A stretch of DNA of 59,012 bases, taken from assembly GCF_004010195.1 (NCBI RefSeq), contig NC_057757.1, forward strand, positions 636,964 through 695,975, written 5' to 3'. Below, in pieces: positions 1-59,012 of the stretch. The notes below the pieces were generated by a model. The model ran no database searches and was not told where the DNA came from. It saw nothing but the letters and a program-made list of their open reading frames with translations. The DNA is from Chiloscyllium plagiosum (taxonomy: Eukaryota). How positions within the stretch are numbered: the first letter of the stretch is position 1; each line of letters opens with the position of its first letter. The translations under genes and the position numbers were made by a program.

Positions 1-700
1 TTCCTACCCTAGTCATTCTTTTGTTCCTGACATACCTATAGAAAGCCTTAGGGTTTTCCCTAATCCTATCTACTAAGGACCTTTCATGTCCCCTCCTTTC
101 TGCTTTTAGCTCTCTCTTCAGGTCCTTCCTGGCTACCCTATAACTCTCAATCGCCCCAATTGTACCTTCACGTCTCATCTTGAGATAGGCCGCCCTCTTC
201 CATTTAACAAGGGATTCCAATTCCTTATTAAACCACGGCTCCCTCGCACGACCCTTTCCTCCCTGCCTGACAGGTACATAATTATCAAGGACACTCAATA
301 TTTGCTCCTTGAACAAGCTCCACATATCAATTACATCCTTGCCTTGAAGCTTACTTTTCCAGGCCACACATCCTAAGTCATGCCTCACAGCATCATAATT
401 TCCCTGCCCCCATCTATAACTCTTGCCCTCTCCATTGATCCCTCTCCATCACTAGAGTAAAGGTCACCGAATTGTGGTCACTGTCCCCAAAGTGCTCACC
501 TACCTCTAATTCTAACACCTGGCCTGGTTCGTTACCCAGAACCAAATCCAGTATGGCCTCACCTCTTGTTGGCCTGTCTACATATTGTGTCAGGAAACTC
601 TCCTGCACACATTGAACAAACACTGACCCATCTAACGAACTTGAGCTATAGCTTTCCCAATCAATATCAGGAAAGTTAAAGTCCCCCATAACAACAACAG
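1..700 (-). mobile_element. CR1-type LINE fragment, endonuclease region
   Basis: ORF 414-806 contains VMGDFNFPDIDW and PTRGEAILDLVL motifs. Confidence 0.9.
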
Positions 701-754
701 TGAGAAACATAAAAACAGATTGTAAAAGATTCCATAGATATATAAAATGATAAT

Positions 755-1490
755 AGTCATAGAAATGTTCAGCAAGGAAACAGACCCTTAGGTCCAACTC
801 GTCCATGTCAACCAGATATCCTAAATTAATCTAAAACCATTTGCCAGCATTTGGTCCAACTTCCTCCTAATCCCTTCTACTCATATACCCATCCAGATGC
901 CTTTTAAATGTTGTAATTGTACCAGCCTCCACCACTTCCTCTGGCAGCTCATTCCATACACACACCACCCTCTGTGTGAAAACATTGCCCCTTAGGTCCC
1001 TTTTAAATTTTTCCCCTCTCGCCTTAAACTTATGCCCTGTAGTTCTGGACTCCCCCAACCCAGAGAAAAGACCTTGTCTATTCACCCTATCCATGTCCCT
1101 CATGATTTTATAAACCTCTATAAGGAGAAAGTGAGGACTGCAGATGCTGGAGATCAGAGCTTAAAAATATGTTGCTGGAAAAGTGCAGCAGGTCAGGCAG
1201 CATCAAAGGAACAGGAGGATCGACGTTTCGGGCATAAGCCCTTCCTGAAGAAACGTCGATTCTCCTGTTCCTTTGATGCTGCCTGACCTGCTGCGCTTTT
1301 CCAGCAACACATTTTTAAACCTCTATAAGGTCACCCCTCAGCCTCCGACGCTCCAGGGAAAACAGCCCCAGCTTGTTCAGCCTCTCCCTATAGCTCAAGT
1401 CCTCCAACCCTGGCAACATCCTTGTAAACCCTTTCTGAACCATTTCAAGTTTCACACCATCCTTCCTATAGGAGGGAGACCAGAATTACA
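755..1490 (-). mobile_element. CR1 3' end interrupted by a hairpin insertion
   Basis: Translates to GHKFK...FTQRVV..WNELP, the CR1 ORF2 C-terminus, followed by the 3'UTR. Confidence 0.9.
1126..1315. mobile_element. Short palindromic (probably Penelope-derived) insertion with 15-bp TSD
   Basis: TAAACCTCTATAAGG duplicated at 1111-1125 and 1316-1330. Inverted arms at about 1163-1229 and 1250-1316. Confidence 0.85.
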
Positions 1491-1779
1491 AGATGAACAA
1501 ATATTAAAAAACGGGCTCAGTTAGAAGCAGAATAAGCAGACCTGATTATTGTATTACTTATCTTCCTGGAATGGTTCCCACAGATCTGAAAATGACAAAT
1601 GTAAACCCACTACTTATAAAACAGGAAACTACATCAACCTGTTAACAAGTTCTCTATCCAGAGAAACAGATGACAGGAGGAATTTTCTCTCTCAGAGGGA
1701 GTAGAATTTGTGGAATTCTTTACTGCAGAAGGCTGTTGAGACTCAGTCATTAAGTATATTCAAGGTTGAGTAATAGTAA

Positions 1780-2504
1780 TAGAGATGTACAGCATGGAAA
1801 CAGTCCTACATGTCCATGCTGACCATATTCTAAATTAATCTAGTCCATTTGGCAGCATATCCCTCTAAACCCTTCCTATTCATACACCCAGCCAGATGCC
1901 TTTTAAATGGTAATTGCTCTGGCAACTCATTCCAAACATGCACACCCTCTGTGTGAAACAGTTGCCCCTTAGGTCCCTTTTAAATCTTTCCCCTCTCACC
2001 TTAAACTTATGCCCTCTAGTTTTGGACTCCCCCACCCTGGGGAAAAAAGACCTTGGCTATTGACCCTATCTATGTCCCTCATGATTTTATAACTCCGATG
2101 CTCCAATGAAAATAGCCCCAGCTTATTCAACCTCTCCCTTTAGAACACACCCTGGCAACATCCTTGTAAATATTTTCTGAACCCTTTCATGTTTCACAAC
2201 ACCATTCCTATATTGCACCCAGTATTCCAAAAGCGGCCTAACCAATGTCCTGTACAGCCGCAACATGACCTCCCATCTCCTGTACTCAGTGCACTGACCA
2301 ATAAAGTAAAGCATACCAAACGCCTTCTTCACTATCCTGTCTACCTGCATTTTCCCCTTCAAGGAGCTATGAACCTGCACTCCAAGGTCTCTTTGTTCAG
2401 CAACACTCCCTAGGACCTTATCATTTAGTGTATAAACCCTGCTAAGATTTGCTTTCCCAAAATGCAACACTTTTCATTTATCGAAATTAAATTCCATCTG
2501 CCAC
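1780..2504 (-). mobile_element. CR1 3' fragment (continues briefly after the LTR at about 3285-3335)
   Basis: ORF 2123-2470 reads LHFGKAN...RDLGVQV...LYRTLVRPLLEY. Confidence 0.9.
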
Positions 2505-3284
2505 TGTGGTGGAGAAAATGGAGAGAATCACCAGGAGACTCGGAGAGTTCTTCAAGGAGTAGGTTTTTTATTTGCAAACAAAAAACCATGACACTCAGAA
2601 ACCAAATTCTTGAATGTCCCCGAACCTCAGGGTCCATGGCTCTTTATACCTTATTTTTATCATGTTTTTGTTAACTTATCAGCATGCTTAACCGTGTTAG
2701 TCAAAATTACCTCACTCCAGATATACAATAAACCAATAATGTTAGTTCCCATTATCTCTCTACTTCTGCCACTATAGTTTTTCCTACATTCTACTTAATA
2801 TTATTCTAATATCACGATTAAATACTTTACTGCATCCTCTGCCACAATGATCCTCCATCCCAGACTAACCTGTCATGGTTAGATATTTAGCTAGCCCGTC
2901 TACCACAATGGTCTCCTGTCCCAAGCTGACTCCACTAACTACTGATTAGATATTTATTGTCATGGGTCTCAAGCAGGCTGACTCTACTAACTCTTAATTA
3001 AATATTTAATGTCATCTCCTAAATATTTATTGCCACGACCTGTCCCAACCTGCCATGATGATATTTAGCAGGCGAGGCTGACTTTACTAACTGTTATTAT
3101 CTCAGCCTGCCATAGTAACCTTTCAGCTCCCAGTCTGACTCTGCTCATTGGTGTAGGAGCATTCCCACCATTCTTATCCCATCCTGCCACATTTTGACTC
3201 GTGTAGCATTCCACAGACCCCTTGTAACAGATCGCCAGTGGTCTTCATGCTTTAACCCTTCCCATGCTTTCTTTATTTTCCACA
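2505..3284 (-). mobile_element. Solo LTR (ERV- or LTR-retrotransposon-like), 780 bp
   Basis: TGTGG...CCACA termini with a 4-bp TSD CCAC (2501-2504, 3285-3288) splitting a CR1. On the minus strand, TATAAA (2643-2648) precedes AATAAA (2567-2572). Confidence 0.8.
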
Positions 3285-4480
3285 CCACTCTTCAGGCCAT
3301 TGGCCTATCTGATCAAGTTCCCCTTATAATCTGAGAACAGAGTCAACTTGGATTATGAAAGGGAAATCCATGTTTGACAAGGGGTTGGACTTTTTTTGAG
3401 AATGTAACTGGCAGGATCAATAGAGGGAATGCTATTCTTAGATTTTCAGAATATTTTAAATAAGGTCCCACACAAGAGTTGGTTTAAAAAAAAGATTTCG
3501 AGCACAGGGGATTGGGGGAATGTATTGGCATGGATTGAGAACAGGTTAATGTGCAGAAAATAGAGGGTTGGAATAATGGGCCTTTTTCTAGTTGATTACT
3601 GGGTAATGCAAGGCTCAGTGCTTAGGATCACAGCTTTTCACAGTCTAGATTTAGGTTTTATTGTCAAGTACAGGAATACAGTGAAAAGTGTTGCCACACA
3701 CAGCGCCATCTTAGGTACAAAGTGCTGAGTTACAACCTTAGGTACTAAAATAAATTAGGGACAAGAATAGAGAGATACTGAAAAAGGTTATTTGGCAAAC
3801 TGATTGTGAAATCCCAGTTATTCAGCTCCAGTGTGCTTGGTGTTTCGCTGATTATCCTGACCTGCGTTTACAGCAATGATTCTCATGGAAGGATTCATTG
3901 TAATATTTCCAAGTTGGCAGAGACACAAAACCAAATGGGAGTTGTGAGGGTGATACAAAGGGATTTTATGAGGCGGAGAGCATGGGCATGAATTTGGCAG
4001 CGGGAATACAAGGTGAGGATGGTTATCCAATTCGGGAACATCAGAAATACAATATTTATTAATTAGAGAGAGGCTGGCAAGTATTAAACTTCAAAGGGTG
4101 TTCCACCTGGATTTCAAAACGTGAACAGAAAGCAATGAAGAAGGGTATGATATGTCAGCCTTTATTACAAATGGGTTTGGTTACAGTAGCAGGGGTTCCT
4201 GCACCTATATAGAATCACAGTGAAACAGCGTTGGGAGTATTTTATATATCATTTGCCTCCTTAGTTGCCAAAGAAGGCTCGCCAGTTAGCATGGATTGAG
4301 GAGACTGGGGCCTCTATTCATTGGGCTCTAAGGAAAGACAGATGATTCACTCAAAACGTACAGTCTCTCTACAGAAACTGACAGGGTAAATGGAAGAATG
4401 GTGATTCCCCCTATGAGGAGGGGGGGGGGTAGGAGTCTGGAACCAGGGAACACAATCTCAGAATAAGAGGTCCACCATTT

Positions 4481-5360
4481 CATTGAATCCCCACAGTATA
4501 GAAGCAGGCCATTCAGCCCATACCAACCCTCCAAAGAGCATCCCATCTTATCCCATCCCATGGCTTAACCTACACATCCCTGGACACTATGGGGCAATTT
4601 AGTATAGCCAATCCACCCTACCTGCACACCTTTGGACTGTGGGAGGAAACCAGAGCACCCAGAGAAACCCCACACAGACACGGGGAGGATGTGCAAACCC
4701 CACCCAGACACGGGGAGGATGTGCAAACCCCACACAGACACGGGGAGGATGTGCAAACCCCACACAGTCACGGGGAGGATATGCAAACCCCACCCAGTCA
4801 CGGGGATGATGTGCAAATCCCACCCAGACACGGGGAGGATATGCAAACCCCACCCAGTCACGGGGATGAGGTGCAAACCCCACCCAGACACGGGGATGAT
4901 GTGCAAACCCCACCCAGACACAGGGAGGATGTGCAAACCCCACACAGACACGGGGATGAGGTGCAAACCCCACCCAGTCACGGGGATGAGGTGCAAACCC
5001 CACCCAGACACGGGGATGATGTGCAAACCCCACACAGACACGGGGAGGATGTGCAAACCCCACACAGACACGGGGAGGATGTACAAACCCCACCCAGTCA
5101 CGGGGAGGATGTGCAAACCCCACACAGACACGGGGAGGATGTGCAAACCCCACACAGTCACGGGGAGGATGTGCAAACCCCACACAGTCACGGGGAGGAT
5201 GTGCAAACCCCACCCTGACACGGGGAGGATGTGCAAACCCCACACAGACACGGGGAGGATGTGCAAACCCCACACAGACACGGGGAGGATTTGCAAACCC
5301 CACACAGTCACCTGAATCAGATCTGGTGTTGCGAGGCAGCTGCGTTAACCACTGAGACGC
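4481..5360 (-). mobile_element. V-SINE/HE1-type SINE with internal tandem expansion
   Basis: Flanks match the SINE core GGTTTCCTCCCACAGTCCAAAG also seen at about 25150, 26250 and 36640. Confidence 0.85.
4665..5311. repeat. 30-bp minisatellite, about 21.5 copies (AAACCCCACACAGACACGGGGAGGATGTGC)
   Basis: The periodicity is directly visible and produces the repetitive ORFs on both strands. Confidence 0.97.
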
Positions 5361-5654
5361 CCTTGATGAGATAAGGAGGATTTACTGCTCTCAGTGCCAC
5401 ACCTTTGGAATTCACTCCCTGAGGCTCTGTCAGTCATTAATAATGTTCAGGACTGAGAATGATAGGCTCCTACAAATTAAAAACACCAAGGGATGTGGAA
5501 ATAGTGCAGGGAAATGGTGTTGATGTAGCTAGACCGTGACCTTATTGAATGGTGGAGCAGGCTCAAAGGAGCTGAATGGCCTTCTGCTGGCCCCATTGTG
5601 TTCTTATGCAACAGAAAATGGCCATTCAGCCCTTCAAACCTATTCTGCTTTTCA

Positions 5655-6270
5655 TTGCAGGTGCAAAATTCCTTGAAAGTGGAGTTGCAGGTAGATAGGG
5701 TAGTGAAGGAGGTGTTTGGTACACTTGCCTTCATTGGTCAGTGCATTGAGTATAGGAGTTAGGAGGTTAAGCTGCGGCTGTAACATTGGCAAGGCCACTT
5801 TTGGAATACTGCGTTCAATTCTGGTCTCTCTGCTATAGGAAAGATGTTAAACTTGAAGCAGCTCAGAAAAGATTGACAAGAATGTTGCCAGGGTTGGAGG
5901 GTTTGAGCTATAGGTAGGGGCTGGGGCTGTTTACCCTGGAGTGTCAGAGACTGAGGGGTGACCTTATATAAGGAGTACAGATAAAATAAGTAGCCACAGT
6001 CTTGACAAGGGATTTAGATGTATTTGGAAAAGCAAGGACCCAATAGAGATAGTCAACATGGCTTTATGGGTGGGAAATTACATCTCACGAACTTGATTGA
6101 GTTTTTTGAAGTAGTAACAAAGAGGATTGATGAGGGCAGAGCGGTGGATGTGATCGATCTGGACTTCAGTAAGGCGTTCGACAAGGTTCCCCATGGGAGA
6201 CTGGTTAGCAAAGTTACATCACATGGAATACAGGGAGAACTAGCCATTTGGGTACAGAACTGGCACAGTC
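5655..6270 (+). mobile_element. CR1 ORF2 fragments (RT region)
   Basis: ORF 6018-6491 contains SQHGF...LTNLIEFF...LDFSKAFDKVPH. Confidence 0.88.
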
Positions 6271-7090
6271 TGTTTCTGTGCTGTACATCTCTGATCAAGG
6301 CGGATGTTTCTGCTCTGAGTCAGCGCATCATGAGTGGGTCACAAGAAGGAACTGTGTTGTCATCAACTTTCACTGTTAGCTTGCCTTGGAAGCAGAATGG
6401 GGAAGTTCTGTGGCTCTTTCAGCACGAGAAATCTTGCCTCTCCACCCCCAGCCCCATGTCCCTTACCCATCCCTCCCACAGCCAGTGCTGAGTGAACATT
6501 CCTGGACGTGCCTGCTGAGATGCTGTACTCTCCATCAGTGTCCAGGCAGCCAAGAGACCAGTTGACCACAAAGTAACCTCCTGATGCAAGTCAGCAACTG
6601 GAAACATAAAAAAAATACTTGTTCAGATAGAATGAAGGCAAGGAAGCTTGCTGAAGCTTGTATAAACCACTGAGAAAGAGCTGGAGAGAAACTCACCATC
6701 CAGTACAAAGCAGCTCCCACACCCACAAACATCCCCTCCCTCCCTCCCCCACCGACGCTCAGTAGCAGCAGTGTGTACCAGCTACAAGATACACTGCAGA
6801 AACTCATCAAAGACCCTCAGGCAGCACCTTCCAAACCCACGGCCCTTCCATCCAGAAGGACAAGGGGCAGCAGGTACATGGGAACCCCACCCCCTTGCAA
6901 GTTCCCTCTGAGCCCCTCACCATCCTGACTTGGGAATATATCGCCGTTCCCTCAGTGTGGCTGGCTCAGAATCCTGGGATTCCCCTCCCTCAGGGACATT
7001 GTGGGTCTACCCTCCAGCTGAGGGCCCACCCGGATCCTGAGCTTGCAGATTTCCCACTATGTAACTTTTCGATAGGATGCCTTCGACCTC

Positions 7091-7184
7091 CCGCCCCAGT
7101 GACTCACTCTCTGGGAAGGAAAACGAAACTGATGTGAAAGCTCTCAGTGCGATTGGCTTGCAAAGTTAGAAACTTTCATTTCCT
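7091..7184 (+). promoter_or_regulatory. Myeloid/interferon-type promoter motif cluster
   Basis: GC box 7091-7096, AP-1 TGACTCA 7100-7106, ISRE-like GAAAACGAAACT 7119-7130, inverted CCAAT 7152-7156, ETS-IRF composite AGGAAATGAAAGT (-) 7172-7184. Confidence 0.55.
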
Positions 7185-7312
7185 GCTATCGACATCAGCG
7201 AACGGGCAGGGTGGCAAAAACCAGCCAGGAGCTTTCATCTGTGTCTGTCTCCAGTGACTGTCGCTCTCTGTCCAGGCAAGGATTGTAAAAGCAGCAGCTG
7301 CAGCCCAGGACA

Positions 7313-7364
7313 ATGCATCCCTCTTCATTCCTGTTCTGGATGCTCCTCGGCAGCACCTCAGCCG
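7313..7364 (+). CDS. Candidate first coding exon (signal peptide MHPSSFLFWMLLGSTSA) of an unidentified secreted or membrane protein
   Basis: ACAATGC start context, 17 mostly hydrophobic or small codons, then G|gtgagt phase-1 donor, in unique sequence with a promoter-like upstream region. Confidence 0.6.
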
Positions 7365-7951
7365 GTGAGTTCACAAACTAACCAGTTCTTAGGGAAACAA
7401 CACAGACCACGTTGTATTTGCAAATCAAGCCAGGATTTCTACTGCATCAGTGTGAACCGACCGGACTTTTCAACAAGGGCAGCTTTTTGTGAGTGGGAGG
7501 AAGTGGGTTCGGATTTTCAAATTACTGAGCATTCTGACTGACTTAAAACTCGTTAAGAAGTGACTTTTTTTTTTAAATAGATCTTTCTCGAGGCCCTTTT
7601 TTAGTCAGAAATCGCCCTCGCACAAATGTTACTGGGCCGGAGGAGACCACTCGGCCCGTCGTGTCTGCACGTCAAAGGGCGTCAGTCAGTCGCCAGTTTC
7701 CCTCCATCCCCATTTCCTTGCACGCTGTTACCATTCAAATCACTGTCCTCATTAAAACCTAAATTAAAAACCCAAAGAGCTGCGGGTGCCGGGAATCAGA
7801 AACTGCTGGAAAAGCTCAGCAAGTCTGGCAGCATCTGTAGCAGAGAAAGCAGGTCCAGTTACCCTTCCTCAGAATATTGTTTTAATTTCGTGCACGGTTT
7901 CTCTCTCCATAGACACCGCCAGAATCTATTTAGCTTTGGTTAATTATCCTT

Positions 7952-8260
7952 CCTCAGGCGTGCTGTCATAGAGAGGTATAAGACACAGTATTCATAAACA
8001 AAACGTTAATAACTTTAAAATAAGCTGCCCTTGTTGAATCCTGTAATCAGTTAGGAGGTGGACTGCTGGTTAGACTGGAAAGGAATCTGATTTTACATTT
8101 TAATCAGCACTCTTATCTCCTAACTGATTACAGGATTCAACAAGGGCAGCTAGTTTTAAAGTTGTGCCTGATACCCCTCTATCACAACAGGTCTGAGCTC
8201 CGAAAGCCAGTCCTTCCCAAATAAACCTGTTGGACTGGAACCTGGCATCGTTTGATTTTT
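7952..8260. repeat. Long inverted repeat (hairpin) related to the Penelope-derived short elements
   Basis: 8011-8058 is the near-exact reverse complement of 8117-8164, with outer arms at about 7952-7986 and 8164-8197. The tail CCAAATAAACCTGTTGGACT is shared with the 21.6-kb element. Confidence 0.75.
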
Positions 8261-8469
8261 GCCTTTCCCTCTGAGCTACTTTCCCTTGTTCTGTGCTTTC
8301 ACTCTCTGTTTTGCTGCTCTCTGTTCTGTCACTCGCTCTGTTCCACTCTCTCTCTCTCTCTGTCTACTTCATCTCTGTTTCTCTCTCCCATCACTCTCTA
8401 CTATCCTCATTAGAAACCAGGAGTTGACCCTTTAAGCCATCTCCACATTCAGTAAGGCCATGGATGATC

Positions 8470-9930
8470 CCCTCTTCTTTAATGCCACATTCCCACTTTC
8501 CCCCCACTGGAAACAGACCCAGGTCTGCCTTGAGTATTTCTAGTCCCCACAACGTTCTGTGGCAGAGAGTTCCACGGGAACACCACCCTCTGAGTTAAGA
8601 AATCTTTCCTTATCTCAGTCTGAAATGGCCCACCCTTATATCGGAGACTGTGTCCCCTGGTTCTAAATTCCCTCACCCAGGGGAAACATCCTCCCTGTAC
8701 CTAGTCTGTCCAGCCCTGTTAGAATTTATACATTTCAGGGATCTCCCTGTCTTCCCTCTACACTTGAGTGAATCCAGGCTCTCTGAATATGACAGTCCTG
8801 CCATCCCTGATATCACTCGGGTGAACCTCTGCTGTGCTCTTGATGTGGTAGGTATACCCTCTCCAACACTACACACATCACCCCTGGGGGCGGTCTCTCC
8901 GAGGTCCTGGCTAACTTCAGGAAAACAGTCCTCCTTCTGAACCCCAATTGTTTTCCAATCAAGGCCAGTATTCCATTGGCTTTCCCAGTGGCTTACTGCT
9001 GCTGCCTGTCTCCTTCCATTGGCTGGTGTACAAGGAGCCCCAGATCCCTCTGTAGATCTGCACTTGGCAGTCGATCACCTGTTAAATGAGATGCTGCCTT
9101 CCTGGTTTTCACATCCAACTGTATCGCTTCACATTTTGCCACATTGGGCTGCGTCTGCCCTGGGTTTACCCACTTGGTCACTCAGCCTGTCTTGAATCAC
9201 TCTGAAACTTCATTGCCCCTTCCTCACCACTCTCGCTCCCCCAGGTTTGGGAATGTTGCATTCAGTTCCCACATCCTGGTCATTTCTACATACTGGGAAG
9301 AGGTGAGGACCAAGTACTGATGCCTGCGGGACTCCACTAGTCACTGCCTGCAACTGGGGCATAAACCCGGAGAGAAACCCGTTTATTCCCACTCTCTGCT
9401 TCCTGTCTGTTAACCAATTGTCAAACCATTGCCAATCTATTACTATCTTCACCGCTAACCTTTTAGGAGGAATGATATCAAAAGCTTCACAGAATCCAAA
9501 TATCCCACACCCACCGGTCCCCCTGGATTGAGTCCACTTGTTACAGCTTCTGAAAACTCCAGCTGATTTGTTAAGCACAAGATGCCGTTCATGAATCCAC
9601 ACTGGCATTGTGCAATGCTTTTCAAATGTTCTCTTGTCTTTTATAGTAGACTCCAGTACTTTCCTCCACGGCGGCTGCTTGGGTAACTGCTCAGTAAGGC
9701 TCTGTCTGCTCTCCCTCTGTCACACTTACTGCCCTCCCATCTGTCCAAGCTGCTCCGGGGTGAGCAGGGGTGGGGGTGGTGGGGGGGGGCAGAGAAGACT
9801 GGAAGATGACCACCAATTCATCCGATATTTTCAGGGCCATTTCCTTTAGGATTCCAGGATGTAGATTCTTGGACAATGGTGGGCAGTTGTCAGCCTTTAA
9901 CCCCATTACTTTCCCCAGCAACATTTGCCT
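8470..9930 (-). mobile_element. Older degenerate CR1-type LINE
   Basis: Fragmented ORFs contain WLTDRKQRVGING, TSGVPQASVLGP and TRGHSL. Confidence 0.85.
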
Positions 9931-10880
9931 TCTCGTACTGACTTCCTACAATTTCTCCCTCTCACTTGACTCCTAACATTTCAGAAAGGGCTGTTTGCAC
10001 CGCTTTTTGTGAAGACAGGACCTGTCTCTCTTNNNNNNNNNNNNNNNNNNNNNNNNNNNNNNNNNNNNNNNNNNNNNNNNNNNNNNNNNNNNNNNNNNNN
10101 NNNNNNNNNNNNNNNNNNNNNNNNNNNNNNNNNNNNNNNNNNNNNNNNNNNNNNNNNNNNNNNNNNNNNNNNNNNNNNNNNNNNNNNNNNNNNNNNNNNN
10201 NNNNNNNNNNNNNNNNNNNNNNNNNNNNNNNNNNNNNNNNNNNNNNNNNNNNNNNNNNNNNNNNNNNNNNNNNNNNNNNNNNNNNNNNNNNNNNNNNNNN
10301 NNNNNNNNNNNNNNNNNNNNNNNNNNNNNNNNNNNNNNNNNNNNNNNNNNNNNNNNNNNNNNNNNNNNNNNNNNNNNNNNNNNNNNNNNNNNNNNNNNNN
10401 NNNNNNNNNNNNNNNNNNNNNNNNNNNNNNNNNNNNNNNNNNNNNNNNNNNNNNNNNNNNNNNNNNNNNNNNNNNNNNNNNNNNNNNNNNNNNNNNNNNN
10501 NNNNNNNNNNNNNNNNNNNNNNNNNNNNNNNNCTCACACACACACACACACACACACAGCTAGAGCAGATATCCCAACACACAGGCAGGAACATCATCGA
10601 CGGTGGAAAGTGAGTCTCTGTCAGTGGGAGCATGACTATTCCTGATTGTTGGGAAAGCCCTTGGGATTCACTAACGTCCTTCAGGGAGGGAGACCTGCTA
10701 TTCTTACCCCGGTCTGGCCTCACACGTGACTCCAGGCCCAGAGCCCAATGTGGCTGCGTTTAACTTGCCCCCCATAACAGCCTGGCAGCACTCTTGGTTC
10801 AGGGACAATTAGGGAGGGGAGAAAATGCTGACCTAACAACAGGCCTCACACCCTGTGGAAGGAGAGAGGAAGAGATAGTG

Positions 10881-13800
10881 GGAGGAGATCCTGAGCATGG
10901 GAGAGTGATCCCAGAGTGATCCCAGAGTGTGGGAGAGTGATCCCAGAGTGATCCCAGAGTGTGGGAGAGTGATCCCAGAGTGACCCCAGAGTGATCCCTG
11001 AGCATGGGAGAGTGATCCCAGAGTGACCCCAGAGTGATCCAGAGTGTGGGAAAGTGATCCCAGAGTGTGGGAGAGTGATCCCAGAGTGACCCCAGAGTGA
11101 TCCCTGAGCATGGGAGAGTGATCCCAGAGTGACCTCAGAGTGATCCCTGAGTGTGGGAGAGTGATCCAAGAGTGATCCCAGAGTGTGGGAGAGTGAACCC
11201 AGAGTGATCCCAGAGTGTGGGAGAGTGAACCAAGAGTGATCCCAGAGTGTGGGAGAGTAATCCCAGAGTGTGGGAGAGTGATCCCAGAGTGTGGGAGAGT
11301 GATCCCAGAGTGAACCCAGAGTGTGGGAGAGTGAACCCAGAGTGATCCCAGAGTGATCGCAGAGTGTGGGAGAGTGATCCCAGAGTGTGGGAGAGTGATC
11401 CCAGAGTGATCCCAGAGTGTGGGAAAGTGATCCCAGAGTGATCCCAGAGTGTGGGAGAGTGATCCCAGAGTGAACCCAGAGTGATCCCAGAGTGTGGGAG
11501 AGTGATCCCAGAGTGTGGGAGAGTGATCCCAGAGTGTGGGAGAGTGATCCCAGAGTGATCCCTGAGTGTGGGAGAGTGATCCCAGAGTGAACCCAGAGTG
11601 TGGGAGAGTGATGACAGAGTGAACCCAGAGTGATCCCAGAGTGTGGGAGAGTGATCCCAGAGTGATCCCAGAGTGATCCCTGAGTGTGGGAGAGTGATCC
11701 CAGAGTGTGGGAGAGTGAACCCAGAGTGATCCCAGAGTGTGGGAGAGTGAACCCAGAGTGATTACAGAGTGAACCCAGAGTGTGGGAGAGTGAACCCAGA
11801 GTGATCCCAGAGTGTGGGAGAGTGATCCCAGAGTGTGGGTGAGTGATCCCAGAGTGTGGGAGAGTGATCACAGAGTGAACCCAGAGTGATCCCAGAGTGA
11901 TCCCATAGTGTGGGAGAGTGATCCCAGAGTGAACCCAGAGTGTGGGAGAGTGATCCCAGAGTGATCCCAGAGTGTGGGAGAGTGATCCCAGAGTGATCCC
12001 ATAGTGTGGGAGAGTGATCCCAGAGTGAACCCAGAGTGACCCCAGAGTGATCCCTGAGTGTGGGAGAGTGATCCCAGAGTGTGGGAGAGTGATCCCAGAG
12101 TGAACCCAGAGTGTGGGAGAGTGATCCCAGAGTGATCTCAGAGTGTGGGAGAGTGATCTCAGAGTGAACCCAGAGTGATCCCAGAGTGAACCCAGAGTGT
12201 GGGAGAGTGATCCCAGAGTGTGGGAGAGTTATCCCAGAGTGATCCCAGAGTGAACCCAGAGTGAGGGAGAGTGATCCCAGAGTGAACCCAGAGTGATCCC
12301 AGTGTGTAGCAGAGTGATCCCAGAGTGCTCCCAGAGTGAACCCAGAGTGATCCCAGAGTGTGGGAGAGTGATCCCAGAGTGAACCCAGAGTGATCCCAGA
12401 GTGAACCCAGAGTGTGGGAGAGTGATCCTAGAGTGTGGGAGAGTTATCCCAGAGTGATCCCAGAGTGAACCCAGAGTGATCCCAGAATGTGGGAGAGTGA
12501 TCCCAGAGTGAACCCAGAGTGATCCCAGAATATAGGAGAGTGATCCCAGAGTGAACCCAGAGTGATCCCAGAGTGTGGGAGAGTGAACCCAGAGTGAACC
12601 CAGAGTGTGGGAGAGTGATCCCAGAGTGAACCGAGAGTGATCCCAGAGTGTGGGAGAGTGACCCCGAGTGCTCCCAGAGTGTGGGAGAGTGAACCCAGAG
12701 TGATCCCAGAGTGAACCCAGAGTGATCCCAGAGTGATCCCAGAGTGTGGGAGAGTGATCCCAGAGTGTGGGAGAGTGCTCCCAGAGTGAATCCAGAGTGA
12801 ACCCAGAGTGTGGGAGAGTGATCCCAGAATGTGGGAGTGTTATCCCAGAGTGATCCCAGAGTGAACCCAGAGTGAGGGAGAGTGATCCCAGAGTGATCCC
12901 AGTGTGTGGGAGAGTGATCCCAGAGTGCTCCCAGAGTGTGGGAGAGTGATCCCAGAGTGAACCCAGAGTGATCCCAGAGTGATCCCAGAGTGTGGGAGAG
13001 TGATCACAGAGTGAACCCTGAGTGTGGGAGAGTGATCCCAGAGTGAACCCAGAGTGATCCCAGAGTGTGGGAGAGTGATCCCAGAGTGTGGGAGAGTGAT
13101 CCCAGAGTGAACCCAGAGTGAACCCAGAGTGTGGGAGAGTGATCCCAGAGTGATCCCAGAGTGTGGGAGAGTGATCCCAGAGTGAACCCAGAGTGAACCC
13201 AGAGTGTGGGAGAGTGATCCCAGAGTGATCCCAGAGTGTGGGAGAGTGATTCCAGAGTGATCCCAGAGTGTGGGAGAGTGATCCCAGAGTGTGGGCAAGT
13301 GATCCCAGAGTGTGGGAGAGTGATCCCAGAGTGAACCCAGAGTGATCCCAGAGTGTGGGCGAGTGATCCCAGAGTGAACCCAGAGTGATCCCAGAGTGTG
13401 GGAGAGTGATTCCAGAGTGATCCCAGAGTGTGGGAGAGTGATTCCAGAGTGATCCCAGAGTGAACACAGAGTGTGGGAGAGTGATCCCAGGGTGAACCCA
13501 GAGTGTGGGAGAGTGATCCCAGAGTGAACCCAGAGTGATCCCAGAGTGATCCCATAGTGTGGGAGAGTGATCCCAGAGTGTGGGCAAGTGATCCCAGAGT
13601 GATCCCAGAGTGAACCCAGAGTGATCCCAGAGTGTGGGAGAGTGATTCCAGAGTGATCCCAGAGTGTGGTACAGTGATCCCAGAGTGTTGGGCGAGTGAT
13701 CCCAGAGTGATCCCAGAGTGAACCCAGAGTGAACCAAGAGTGTGGGAGAGTGATTCCAGAGTGATCCCAGAGTGTGGTACAGTGATCCCAGAGTGTGGGA

Positions 13801-14939
13801 GAGTGATCCCAGAGTGATCCCAGAGTGAACCAAGAGTGTGGGAGAGTGATCCCAGAGTGAACCCAGAGTGTGGGAGAGTGATTCCAGAGTGATCCCAGAG
13901 TGTGGCAGAGTGATCCCAGAGTGATCCCAGAGTGTGGGAGAGTGAACCCAGAGTGATCCCAGAGTGTGGGAGAGTGATCCCAGAGTGATCCCAGAGTGAA
14001 CCCAGAGTGTGGGAGAGTGATTCCAGAGTGATCCCAGAGTGTGGGAGAGTGATCCCAGCGTGTGGGAGAGTGATCCCAGAGAATGGGATAGTGATTCCAG
14101 AGTGATCCCAGAATGATCCCAGAGTGTGGGAGAGTGATCCCAGAGTGAACCCAGAGTGTGGGAGAGTGATTCCAGAGTAATCCCAGAGTGTGGCAGATTG
14201 ATCCCAGAGTGCACCCAGAGTGATCCCAGAGTGTGGGAGAGTGATCCCAGAGTGCTCCCAGAGTGTGGGAGAGTGATTCCAGAGTGATCCCAGAGTGAAC
14301 ACAGAGTGTGGGAGAGTGATCCCAGGGTGAACCCAGAGTGCACCCAGAGTGTGGGAGAGTGATCCCAGAGTGAACCCAGAGTGATCCCATAGTGTGGGAG
14401 AGTGATCCCAGAGTGCACCCAGAGTGTGGGAGAGTGATCCCAGAGTGAACCCAGAGTGATCCCATAGTGTGGGAGAGTGATCCCAGAGTGAACCCAGAGT
14501 GTGGGAGAGTGATCCCAGAGTGAGCCCAGAGTGTGGGAGAGTGATCCCAGAGTGTGGGAGAGTGAACCCAGAGTGAACCCATAGTGTGGGAGAGTGATCC
14601 CAGAGTGATCCCAGAGTGTGGGAGAGTGAACCCAGAGTGATCCCAGAGTGAACCCAGAGTGATCCCAGAGTGTGGGAGAGTGAACCCAGAGTAAACCCAG
14701 AGTGTGGGAGATTGAACCCAGAGTGATCCCAGAGTGTGGGAGAGTGAACCCAGAGTGATCCCAGAGTGTGGGAGAGTGATCCCAGAGTGAACCCAGAGTG
14801 TGGGAGAGTGAACCCAGAGTGAACCCATAGTGTGGGAGAGTGATCCCAGAGTGAACCCAGAGTGTGGGAGAGTGAACCCAGAGTGAACCCATAGTGTGGG
14901 AGAGTGATCCCAGAGTGAACCCAGAGTGTGGGAGAGTGA
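10881..14939. repeat. About 4-kb satellite of interspersed 11-bp (GATCCCAGAGT/GAACCCAGAGT) and 10-bp (GTGGGAGAGT) units; runs into a gap
   Basis: Directly visible in the sequence. Confidence 0.97.
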
Positions 14940-15858
14940 NNNNNNNNNNNNNNNNNNNNNNNNNNNNNNNNNNNNNNNNNNNNNNNNNNNNNNNNNNNNN
15001 NNNNNNNNNNNNNNNNNNNNNNNNNNNNNNNNNNNNNNNNNNNNNNNNNNNNNNNNNNNNNNNNNNNNNNNNNNNNNNNNNNNNNNNNNNNNNNNNNNNN
15101 NNNNNNNNNNNNNNNNNNNNNNNNNNNNNNNNNNNNNNNNNNNNNNNNNNNNNNNNNNNNNNNNNNNNNNNNNNNNNNNNNNNNNNNNNNNNNNNNNNNN
15201 NNNNNNNNNNNNNNNNNNNNNNNNNNNNNNNNNNNNNNNNNNNNNNNNNNNNNNNNNNNNNNNNNNNNNNNNNNNNNNNNNNNNNNNNNNNNNNNNNNNN
15301 NNNNNNNNNNNNNNNNNNNNNNNNNNNNNNNNNNNNNNNNNNNNNNNNNNNNNNNNNNNNNNNNNNNNNNNNNNNNNNNNNNNNNNNNNNNNNNNNNNNN
15401 NNNNNNNNNNNNNNNNNNNNNNNNNNNNNNNNNNNNNNNNNNNNNNNNNNNNNNNNNNNNNNNNNNNNNNNNNNNNNNNNNNNNNNNNNNNNNNNNNNNN
15501 NNNNNNNNNNNNNNNNNNNNNNNNNNNNNNNNNNNNNNNNNNNNNNNNNNNNNNNNNNNNNNNNNNNNNNNNNNNNNNNNNNNNNNNNNNNNNNNNNNNN
15601 NNNNNNNNNNNNNNNNNNNNNNNNNNNNNNNNNNNNNNNNNNNNNNNNNNNNNNNNNNNNNNNNNNNNNNNNNNNNNNNNNNNNNNNNNNNNNNNNNNNN
15701 NNNNNNNNNNNNNNNNNNNNNNNNNNNNNNNNNNNNNNNNNNNNNNNNNNNNNNNNNNNAGAGAGGGAGGGAGGGAGGGAGCGGGAGGGGGAGAGGGAGG
15801 GAGAGAGGGAGGAGAGAGGGAGGGAGAGGGCTGCTCCCTTTCTAACGTCAGTGCTTAC

Positions 15859-15928
15859 CCAGTGCAGGGACCAGAATGGACGGGATTAGGAAGAGGCTGC
15901 AGAACAAGATCCGGATGGAAAAAAGCAT
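15859..15928 (-). CDS. Candidate first coding exon (signal peptide MLFSIRILFCSLFLIPSILVPAL) of a second unidentified gene
   Basis: GGAGATGC start, 23 strongly hydrophobic codons, then G|gtaagc phase-1 donor. The upstream flank is unique and GC-rich. Confidence 0.65.
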
Positions 15929-17300
15929 CTCCTTTTGTGGTGTGGGGGGAACCGATCGCTGTCTGCTGTCCAACTCGCTCTCAGACACTGGCTCCTCTCC
16001 GCAGCTGCCCCCAGCCCCTTCACTATCTCAGAGCCAGCGTCACAAGCGGCGTCTCCAAGGAGAGGGAGTCAACAAAGCCACCCCCCAACTGTTTCAAAAA
16101 CAAACTCTGGCCCCTTCCCCACCCCCCCCTAACACTACCTCACCCAGAACGTCCCAAAACCCAACCCTTACTAAAGTGGCTACCATCTCCACAGCTCCGA
16201 ATTGCAAAGGACTACACTCTTAGAGGACACAGGGTTATATATCCAGGGGATGGAGACTAGATCCTGGGGTTCCAGTTGGAGTGGGTATTGACACCCTCAG
16301 GGTACGCCTTTTCTTTTGGGACGGAGCCGAGGAAACATTTCCTGAGATCTGGGCTCTGAAATTCACCACTACACACACACCCCACCCCCCACCAACACAC
16401 ACACGCACACACACACATAGAGGCAGAGCCCTTGGGTCTCTTTAACGCTGAGATAAATTCTCGATCAGTCTGGGAATCAAGGGTTTCAGGGAAAAGGCAG
16501 GGGAGTGGACGTGAGGAATGTTGGATCAACCACGATCCTATCAGGCTCGAGGGGCTGAATGGCCTCCTCCTGTTTCTATCTCCTATGATCTGAAGTGACT
16601 GAGTGTATTAAAGCAAGAAATTGGTCGTTTTTTTTAAACATTGAAAGCATCAACATTTGGATGGGAAGTGGGAATGCAGAGAGACATGGCCACTATCCTA
16701 GAGAATGGCAGCAGGATGAATGGACCTATTCCAGCCCCTGGTTTCTGTAAATCTCCCTTGGGGCTGGGGTAAGCAGCTGTGAAAGGTTATACTGACTGTG
16801 ATCAATGGACAGTCAATGCAGCCAGTATTGTAGCACCCATTTGTTGGTCTGGGGGATCATGGATACAAGGAGTTGGTCTCATGTTTTTTTTATTAAGAAT
16901 AGGGGACACTGTTTGAGAACAAAATGCCTCATTTTTTTCCAGAGATGAAGAGTTTTACTCCCCTCCACCTCAGAGGGTGATTAGTCTCTTGATTTCAGAG
17001 AGCAGTGGAGGCTGGATTAATGAATTCACTCAAGACAGAGTTACAATTCAGATCGGGCGGCTGGGGTCGAGGTTTATGGGGGACAGGTGTCAACCTGGAG
17101 CTGGGACCATAACCAGACCAGCCATGACAGGACAGGTCAGATACTACACTCCTGCTCTAACATTTCATATTCCTGTGTTACTAAAGATTCCTGCTCACTC
17201 ACTCTCAACTGCCTCAATGGTCAGTTCTCCTATTCTACCTTCCCCTACCAATCCAGAAAATTCTGAATTTTACCTCCGGGTTAATAGAAGAAAAAAAAAA

Positions 17301-18208
17301 GGTATGACCCCAAAATTGGAGGTGTAGTGGACAACGAAGAGGGTTACCTCAGATTACAACAGGATCTTGACCAGATGGACCAATGGGCTGAGAAGTGGCA
17401 GATGGAGTTTAATTCAGATAAATGTGAGGTGCTGCATTTTGGGAAAGCAAATCTTAGCAGGACTTATACACTTAGTGGTAAGGTCCTAGGGAGTGTTGCT
17501 GAACAAAGAGACCTTGGAGTGCAGGTTCATAGCTCCTTGAAAGTGGAGTCGCAGGTAGATAGGATAGTGAAGAAGGCGTTTGGTATGCCTTCCTTTATTG
17601 GTCAGAGCATTGAGTACAGGAGTTGGGAGGTCATGTTGTGGCTGTACAGGACATTGGTTAGGCCACTGTTGGAATATTGCGTACAATTCTGGTCTCCTTC
17701 CTATCGGAAAGGTGTTGTGAAACTTGAAAGGGTTCAGAAAAGATTTACGAGGATGTTGCCAGGGTTGGAGGGTTTGAGCTACAGGGAGAGGCTGAACAGG
17801 CTGGGGCTGTTTTCCCTGGAGCGTCGGAGGCTGAAGAGTGACCTTATAGAGGTTTATAAAATCATGAGGGGCATTGATAGGATAAATAGACAAAGTCTTT
17901 TCCCTGGGGTCAGGGAGTCCAGAACTAGAGGGGCATATCTTTAGGATGAGAGGGGAAAGATATAAAAGAGACCTAAAGGGCAACTTTTTCACGCAGAGGG
18001 TGGTACGTGTATGGAATGAGGATGTGATGGAGGCTGGTACAATTGCAACATTTAAGAGCCATTTGGATGGGTATATGAATAGGAAGGGTTTGGAGGGATA
18101 TGGGCTGGGTGCTGGTAGGTGGGACTAGATTGGGTTGGGATATCTGGTCGGCATGGACGGGTTGGACCGAAGGATCTGTTTTCATGCTGTACATCTCTAT
18201 GACTCTAT
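17301..18208 (+). mobile_element. Well-preserved 5'-truncated CR1/HER1 LINE
   Basis: ORFs 17327-17944 and 17946-18128 give the ORF2 C-terminus. Tail CTCTATGACTCTATG. Confidence 0.93.
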
Positions 18209-18939
18209 GTGGTGCCCATTTCTGTTGCAGATAAATCAGTCTGTGCATCAGCTTTGGTTGTTGGAATAGACCAACAGCAGCATCTTCCCCACTGTTATTA
18301 AACTGCTGTATGGACATCTCTGATTTCAAACACATGTTGATATCACTTTTTGTACAGATTCTTTGCAGCTGTAACTTTATATCCCTCACTCTGTTCAATT
18401 ACCTTGTGATCTTTGTATTTTACGATCTCTCTGTACTGCAAGCAAATACATGACAATAATAAATCAAGTGAACCCTTAAACATCCCAATGGTATTGGACC
18501 TCAGCCCCTCAGTTTGGCACGACACTCGGCACTGGGTTCAGATCTCCTCCTTCAAGCTCACTTCTGACTAATCTCTCGGTCACACTTTGATATTTTGCCA
18601 TTTGGATTGTTAATTAAGTACAGAGCTCAAATAGGATGGAGCAGCGAGGGGTGGATTCAAGGCACAAGTAGAAAACTTCACAACAAATTAGCAAGGCCAA
18701 CACAAAAAATATTGTTTTAATTCTTTAGCATCAAGTCAGAATTTGAAAGGGGGGGGGGGGGAAAGAGGGGAAATGGTGCGAAACCTGGTAAGACTGCAGG
18801 CAACTTGAGCTGTCCTGTTGTAAAAATAAACTGTATTAAGGAATTGGAAATGGTGCCCAGAAGACTAAAGGACAATATCCAAATGGTGGGGTAATACATA
18901 TCAGGAAAGCATCAGCAGGGTACCTTTAAAAAGTCATCC

Positions 18940-19600
18940 AGCACAGAAACCGACCCTTCGGTGCAACCAGGCCGTGCTGACCATAATCCCAAACTAATCT
19001 AGTCCCACCTGCCAGCACCCGGCCCATATCCCTCCAACCCTTCCTATTCATTTACCCATCCAAATGTCTTTTCAACATTGTAATTGCACCCACACCCACT
19101 TCCTCTGGAAGTTCATCCCACATGTGAACCACCCTCTGTAACAAAGGTGCCCCTCATGCCTTTTTTAAATCTCTCGCCTCTCACCTTAGAAATGTGCCCC
19201 TTAGTTTTGAAATCCCCCACCCTTGGGAAAAGACAACTACCATTAACCCTATCTAGACCCATTATTTTATAAACCTGTCAGATCACCTCTCAATCTTCTA
19301 CACTCAAGTGAAAAAATTCCCAGCCAATCTTTATAACTCAAAGCGTCCATTCCCGGCAACATCCTGGTATGTCTCTTCGGAACCCTCTCTGGTGTAAAAT
19401 TATCCTTCCTGTGACAGGGCAACCAGAACTAGACACAGCATTCCAGAAGAGGCCCTCAATGTCCTGTAAAACCTCAACATGACATCCCCAACTTCTATAA
19501 AGGATTGAGCAATGAAGACAAGCATGCCAAATGCCTTTTTAACCATCCTACGTGTGATGCAAACTCCAACCAATTATGAAGCCATAGGGCCCTATGTTCT
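18940..19600 (-). mobile_element. CR1 3' fragment
   Basis: Reverse-complement similarity to 17600-18200. Confidence 0.8.
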
Positions 19601-19744
19601 ACAATATTTCTCAACTCCCTTGAAAACTGGATGGCTGAGGGGTGACCTTAGAATGATGCCAAACTTTGGTTGAGTGAATGGAACGTTCCCTTTTAAAGGG
19701 TAACAGAAGAACCAGAGGCCCTCAAGCTAAGCTGTTTATCCCCC

Positions 19745-20195
19745 GATTTTATTGGTCAATGCATTGTGTAAGAGTTGAGGGGTCACATTGTGGCTCTATA
19801 GGTTATTGGTTAGACCACTTTTAGAAAGCTGCATTCAATTCTGATCTCTCTGGTGTAAGTTGTTAAACTAGAGTGCTGAAAAGATTTACAAGGACGTTGC
19901 CAGGTTTGGAAGGCTTGATATATAGGGAGAGACTGGATAGGCTGGGGTCTTTTTTCTCTGGAGTGTCTGAGGCTGAAGTGTCCTTATAGAGGTTTATAAA
20001 ATCATGAGGGGCATGGTTAGGGTAAATAGACATGGAGACATTTAAAAAAAGCATCTGGTTGGGTGTATGAATAGGCAGGATTTAGAGGGTTATGGACTAA
20101 ATGCTGGCAAATGGAACTAGATTAATTTAGGTGGGAATTTGCTCAGCATGGACAAGCAGGATCGAAGGGTTGGTTTCTGAGCTGTATGACTCAAT
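19745..20195 (+). mobile_element. CR1 3' fragment
   Basis: Similar to 17590-18200 with internal deletions. Confidence 0.8.
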
Positions 20196-21289
20196 GATAA
20201 TAGAGAATTCTTTACCCAAAGGAAGAATGTAGAGTCCCTACCAACAGCGACTGGTTGAAGCCAAATCATATGAAGATTAAAACTGGACCAATCCCCGAGG
20301 GAGAAGGTTTATAATAAAGGAGGAGGAAAATATGGGAACAGGCTCTAGTGAGGAATGATCACTCACAGGGACTGCTAGTGCAGCATATCCTACAATGCAG
20401 GTTGGTTTGAAGATAAAGCAAGTAGACCACTCAACCCTTTGATCTAACCCTCCCCCACTCAACAAGACCATGGTTGATGGGATTGCAGTTTTAACTTCAT
20501 TTCCTTGCTAGTTTCCCCCAGTGACTGCTGACAGCTGTCTTAACACTGGATTCCCTCAATTAAAATCTAACTCCGCCTCAGACATATTCTGATGACTTTA
20601 CCTCCACTCCTCTCCCCTCTCTCTCCCCAAAGATTAATCACCTTAAGAAATTCATCCTCAATAGTTGGCCTCTTTTTGACAGTACCCTCCAGGGCTAGAT
20701 CTCATGAACATGAAATTTAGATGCAAGCTGGACCTGGTCTTAATGAAATAGGGTCATGGGACTGGACAGGGAGAAACTGTTCCCTCTCAAAAAATGTTCA
20801 AAGAGGGTATGGATTTAAAATAATTCACAAAAGGAAAAAAAAAATTCACAATGGGGAAAAGATGTAGAAGACAGAGCCAGAGAGTACATAGGTTCAATGT
20901 ATACAATAGGGGGTTAGGACTACTGTGATGAGCAGGAATTTGCAAGGTTATGGGGAAGATGGTGTAAGAATGAGACTAGGCAAATTGTTAATAAAAATAG
21001 AATTAGTTCAACACATAATGCCAGTCCAGAAACCCACCCAATATACACAAGGTGGGTTACAGATATAACTACCAGCTATTTAATAACTCATCAGCACTGA
21101 TCTCTCAAGTGGCTGTCCTATTGCATCTGACCTCACGTGACTCTTCAATTTTCTGAAATATCTGCATTCCTTCAACCCTGACAGCTTGACGTCCTCCCAA
21201 TTTCCATAGTTCCAACACAGGCCACTGTACCTTCAGCTCAGAGCCCTTGCTGAATTCCTTCTGAGACACTAAAACCCATTGGACTGGAG

Positions 21290-22220
21290 AATATCCTGGG
21301 TGCCCTTGTACATGAATCTCAAAAAGGTGGTTTGTAGGTGCAGCAGATAATTAAAGCAGCAAATGGAATACGGTCCTTCATTGCAGGAGGGATGGAGTTT
21401 AAAAACAAAGGTTATGCTGCAGCTGTACAGGATGTTAGTGAGGGCACACCTGGAATACTGTGTGCAGTTCTACAAAGCTAAAGATTACCCAACACCAGGT
21501 TGTAGTCCAACAGGTTTATTTGGAAGTACTGTACTAGCTTTCAGACTGCTGCTCCTTCATCAGGCGGTTGTGGAGAAGGATGAAGGACCTGATGAAGGAG
21601 CAGCGCTCCGAAAGTTAGTGCTTCCAAATAAACCTGTTGGACTGTAACCTGGTGTTGGGTGATTTTTAAGCTTTGTACATCCCAGTCCAACACCGGCGTC
21701 TCCACATCATGTGCACGGTTCTGGTCTTGAGAAAGGGATGTCCTGGCACCGGAGGGAGGGCAAAGGAGGTTCACTGAGTTGATGCTGGAATTGAGGGTTG
21801 GCTTATGAGGAGAGATTGAGTAGCCTGGGACTGTACACACTGGAATTTAGAAGAATGAGGAATCTTACAGAAAGAAAATTAAGGGATTAGACAAGGTAGA
21901 AGCAAGAAAGTTGTTTCCATTGGTGGGTGAAACTAGAACTAGGGGGCGTGACCTCAAAATAAGGAGGGCAACAGATTTTGGACTGAGCTGAGGAGGAACT
22001 TCTTCACCCAGAGGGTTGGGAATCTGTGGAATTTCCTATCCAGCAGAACAGTTGAAGCTACTCTGTTGAATGTTTTGAAGACAAGGATAGGTTTTTGAAC
22101 AGTAAAGGTGTTAAAGGTTACGGTGAGCGGGTGGGTAAGTGGAGCCGAGTCCATGAAAAGCTGAGTGGCAGAGGAGGGGGGGGCTCGAGGGGCCAGATGG
22201 CCTATGCCTATTATGTTCTT
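21290..22220 (+). mobile_element. CR1 3' fragment containing a nested hairpin element (about 21472-21709)
   Basis: LYRMLVRAHLEYCVQF is interrupted by an inverted-repeat insert. Confidence 0.85.
21589..21620 (+). ncRNA. Minimal hammerhead-ribozyme-like motif in hairpin element
   Basis: CTGATGA-A-GGAGC-agc-GCTCC-GAAA-GT-TA-GTG. Confidence 0.55.
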
Positions 22221-22349
22221 CTCCCTTAAATGCACCCTGGGGAGGTTTCAAATTGTGACATGTGCCAGTAATGGATGTAAACTCAGCAAGGGACCATGCT
22301 ATCAGGCTGGGAAGCACCAACGTTGAAACATCAAAGAAACAGTTCAGCC

Positions 22350-24203
22350 ATTTAGAAGATGGAAGATCAAACTTTATTTTGGAACTACTTGCATACAAAG
22401 AAAACATATTGCACATCAACCAAAAAGAAACAATTTTTTTTAAAAAAAAAGAAAAACAAAGGACAAAAACATTCATAGTTTGGGATCTCATACACAAGAC
22501 AGTTCAGAGACAGGAAACCAACCCTTTTCTACACTCATGGAGCCAACCAATTTGCAGCACCATCCAGGTTTCCATGTGAAACAACCAGTGTGTACGATAC
22601 AGATCCAAATTGACACCGTAACGCAGTTTCAAATACCCTTCAAACTGTTGAAGATGCACGGTGGGCAAAATCATTTGTAAAAATTTCAACGCAAACAAAA
22701 TTACTTCATCCATGGCAGCAAACTCGCAACCAAGACACGCACACACCCAGAGGGCAGGAAGTCTTACACCGGGCACCTCACCCAACTCCCAAGTGGTTGA
22801 ACAGCTCACTCCTCTTAAATTGCTCAGTTGTGGCTGGCTGACTGTTGCTGTCCAGTTACTGTAATGACTCCTGCTCCGGTCTGCTCACTGTCAGGCAGGA
22901 CCCAGCTTGTAACCCAGTTTGGTGGGGGGAGGGGGGGGGGGGCCTTCTTAACAAGGCAGTCACAGACTCTGCGCTGTGATAACCTGCCTCGTTCCCTACT
23001 CTGAAGCAAACCAGGCTGGTACTGCCAATGCCTTCAGTTACTACTCAGTCAGAACTCAAGCAGCCACGTGGCTTCTGAGTCTCGCTACTGCCATCAGTGA
23101 GGAGCGGTGTGCGCGTTTTGTAAATAGGGTTATGAAGTAATTTAAAGAAAAGAATCATTAACCTTAGATTATTTTTGCCATTATGAAGTCTCATGATCAC
23201 ACGCACTAGCCATTCTCCTGCAGCACAACAGGTAACAAATATCAAAACCAGCTGCTCGGGCTCAGTGTCATACACACGCACTGAAGAAATGTGGGCGTTA
23301 GGGTTAGTGTGATGCAAGGCTATAGAGAGTTCGGTTTTTAAATACTGTACAGTGAAAATAAATTAACCTTTTAAATGAAGCTGCTTTGTCCAACCTTCCT
23401 GACAATCATCTCTCCTGCACAATCTCTGGAGCCACCTCCTCGTTTTTCACTCAGCCCTCCTTCCTGCTCCTCTCCACCTCTCCTTCCCTTCCAGTGTTTT
23501 CTCCTTACATTCGAATCAGCAATGACTGAATCATATCTGCTTTTATTTTTCTCCCCCCAGTTATACTTGTTGCTCTTTTTTTGATTTACTAATCAGTGCA
23601 AGTAATACAGACTGCATCATTTTATACAGTGTCTCCTTACCAGAAGTGGTTGCATACTCAAGTTTCCTTTTTTGCAATTTTTTTCCCTGTAGAATTTTTA
23701 ATGTTTTCTTTTGAAACATACAGCTTTTAAGTAACCGACATCTTTCCTTCACATTCTCTACTAGAGTCGTTCTGATCTATCCATCTTCAGCTTCTATAAC
23801 CAAACCTCTTTATTTAAATATATCAGTCACTGACCTGCGCCATCAAAACATCAGAAAACAAAATCCCACAGTTTCCTTTTACACTGTTAGAAGGCACAAC
23901 ATCTTTAATTAAATGGGTTTTTTTTGTGTTTTTTTTTGCTTTTTTAAGTGTATTTTTTATTTCCTCGAACTTTTTAATTAAATGTCAAAAAACAGATACA
24001 CAGATATATGTTTGAACACCTCCCCTCAAACCTCTGTCCAGTGCTGAGGGTAAGGGGAGGGCAAGTGCTGTGTCGAGTCGGGTATTGGTAAGTAGTAGTT
24101 ACGTAGTATTCAGGTTTCCTATCTTTGGCAAGCTTTGACAAGCACTATTGAATAAACATGATGCAAGCGGGACTGAGATTCAAGGGTGGAGGCTGTGGTG
24201 TTT
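22350..24203 (-). other. FXR2: FXR2 3'UTR (about 1.85 kb)
   Basis: Stretch after the stop codon with no recognisable transposon, rich in A/U tracts. Ends just past an AATAAA that is followed by GU/U-rich sequence. The exact end is inferred. Confidence 0.7.
22373..22378 (-). terminator. Distal polyadenylation signal AATAAA
   Basis: TTTATT on the + strand, with downstream TGTTTCTTTGATGTTT on the - strand. Repeats resume shortly after. Confidence 0.7.
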
Positions 24204-24356
24204 TTACGAAACACCGTTCACCACAGCCTGCTGCTTGATGGTGGCCTCTGCTCGCCCACGCTCCTGGGAGCTGCCTGTTCTCTTGGTGGCGCTGTCACTC
24301 GGACTGGTGGGGCCGTTGGGCACGGCACTTGGCTCATCACTGGGGTCCGCCTGCTC
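24204..24356 (-). CDS. FXR2: FXR2 last coding exon: EQADPSDEPSAVPNGPTSPSDSATKRTGSSQERGRAEATIKQQAVVNGVS*
   Basis: Acceptor cctcag|GAG. Ends in the family C-terminus NGVS followed by TAA at 24204-24206. Confidence 0.93.
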   Translation of the reverse strand, partial: EQADPSDEPSAVPNGPTSPSDSATKRTGSSQERGRAEATIKQQAVVNGVS

Positions 24357-25026
24357 CTGAGGGAGGCCAAGCACAAACAGACCATTTCACTTGCCCGAGG
24401 AATTCACATCTCTGCCTATGGAGCTGACAATGCTTTCAGAGTCTGGGTCAACCAGATCCCCGCCTCCCCCCCCCCCCCCCCCATCCACCTCACTTGCTGA
24501 GGGGATGTTGTTTCCCTGTGACGGGAATACAGAACTGCAGGCAGAGTCTAAAATAAGGGGACCATTAGCTGAGAGTATCAGTCGCCCAGAGTTTAGCTTA
24601 GTCGGAGTACATTTCTCCTTCCGGTCCTGTATCTTACATTCTCCGGACAGAAGGAATTAGCATTGCAACGAAGGCATAAAAGCTGTTGGAATCCTTAGAG
24701 GAAGGACATCGTTAAGGGATTAGAACAGTCACAGCATTACCTTGAGAAGTAATGCCAGCTTCCAATCAGTACAGCCCAAGAGTTCAAAACAACCCAAGAG
24801 AAGGAGAGAAACATTTCAAGCAAGGTGCTCCAATCTGCAACCCTGGGAGCAAGCACAGACCTCGGCCAGTCTGGCCTTCAATGAGGACTTTGTTGTACAG
24901 CTGTTCATTCTCCACCCAGCCCAATAAGTGGCTATGTAACACTGACCACTAAGGCTGACCCAATTATTTCAAAACAAACATAAGTGAGCAGCTAAGGAGC
25001 AGCAGTGTGGTGCGCAAAGGGAGATA

Positions 25027-25344
25027 ACGTGGCAGTGATTAGCACTGCTGCCTCTCAGCGCCAGGGATCTGGGTTCGATTCCCCTTTCGGCCGACTATCT
25101 GTGTGGAGTTTGCACGTTCTCCCCGCGTCTGCATGGGTTTCCTCCGGGTGTTCCGGTTTCCTCCCACAGTCCAAAGATGTGCAGGTCAGGTGAATTGGTC
25201 ATGCTAAATTGCTCAGAGTTAGGTGTATTAGTCAGAGGGAAATATAGAGTAGGGGAATGGGTCTGGGTGGGTTACTCTTTGGAAGGTCGGTGTGGACTTG
25301 TTGGGCCGAAGGGCCTGTTTCCACACTGTAGGGAATCTAATCTA
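25027..25344 (+). mobile_element. V-SINE/HE1-type SINE
   Basis: tRNA-like head (GGTTCGATTCCC B box), conserved core and TCTAA tail. Confidence 0.88.
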
Positions 25345-25356
25345 GTCATAACTTAC

Positions 25357-25463
25357 CTGGTTTCCCTTCGGCTGTTGTTCTGGGGTTCCCTCGGATTGCT
25401 CTTTTTGAGACCCACACTGTCGGCTCTGCGACTCAGCACGAGAAATGTAGTCGGCCACTGTAA
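25357..25463 (-). CDS. FXR2: FXR2 exon 16 equivalent: VTVADYISRAESQSRQCGSQKEQSEGTPEQQPKGNQ
   Basis: Boundaries cctcag|TT...CAG|gtaagt, 107 nt. VTVADYISRAESQSRQ is conserved in FXR1 and FXR2. Confidence 0.93.
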
Positions 25464-25874
25464 CTGAGGTAACACGCATCTTAGAACATCATTCACCCAC
25501 TTCCCATCGGTGACCACAAGCATCTGGAATCGCTCCTGTTGGGAGCAGGATGGGGTAGGGAAGATTTAACTAAGCTGTTCAAAATTACATGGAGCTTTAC
25601 GGAGAAAGAACTCCCATTGACAGGAGGTGGACACATTGGTGAAAGAAAGGGGGAAGAGGAGATAGGAGTCTCTGTTTAGAGTTGTGCCGAGTTACAGCAG
25701 ATTCAGTAGGAACCGTTCAAAGGGAGAACTGGAGAAATATACAAGGGATGGGGATCTGCATGCGTGTGGGGGGTGGGGAGTGGGGAGAGAGAGAGAGAAG
25801 AGTGAGCGAGCGAGGGGGTTGGGGGCAGTGGGAATGCTGTCTCAGCCCTGACAGAGAGATGGTTAATTCCTCAC

Positions 25875-25973
25875 CTGGCTGCCGGTCTCGGCTCAGGGAA
25901 CTGTCCAGTCGGTTTCCACGGTTGCGACGCCGCCTGCTCCTGTTCCTTCGAGGAGGTCGACCCTCACTTTCGT
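25875..25973 (-). CDS. FXR2: FXR2 exon 15 equivalent: DESEGRPPRRNRSRRRRNRGNRLDSSLSRDRQP
   Basis: Boundaries gtgcag|AC...G|gtgagg, 99 nt. RRRRNRGNR is FXR2-type. Confidence 0.93.
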
Positions 25974-26144
25974 CTGCACGGGCACACCGGGTGAAGACAG
26001 CAGAGATGGCAGGGCAGGGCAGGGGAGGGGAGGAGACAAACAATGACAGCTCACTCCAAAGCCCATCAGTTCAGCACCCAAAACACAAAACCACAAGCAC
26101 AAAGTTTTAACCTGGCCTCTGGTTTCATTTCTTCCAAACCTAGA

Positions 26145-26436
26145 GCAGCTCTGTGGTTAGCACCGCTGCCTCATGGCACCAGGGACCCAGGTTCAATTCC
26201 ACCCTCAGGTGACTGTGGAGTTTGTACATTCTCCCTATGTCTGTGTGGGTTTCCTCCGGGTGCTCCAATTTCTCCCACAACCCAGGGATGTGCAGGTTAG
26301 GGTGGATTGGCTGTGGGAAATGCAGGGTTACACGCATAGGGTAGGAGGTTGGGATGGGATGGGATGCTCTTCGGAGGGTCAGTGTGGACTCGATGTGCTA
26401 ATGGCCTGCTTCCACACTGTAGGGATTGTATGACTC
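26145..26436 (+). mobile_element. V-SINE/HE1-type SINE
   Basis: B box GGTTCAATTCC, core GGGTTTCCTCCGGGTGCTCC and CR1-like tail. Confidence 0.88.
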
Positions 26437-27171
26437 AACTAACAAGAAAGGTGGTTACAATCACATTGAGGAACTGATTAAACTCTCCACATTTCACAAC
26501 CAATTATTGCAGAAGAAAAGAATTCCAGCCTCAGGTTAGACACCTAACTTGCAACATTAATACGGCTCAGTAATTTCAGGCCAACTCACTATTGCCATGC
26601 TGCTGCTCCTGGGATCTTGCTCTGCACAATTTGGCTACAGAGTGTCCTACATGACAAGGGACGACACACCTCTTACCTGCCCCCACTTTGTATCACATTT
26701 TCAGAAGGACATTAAGGCCCTACAGCCTCTAATGGGGAGGGAGGGGATTTCCCAGAACCAAAGCCGGATTGCAGGGTTTCCCGTGGAGAATGTAAAGGGG
26801 TGATTTAATGGAGGGATTCTTTTTACCGATTGCAGGCGGGCCATTAAAGCACAGGGACACAGATTGATGGAATCGCCCAAATTAATCTGTGGGGCAGATG
26901 AGATTTTGTAATTAAAAATGGTTACAATGTGGAACTTGCCACCTGAAAGGACAGTGGAAGCAGATTTGAACATTGCTATCCAAAGGAAATTGGAAAAATT
27001 CTTCAAGGAGAAAGCTTTGCCAAGCTATGGGCAAGACGAGGGCGGAGAGGGCTGAATGGCTTCCTTTTGTATTGCCCCACTCCAGGATTTTCAAAATCGG
27101 TGTAGAATTTCTGCACCATAACCCCAGCCATCATTCCCCTCACAAAAGAAGGAACACTGCCTGGCACATAC

Positions 27172-27372
27172 CCACACCATTCTCATTGACAGACGCAGTG
27201 TCAGACTCCACAACGCCATCCATCATGGTGGCATCATCATCGGTGCGGCGCCTACGCGATCGGCGGCGCCGGCTGGTGTTGGCATGGGATTCACTGGCAT
27301 CCGTGTCACCAGCTTGATCAGTTTCTGCATTCTCCAGCAGGCTGTAGGGATTGCTGTCAGGATCCTTCAGCA
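27172..27372 (-). CDS. FXR2: FXR2 exon 14 equivalent: [67 protein letters not shown]
   Basis: Boundaries ttgtag|TG...G|gtatgt, 201 nt. Arg-rich nucleolar-signal-type motif. Confidence 0.94.
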
Positions 27373-27426
27373 CTACAACATGAGCAGGCACACACAGTGA
27401 GAGAGAACCACACTGAGCATCACAGG

Positions 27427-27448
27427 GGACAGAGAGAGAGGGGGAGAC

Positions 27449-27480
<32 letters not shown>

Positions 27481-27548
27481 GGAGAGAGAGGGAGAGAGAG
27501 GGAGAGAGAGAGACAGACAGACAGACAGAGAGAAAGAAAGAGACAGAG
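27427..27548. repeat. (GA)n/(GACA)n microsatellite
   Basis: Directly visible in the sequence. Confidence 0.95.
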
Positions 27549-28947
27549 ATACAAACCTTTGCTGTTGATTAGCGCCTCAAACATTCGTGACTGATGTTCA
27601 GCCCACACTAGCCTGAACTTAGCCACTGTCCCATCCCAGCGTCGCTGCACTTGTTAAATATAAACCTCACCCCAGTGCTCCAAGGTGGCCTCTGTCTATT
27701 CCATCTGATTACTTCAAACTTAATGTTCCCTGCAGTTTGCATTCTGATTCAGGCCACCTTCCTGGTGTTGAGTACCATCACCACAGTCTCTGCTCTCTAA
27801 CTCCTTCTAACCTCCTTTTAAAACAAACCATAAACACAGCCCTGCAGGATCACTGGGAATTAAATGCAGCTACAGTACCTCATGCTGGAAGTGGCATCTT
27901 TTCAGATTACCTCAGAATTGTTGCCAAGAGGAGTGAAAGGGGACCAGACTTTGAACCAGACAATCTGGGTGATCACCACCTGGCTTTTGATGGGATCATG
28001 CTGAGGGGAAACGGGACTGCTGTCTTTCTTACGTTATAACAGCAGCTACAGTGTGTGCTGGGACGCCCTGCAGTGGTGCAAGGTGCCTTCCTTGAAGGTC
28101 AGTTCACTCCCAATCTTCACTCCTCTCAGCATACAGCTTGTAAAAAGGCCAGTGGGAGTGGAGTCCATTGAAGGGCACCAGCTCTGGCTGTGAACTGCAG
28201 ACCTTCTGTTCGAAAGGACGTCTCTTTATCCACCAGAGGGAACCCAGGTATAAATGGGGACAAGGTATTTCAACTCCTCACATCTGCCAAAGCGACCCAC
28301 ATATCACATAACGGATAATCTGAACTGACTCAACAACCTTTCCAATAAAAAACAAAAAAATCACTTCCAAACCTTGTCCTGAAAGGTAGTCTGTACCAGG
28401 GAGCATTCTGGCAGCACATCCAGGCACACTCCATCCATCTACCCTCCAACTCCACTGAGCTCATTCCAATTCTTACACTCACCTTCCTCACCAAAAAGGG
28501 TATCACTCACTTCAGATAGTTTCAAATGACACTGCAGCCTTGAGAGCTTTTAAAGGGAGAGGGTCTCAGAATATTTCACGGGTACAGCTGACGGAAACCC
28601 TGTTCCTAAGGCTTGGTTTCCTCTGAAAGCTACTCCTAGGTGTGAGACATCAGAAAGACAACAGACAACATTCTCAAGCGATGGGAAACAGCCACCTAAG
28701 GATCGTTTGGCAGGGTAGAAAATCAGGCAGCCTGCCCAGTCTTCCCACAGCCCTCCCTTCACTCCCAGTGGAACAGGAAGTCTCTCCCTCCCCATTCTCA
28801 CTCCAGCTGAAGCTCACTCCTTTGCCTCACCTCCCTAACTCCTCCTCAGGGAGGGACTGACTGATCACAATCAGAAAGGGACAGGACGATGTCACTGCCT
28901 CAGGCAGATTTCCCTAACTCCCCCTGGAATAGAGACTTGACGGTTAC

Positions 28948-29163
28948 CAGCACTGATCGACGATGTCCCGCCTCGGCCTCCTCCACGACCTCTCCCAGAG
29001 GGAGGGCCCCCTCGCCCCCGGCCTCCAGCTGGCCTCCTCCGGTTCAGATCCGATCCCTGCCTGCGATCCCGATCCTCATCCGCCTGACCCAAGGACCAGT
29101 CACTCAGCTCGTCCCGCCGCTCGGATTCCGTCTCGGAAGCATTGGAGAAGTCAGAGTTGTTGT
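28948..29163 (-). CDS. FXR2: FXR2 exon 13 equivalent (SETES phospho-motif and RGG box): [24 protein letters not shown]...[26 protein letters not shown]
   Basis: Boundaries ccacag|AC...G|gtaacc, 216 nt, phase 1-1. Confidence 0.93.
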
Positions 29164-29828
29164 CTGTGGTGAGAACAGGTTGCAGGTTAATGGAGTGTGC
29201 GCTCTGTGGGCGGGCTTTAAGCTGGTCAAGCATCAGACAAACGGAATGAGGAACTGCTGGCAGAACTCAGCGGGTCTGGCAGCATGCGAGGAAAAAAAAC
29301 GGTCATCCATTCCTAAATTTGGCAGTATGCTCTCCATCCAGCAGGGGAGCAAGGGAGCACTGTCAGACTGTTGAGTGCCAGGCCTGGGGTTGGGAATGAA
29401 GAATGAGGTGACTGATGGAGCAGGGAGGAAGCACAGTGCATTGAAGGAGAGAAGGGAAACAGTACAAGTTGCTACAGACTCAGCAACTGCGAAAGCTCAT
29501 TTCTGTAGTGCCCTGAAGATGGTACAAGCGTCCCAAGGGGTTTCACAGGAATGGGAGATGGAGATTTGACAATAAAAGGAGATGTCGGGCAGGGAATCAA
29601 ACACAACGGAGGCAAATGGAGAGACACAAGGGCTGTGACAGAATTCCAGAGATTAGAGAGGAGGCAGTCGGGAGACGTGGCTGTCAGGGCTGGGTCCAGT
29701 AAAAGGAAGAGTTAGCGATCATGAGAGATTGCTGCTGCTCATCACAATTTCTTTTTGAAGGTGGTGAACTGGAGGCTGCACAGACAAGTCAAATGACCTG
29801 AAAGAGCACCAAGTTGGAAGGTAGGTAC

Positions 29829-30009
29829 CTCTCCGCCCTCGCCCTCGGCCACTGTAGGATCGTGAGCTGTGGATGGAAGAGGCAGTGCTGTCATCCGTCA
29901 TGTAGCCACGCTCTTTGTCAGCACGGGTAGACAGTGGGCGGTAACCCATGCCAATCTGGCGAAGTTGTTCATCTATCTGCAGCCTCTCCAGTCGCAGCTG
30001 TTCTACTTC
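29829..30009 (-). CDS. FXR2: FXR2 exon 12 equivalent (NES): [60 protein letters not shown]
   Basis: The acceptor ctgcag|GAA is clear. The 3' end is placed at the only in-phase donor after GRGRGRR (AG|gtacct, weak); see findings. Confidence 0.85.
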
Positions 30010-30759
30010 CTGCAGGGAAAGGGAGGTTCACAACCAGGTTTGCCAGTGGCATCAACAAGAATTCATTCAACATTTAGGCAGAATGTTTAAACCCCTTATC
30101 CCACAATTGCTACCCCATGAAGGCCAGGCTCACTGACTGGACCACATCATTGAGGGCCCTCTGCCGTGTGCAAAACCCTTCATTGTCTGAGTGTAACCAA
30201 TTCTGCCTCAAAACGTGGTGGTCATTGAGCTCATGTGTAGAATGCATTTTGCAACATCCCAAAGAGTTTTACCAACAATTAATATTTTAGAACAACTGTA
30301 ATGCAGGAAATAAGACAGCTGGTTAGTGCACAAACTCCCCCGAGCAGCCAACAGAATCTAGTTTAGTTGCTATGGGATAATTTAGCTCACTACGTTTAGC
30401 TGAACCTCAGGCACTTTGAGAATGTACAGCAGAATCTTTTATATCCACTCGAGGGGACCAGAGAGTTATTTAATACCACATCTCTCTCAGTATTGCAGCA
30501 GGAGTGTTAAACCTGGAGTTAGTGTTCAACTCTGCAGTGGGACTCAAACTCAACCTGTGGTACAGGAGAGTGCCTCTCACCAAGCCAATGGACACAGATC
30601 AAAAGTGGGACCCTAACATTCTGCAACCTCCAATTCCCCCCACTCAATGTGACTTGCATTGACATCTGCCCTCCCAAGTGGCCCCACTGTTCCTGAAGCA
30701 TCTTGAAAGGAGTCTGATGATTTAGTACAAATTGTGGACAGAAATTCTTCTGTAATCCT

Positions 30760-31500
30760 TTGTCCAGTTCTGGTTGCCCTGTCATGAGAAGGATATTATT
30801 AAACTGGTTCAGAAGAGACTTATAAGGATGTTGCTGGGAGTTATGGGAAGGGGTGGATAGGCTGGGATTTCTTTCCCCTGGGAGGTTGAAAGGTGACCTT
30901 ATAGAAATTTATAAGATCACGAGCAGTAGAACGGCAAATGTCTTTTCCCTAGGATGGGGGATTTCAAGATTGGGGACATATTTTTAAGGTAGAGGAGAAA
31001 GAATAAAAAATGGGCAATTTTCTGGTTATTTTGTAGTTTGGGTGGAATGAACTGCCAGAGGAAGTGGTGGGTATGGGTACAGGTACAAAACTTAAACAGC
31101 ATTTAGATAAGTACATGACTAGGACAGGTTTGAAGGGGTGATTTGGAGATGCCGGTGTTGGACTGGGGTGTACAAAGTTAAAAATCCCACAACACCAGGT
31201 TATAGTCCAACAGGTTTAATTGGAAGCACTAGCTATCGGAGCGACGCTCCTTCATCAGGTGGTTGTGGAGAACAATTGGAAGGCAGAGGTTTGCAATAAA
31301 TTCAGTGTCTTGCAATGGTGTCCTCCACAACCACCTGATGAAGGAGCAGCACTCCGAAAGCTAGTGCTTCCAATTAACTTGGACTATAACTTGTGTTGTG
31401 TGATTTTTAGGTTTGAAGGGAATTGGGTCAAGCGCAGGAAGGTTGAACTAGCTTAGTTTGAGATTATGGTCAACACAGACTAAAGGGTTTTGTTTCTGTG
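30760..31500 (+). mobile_element. CR1 3' fragment with a nested hairpin element (31138-31408, 12-bp TSD)
   Basis: AGGTTTGAAGGG at 31126-31137 and 31409-31420. The insert has inverted arms. Confidence 0.85.
31332..31366 (+). ncRNA. Minimal type I hammerhead ribozyme motif
   Basis: CAC-CTGATGA-A-GGAG-cagca-CTCC-GAAA-GC-TA-GTG: stem I CAC/GTG, stem II GGAG/CTCC, palindromic AGCT in place of stem III. Confidence 0.65.
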
Positions 31501-34125
31501 GTCTAAATTCTTTCTGATTCGGAGCTGAATTTAAGTCAATTCCCAGGGATCATGCAAATTCTTCAAAAGCATTCACCCCAAAACAAAGTGAGCAGGGAGA
31601 GTGAACAGCTTTTTAATTGAAACCATTTGGTTTTTCACCCACGAGAGTACCACTGAATCTAATATCAAAAAGTGTACAGCAATTGTGACAACACTTAAAT
31701 CACAGACCACCGAGGAATCACATGGCAAAGCTACCTGATGCAAGTTCTTCGAATTTTGTCGATGGCACTAGCTACACAGTATAACGATTGCTGTTAGTGA
31801 GAACATGCTGCAGATAGAGGGGAAACAGTGTAATCTGGGTGTTGGGAGGCTGCTGTTTAACGGCATAGCCTGCTGGGGGCAGAGCTGCCTTTCTGACAGC
31901 CAAGAGCACTCCAAGGTGTTTGCAGAATTCAGGGTAGTGCACGTGCTGATACAAAACAAGACAGGACAGCTGCAGCAATAGAAAGAGTTGCCTAGTAAAG
32001 ATCCACAAAGGGGGTTTACAACACAATGTGGACAGCCCAGAACCACTCAAAAACCTTAGTAGGGGAGCTTCTCCCCCTGCTATTCCCAGTGATTTGCTGC
32101 TATTCTTCCAAAGAGATTCAGTGTCAGGATTATTTAATACAACTGGCAGTAACTCGTTCTCTCCTAAAGACAAGCTGCATGCTTATTTTTGGAGTTAGGG
32201 GGTTGGGGGAAGGGGTGGTTTAGATAAATAAAGACTCACTCAGCAGTTAACACTGGCACCAAAAATCCCCACATCTGAGGAAGACAGACAGTGGAAGGAG
32301 GGAGAATGTTTGGAATTTCTGACTGAAGTTTACATGGATTGAAAACTTTGGATGCGGTTTGAGTTCCACATGCCCGATAACACCATCTGAGATGTGTAGG
32401 CTTACACCTGCTGGGCATGGGCCTGCATGAACTGCAATCCTGCGGGAAATCCCCAAAGGCATGCTTACCAGAGGTTTATCAAGAACCATCAGATCTCTCT
32501 TCATGATCACCCTACCCGCTGTCAGCCATTATCCTCAGACTAATGATAAATTGCTCAGTTTAGATGTGCAACATACCAAAGACTCAAAACAGTAAAAAAA
32601 AAAGGAAAACTTGCAAGTGAGGGGGAAATCACTTGGCACCACTGAGGCAGCTGGTGGAACCCTCCAGCCACTTTCAGATGCTGACGGATCCATGGGTTTT
32701 CACCAGAGAACCTCCAATGGTGCTCTCCAAAGTCAGACCTCTCAGTATTGTTTTGAAAGGGTTGGCGGGGGGAATTTGCCTGGCCTTTTCGGTGATGTTT
32801 GAGAGATCCTACCATGCACAACTTGGCTGTCACATTTACCATATTACAACAGTGATTACACTTTCAAAAAGCATTTCATTGGCTGTGAAGGACTATGGGA
32901 CATCCCAGGATGATGAAAGGTGGTACAGAAATGCAGTTCATTTGTTTTTGCATTTGGTGCTGAATTTCAATTCAGGTAACTAAGGTCCAACCTGTTACCA
33001 TGTTTCGGATTGCACTACATTCAAACATTACTGATGAAACAATCCCGGATGTTATACAGGCAAGCAGCTCACTCAAAACATAGTAATGGGGAAGGGTGAT
33101 GCAACTTGAACCATCAACAGCTTCTGAGCTGCAGAAGCAGCTGAAGGCCAAAGAACTAAATATTCCAGCATTACAGGCAGCAACAGGAGGTGACATACCT
33201 GCAGCTCAGTGTTGCTGAGCTCGGGAGTTTGCTGTTTAGCAGGGGGTGTAGGGGGCAGGAATGCAACATCCTAACATTGCAACATAACACAGCTCCCCCT
33301 CTCACAGAGGCCAACACCAAATCAGAGACCGCAGATCCATTGGGAACACTGGCAGAGGTCACTACAGTGTTGTATTTAGACACACAAGTGATGAGCATAG
33401 AGAAATCCATTCCTGGGGCCACGCAAATAGCAGATATTTAGTTATCAAATATCACAAAAACAGAGGCGGGGGATTGGTGCAAGGATGAGGAGTTGTAAAT
33501 TAGTCCACGACTCCTACGCACACATTTGCAACATCCAGTACACACTCAGGTTTGTGTACCGCTCAAATTCACCGCAGACCTGCTCCGGGCCATCTGTGCG
33601 GTTTAGTATTAGACACATGTTGTTCAACCATACCCACTCGTACATAACCTCTTGAGACAATGGATATACATAGTAAATACACAGTTTTACCAGCCCTTAG
33701 TTCCACCCAGCCCCTCTCCTCTTTGCTGAATCCCCAGTGCATTCTCCCCTTTCAACTATCGATCAAGGTTGTTTTGAAACTGCAGGCAGTATTTCAGATC
33801 ACAACCCCGTATAAGAGAACTCTGACCTATATTCTTTTTGCCAATCTGTATTCATGGTTAATCAGCTCTCCTGTAGTGGAAATAGTTCCTTTAAGCTCAA
33901 TTGATTCTGAAATTTCTATATTAGGATGTACTGTTGTGATATGTTGTAACTGATGGATAGAATACATGTGCACCTTGAGAGGTTGTGTATTTTACAAAGA
34001 AAGGATACTTGGAATGTCTCGGTCTCCGGATAGAAACCCTGGACCATACCAGTCTTGCTCAGCCCCATTTCTCTGATTCTGTCCAACAGTGAAAGTAGTA
34101 ACATGTCAAATTGTTTAACAATTAC

Positions 34126-34212
34126 CGTCAGGTAGGACAGGTGATACTCCAGCAGCACTTGAGCGTTCACTAGATTCTCCTTGGTGCCAACAAATGTGAA
34201 AGGAACCATTCC
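34126..34212 (-). CDS. FXR2: FXR2 exon 11 equivalent: GMVPFTFVGTKENLVNAQVLLEYHLSYLT
   Basis: Boundaries ctgcag|GGA...ACG|gtaatt, 87 nt. Confidence 0.95.
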
Positions 34213-34710
34213 CTGCAGGACAGAGGAGAACACACTGTAAAGCAGAGGAGTCACTGTCTACAGTACCCGGATGTTACAGGCTCCAAAGTCTAAATGGGAG
34301 AAGAGCTCAGGGTTTCGCTGGGCGATACGTTGACATGCAGTTGGCTGGTATGAGCAGTCACACAAGGGTCACCTTAAGGCAGCTGTGAACTGCAGCTTGC
34401 AGCCCTGGAGTATATCCACATCAGGAGCATGTGGCTGAAAGGCCAGACAGACTGTGGAGGATTCTTGAACTTCTGGAGCGCTGTGATCCCTTGGTGCACT
34501 GCTGGATTACAGGAATCTTGTTCCACACCACTCAGCCACAGCACTTTAGGAATCCAGGTTTTGAGGGTGTACAGGGCAAATCACTGGCTGGGAATCTGGC
34601 CCTTAAGAAACCCTCATGATTAAGCTCACCTTATTATTCAGAGCAAAAGAGATATTCACACAGCAACATTACCACTGGAACCCGACAGGGAATGGCACTG
34701 AGGCACTGAC

Positions 34711-34820
34711 CTCCTCCCTGGGCAGTCTCTTGTCATTGTCTCCTTCAATGCGAACCCTCACCACACCAGACTTATCCACAATCTCCTGAATTACTTTCCC
34801 GTTCTTGCCAATCACCTTGC
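34711..34820 (-). CDS. FXR2: FXR2 exon 10 equivalent (KH2): [37 protein letters not shown]
   Basis: Boundaries atgcag|GC...GAG|gtcagt, 110 nt. Contains the GKNG loop. Confidence 0.96.
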
Positions 34821-36560
34821 CTGCATTGCAAAGAGACATGAACAGGTATTAGCTCGTTACAAGTTACTATTTAGGGTAGGACCCTAAGCTATTAAATGGC
34901 TTTTGTTTTTGTTAAAATACCTAGTATTCAGAATCCAATGCTGGCCTGATATGAAGGACTCTGCCATTCCAGTATAAAACCAGAGGACACTGCCTAGACT
35001 GGCATAGTTAGCAGGGTAATTGTCTTACTGCAGACACACAGCATTAATTGGAGTGAAATTTCCATGGCCACTAAATTCAAAGTCAGTCCATACAGGCAGG
35101 TTGAAGACAAACATTAATGCAGCAAGAGGAAGCTGCAGCTGGCCACTGACAGTCAGTAGATAGTTCCTCACACCTGAACTCGCTCTATGAGCCCACTTTA
35201 GACCCAAGAACGCAGAGTACTTCCTAAATGAGGAGATTCTTTCGTGGAATGAGAGATTTGGGAGTTGGGAGAAGAGAAGGCTGCCCTCTAGGGTGTTCCA
35301 AGAATAGAGATCAAAGCCAGTGGGACAAGCTTCTAAAGAATTCAAGTTACCAAGTCATTGGCTTTTATCTCAAGGCAAAAGAAATACAAAAGTGGGGTCA
35401 AAGTTATACAAAGCTCTGGGGACAACGGCTGGAGAAACTCTGGGTATGCAGGTATCATGGCGATGTAACCCTGTTAGTAACACATAGGGTTAGGCTAATG
35501 GGCACTTTGGTGTGAACCCCACCACAGCAGCTGAAATGGCAGGGGAGACCAAGGGCAATTGTAGGAAGGTAATAAATGCTGGCCTTGTCACACAAAATGA
35601 TTAAAAAACACAAATCAATCTGGGCTACACCTTAGGAAGGATACAAAGGCCATGGAGGGATGACCCAATGGGAACATAAGAGCTGATTCCAGACAAGTTG
35701 ATAGAATCAATAACCAAAAGACATAGGTGTGAGTGAGGCCATTAAGTCTACTCTGCCATTCAATTACTCCTGATAATTTCTCATTCGGTCTTCCCCCTGT
35801 AACCTTGGACCACTTTACCAAGCAAGAAACTCAAATATACTCAGTGACTTGGTCAATGTATCCAAGAAACAGTTTCTCATATGCATTGTGTTAGGAGGTA
35901 ATGTGGCCGTAGAAAGCGTCATGGAAGACAGCTGAAGCCCTGCTGCTCTGACCGATCATTGTTCAAATGCAGCCAGGTCACTATCATTGTTCAAATGCAG
36001 CCTGGTCAATGCTCCCAGCATAAAGATGACAGCAACTCATTTGACAGACCGGAAATAGAAATAGGAACTCTCTGGTTTGTTTGTCTGAATGCTACATCTG
36101 AGATTGCCTTCTATGGCTGGGAGCAGGATTTAGATCACATTACAATTACCATGAACATAGACAGACAGAAAGAGCAGACAGCCATTTGACCAGAGGAGAA
36201 TGGTAAACTACATTTACCCGCTATTGTTATACAGCCCTCCCCAAGGAGAATCTACTGATTTTGGTCTGAAAAAGTACAAGCAGTCCAGCATCCAGAAACA
36301 GTTTTAGGAGTGAGCTCTAGATTGACCTACCTTTTGAATAAAAAGTTTCTTCCTTTTGTACCTATTATACAGAGGGTGGTATTATTTCCCCTGGTGCAAG
36401 AGGGAGTGGAATAGCAATGGTAGCAGAACCTGAAAATACAAATCAGGTTGACAGGAAATGTATCTGCACAGGAGGAGGAGCTGAATGGCTTCCTTCCCTA
36501 GGATGCGATCCTATGCAGAGTCAGGAAGGAATAATATGACAAACAGCTCGAGTTTATAAT

Positions 36561-36862
36561 GGGCAGCACGGTGGCTCAGTGGTTAGCACTGCTGCCTCAG
36601 TTAGATTCCATCCAGTTTGCACATTTGCCCTGTGTCTGTGGGTTTCCTCCCACAATCCAAAGATGTGCAAGTTAGGCTGGATTGGCCATTCAAAATTGCC
36701 CCAGACTGTTCAGGGGTGCGCAGGCTAGGTGGTTAACCATGGGAAATGCAGGGTTACATGAACAGGGTAAGGGGTTGGGTCTGGGTGGGATGCTCATTGG
36801 AGGGTCAGTGTGGACTTGATGAGCCGAATGGTCTGCTTGCACACTGGAGGGATTCTATGACT
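36561..36862 (+). mobile_element. V-SINE/HE1-type SINE
   Basis: A box TGGCTCAGTGG, core and tail as in the other copies. Confidence 0.85.
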
Positions 36863-37118
36863 CCACAAGCCAGTGGTATAATTCTGGGCCTTACAAGGCT
36901 GGAATCCTGCAATTGTTTGCATCTGAAGTTATGACAATTTGGCACGTACTATTCAATAACCTCATTCCTTCAAGTGGTCAACTATAACCGCATGATTTAC
37001 TCAGTTGCATAGCCATCACAATTCACCACCTGCTATCATTTCTCCAGTAAGCTGTGTGGTGTGCAGGGCTGGTGTGAAGTTGCTGCTGACTATAGGTGGT
37101 ACCTGGGACAACACTTAC

Positions 37119-37197
37119 CAACGAGGCTTCGTGGCACTTGAACAGAGTTCTCAGAGAATTCCAGGTAACCTCTAGCCTGTTTTACTGCTTCCGGTGT
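37119..37197 (-). CDS. FXR2: FXR2 exon 9 equivalent: TPEAVKQARGYLEFSENSVQVPRSLV
   Basis: Boundaries ttccag|ACA...G|gtaagt, 79 nt. TPEA..YLEFSE.SVQ is FXR2-type. Confidence 0.95.
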
Positions 37198-37675
37198 CTG
37201 GAAAAGCAAAAACAAGAAACAGTTTATCCATCAGCAAATACAAAACTGACCACCTCCCAACTGTCTCAGCACCTTCCATTGAGAATGCAAATGCAATTTT
37301 TGCGGATACCAACTTACCAACGAGTGGCGATAGACCCGACCCCACAACTAGAGAACCGAATCACAGCCTTACTCCAAAAACTTCAGAAAACTGGAGAAAT
37401 AAGTTTAACTTCCAAAAAAATGAAACCAGATGGCTCCAACATATGTTTCTACAGATTACCCAAAATTCACAAACCAGGAGCCCCCCTCAGACTCAGTCGC
37501 TCTACCTGGAACACCAACATACAGATTGGCCAAAGATTAAAACACTTAGAAGACTCACACCATTCCATCCACTCCACCCAAGAATTCCTGAAGACCAATG
37601 ACAGAGATAGAAGAGGATTAATGGTCTCCTTTGATGTAACAGCCCTGTTTGCATCCAACATTAACCTGGCCAAGG

Positions 37676-37828
37676 CAAAAACAAGGACTGCAGATGCTAG
37701 AAACCAGATTCTGGATTAGAGTGGTGCTGGAAAAGCACAGCAGTTCAGGCAGCAGAGGAGCACAAAACGCCGATTTTCCTGCTCCTCGGATGCTGCCTGA
37801 ACTGTGCTTTTCCAGCACCATTCTAATC
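37676..37828. mobile_element. Hairpin insertion (same family as 1126-1315) with 17-bp TSD
   Basis: CATTAACCTGGCCAAGG at 37659-37675 and 37829-37845, with inverted arms. Confidence 0.88.
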
Positions 37829-39064
37829 CATTAACCTGGCCAAGGAAAAACTGACTACACTATTAGAAGACCCAAAGTCACATACACCAATCACCAACTT
37901 CATCAGCAAGGACAGTATCGTTGAGTTAATGTACCTTTGCCTTCCCACCCACTTCACCTTCAACAACAAAACCTACAGACAAACCAACGGACCACCCGGG
38001 ATCTCCGATATCAGGGTTCTGAGCAGAGGCAGTAACACAGACTCAAATAAACAGCTCTGCCAACCATCCAACTTAAACATTGGGTCCCCTACGTGGATAA
38101 CATCTTTGTCATCATTAAACGGAACAAATTAGAGGAAACCTTCAAGGCCATCAATAATACCCTTACTGGCATAACATTCACAAAAGAGGAGGAAACCAAC
38201 AAGCTGCCATTCCTAGATGTCACAGTAGAGCAAACAGCCAATGGGGAACTTCAAGCCAGTGTCGACAGGAAAAAAACTCATACGGACCAAATACTGAACT
38301 ACAGAAGCAATCATCCCAACACCCACAAACGAAGCTGCATCAGAACATTATTTCAACGAGCCAGCACACACTGCAGCACAGAGGAACTATGCAGAGCAGA
38401 GGAAAGTCACCTATACAGTGTATTCAAAAAGAACAGGTATCCAATGAACAGTCCACCAGTTTCTGAGCAACAAACCCAAACAAGCAGACAAAGCACGTCC
38501 AGAAACCCTAGCCACTCTCCCCTACATCAAAGACATCTCGGAAATGACTGCCAGACTACTCAGACCCCTTGGCATTATGGTAGCGCACAAAGCCACCAAC
38601 ACACTAAAACAGCAGCTAATGAACTTCAAAGACCCTCAACAGCCAACAAGCAAAACTAATGTCATTTAAAAATACCTTGCAAGAACTGTAACAAACACGA
38701 CATTGGACAAACAGGCAGCAAACTAGCCAACAAGATACATGAACACCAAGTAGCCACAAAAAGCTACTCACTAGTATCCTCACATACAGATGAGAAAGGA
38801 CACCACTTTGACTGAGACAACACATCCATCCTAGGACGAGCCAAACAGGCGCACACAAGAATTCCTAGAATCATGGCAGTCCAACCGTAACTCTATCAAC
38901 AAATACACTGACTTGGATGCCATTTACCACCCCCTGAGAAAAAGAACTGGAAATGACATCAGCATATGAAATGATGTTACCACAGGAAATTACATCACCA
39001 ACTCAAGGAAACCCAAATACAACATAGAACACGGGCTACACCACTGGTGCTTCATCTGGAGGCC

Positions 39065-39102
39065 CACTGAAGATGTTACCTAGTATGGTGACGAAATGTC
39101 TG
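39065..39102 (+). ncRNA. Minimal hammerhead ribozyme motif at the 3' end of the Penelope-like element
   Basis: CA-CTGAAGA-T-GTTACC-tagtat-GGTGAC-GAAA-T-GTC-TG, with a canonical GUC triplet. Confidence 0.7.
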
Positions 39103-41117
39103 AAAACGCACCTACCAGCTCAGTGAGCAAGCCTACATCCAGAACCTCAACCCGAGCTACAAATCTTCTCAGAAGTCGCTAACCTTCCATTAACTCGAAG
39201 AATTGGAGATTGAAGCACTTACTGCCAGATTGGATTTGTTTCACCTCTGGTGAATAGAATACCTTGACAACTTTGCATATTACTGACTGCTGTCCAGTGT
39301 TGTAGCTGTACCGCAACAGCTTAACTTGAGAGCTTGCTTTGGAGCATGGGTTTCAGCACCACAACCAGGGTCCACTGGCCTTGCTATATCCAGTCTGTTT
39401 AGCTATTTGGTCTCTCTCACATGACTGAAGACTGACAGCTGCAGAGGTGGGGTCTCTAAAGAATCACAGGTGGATCTCCCACTCTCACGAGCTCATAACG
39501 GTCCCTTCAGCCTGGTGTGCTCACTGCTCAGGAGGATGGAGATGCTGGAGCTTAGCCATGCACAACTGTCAAGCTGTGGATCCAATTCATCCTTTGAGTG
39601 TCCACTTGGCTGTATCTACTGCATGTTGCTTCTGCTGTTCAGCGTATATATCACTCTACACCAGTTTGACAGCTCACTTCATGGCACTTTGCCTAGTACT
39701 ATCTAGACATGCTTTCCCAAGTCCTCATGGGACCAGGACTGGTCAAGACACTTAATGGAGTGAGGCGATCAGCCCATGAGATTCCATCTTTGAGAGATGT
39801 TAAGCCTGTCATCTCAGGAGCCATCCTAATTCTGCCTTGAAAAGGGACAGGCTCAGTCTTCACAGCCTTTTGCGGTAAAGAGCTCTAAGACAAGGCTTAT
39901 CCTCATCGGCCTTAAATGGGCAATCCCTTGCTTTTAAAAAGACCTTAGTTCAAGATGCTCCCACAAGGAGCAAGCATCCTCACCACACCTACCAACGTCC
40001 CTCAGCATATCTTGCCTTAATCAAGTCACTTCTTAACTGAAACTATCACAGATACAAGACCAGCCTGACTGCTACCTGACCAATCTGTGGGAATAAGACT
40101 CGCCCAGTTTTTAAAACAAGTCTCAGCAAGTTACAGGACAGAGTCCGAGAGACTGGGGCTGCGTTCAGAGACAGTGTTAGATTTTATTGTACCTCGTTGG
40201 AACAGGTTCACACAGCTGAGTGGCTTCCTTGGCCATTTTGAAGTCGTCAGCCATATTGTCACATGGTATGGGACCATACGAGGTGGGCAGACCTGTTAAG
40301 GACAGAGGATGCCCTTCCCCAAAGAACTTGGCTGAACCAAATGGTAGTTTTTTTTAAAAAATGACTCTGCGGTAGTTGTTTCGGACTATTACCAAGACTA
40401 GATGACTTTTTTATTCAAGATGTATTTAAATTAATGGAAAGCATTATGGAGGAAGGTAATTAAGACTTGCTTTGGTGCCACCAGAACAATTTAAAACCAG
40501 TCACTGCTGTTTGAGATGACAGCCCAGATGAACATTATGCATGATGCCAATGGATGACTAACCAGCCTGATACCCAATGTCATTAATACAACACTGCAGG
40601 CCTCATTCACAGGACAGTTAAATTCAGAGTGTCAAGCAAGGTATTAGGGAGGGGAGAGAGCGAGTGAGGATGGGAAGGAAGGAGGGAGTTCAAAACGAAG
40701 CTTTGATCAGGGTGTAAAAAGCCCATTTCTAGTGGCAGGAGTGTGCAAGGAACCAGATGACACAGTGAAGGCAATTTGTGCAGGATTCCTAGACAATAAG
40801 AAACTATTTATTAGAAAAAAAACAGCAATTTATAGCACAGAACACACCATCTAAAAGGATTATGGAATCCACGTGGAATAAAATTTATCCAGATTTTGGC
40901 TGGAAGTTGCAGGAAAACACATTTATGGAGAAAGACCAGGAAACGCTGTTAACTAGGTAGCTCTAAAGAACCATAAGAGAAACAGAAATAGGCCATTCAG
41001 CCCATTAAGTCTGCTCTGCTATTCACAAATCACAGCTGATCTCAATTCGCAACTCCATTTTGTCTTTTCCACAGAACCCTTGATTCCCTTAAAGATCAAG
41101 AAAATCTGACGAATATA

Positions 41118-41318
41118 TGATTTGGAGGAGCCGGTGTTGGACTGGGGTGTACAAAGTTAAAAATCACAACACCAGGTTACAGTCCAACAGGTTTAATTGG
41201 AAGCACGAGCTTTTGGGGCATCTCCACAACCACTTTATGAAGGCGCGGCACTCTGAAAGCTAGTGCTTCCAATTAAACCGGTTGGACTATAATCTGGTGT
41301 TGTGTGATTTTTAACTTT
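41118..41318. mobile_element. Third, more degenerate copy of the 21.5/31.2-kb hairpin family
   Basis: Same GCCGGTGTTGGACTGGGGTGTACAAAGTTAAAAATC head and inverted arms. Confidence 0.85.
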
Positions 41319-42102
41319 GACTCAAATATACTTAGTGATCCAGCCTCACCAGCCCTCTGTGGTAAAGGTTTCCACAGATAAATTCCCTTCACCAGTCTTA
41401 TTTGTGTGATCCATTATTCCAATGATGCCTCTGCTTCCAGTCTCCCAAGAGGAAAAATAACCTGCCTACATCTACCTGGTCCACTCCCCCAAGGACCCTT
41501 TTACACTTCAAAAGGTCACCTCTCATTCTTTGTTCCATCAAGTACAGGTCCAGTTTACTCTATCTTTCCTCAGATAGTCCTTCTATACACAGTATCAGCC
41601 CAGTCAAGCTTTTGTGGACTGGCTCCAATGCTGCCTTATTATTCCCTAGACAAGGGGCCCAAAACCGTTCCAACTGCTGTCTGACCAGCACCTTGTGAAA
41701 TCTTTGAAAACCCTCCCTGCTTTTATACCTCAATCCTTTTGAAATGAAAGCCACCATTCAATTTGCCTTCCTTATTATCGAAGGAGTTTGGATGCTCATC
41801 TTTTGAGCGTCGCAGATAAGAACTTTGAGATTCCTCTTACGTAACTTTCTGCAGTCTTTCGAGACATTTAAATGAAGGAGAAGATCTGGTGGACCAAATG
41901 GCCATTCTGTGTCACATTTACTGACTATTACAAACCACACACCTAATCACACTGAAGGCATCAGTAAGATATATAGTATTTTAGAGATGGTCCATATTTC
42001 AATAAAAACATCACAAGCAATGCTCTATTTTCCTCCAATTATTCAAATGAATAAAAGCAATAAGAGTCAGGTTGTAATGGATGCAGCCTTCCTGCCTCTC
42101 AC

Positions 42103-42273
42103 CTCTCCATATATCCGAAATGTGCACGTGTCCTCATCCAGTTCAATTGCTGTCACCCCTGGCACCTTCCTGGCCTGCTGAATATTGGCACCGTGTGTTC
42201 CAATCGCAAGTCCCATCAGATCCTCCCGGACTCTGAATTCCTCCTGGAATGCAGCTGCCAGCTGCTTGGTGGT
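42103..42273 (-). CDS. FXR2: FXR2 exon 8 equivalent (KH1): [57 protein letters not shown]
   Basis: Boundaries ctgcag|ACC...GAG|gtgaga, 171 nt. Contains the KH GxxG loop (GTHG). Confidence 0.96.
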
Positions 42274-42904
42274 CTGCAGCGTTTATCGGAAGGGAAAGAA
42301 ACAAACATCAGCCAATGATGGCCTGCTATTCAGTCAAACAGGAGGCAAGTCCAAAAACAGCTAACTTCAAAACCTTCAACTCAACATTTCTTCGGTCTTT
42401 GCTTCTCTCTAAATACGAGGGTTATCACAGCAATGTCCAAACCACAAGGTGGAGTCCATAAAGTAGCCCCAAAATCCTGGCAAACAAACTCTTAGATACC
42501 AGGCAAGTCGAGGCCCATCTGTGTACACTCTCATGCACAAGTCAAGTCCCACGTGAATTCTGCCAGGAGCTCAGAAGGGTTTTTAAAATAGATTTTAAAA
42601 AGTGCATTTGCCTCATTGAGGATAAATCCTAAAATCAAAACACTGGAGCCTCTGAACATCAACGGGAGCAGAGATTCTTTAAGGCTTTTTCCAAACCTGC
42701 ACCAAGCCTTCAATGTACATGTTGAGAGATCCAACATTAAAGAAAAGCTTGCATTCCTATTCTCAATACTTCCAGCTCAAATCTCCCTGAACTCTGGAGG
42801 ATCTGACTGACTGACAGCTGCTGGGTGTCAGTCAGACAGACAGTCATTCACAAAAAGTGGCAGCATTGGATCCTGGTGAATGACAAGGGTCTTTTAGCCA
42901 AGCT

Positions 42905-43200
42905 GTGGCAAGCTCAAAACTAGGGGGCATAGGTTTTAAGGTGAGAGAACAGACATTTAGAAAGGACTTGAGAGACAATTTTGTTTTAAACTAGAGTGGT
43001 TTGTGTGTGGAATGAACTGCCAGAGAAAGCACTAGATGCAGGTACAGTTACAACATTTAAAGGACATTTGGATCAATAGGAAAGATTTGGAAGGATATGG
43101 GCCAAACACAGACAGGTGGGCGTTTTGTCTGGGAACATGGTCAGTGTGGACTGGTTGGACTGTAGGGTCTGTTTCCCTGCTGTATAATTGTAGGACTCAA
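42905..43200 (+). mobile_element. CR1 3' end
   Basis: AAAACTAGGGGGCATAGG...GGAATGAACTGCC and 3'UTR similarity to the other copies. Confidence 0.8.
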
Positions 43201-43412
43201 AGGCAGCAACTAGCTACAGTTTTTTGTTACACTTTAAGCACTGTGCTCGAGAGAGTCCACATTTAATTTTGGTTGCAGATGGAAGGGGGTGGGGGTGAGG
43301 ATTTGAACAGCCAATACCCCATACCCTCCTCTGCTGCCTGGAAGCAACATCAAGGTGCAGATGCTTGCAGCCTCAGACCCACTCCCTCTCCTCCGGCCCC
43401 CCTCTCACTCAC

Positions 43413-43529
43413 CTCAAGGTGTTTAGTTGCCTCCTCATTTCGGGACATCAGCATCAGTTTGGTGCGAATACTGCGGAAGTGCATGTCACTCAGCAAGCCT
43501 GCACGTTTCACAGTGGACTCATTAATAGA
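43413..43529 (-). CDS. FXR2: FXR2 exon 7 equivalent: [39 protein letters not shown]
   Basis: Boundaries ttccag|TCT...GAG|gtgagt, 117 nt. Confidence 0.95.
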
Positions 43530-44442
43530 CTGGAACAGAGGAGAATGATTGTTACTCTCAATCCCTTTGAAATTTAACAGTTGGAACTCCATGCTACACA
43601 CTTCAGGTTTCTCTCGGTGGTTACTGAACTTGTTCAAGGTTGGTAACCCAAGTCAGTGACCCAAAGTTCAGCTTCCATCACAACTCACCACTACACCTCA
43701 TGCCTTTAACTTCTTCCCATCATACCCCCCTCCTCCTCCTCCAACCTCAAAGGCCTTCCCTTCCACTTTCTTCTACCCACCCACTTCAGAGTCAGCACTT
43801 GCTTGAAAGCCTGTTAAATCTCCTAACTAGTTTATTCCAGATCACAAGTACTTGCAGGATTTCCAACCCTGCGGTTATCAGGATTGGCAAATGACGATAG
43901 TGCAGCTCCGCAATTGGTGCTCCATTCATCATCTGTAACTCCTATCTCAGCAAGCTCCTGTGCCCTAGACTATTTTACTCTGCTTAGTATTACAGAGGTT
44001 GGTCAGGTCTTGTGGCACAACAGTAGCGACCCTATCTCTGGGCCAGAAAATCTCAGTTCACGTTCCACCGACACAGGAAAGGTGGCTGAGTGGGTTGACA
44101 AAAACTCAACGAGACTAGTACACTCAGCAAAAGGGGATTTTGCTTTAAGGGCCGTGGGTTGGCTTCATGTTGCACGATCCCAACCAACATTTGAAGCAGC
44201 CTTTCCAGTTTGCCAAACCACCCATTTGTGCCCCTCCTGCTCTGTGCTCTCAGAGAGACATACCTTGATCTACATTGAGTGTATAAACTCCAACATAACC
44301 CTGGTCAAAAATAAATCCATCAGCCACAGCAAGACACACTAGCAAGGATTCCAGGTACATCCTGCCAGTTCAGGTGCTGAATGGACAGCACCAAACAAAT
44401 AAGCCCAGCAATGCATGCTTTGATGTTAGTTTTAGTGCTTAC

Positions 44443-44536
44443 CAGGAGGACCAGCTCGCCAGAGCTCTGGTTGTACACGATGGAGTGGGCTCCAACAGCT
44501 TTTTTGAAATCCTTGTGAGCATTCTCATTTGCGCAG
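44443..44536 (-). CDS. FXR2: FXR2 exon 6 equivalent (KH0 region): CANENAHKDFKKAVGAHSIVYNQSSGELVLL
   Basis: Boundaries ttatag|C...CTG|gtaagc, 94 nt, phase consistent with neighbouring exons. Confidence 0.93.
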
Positions 44537-44999
44537 CTATAACAGGAAGCAGGATGGGGTCATGAGAAAGAACATAAACAAGGGGAAACACAGCACCTTT
44601 CACAAAATGCAGGATACCCAAAGCTCTTTACAAATTATGACACACTTTTGAAAGATGGCATTACAGTAGACACTGGAGTGTAATAATGTCACACACACCC
44701 TACTACTCCACAACTTAACTAAGTAGTTCACCCAGTTCCCAAGGTGGCCAATTAAATACTACATATCTATCAGGTTTTAAATTCAAAAGAACAAGAATTC
44801 TTTAATTAAGAAAACTTTATCAAATTCCAACTTATTTATTGGTGAAGATATGAAGTGGTGGAATCCGAATAAAAACTTAGATGGAAATTAACAGGAGCGT
44901 TGCATATGGGAACTGGATAACGGAATCCAGGCAAATAGATAGAGTTAAGAGCAGCTATGATCTAACTGAATGAAACCCGATGGACATTTCAAAATGAGA

Positions 45000-45317
45000 T
45001 CATAGAATCCCGACAGAGTGGAAGCAGGCCATTCAGCCCATTGAGTCCACACTAACCCTCAAGAGTGCCCCACCCAGACCAAGATCCCGACTTGATCTGT
45101 GTAACACTGCTTTGCCCATGGCTAACCTACCTAGACTATGGGCAATTTAGCATGGCCAAACCATCTAACCGCACATCTTTGGACTGTGGAAGGAAGACCA
45201 CGCAGACATGGGGAGAAATGTGCAAACTCCTCACAGACAGTTGCCAGAAGGTGGAATTGAACCTGGGTCCCAAGCACTGTGAGGCAACAGTGCTAACCAC
45301 TGAGCCACTGTATTGCC
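45000..45317 (-). mobile_element. V-SINE/HE1-type SINE
   Basis: Reverse complement of the other SINE copies. Confidence 0.85.
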
Positions 45318-45370
45318 CTAATGGTTACACTTGTTAGCCTGACCATCAAATACCACAAAACAAGACTCAC

Positions 45371-45519
45371 GCCTCTTTAAGGTCCTCTGGCACTGGGATG
45401 GTGTGTTTGTAGAACATGGTCTTGGTGGCAGTCTTGTTCGGATTGACGGGGCGAAGCCGCTCCATGGTGACAATTTCGTTATACGTGGCATCACAAGCAG
45501 CGTATTCTATCACATAAAA
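45371..45519 (-). CDS. FXR2: FXR2 exon 5 equivalent: [50 protein letters not shown]
   Basis: Boundaries tttcag|TTT...GC|gtgagt, 149 nt. Translated by hand because it is absent from the ORF track. Confidence 0.95.
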
Positions 45520-45829
45520 CTGAAACAATAAAAGTAGCAATCTGTACCCAAACTCACGTATAACAATCGGACAGGATCAGTCTCCAATAACCCACACTAA
45601 TTTAGTTTTACTTCAGCAGATAAGGAGATGTTGGTGCGACAGAGTTGGGAGGTACATTCTTGTAATGTCTTAAGTTTGTAAATAAAACACTGATTGGTCA
45701 ACCACTGCCAAGATATGGACCAGAACACACTTTTGTTCAGTTGAAATCAGCAGCGTGCATACGTATTCTTTTGGTCTGCCAACAGGCCCCTGTACTAGCT
45801 TTCCATACACTGCCATGTACTGGCGACAG

Positions 45830-48800
45830 TACAAGGATGGATGTATGGCTGAGGAGCTGGCTCAGGGGGCATGGACTCTCATTCTTGGATCATCGGGATC
45901 TCTTTGGGGTTGAAGTGACCTGTACAAGGTTGTACCTGAATTGGAAGGGGACTAACATCGTGATGGGGAAATGTAACTCATTGGGGATGGAAGACCCAAA
46001 CAGACTAAGAGAAACAAAGCCCAAGGTTGGTACACTATTTGATTTCCTCCTTTTCTCAAATCAAGGCAGAGAATGGGGTAAGACTGAATTAAACTGCATT
46101 TATTTCAATACCAGAGGGCCTGATAAGGCAGATGAACTCCGGGAACACGGGACTGGGATATCATAGCTAATCCAGAAACGTGACTCCGGGAAGGGCAGGA
46201 CTGGCACCTTAATGTTCAGGGTATAGCTACTATAGGAAGGATAGAAAGAGAGGGCAAGGAAGGAGGGGGAAGTGATGTTTTTGATTCAGGATAACATTAC
46301 TGTACTTGGGGAGATTAACTTCACTGGATATTTCCCAGGAATGTGTTGGCTGGAAGGAGAAATGAGAAAGCCATGATGCCCTTGTTGGGATTTACTATAG
46401 GCCCCTCAACAGTCAGTGGGAAATTGAGAAACAAGTTTGTCAGGACTTGCAAGAATAGTAGGGTGGGAATGGTAGGTGATTTTAACTTCTCAAACAGACT
46501 GGGACTGTCTGTTATGGGCTTGGATAGGGAAGAATTTGTTAAGTGCGTATAAGAACATTTTCCAATTCAGTATGCGGACGTACCTCCTAGAGGAGCAGAA
46601 AAACTTGACCTACTCTTGGGAAATAAGGCAGGGCAAGTGACAGATGTCAGTGGGGAAGTACTTTGGGGCCAGTGATCATAATTCTATCAGTTTTAAAGTA
46701 GTTATGGAAATGATAGACTTGATCAAAAAGTTTAAAGTTTAGCTCAACAAGGCCAATTTTGACAGTATTAGGCAAGAACTTTCAAAAGTTGATTGGGAGA
46801 GGCTATTCACTGATAAGGGGACTGTTGGAAAGTGAGAGGCCTTCAAAATAGGATTTCAGAGACAGTATGTTCTTGTTAATGAGAAGGGCAAGGCTGGACG
46901 ACTAGAGAAATTGAGGCTCTGGTAAAGAAAAAGGAGGAATGTTAGGCATAGAAAGCTGGGATCCAGTGAATCCTGAGGGGAGCATAAAGGCAGTAGGAGT
47001 GTTCTTAAGAGGGAATTCAGGGGGACCAAAAAAGGAGACAACCTTGCATTCTCCTTAACCGTATTTGTCAAAGCTAAGAGATTCTACAAAATAGACTAAG
47101 GACAAAAGAGTAATTAGGGAAAGAAGAGAGTCAAAGACCAACACAGTACAGGAACGGGCCTTTTAGACCTCCAAGCCTGCGCCAATACATTTTGCCCTTC
47201 CATACGAAAACTATTTTAAAAACTGTCTTCACTTACAGGATCCGGTTCCCTCTATTCCCTTCCTATTCATGTCCTTGTCCAGGTGCTTCTTAAATGCTGC
47301 TATTCTGTCTGCTTCCAGCACCTCTGGCAGTGCATACCAGACACTCCCCATCCTGTGTGGGGAAAACCTGCCTCGCACTAAACATACCCCCACCCCTTGA
47401 ACCTGTGCCCCCTAGTAACTGACCCCTCCACCCTGGGAAAAAGCCTCGTACTTCCCACTCTATCCATACAATTCACAATCTTTTAAACTTCTAATCAGGT
47501 CACCCTCGACCTCCTGCATTTCAGTGAAAACAAACCCATTCTATCCAACCTTTCTTCATCGCTAAAATCCCTGATACCAGGCAACATCCTGGTAAACATT
47601 TTCTGGACCCTCTCCAAAATATCTTTCCCCTTCTGGTAGCGTGGTGCCCAGAACTGTTTGCAATATTCCACTTGTGGCCTAGATAAAGTTCTGTAAAGCT
47701 GCAGCATCACTGGTCGATCCCTATACTCAACGCCCTTTCCAATGAAGGGGAGCATGCCACAGATCTTGTACAACCTAATCTACCTGCACTGCTACCTTCA
47801 GTGATCTGTGGACCTGCACACCCAGATCCCCCTGCATAGCAATACTCCTAAAGGTTCTGCTATTCACTGTATACATTTCCACTTGTATTTGACCTTCCAA
47901 AATACATCAGCTCACATTTGTCTAGATTAAATTCCATCTGCCATTTTTCTGCCTACGCCTCCAACTGATCTATATCCTGCTATATCCTCCAACAGTCCTC
48001 CTCACTATCCAGAGCTCCAATTTTCGTATATTCTCCCCTCCCCCCAATCATTTATGATGACCACAAATAGAGGTGCCAGCATAGATCCCTGTGGAACACC
48101 GGGAGTCACAACCCTCCATCCTGAAAAGCATCTTTCCACCGTTACACATGTCTCTACAAGTAAGCCAGTTCTATATTGACCTTGCCAGCTCAGCCTGATA
48201 CCATGTAACTCCACCTTTCGTACCAGTCTGCCATCAGGGACCTTGTCTAAGGGTTTACTGAAGTCCACGTAGACAATATCATTCGATTTTCCCTCAATCA
48301 TCGTCACCACAAAACAAGTCCCTTAAAGATCAGCAAGGCCAACAGAGAGAGGAACCACATGAGAAGGATGGGATACTAAATGAGTATTTCATGTCAGTAT
48401 GGTGAAGGAGGATATGGAAACGAGCGAACTTGGGGAAATAGCAATTCCTTAAAAAGTGCCTCTATTACAGAAGAGGTGGACATCTTGAAATACATAAAGG
48501 TGGATAAATCCTAGGAACTTGATCAGGTGCTTCCCAGAGCTTTGTGGGAAATTAGGGAAGAGATTGCCAGGCTCCTTGCTGAGATATTTGTAGCAATGAT
48601 AGCCACAGGCAAGGTGCCAGAAAACTGGAAGTTTGAGTGTGTGATGTCATTGTTTAAGAAGGGTGATAATAAAATAGTTCCCTGACTTTAGATAGGCAAA
48701 CCTGATAAATGTCTAGATTAGAGTGGTGCTGGAAAAGCACAGCAGGTCAGGCAGCATCGGAGGAGCCTGACATAAGTGATGGGTAAGTCAGAGTTTAACT

Positions 48801-49615
48801 TAAATATAGGTGAGGTATTGCATTTTCGAAAGGCAAATCAGGGCAGGATTACACACTTAAATGACAGGGCCCTGGGGGGTACTGCTGAACACAGACCTAG
48901 GGGTGCAGGTGCATAATTCCTTGCAAGTGGAGTCTAGGAGTTTTCCATCCCGTCAGGCAACATCTGAGGAGAGTTGACGTTGTGCATAAGCTCTTCATCA
49001 AGAATGCTTTGTTCAAGCCGTCAACTGTTGCTCCTCAGCTGCTGCGCTTTTCCAGTGCCACACTTTTTGATTGATATCCAGTCCTCACTTTCTCCTATAG
49101 GAGTTGGGATGTCATGTTGCGGCTGGACAGGAAATTGGTTAGGTCACTCTTGGAATACCGTGTTCAATTCTGGTCTCCTACTAGAGGAAAGATGTTGTGA
49201 AATTTGTAAGTCTTTTTCAAGCCCTTTCAATGTTACTGCCAGGGTTGGAGGGTTTCAGCTTTAAGGAGAGGCTGAGGGGGGTGACCATATAGAGGTTTAT
49301 AAGATCATGAGGTGTATGCATAGGGTAAGTAATCAAAATCTTTTTACCCCCAGGGCAGGCAAGCCCAAAACTAAAGGATAAGGTTTAAGATGAGGGGGAA
49401 AGATTTAAAAGAGAGCTGAGGGCGGTGCATGAGAAAAAGGAGTTGCCAGCGGACACAATTACAACATGCAAAGGGCACCTGGGAGGGTACACAAACAGGA
49501 AGGGTTTACAGAGATATGGGCAAATGCTGGCAAATGGGACTAGATCAGATTAGCATATCAACAGCATGGATGTGTTGGACCAAAGGGTCTGTTTCCATCC
49601 TGTAAAACAGACTCT
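45830..49615 (+). mobile_element. Long degenerate CR1 (ORF1 end, endonuclease, RT remnants, 3'UTR) split by nested insertions
   Basis: WLRSWLRGHGLSFLDH, LNCIYFN and VGDFNF motifs. The sequence resumes after 48315. Confidence 0.8.
47140..48310 (-). mobile_element. CR1 nested in opposite orientation
   Basis: ORFs 48005-48310 (YVDFSK..DKVP, GVPQGS) and 47495-47773. Confidence 0.88.
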
Positions 49616-51383
49616 AGGATAAGTGTATCATTCTGAAACAGAAACTAAATTGGTTATCTGCATAATTTTTAGCACACAAGAATATTTAGTAAAATCAAGG
49701 AATTGCACTTAAATGTTAGACATGGAATGTTTTGTAAATGCAGTCTGGTACAATTCTCAGGGCAATGTCTTGATCAGAGTCAACGTGCCCATTTCAGTAA
49801 AAGATTTGGCAGTTAATGGTCAGTCATCATTAGCTAGTGTATTTGCCACAGCAATTAATCAAACCTAGCAGCAATTTTCTCTAATAAATGTTTCCCCTTT
49901 AGTTTCTTGCAAATTACCTAGGGCTTTTTCAGCACCACAAGCTATATATTAACAAATTAAGCATCCTCAAGCACTTGGCTATTTCAAAGGTTGCCATAGA
50001 ATACACAGAACTATTGATCAAACTGGTTTCTGGAGTTTACTGTTCATATGAATCTCTTTTCCAACATACTTCAACTAATCAAAGCTTCAAAACCCACTTC
50101 ATTCTCCCTCATGTGGTCAGCTTCCTTCCACTGAAATGCATCTTATTTATAATGAACAGCAGCATAGAATAGGCAGGTCAGGTCATTCCCTTCAAATGTC
50201 GGTCAAATAATCCCACGGCACGATTACCAAAGGGGAAACCGTGCTGGGGCTTCACAATCCAGTGTTTGAGAAGTCAGCTTTCTGGGAGATGAGGACTGGC
50301 TCTGGAATGGACTGGCCTGTATGGTGCATGTTCTTCAGTATTTTTTATAGCATTCAACGAACAGGTTTGCAGCTCAAAGGCTAATCGAAGCACATCCTGC
50401 TTCACTGTACAATATCAAGAAGCACCTACAGTACCAGCTGTGTACATCTACCAGATGCTTTGTAGCTACTCCCCACGGTTCCTCTGACAGCACCTTCTAA
50501 ACCCATGACCTCGACCACCTTAGAGGGTGAGGGCAACAGGTATTTGGAAACACCACCAGCTGGAAAAGGTCCCCAGCAAACCAGACACCATCTTGACTTG
50601 GGAACTCACTCACTGTTTCTTCACAGCCACGGAGTCAAAATCCTGGCACACTCTCTAACAGCACTGAGTGCGTTCCTGCACCTGTTCAGGAAGATTGCTT
50701 CCTACCACTTTTTCTTGTGCAATTAAGGATGGGCAATAATACTGGCCAAATGAAGCTCACACCCAAAGACCAAGCATTTTATAAGCAAAACGACTTCTAT
50801 CAGAAACATTCATCAAACTAAGTAATCAGATTGAAAATGTGCCATCACGTACAAACAATAGACAAACACAGCAGCTAACAGGGAATAGCAAAAGAGATAA
50901 AGAGTAATGAAAAATTAACATTAAGCTACAAATAAATGCACCATTCTCACAGTACAAGCACAAAGTACCATCATCTAAATACCTCATTGCAGATCAAACG
51001 TGGAGGGAACAAGGCTACTTTTCCACCCTACATTGAACAAATTGAATTTAGGTGAACCCAAGTTGTTTCCACTGCTCTGAATTTGAAGGTAGCGAATAAC
51101 AATTGGAGAGTTCAATGTGCTGAGAGCAGCAACATTTAAAGGGAACCATGAGAATTACAAGAGACAATCTAGGAGAGAAGTGGCCAAAATATTTAGGAAG
51201 GCGGAAAGAATGGAAACAGAGGAGAACATTTTATGGCATCAACGGCATTGGCTCTGGGTTCTAAACAAGAGCTGAAGCCTCCATTATGATGGGCAGGAGG
51301 CGGAAGCTTACTTGGAAAAGTCAATAGCCACAGGCATCTCTACCACAGTCTGCAACGTGCACCAGAATGAAACAAACTGAATA

Positions 51384-51546
51384 CAGAGGAACCTCGATTA
51401 CCCGAAGGACATGGGCAGGCAGTATTTCACTCGGTTAATCGAATTCTAGATAGACGAATGTTGTTAACAGTTTAGCAGAGCATCAGGATCTTGCCGGATA
51501 ATTTGATATCCAGACAGTTAAATGCTGGATAATGGAGGTTTCTCTG
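51384..51546. mobile_element. MITE of Tc1/mariner (pogo/Tigger-like) type, 163 bp
   Basis: Imperfect TIRs CAGAGGAACCTCGATTACCC and GGATAATGGAGGTTTCTCTG, with TA on both sides. Confidence 0.8.
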
Positions 51547-51914
51547 TAAATGTATACAAGGGTCTCACAGCTATTTCTACTCTAGGTAATCCCCTGGAAT
51601 CTAGTATTCATATATGCTACTTTGGTTATGTTTTGAAAAAAAAAGAGCCATGTGACCAGCTCAAATGAGAAGAGAAACAGCTGCAGAAGCCCAGGTCTGG
51701 GAGCACTTATGGAGAGAAAGCAGACTCTGGGTTCAGTGACCCTTCTTCAGAATCCATCAAGTCACCATTTCTTTCTTGCTCTCTTCCCCAGATGCTGCCA
51801 GGCCTGCTAGGTTTCTCCAGTTGTTTCAGATTGCCAACAGCCGCAGTTATTTGCCTTTTGCTGCATAATAGCTGTTTGGATTTGGAAGCTGTTTTGAAAA
51901 GCTCCTCCTTCATT

Positions 51915-52520
51915 CCCAGTATTGAGTACAGGTATTGGGAGCTCATATTGGCTGTACAGGTCATTGGTTCTGTCACTTTTGGAATATTGCATCAATTCCG
52001 GTCTCCTTCCTATCGGAAAGATGTTGTGAAATGTGAAAGGGTTCAGAAAAGGTTTACAAGGATGTTGCCAGGGTTGGAGGGTTTGAGCTACAGGGAGAGG
52101 TTGAACAGGCTGGGGCTGTTTTCCCTGGAGTGTCAGAGTCTGAGGCGTGACCTTATAGAGGTTTATAAAATCATGAAGGTTGTGGATCGGGTAAATAGAC
52201 AAGGTTTGGGGGGGGGGGGGCGGTGTCCAAAACTAGAGCACATAAGTTTATGGTGAGACAGGAAAGATTTGAAAGGGATCCAAGGGGCAACTTTTTCACG
52301 CAGAGGGTGGTAAGTGTATGGAATGAGCTACCAGAGGAAGTGGAGGAGGCTGCTACATTCACAACATTTAAAAGCAACATCTGGATAGGCACATATATAG
52401 GAAAGGATTAGAGGGATATGGGCCAAGTATTGGCAAATGGGACTAGATTAGGTTCGGATATCTGGTCAGCTTGGACGAGTTGGACCGAAGGGTCTGTTCC
52501 TGTGCTGTACATCACTGAGT
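51915..52520 (+). mobile_element. CR1 3' end
   Basis: ERVQKRFTRMLPGL...FFTQRVVSVWNELP. Confidence 0.9.
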
Positions 52521-52569
52521 CTCGTTTGGCTCCCAAAGGATCACAAAAACAGCTGCAATGAATACTCAC

Positions 52570-52641
52570 ATCTCCTTTCATCATCCGCACACTTGCCAAC
52601 CACCATCCACAGGGTTCGTGTTCATTCGCTCTGGAGTATAC
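52570..52641 (-). CDS. FXR2: FXR2 exon 4 equivalent: [24 protein letters not shown]
   Basis: Boundaries tttcag|GTA...GAT|gtgagt, 72 nt. Ends in KGD as in FXR2, where FXR1 and FMR1 have KGE. Confidence 0.95.
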
Positions 52642-52689
52642 CTGAAATATTATGAGAGTGTTGTTCAGTTTAGTTTCAATGGGCATCCA

Positions 52690-52935
52690 TTGGCACCTCC
52701 CCTACCTTGGGGATACCAAACACAGACTGGGTGATTGCTTTGCTGAACACCTCAACCCAGCCTGTCAGAATAATCCTAAGCTACTGGTTGCTTGCTATTT
52801 CCATTCAGCACCTCCCTGCCATCTTCATACACTGGCCCTTGGCATACTGCAGTGTTTCCTGTCTGGCCCAATGCAAGTTGGAGAACCACCACCTTATCTT
52901 CCTTCTGGCCACAACATTTAACAAGGTCAATAACT
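52690..52935 (+). mobile_element. Penelope-like GIY-YIG remnant
   Basis: YLGDTKHRLGDCFAEHL in ORF 52652-52921. Confidence 0.6.
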
Positions 52936-53444
52936 TCAAACAAATTAGTTCCACCCCCTGGAGGGAAATGCAGCTAGGCTACCCAGAGGTGAAGTCAGGG
53001 AGCACTACTTTAAATAAAAAGGAAAGTAAAAGTCTCCAACTTTCCCCAGCAAAATGATGAGTCAGCTGAAAAACTGAGGCAGGTGGATAAATTCATGAAA
53101 TGGACACAGCACTGTTGAAGCTCAGAAGGTCTGGCAGCATTTGTGGAGGGAGAAACAATTATCCTGGAGCCCAATATGGTTCCTCTTTGGAACTTTGCAA
53201 CATTCACAGTTCTTTGATTTTATTCAATAGATTTTTGTTGAGCAAGGGTATGAGGCTTACGAAGTCTAAGCAGTAGGCAAGAGTTCAAACATCTAACTGA
53301 ATGTTAAGTAGCACTGAAATTTCAAGCTCCATTACAAGAACAAGAGCAAGTTGTGCTGCTTCGATTTTTGGGGCAGGAGGGAGGAAAATGTGTCAGAAAA
53401 AACAAAGATAACAACCTCTGAACATTAGCATGCACCAGTCTTAC

Positions 53445-53538
53445 CTCAACTTCATCACCTTCACTGATCTCTTTGTTGAAATCTGCAGGAGGTGGTAGAC
53501 GCACATCACTGAATGGAAGTTGTCGCTCAGGCTGCCAG
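53445..53538 (-). CDS. FXR2: FXR2 exon 3 equivalent (Agenet/Tudor region): [31 protein letters not shown]
   Basis: Boundaries cag|C...GAG|gtaag. 94 nt, the size of FMR1-family exon 3, and the peptide is a clear FMR1/FXR match. Confidence 0.93.
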
Positions 53539-56500
53539 CTGTGAACAGAGAACAAGCGACAAGCTCATGGTGACTAGATCAGTAATTTGGAACATGGTCC
53601 AGAAGCAGAGAACGCCGCTTGCTTGCCTCCCATACAGATAGAGAATAGAGAATGCAGGTGTACCCATCTCCTACTGCTCCAGTCAAGGACTATGTCAACC
53701 ACTGTGGGACCTTGAAACTGGAGTACCATTTACAATGAAACCGCTTTCAAAAACATGTCAGAAAGCACGAGTCTACTGCAGATGTGGGACTATGGTCACA
53801 TACAAGCTAAAGGAATGGGAATTTCTGCAGGGGAAGTCTTTATATAACAGTCTATTTAAAGGTCTGAACTTTCAGCTTCTATAACAACTCAGCTGAGAAT
53901 ACAGAGCATAACCACAGGCAGCACCAGGGAAAGAGACTTGGGATTTTGGTATGTGCTCAGTTAGCCGAAACAAAACGTCACCATGTAAACCAACTCAACG
54001 ACACTGGATTGCTCATTGGCAAGGGAATGATTCACCAGTCAGAGGCCTGATAAAATGGTCAATTTTATTCTCACTTACACCATTTGTGATCAGCCTCCAA
54101 GCAGACAGAAACCACTAACCTATCACCTTCTGGCTACCAGCTTTCAATCCACCAGTGACGATGACCATTCATCCCAATGTTCAATCTCAAAGATGCTGCA
54201 AAAGTGATTTCATAAATCAAAAGCTTTGCAAGCTTTCCAGGTAGGTATCTAGCAGGATACACTCAGCTGTTAATCTGAAGACTTCAAAACTATTCAACCG
54301 GATGAGAACACAATGCAGATTTCTTTCCCACAATCTGAGCTCCCTATGAAGCCTTATCTATCAAAATCAGAAGAGAGATGGAGGGGAGGGGAGGATTGGG
54401 TAGGTGGGATAGCAGTATAGATAAATCCATCAGGATGGGTCACTTTCTCAGTAGTGAATCTGTGACTCAGCTTGGAAAGGACAGACTACAATCTGTGAGG
54501 ACGAGGTTAAGCTCCTCAATGTCCTCTTTCTCACATCACATTGTTGTTGGCGGTACCATTTAATAAATCCCCCTACTCCTTCACGGGTTTGACCAAGCTC
54601 ATCACTTCAATACCTTAGACCTTGGCTCTGTCCCTTCCCTTGTAGGTCCAATGGCTCCTCAGAGTTTCCCAGATGTTATCACTCAGCTCAGGCGACATGA
54701 TTAAGGCAATAACTGCAACAGGAGACACTTTCCTGGAATCTCCAAGTCCAGTGTAAATCCAAGATCTGCTGCTCTCCTTTGTGGGACATTCTATCACATT
54801 GCACAAAATCAGAGCTTTCTGTGAAACATCTGTCATCCAAACTGTCTGCAGAAATCACCTCCAGAATACCAAAGGTGTTTCGCAATTATTTGAACCAAGT
54901 TGAACCACACCCACTGGACAAAATACTACAGCAGCATGTTTATTTCATGGGTGGTGGGGGACGCAAAAAAAAATGAACAGGAGACAATGACAAAGCCTAG
55001 TGAACACAACCAAATGGACACTAACCAGGACTCCTACTCCTGTTCCCACAACCAGACAAGTTTGGGACTCGTGGGTAATGCCCTCAAAGACCTGACCATT
55101 GGAATGGAGTGAACAGTCCAGTGGGGAGAAATATCATTTGTTAGAGCATACAGCCCTCAGATGGGCAATTCATGCCTTTGGCTGCAATACAGGCTGCTCA
55201 TGACCATCCCATCCTTACCCAGAGCAGGACGACTATGCTGGATATGTTAGCAACATGGAATAAGAGTAAGCTCCACAGGCTGGTTGGCCATCCAATGACA
55301 TCATGGCTGATCTATGACCTCGCTCCTTTGTGACCCACATCCCTTAATACCTTTGCTGAAATGTATCGCAGATTTAAAACGAACAAATGTTGGTTTATTA
55401 CCAGCTGGTTACTGATCATTGCATAAAAGCCTTTTGATCCATCTGACTGTTTGCAATTCTTCAATTAGTCCCACTCCTTCCCAAGGGCTCTAATTTTCTC
55501 TTCCTCTTTAGTCACCACTCCTAGTATCACACGCCCCTTGATTCACTTCTTTAAGATTAATTATCAAACAAATATTGAACAATTCAAATTCCATCTCTCC
55601 TTCTGGTTCAATTATCAAATATTTTCAAATCAGTGGCCTACTGGTTACCACCTTCCCACCACTGGAAGAGCTTTTCCCTCAGGCAAGGCGTCTTATTAAA
55701 AAAAAACTTTTTTCACAAGTTGACAAAAGCTCAGCAGTTGCTGCAGTCTGATCAACTATCAGCCTCCAGCAGTAGCCACCTAGTACGTTAAGACTAAGAG
55801 CACTCCATCAGCAGCCCTGATATCAGAGGATTCACACTGGCATGTTTTCCAAAGAGAACACACCATATAGAACTAGGTAAGGCCAACTTTTGTGGGTGTC
55901 ACATGAGGCACTGATCCTAACCCAGGGGTGTGGGGTGCTGGTGGCAGAATCCAACTACCTGGAGAGAACAAATACTAATGCGAATCCAGCATTTCAGGAA
56001 CATTTGACACCATAAGCTCCTCTTTAGAAATGTCAGTGACCTCTCCCTTCCCCCTCAAAATCTGCATCAGTTGGCCTTCACTACCCAACCACCTTCTGCC
56101 TTATACCAAAGTTCTTTCACCGAAAGTTTCCTCAGATTGTCCTGTCGAGAGTTTGGACTGTTTTGGGTGATACTACATACACACAAGGATGAGACAAGAG
56201 TCTTCACTAGTGGCAGAACAATTTCAAACCTTGAAAAGGTTAAGACTGAAAGGAAAGATCATATTTAGTAGGGAACATGGTAGAACCTAACAGTGACGTA
56301 TCACGGCAAGAATGGAACATCCTCCAGGACCCACAGCAAGATCAAGAGAAAATGGGATAAACTCAGTTCACAAACAATCCCCTCAACTCCAGGGACCAGG
56401 ATTGGAGGCCAACTTTACTAGCATCTAACCAGACAGGACAAGGAAATCTTACAAGCTAGTTCTCAGCTGCTAAAAAGAACTAACCAACTCATGAAATGGT

Positions 56501-57059
56501 TTGCATTTTAGCACCGTTATTTCTGTCTGCATGTATCACAAAAATATAATTTCAGGAAAGCAGGCTGCGCGGCAAGCCAAGCAGAACCTCGGACATTGCT
56601 AATCAAGTCGCATCTACATTACAGAAGCCAACAGCACACAGCAATATTCCCCATTCTCCATCTCACAGAATGGAGACTGCCCCAACAGTAGCCTCCACGC
56701 ATATCAACTAAACAGTGGTTTCTAAACAAAAACTGCAAAATGACAGTGTCTGAATAGGTTCAATGGTATTTTCAACATTGTATAATTCCAGTTTTGAAGC
56801 TGAGCAATGTACAAAAAGCCATAAACTATTCAGTCCAAATAGCCCAAAACAATCAAACTTGTGCTACCTCTATGTACAAAACAAAGTTACATTATACAGG
56901 TTTAAGATACTGGGTAAGCCACAGTTGCAGTGTTCAGTTCCGACACCTCACCTTTGGGAAGGTATGTGAAGGCACTGAGTACAAAAATACACCCATGAGA
57001 ATGGTCCCACAGATAAGGGACTTCAGTTACATTAATAAATTGGAAAGGCTGGAACTGGA

Positions 57060-58550
57060 AAGTCAATGCCGAGTTGTACAGGACACTGGTCAGGCCACTT
57101 TTGCAGTACTGCATGTAGCACTGGTCATCCAGTTACAGGAATGATATTATTAAACTGGAGAGGGTTCAGAAGAGATTTAGAACACAGACATAACATTACA
57201 GCGCAGTACAGGCCCTTCGGCCCTCGATGTTGCACCGACCTGTGGAACCAATCTGAAGCCCATCTAACCTACACTATTCCATTCTCTTCCATATGCCTAC
57301 CCAATAACCATTTAAATGCCCTTACAGTTGGCAACCCTATTACTGTTGAAGGCAGTGCATTCCACACCCCTACGACTGAGTAAAGAAACTATCTCTGACA
57401 TCTGACCTATATCTACCACCCCTCAATTTAAAACTACGTCCCCTCGTGCTAGCCATCACGGAGGAAAAAGACTCTGTCCACCCTACTTAACCCTCTGATT
57501 ATCTTATGTCTCAATTAAGTCACCTCTCAACCACTTTCTCTCTAACAAAAACAGCCTCAAGTCCCTCAGCCTATCCTCATAAGACCTTCCCTCCATACCA
57601 GACAACATCCTGGTAAATCTCCTCTGAACTCTTTCCAAAACATCCACATCCTTCCTATAATGCAGTGACCAGAACTGTATGCAATACTCCAAATGTGGCC
57701 ACACCAGAGTTTTGTACAGCTGCAACATGACCTCATGGCTCCGAAACTCAATCCCTCCACCAATAAACACTAACACCATATGCCTTAACAACCTTATCAA
57801 CCTGGGTGGTAACTTTCAAGGATCTATGTACCTGGACACAGATCTCGCTGCTCATCTACACTACAAGAACCTTACCATTAGCCCAGTACTCTGCATTTCT
57901 GTTACTCCTTTTCCACATTAACCTCCATTTGCCACCTTTCAGCCCAGCTCTCTTGTAGCCTACAACACCCTTCGTCACAACCCTACCGACCTTAGTGTCA
58001 TCTGCAAATTTACTAACCCATCCTTCTATGCCCTCATCCAGGTCATTTATTAAAATGACAAAAAACGGTCAACCCAAACCAGATCCTTGCGATTCCCCAC
58101 TAGTAGAGTCAGAGAGATGCACAGCATGGTAACTGAACTCCAGGATGAGTATTTCCATTCAACCACTACCCTTCGTCTTTTTTCAGCTCACCAATTTCTG
58201 ATCCAAAACTGCTAAATCATCCTCAATCCCATGCCTCCATATTTTGTGCAACAGCCCACTGTGGGGAACCTTATCAAATACCTTACTGAAATCCACATAT
58301 ACCACATCAACTGCTTTACCCTCATCCACCTGTTTGGTCACCATCTCAATTTACCAGGATATTGTTGAGTATAGAAGGTTTGAGTTATAAATAAAGGTTG
58401 GTTAGATGGACTTTTTTCACTGCAGTGTAGGAGGTTGATGGCAACCTGGTAGAAGTTTAAAATAATGAGATATAGATAGTAAACAGTAGTTGTCTTTTCC
58501 CCAGGATGGGGGATTTCAAGAATGGGGACACATTTTTAAGGAGAGAATGG
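57060..58550. mobile_element. CR1 (+) fragment split by a nested CR1 (-) at about 57180-58350
   Basis: ORF 57504-57800 reads LYKTLVWPHLEYCIQFWS. The + strand AGAAGAGATTTA...TTTACCAGGATATTG continues across the insert. Confidence 0.8.
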
Positions 58551-59012
58551 GAATGTGTACAGGGTATATGCAGGCAGGGAAGGAGTTAAGTTTTGAGTTT
58601 TGTGAAACAAGAGGTTCAGCTGGGCATGACTCAGATCAGATAAGAACTTAGTTAACAATGGGGTGCTGCAGGCAAGGGTAATGGGATAAGAAATGGAAGA
58701 ACATTCATTATGTAGAGCCATTTAACAATATTGGAAGCATTCAGCATGCAAGGGGGAAAGTAACCATTGTATGAATCCAATTAACAAGGTTAACAACATT
58801 CATTGTATAAAAGTAAGGGCTTGGTCTCAGCTATCAATACTCATTGATTGTAATGGCCACCCCATTCACATGCATGTTGCCTTATCTGGATGCTCCTCCC
58901 TTTAAAATGACTATATAGTTCATTGAGAAACTGTTGTTAGAGAGAAAATGGGGAACCCATGTCCCTGTGCACATGGGCAATCGTTCTCTCTCCTTTCCAG
59001 GCGGAGAGGGGA

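Follow-up and report, generated by a model that had tools for sequence, protein, structure and literature searches.

The question raised by this locus is how two inverted hammerhead motifs came to lie in one intron of Chiloscyllium plagiosum, and whether they are paired there for a function. Within the window, that is, the whole stretch of 59,012 nucleotides analysed here, the interval 31138-31408 is most plausibly a head-to-head pair of pLTR ends, both 5'-truncated, that come from a very abundant Penelope-like element (PLE); one end has a 35-40-nt 'tail' and the other lacks it. The focal insertion is otherwise ordinary, and its fold-back architecture is already published; the less familiar detail is a poly(A) signal right after the family hammerhead, which some transcripts use.

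We begin with the insertion itself, which the first-pass annotation had described as a 271-bp insert with inverted arms and a 12-bp target-site duplication (TSD). This description holds: 31138-31408 is a genuine 271-bp insert whose TSD is exact. The duplicated 12-mer, AGGTTTGAAGGG, is the sole 12-mer repeat at a spacing of 271 ± 3 among 51,012 positions (tandem arrays excluded). Both flanks align continuously, with a 12-nt overlap, to one other LINE copy (19384-18974); since the flanks thus form one continuous LINE 3' fragment, what lies between them is an insertion. We take the target LINE to be of CR1/L2-like type.

31126-31137, + strand: left copy of the TSD (exact repeat)
31409-31420, + strand: right copy of the TSD (exact repeat)
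30806-31476, + strand: LINE 3' fragment, the insertion target (flank alignments)

The arms are inverted repeats of each other, and each has a hammerhead core where one had been claimed. They are composed as follows.

31138-31278, - strand: long arm, a 5'-truncated pLTR end through the tail, sense to the host gene (alignment, family reads)
31138-31175, - strand: AC-rich 'tail', on the long arm only, between the family 3' ends 31139 and 31172-31177 (loose ends, alignment)
31200-31203, - strand: position at which family RNA reads acquire poly(A), defined at family level (poly(T) loose ends, run X21)
31215-31220, - strand: poly(A) signal AUUAAA, dimorphic AAUAAA/AUUAAA in the family (depth of the 31219 variant)
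31227-31261, - strand: minimal type I hammerhead reading GAUA through a private A14U change, the predicted cut lying between 31230 and 31229
31279-31289, no strand: 11-nt junction between the two 5' ends (arm comparison, family reads)
31290-31408, + strand: short arm, antisense to the host gene, a pLTR end that lacks the tail and includes about 45 nt of upstream family sequence (alignment, family reads)
31332-31366, + strand: minimal type I hammerhead with intact core and 4-bp stem II (descriptor match)
31373-31378, + strand: poly(A) signal disrupted by a 4-nt deletion (alignment)

The junction is this short because family reads extend upstream into sequence matching 31290-31322; by the family loose ends, most of this 'spacer' is family sequence in + orientation. 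The + core reads CUGAUGA at 31335-31341 and GAAA at 31356-31359, followed by AGCU and A17, with stem I formed by CAC/GUG at 31332-31366. The arm had been called intact, which is right for its core and wrong for the rest, where the fifth stem II pair is missing and 4 nt are deleted from the poly(A) signal. The - core (31261-31227) does read GAUA in place of GAAA, as had been noticed, in the assembly, from which this reading is taken, no contig piece spanning the locus. More than 99% of the family depth has GAAA (the canonical base holds 99.5% and 99.2% of the depth in two DNA runs), hence the focal GAUA is private decay. A scan with hammerhead models, which the annotation had proposed, came out divided. 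In the whole window a minimal-hammerhead descriptor finds a single match, the + arm, with a match in 1 of 300 Markov simulations; the features present are an extra base after A9, G10.1-C11.1, a palindromic 15.2-16.2 and the absence of stem III. The Rfam covariance models, on the other hand, give no hammerhead match in the window at E<=5 or in the + arm at E<=10, their output being weak hairpin matches to microRNA models only.

The two cores had also been supposed to form a functional pair, and this idea was not supported. The insert folds at a predicted -158.5 kcal/mol (z -16, with 0 of 200 shuffles equally good), and in this fold the probability of stems I and II is 0.00 for both strands; when the - arm is taken alone, stem II has 0.93. 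For a dimer of the + arm, the double-hammerhead fold is predicted at -12.5 kcal/mol and the lowest-energy dimer at -22.9. Cleavage by hammerhead dimers has reportedly been described by Lunse et al.; for the two cores here an active dimer is impossible because they lie on opposite strands. Any focal transcript has one sense core plus its complement, and the host-strand core is the GAUA mutant. The ribozymes at the focal locus thus appear as passengers, whose core the predicted hairpin would bury.

BLAST recovers the relatives of the insert that had been reported earlier, namely two sister copies and a weaker relative near 8 kb with its match at 8197-8266; both sisters have degenerate TSDs, which fall below the criterion of the TSD scan. 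The host gene was read from exons, splice sites and a Pfam scan of 227 of the 248 open frames of at least 65 aa (the 21 excluded lie in tandem or low-complexity arrays), and FXR2 is the best PDB match of one of its exons.

24208-53538, - strand: FXR2-like gene (exon and splice-site reading), with exons at 53538-53445, 44536-44443, 43529-43413, about 42270-42103, 37197-37119, 34212-34126, from 30009, and 24356-24208
30010-34125, - strand: intron of this FMR1/FXR-family (FXR2-like) gene, containing the focal insert (Pfam, exons, splice sites)
21472-21709, no strand: sister fold-back with the tail on the + arm, 2.5 kb beyond the gene's stop codon (BLAST, alignment)
41118-41319, no strand: sister fold-back with the tail on the - arm and both cores damaged, intronic (BLAST, alignment)
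7952-8266, no strand: diverged relative, palindromic in its interior (8011-8163) and retaining part of a ribozyme end at 8197-8266 (BLAST, repeats)

In all three window copies a 5'-truncated copy is inverted head to head against the other, one arm stopping at the long family end and the other at the short one, which agrees with the earlier attribution to Penelope-type minimal hammerheads inserted as inverted terminal fragments and with the published PLE anatomy. The tail is on exactly one arm in three of three family copies, and likewise in both fold-backs of a second family. All six arms measure 100-141 nt, and the three copies differ in junction, arm length and tail side. It had further been proposed that such hairpins are seeded in pre-mRNA. 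This may apply to two of the three copies, which are intronic and predicted to fold stably on the gene's strand; the 21.5-kb copy, 2.5 kb downstream of the stop codon, is therefore not intronic.

Some features of these copies are recorded here for their own sake. The - arm at 21472-21577 retains, on the gene's strand, an AAUAAA (21520) that lies 2.5 kb downstream of the stop codon; judged from the sequence, the gene could use it as a distal poly(A) site, although earlier signals exist. Among 21587-21709, 31138-31408 and 41118-41319, a small sample, the two cores that are unbroken lie antisense to the gene, and the gene-strand arms, three of three in the same small sample, have ribozyme parts damaged or missing. 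The window contains further elements. A decayed, 5'-truncated PLE of autonomous type lies at 37850-39165 (+), intronic in the FXR2-like gene; it is Poseidon-like, with remnants of the RT C-half and of GIY-YIG, stops, frameshifts, no Zn linker, and a hammerhead core of its own at 39067-39096. The second family of PLE-like ends has fold-backs at 1126-1316 and 37676-37829, with TSDs of 15 bp and about 17 bp and the same one-sided tail; one further arm of it stands alone at 48712-48767. Next to the 8-kb relative, 7765-7960 contains ends of a third family, whose minus-strand cores (7872, 7957) read CUGAGGA. In addition, there are a 30-bp minisatellite at 4545-5444 and a 32/11/21-bp satellite array at 10838-14939 that reaches an assembly gap.

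To view the family as a whole, sequencing reads and contigs were matched to one arm plus spacer at 85% likeness. On the whole, 75,102 of 23.6 million contigs match in one DNA run (X1) and 60,520 of 20.1 million in another (X8); contig counts and summed depths are not copy numbers, and the family is very abundant, as had been expected. Among the 40 of 86 variant positions listed, there is none in CUGAUGA or in the stem II positions 31247-31250, the variants that are frequent and not at CpG sites fall in loop II (40-49%) or outside the stems, and changes of stems and G12 (2-22%) are at CpG sites; in the UH cut triplet, H17 varies to U at 2.9% of DNA depth. This pattern agrees with selection acting on the source elements, decay setting in once a copy is inserted. 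The covariation of stem II that had been looked for was not found: in the core of stems I and II, none of eight pairs is changed on both sides among only six sequences. In these six sequences 85% of the stem cells are paired, against 23-54% when slid, and one outer stem I pair is A-U in the family and U-A in a related locus from a metagenome (L002).

The contigs also define where the family ends. Two 3' ends are preferred, separated by about 35 nt, at 31139 (2,163 and 2,399 contigs with loose ends in the two DNA runs) and at 31172-31177 (339+340 and 344+420), and the consensus of the flank is AT-rich. Among the 15 of 87 joints listed, opposite-strand joints are heterogeneous, both head to head and tail to tail, and one joint goes back, so tandem copies may occur elsewhere; some tail-to-tail joints at 31139 put the long end directly on a short end, with no target DNA between. 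Different junctions, different tail sides and heterogeneous joints mean that each hairpin is a separate insertion event, and the earlier notion of a non-autonomous fold-back family is not sustained. We did not adopt CUCCACAACC as a fixed 5' boundary, as family reads continue into common upstream sequence.

The hammerhead of the family is followed by a feature of another kind. AAUAAA and AUUAAA are both standard poly(A) signals, and one of these hexamers begins 10 nt past the predicted cut site, followed by a GU-rich tract; the family is split about evenly between the two, the 31219 variant taking 49.5% and 59.6% of DNA depth. In RNA run X21, poly(T) loose ends are found in 771 reads at 31200 and 592 at 31203. 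Thus 1,363 of 3,103 matched RNA reads, from one library of one sample, have poly(T) starting 27-30 nt past the cut site, a share that is not an efficiency, this library being 3'-biased. The sister run X22 gave no matching reads. The poly(T) strand is the one expected for ribozyme-sense RNA, the templated sequence 3' of the poly(A) site is not A-rich, and the poly(A) places are absent from the six loose-end positions listed for each DNA run, 619 others lying outside that list. First-mate depth rises from 384 to 2,066 at the poly(A) place and is 1,807-2,011 across the cut site. The RNA reads show no pile-up of beginnings or ends, in a library that loses 27-30-nt 3' products; a 3' cleavage product of this size would be lost from any library of the X21 type, in which cleaved molecules are invisible. 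In the folded insert, the first three bases of the hexamer have an unpaired probability of 0.00-0.01 and the last three of 0.23-0.57.

Allele skews suggest that a few loci dominate the poly(A) reads. One such skew concerns a 2-nt insertion after stem I (31226), seen in 570 of 2,401 RNA reads vs about 0.1% of DNA depth, which suggests that few copies dominate the polyadenylated reads. Places of A>G change number 14 in RNA vs 2 and 3 in the DNA runs, and those at 31191 and 31202 show the strand bias expected of A-to-I editing. However, the non-editing changes at 31173, 31165 and 31156 are equally strand-biased, so a few expressed copies would be enough to explain the excess in RNA.

No ORF of the focal family is attached to the copies in the window, and the parent element was approached through relatives. 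A metagenome scan gives two loci, both with a 35-nt match to the motif at 91% identity. One (L001) has an RT fragment (RVT_1, E 1.5e-5). The other (L002) has a 177-codon GIY-YIG-like frame with a CxxxxCxxC linker; Pfam gives no match to the frame itself, and its two longer homologues (P0001/P0002) both have RT, one of them with a weak GIY-YIG match. The Zn-finger-like linker is seen in L002 and these two homologues only. As a whole, 48-1470 of L002 is a PLE relative, with the endonuclease frame, an inverted internal piece, the ribozyme, an AAUAAA 18 nt past its cut, and a homologous tail region. Downstream of the motif, similarity to this relative is equalled in 0 of 2,000 shuffles when the 21.6-kb arm is used and in 58 of 2,000 with the focal arm; upstream of it, similarity is insignificant (870 of 2,000). 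The linker is a mark of the Neptune and Nematis clades in the available part of PMC8557442. The parent is thus probably an endonuclease-positive (EN+) PLE of Neptune/Nematis type, as the sequence of the relative indicates; L001 and L002 lie in rearranged contigs from another organism, which makes the clade assignment probable and not proven. Motif scans of viral contigs and prokaryote genomes and a protein scan of viral contigs gave no match.

How the insert arose can now be discussed. With a probability of roughly 0.8, it was dead on arrival, inserted by the RT/GIY-YIG protein of an EN+ PLE. The protein would cut both DNA strands 12 nt apart, and each 3'-OH would prime reverse transcription of uncleaved RNA, starting from one or the other of two neighbouring internal sites; both cDNAs would stop after 120-140 nt and then be joined. 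In the source element, the motif would probably be a dimer-dependent or protein-assisted hammerhead followed by the poly(A) signal. What is observed is the staggered target duplication and the two ribozyme-bearing ends, each at a different preferred 3' end. Counting against this explanation, the arm lengths of 100-141 nt are shorter and more uniform than random truncation suggests. For the same reason, it is a live alternative that the arms are run-off copies of a short RNA starting just upstream of the ribozyme, the short module being a SINE-like or strong-stop product made in bulk, which would be compatible with the insertion by the EN+ PLE protein. Besides the arm lengths, two of the six arms start 14 nt upstream of the core, and summed DNA depth falls from 854,000 to 114,000 across 31260-31277. 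However, this drop is partly an edge effect of the reference stretch, the reads pass into common upstream family sequence at 31270-31274, no pile-up of read starts or ends is listed for the family reads, and the other four arms start at about -45, -20, -2 and within stem II. On balance, we regard such a short RNA as a real possibility that falls short of being probable.

The joining of the two ends could have another origin, in which a single cDNA (or an antisense template) would have folded onto itself before being copied; this self-priming is a published model for head-to-head PLE junctions in what is available of PMC3846280. At 31219, the dimorphic position of the poly(A) signal, the two arms match in three of three insertions, as one template predicts. 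At the dimorphic loop II site 31244, by contrast, only one of two insertions is concordant and the focal arms are discordant, the junction is 11 unassigned bases and not a palindrome, and the short arm stops at the family's second preferred end. The arm-to-arm markers do not decide the matter, and self-priming is a rival that we regard as less likely than not. The presence within 59 kb of three hairpins of similar size and with TSD-like flanks, in a highly abundant family, could also suggest a non-autonomous fold-back element mobilised as a unit with functionally paired ribozymes; the differences among the three copies in junctions, arm lengths and tail side, the varied opposite-strand joints in contigs, and cores on opposite strands that are fully sequestered in the predicted fold leave this reading largely refuted and very unlikely. 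Finally, the host might have co-opted the hairpin to regulate the FXR2-like pre-mRNA by editing, splicing or termination, given that it is intronic, 1.1 kb upstream of the acceptor, and predicted to fold at -142.8 kcal/mol on the gene's strand. Since both arms show ordinary decay within a LINE remnant, and RNA depth over the locus-specific junction is 0-1.8 (weak evidence from a 3'-biased library), co-option is highly improbable.

Beyond the insertion by an EN+ PLE protein, the pLTR end could tentatively be viewed as a selected three-part switch, composed of the hammerhead, the poly(A) signal and site, and the two RT start sites; we put this forward as a speculation that is rather unlikely to hold in full. 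Under such a switch, uncut solo transcripts would be polyadenylated 27-30 nt past the cut and so lose the RT start sites, cleavage triggered by a dimer or by protein would strip the poly(A) tail, and reverse transcription would be possible only for read-through RNA or for the 5' copy of a repeat. Such a restriction of templates would explain the flood of 100-140-nt inserts. If so, the family spreads very many portable poly(A) sites across the genome, and introns would tolerate head-to-head pairs because signal and ribozyme are both concealed in the hairpin. Should the poly(A) signal beside the cut site prove to be a conserved and working part, the ribozyme's job would be to decide between tailed mRNA and untailed template, and the family would be a large source of host 3' ends and also of cryptic intronic termination in the genome. 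The family is abundant enough for statistical tests of models of tail formation and of inverted junctions.

The system can be compared with known ones, as far as the available parts of the cited sources go. Insertion units of EN+ PLEs consist of a pLTR, an adjacent inverted 5'-truncated copy, a 30-40-bp tail at one end and an 8-10-bp TSD (PMC3846280, PMC8557442), and the same anatomy is given in PMC8969392. The focal copy shares the head-to-head inverted ends, the one-arm tail, the TSD and a ribozyme in the terminal repeat, and differs in having no ORF-bearing body, arms below 150 nt and a TSD of 12 bp. PMC8557442 leaves the function of the PLE hammerhead unsettled. Minimal motifs that are mostly solo and come from truncated PLEs, as well as opposite-strand pairs 100-700 bp apart, are described in PMC4209133; as in these metazoan minimal hammerheads, the family has CUGANGA, the extra base before stem II, G10.1-C11.1, GAAA, the palindromic 15.2-16.2, no stem III and a short stem I. 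Unlike them, its stem II has 5 bp and a 3-nt loop, vs 7-8 bp in Schistosoma, and the adjoining poly(A) signal is unmentioned in the part of PMC4209133 at hand. Our search, which left subscription journals, Repbase and Dfam outside, found neither a published poly(A) signal adjoining PLE hammerheads nor a published account of the focal family in sharks. The Poseidon element PAc of the green anole cleaves both strands and uses uncleaved RNA as template, its tail is defined by two adjacent internal RT start sites, and its ribozyme cuts only with protein (PMC11167929). The two RT start points in an AC-rich region 3' of the ribozyme and the AT-rich targets are alike here; in contrast, the PAc ORF begins at stem II, where no such open frame was found in our case, and the closest linked protein has a linker of Neptune/Nematis type. 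Non-LTR retrozymes, reported in one chondrichthyan genome (PMC7229834, bioRxiv 10.64898/2026.07.22.740005), are likewise short, non-coding and derived from PLE pLTRs with a type I hammerhead; they are direct tandem repeats that allow dimers or circles, whereas the window copies are all inverted. The order of parts is shared with the Clec2 3'-UTR hammerhead (PMC6765202), in which the cut site is also upstream of the poly(A) signal, so that cleavage would remove the tail, with the difference that the Clec2 motif is a domesticated, split ribozyme of mammalian mRNA and the present one is a transposon module.
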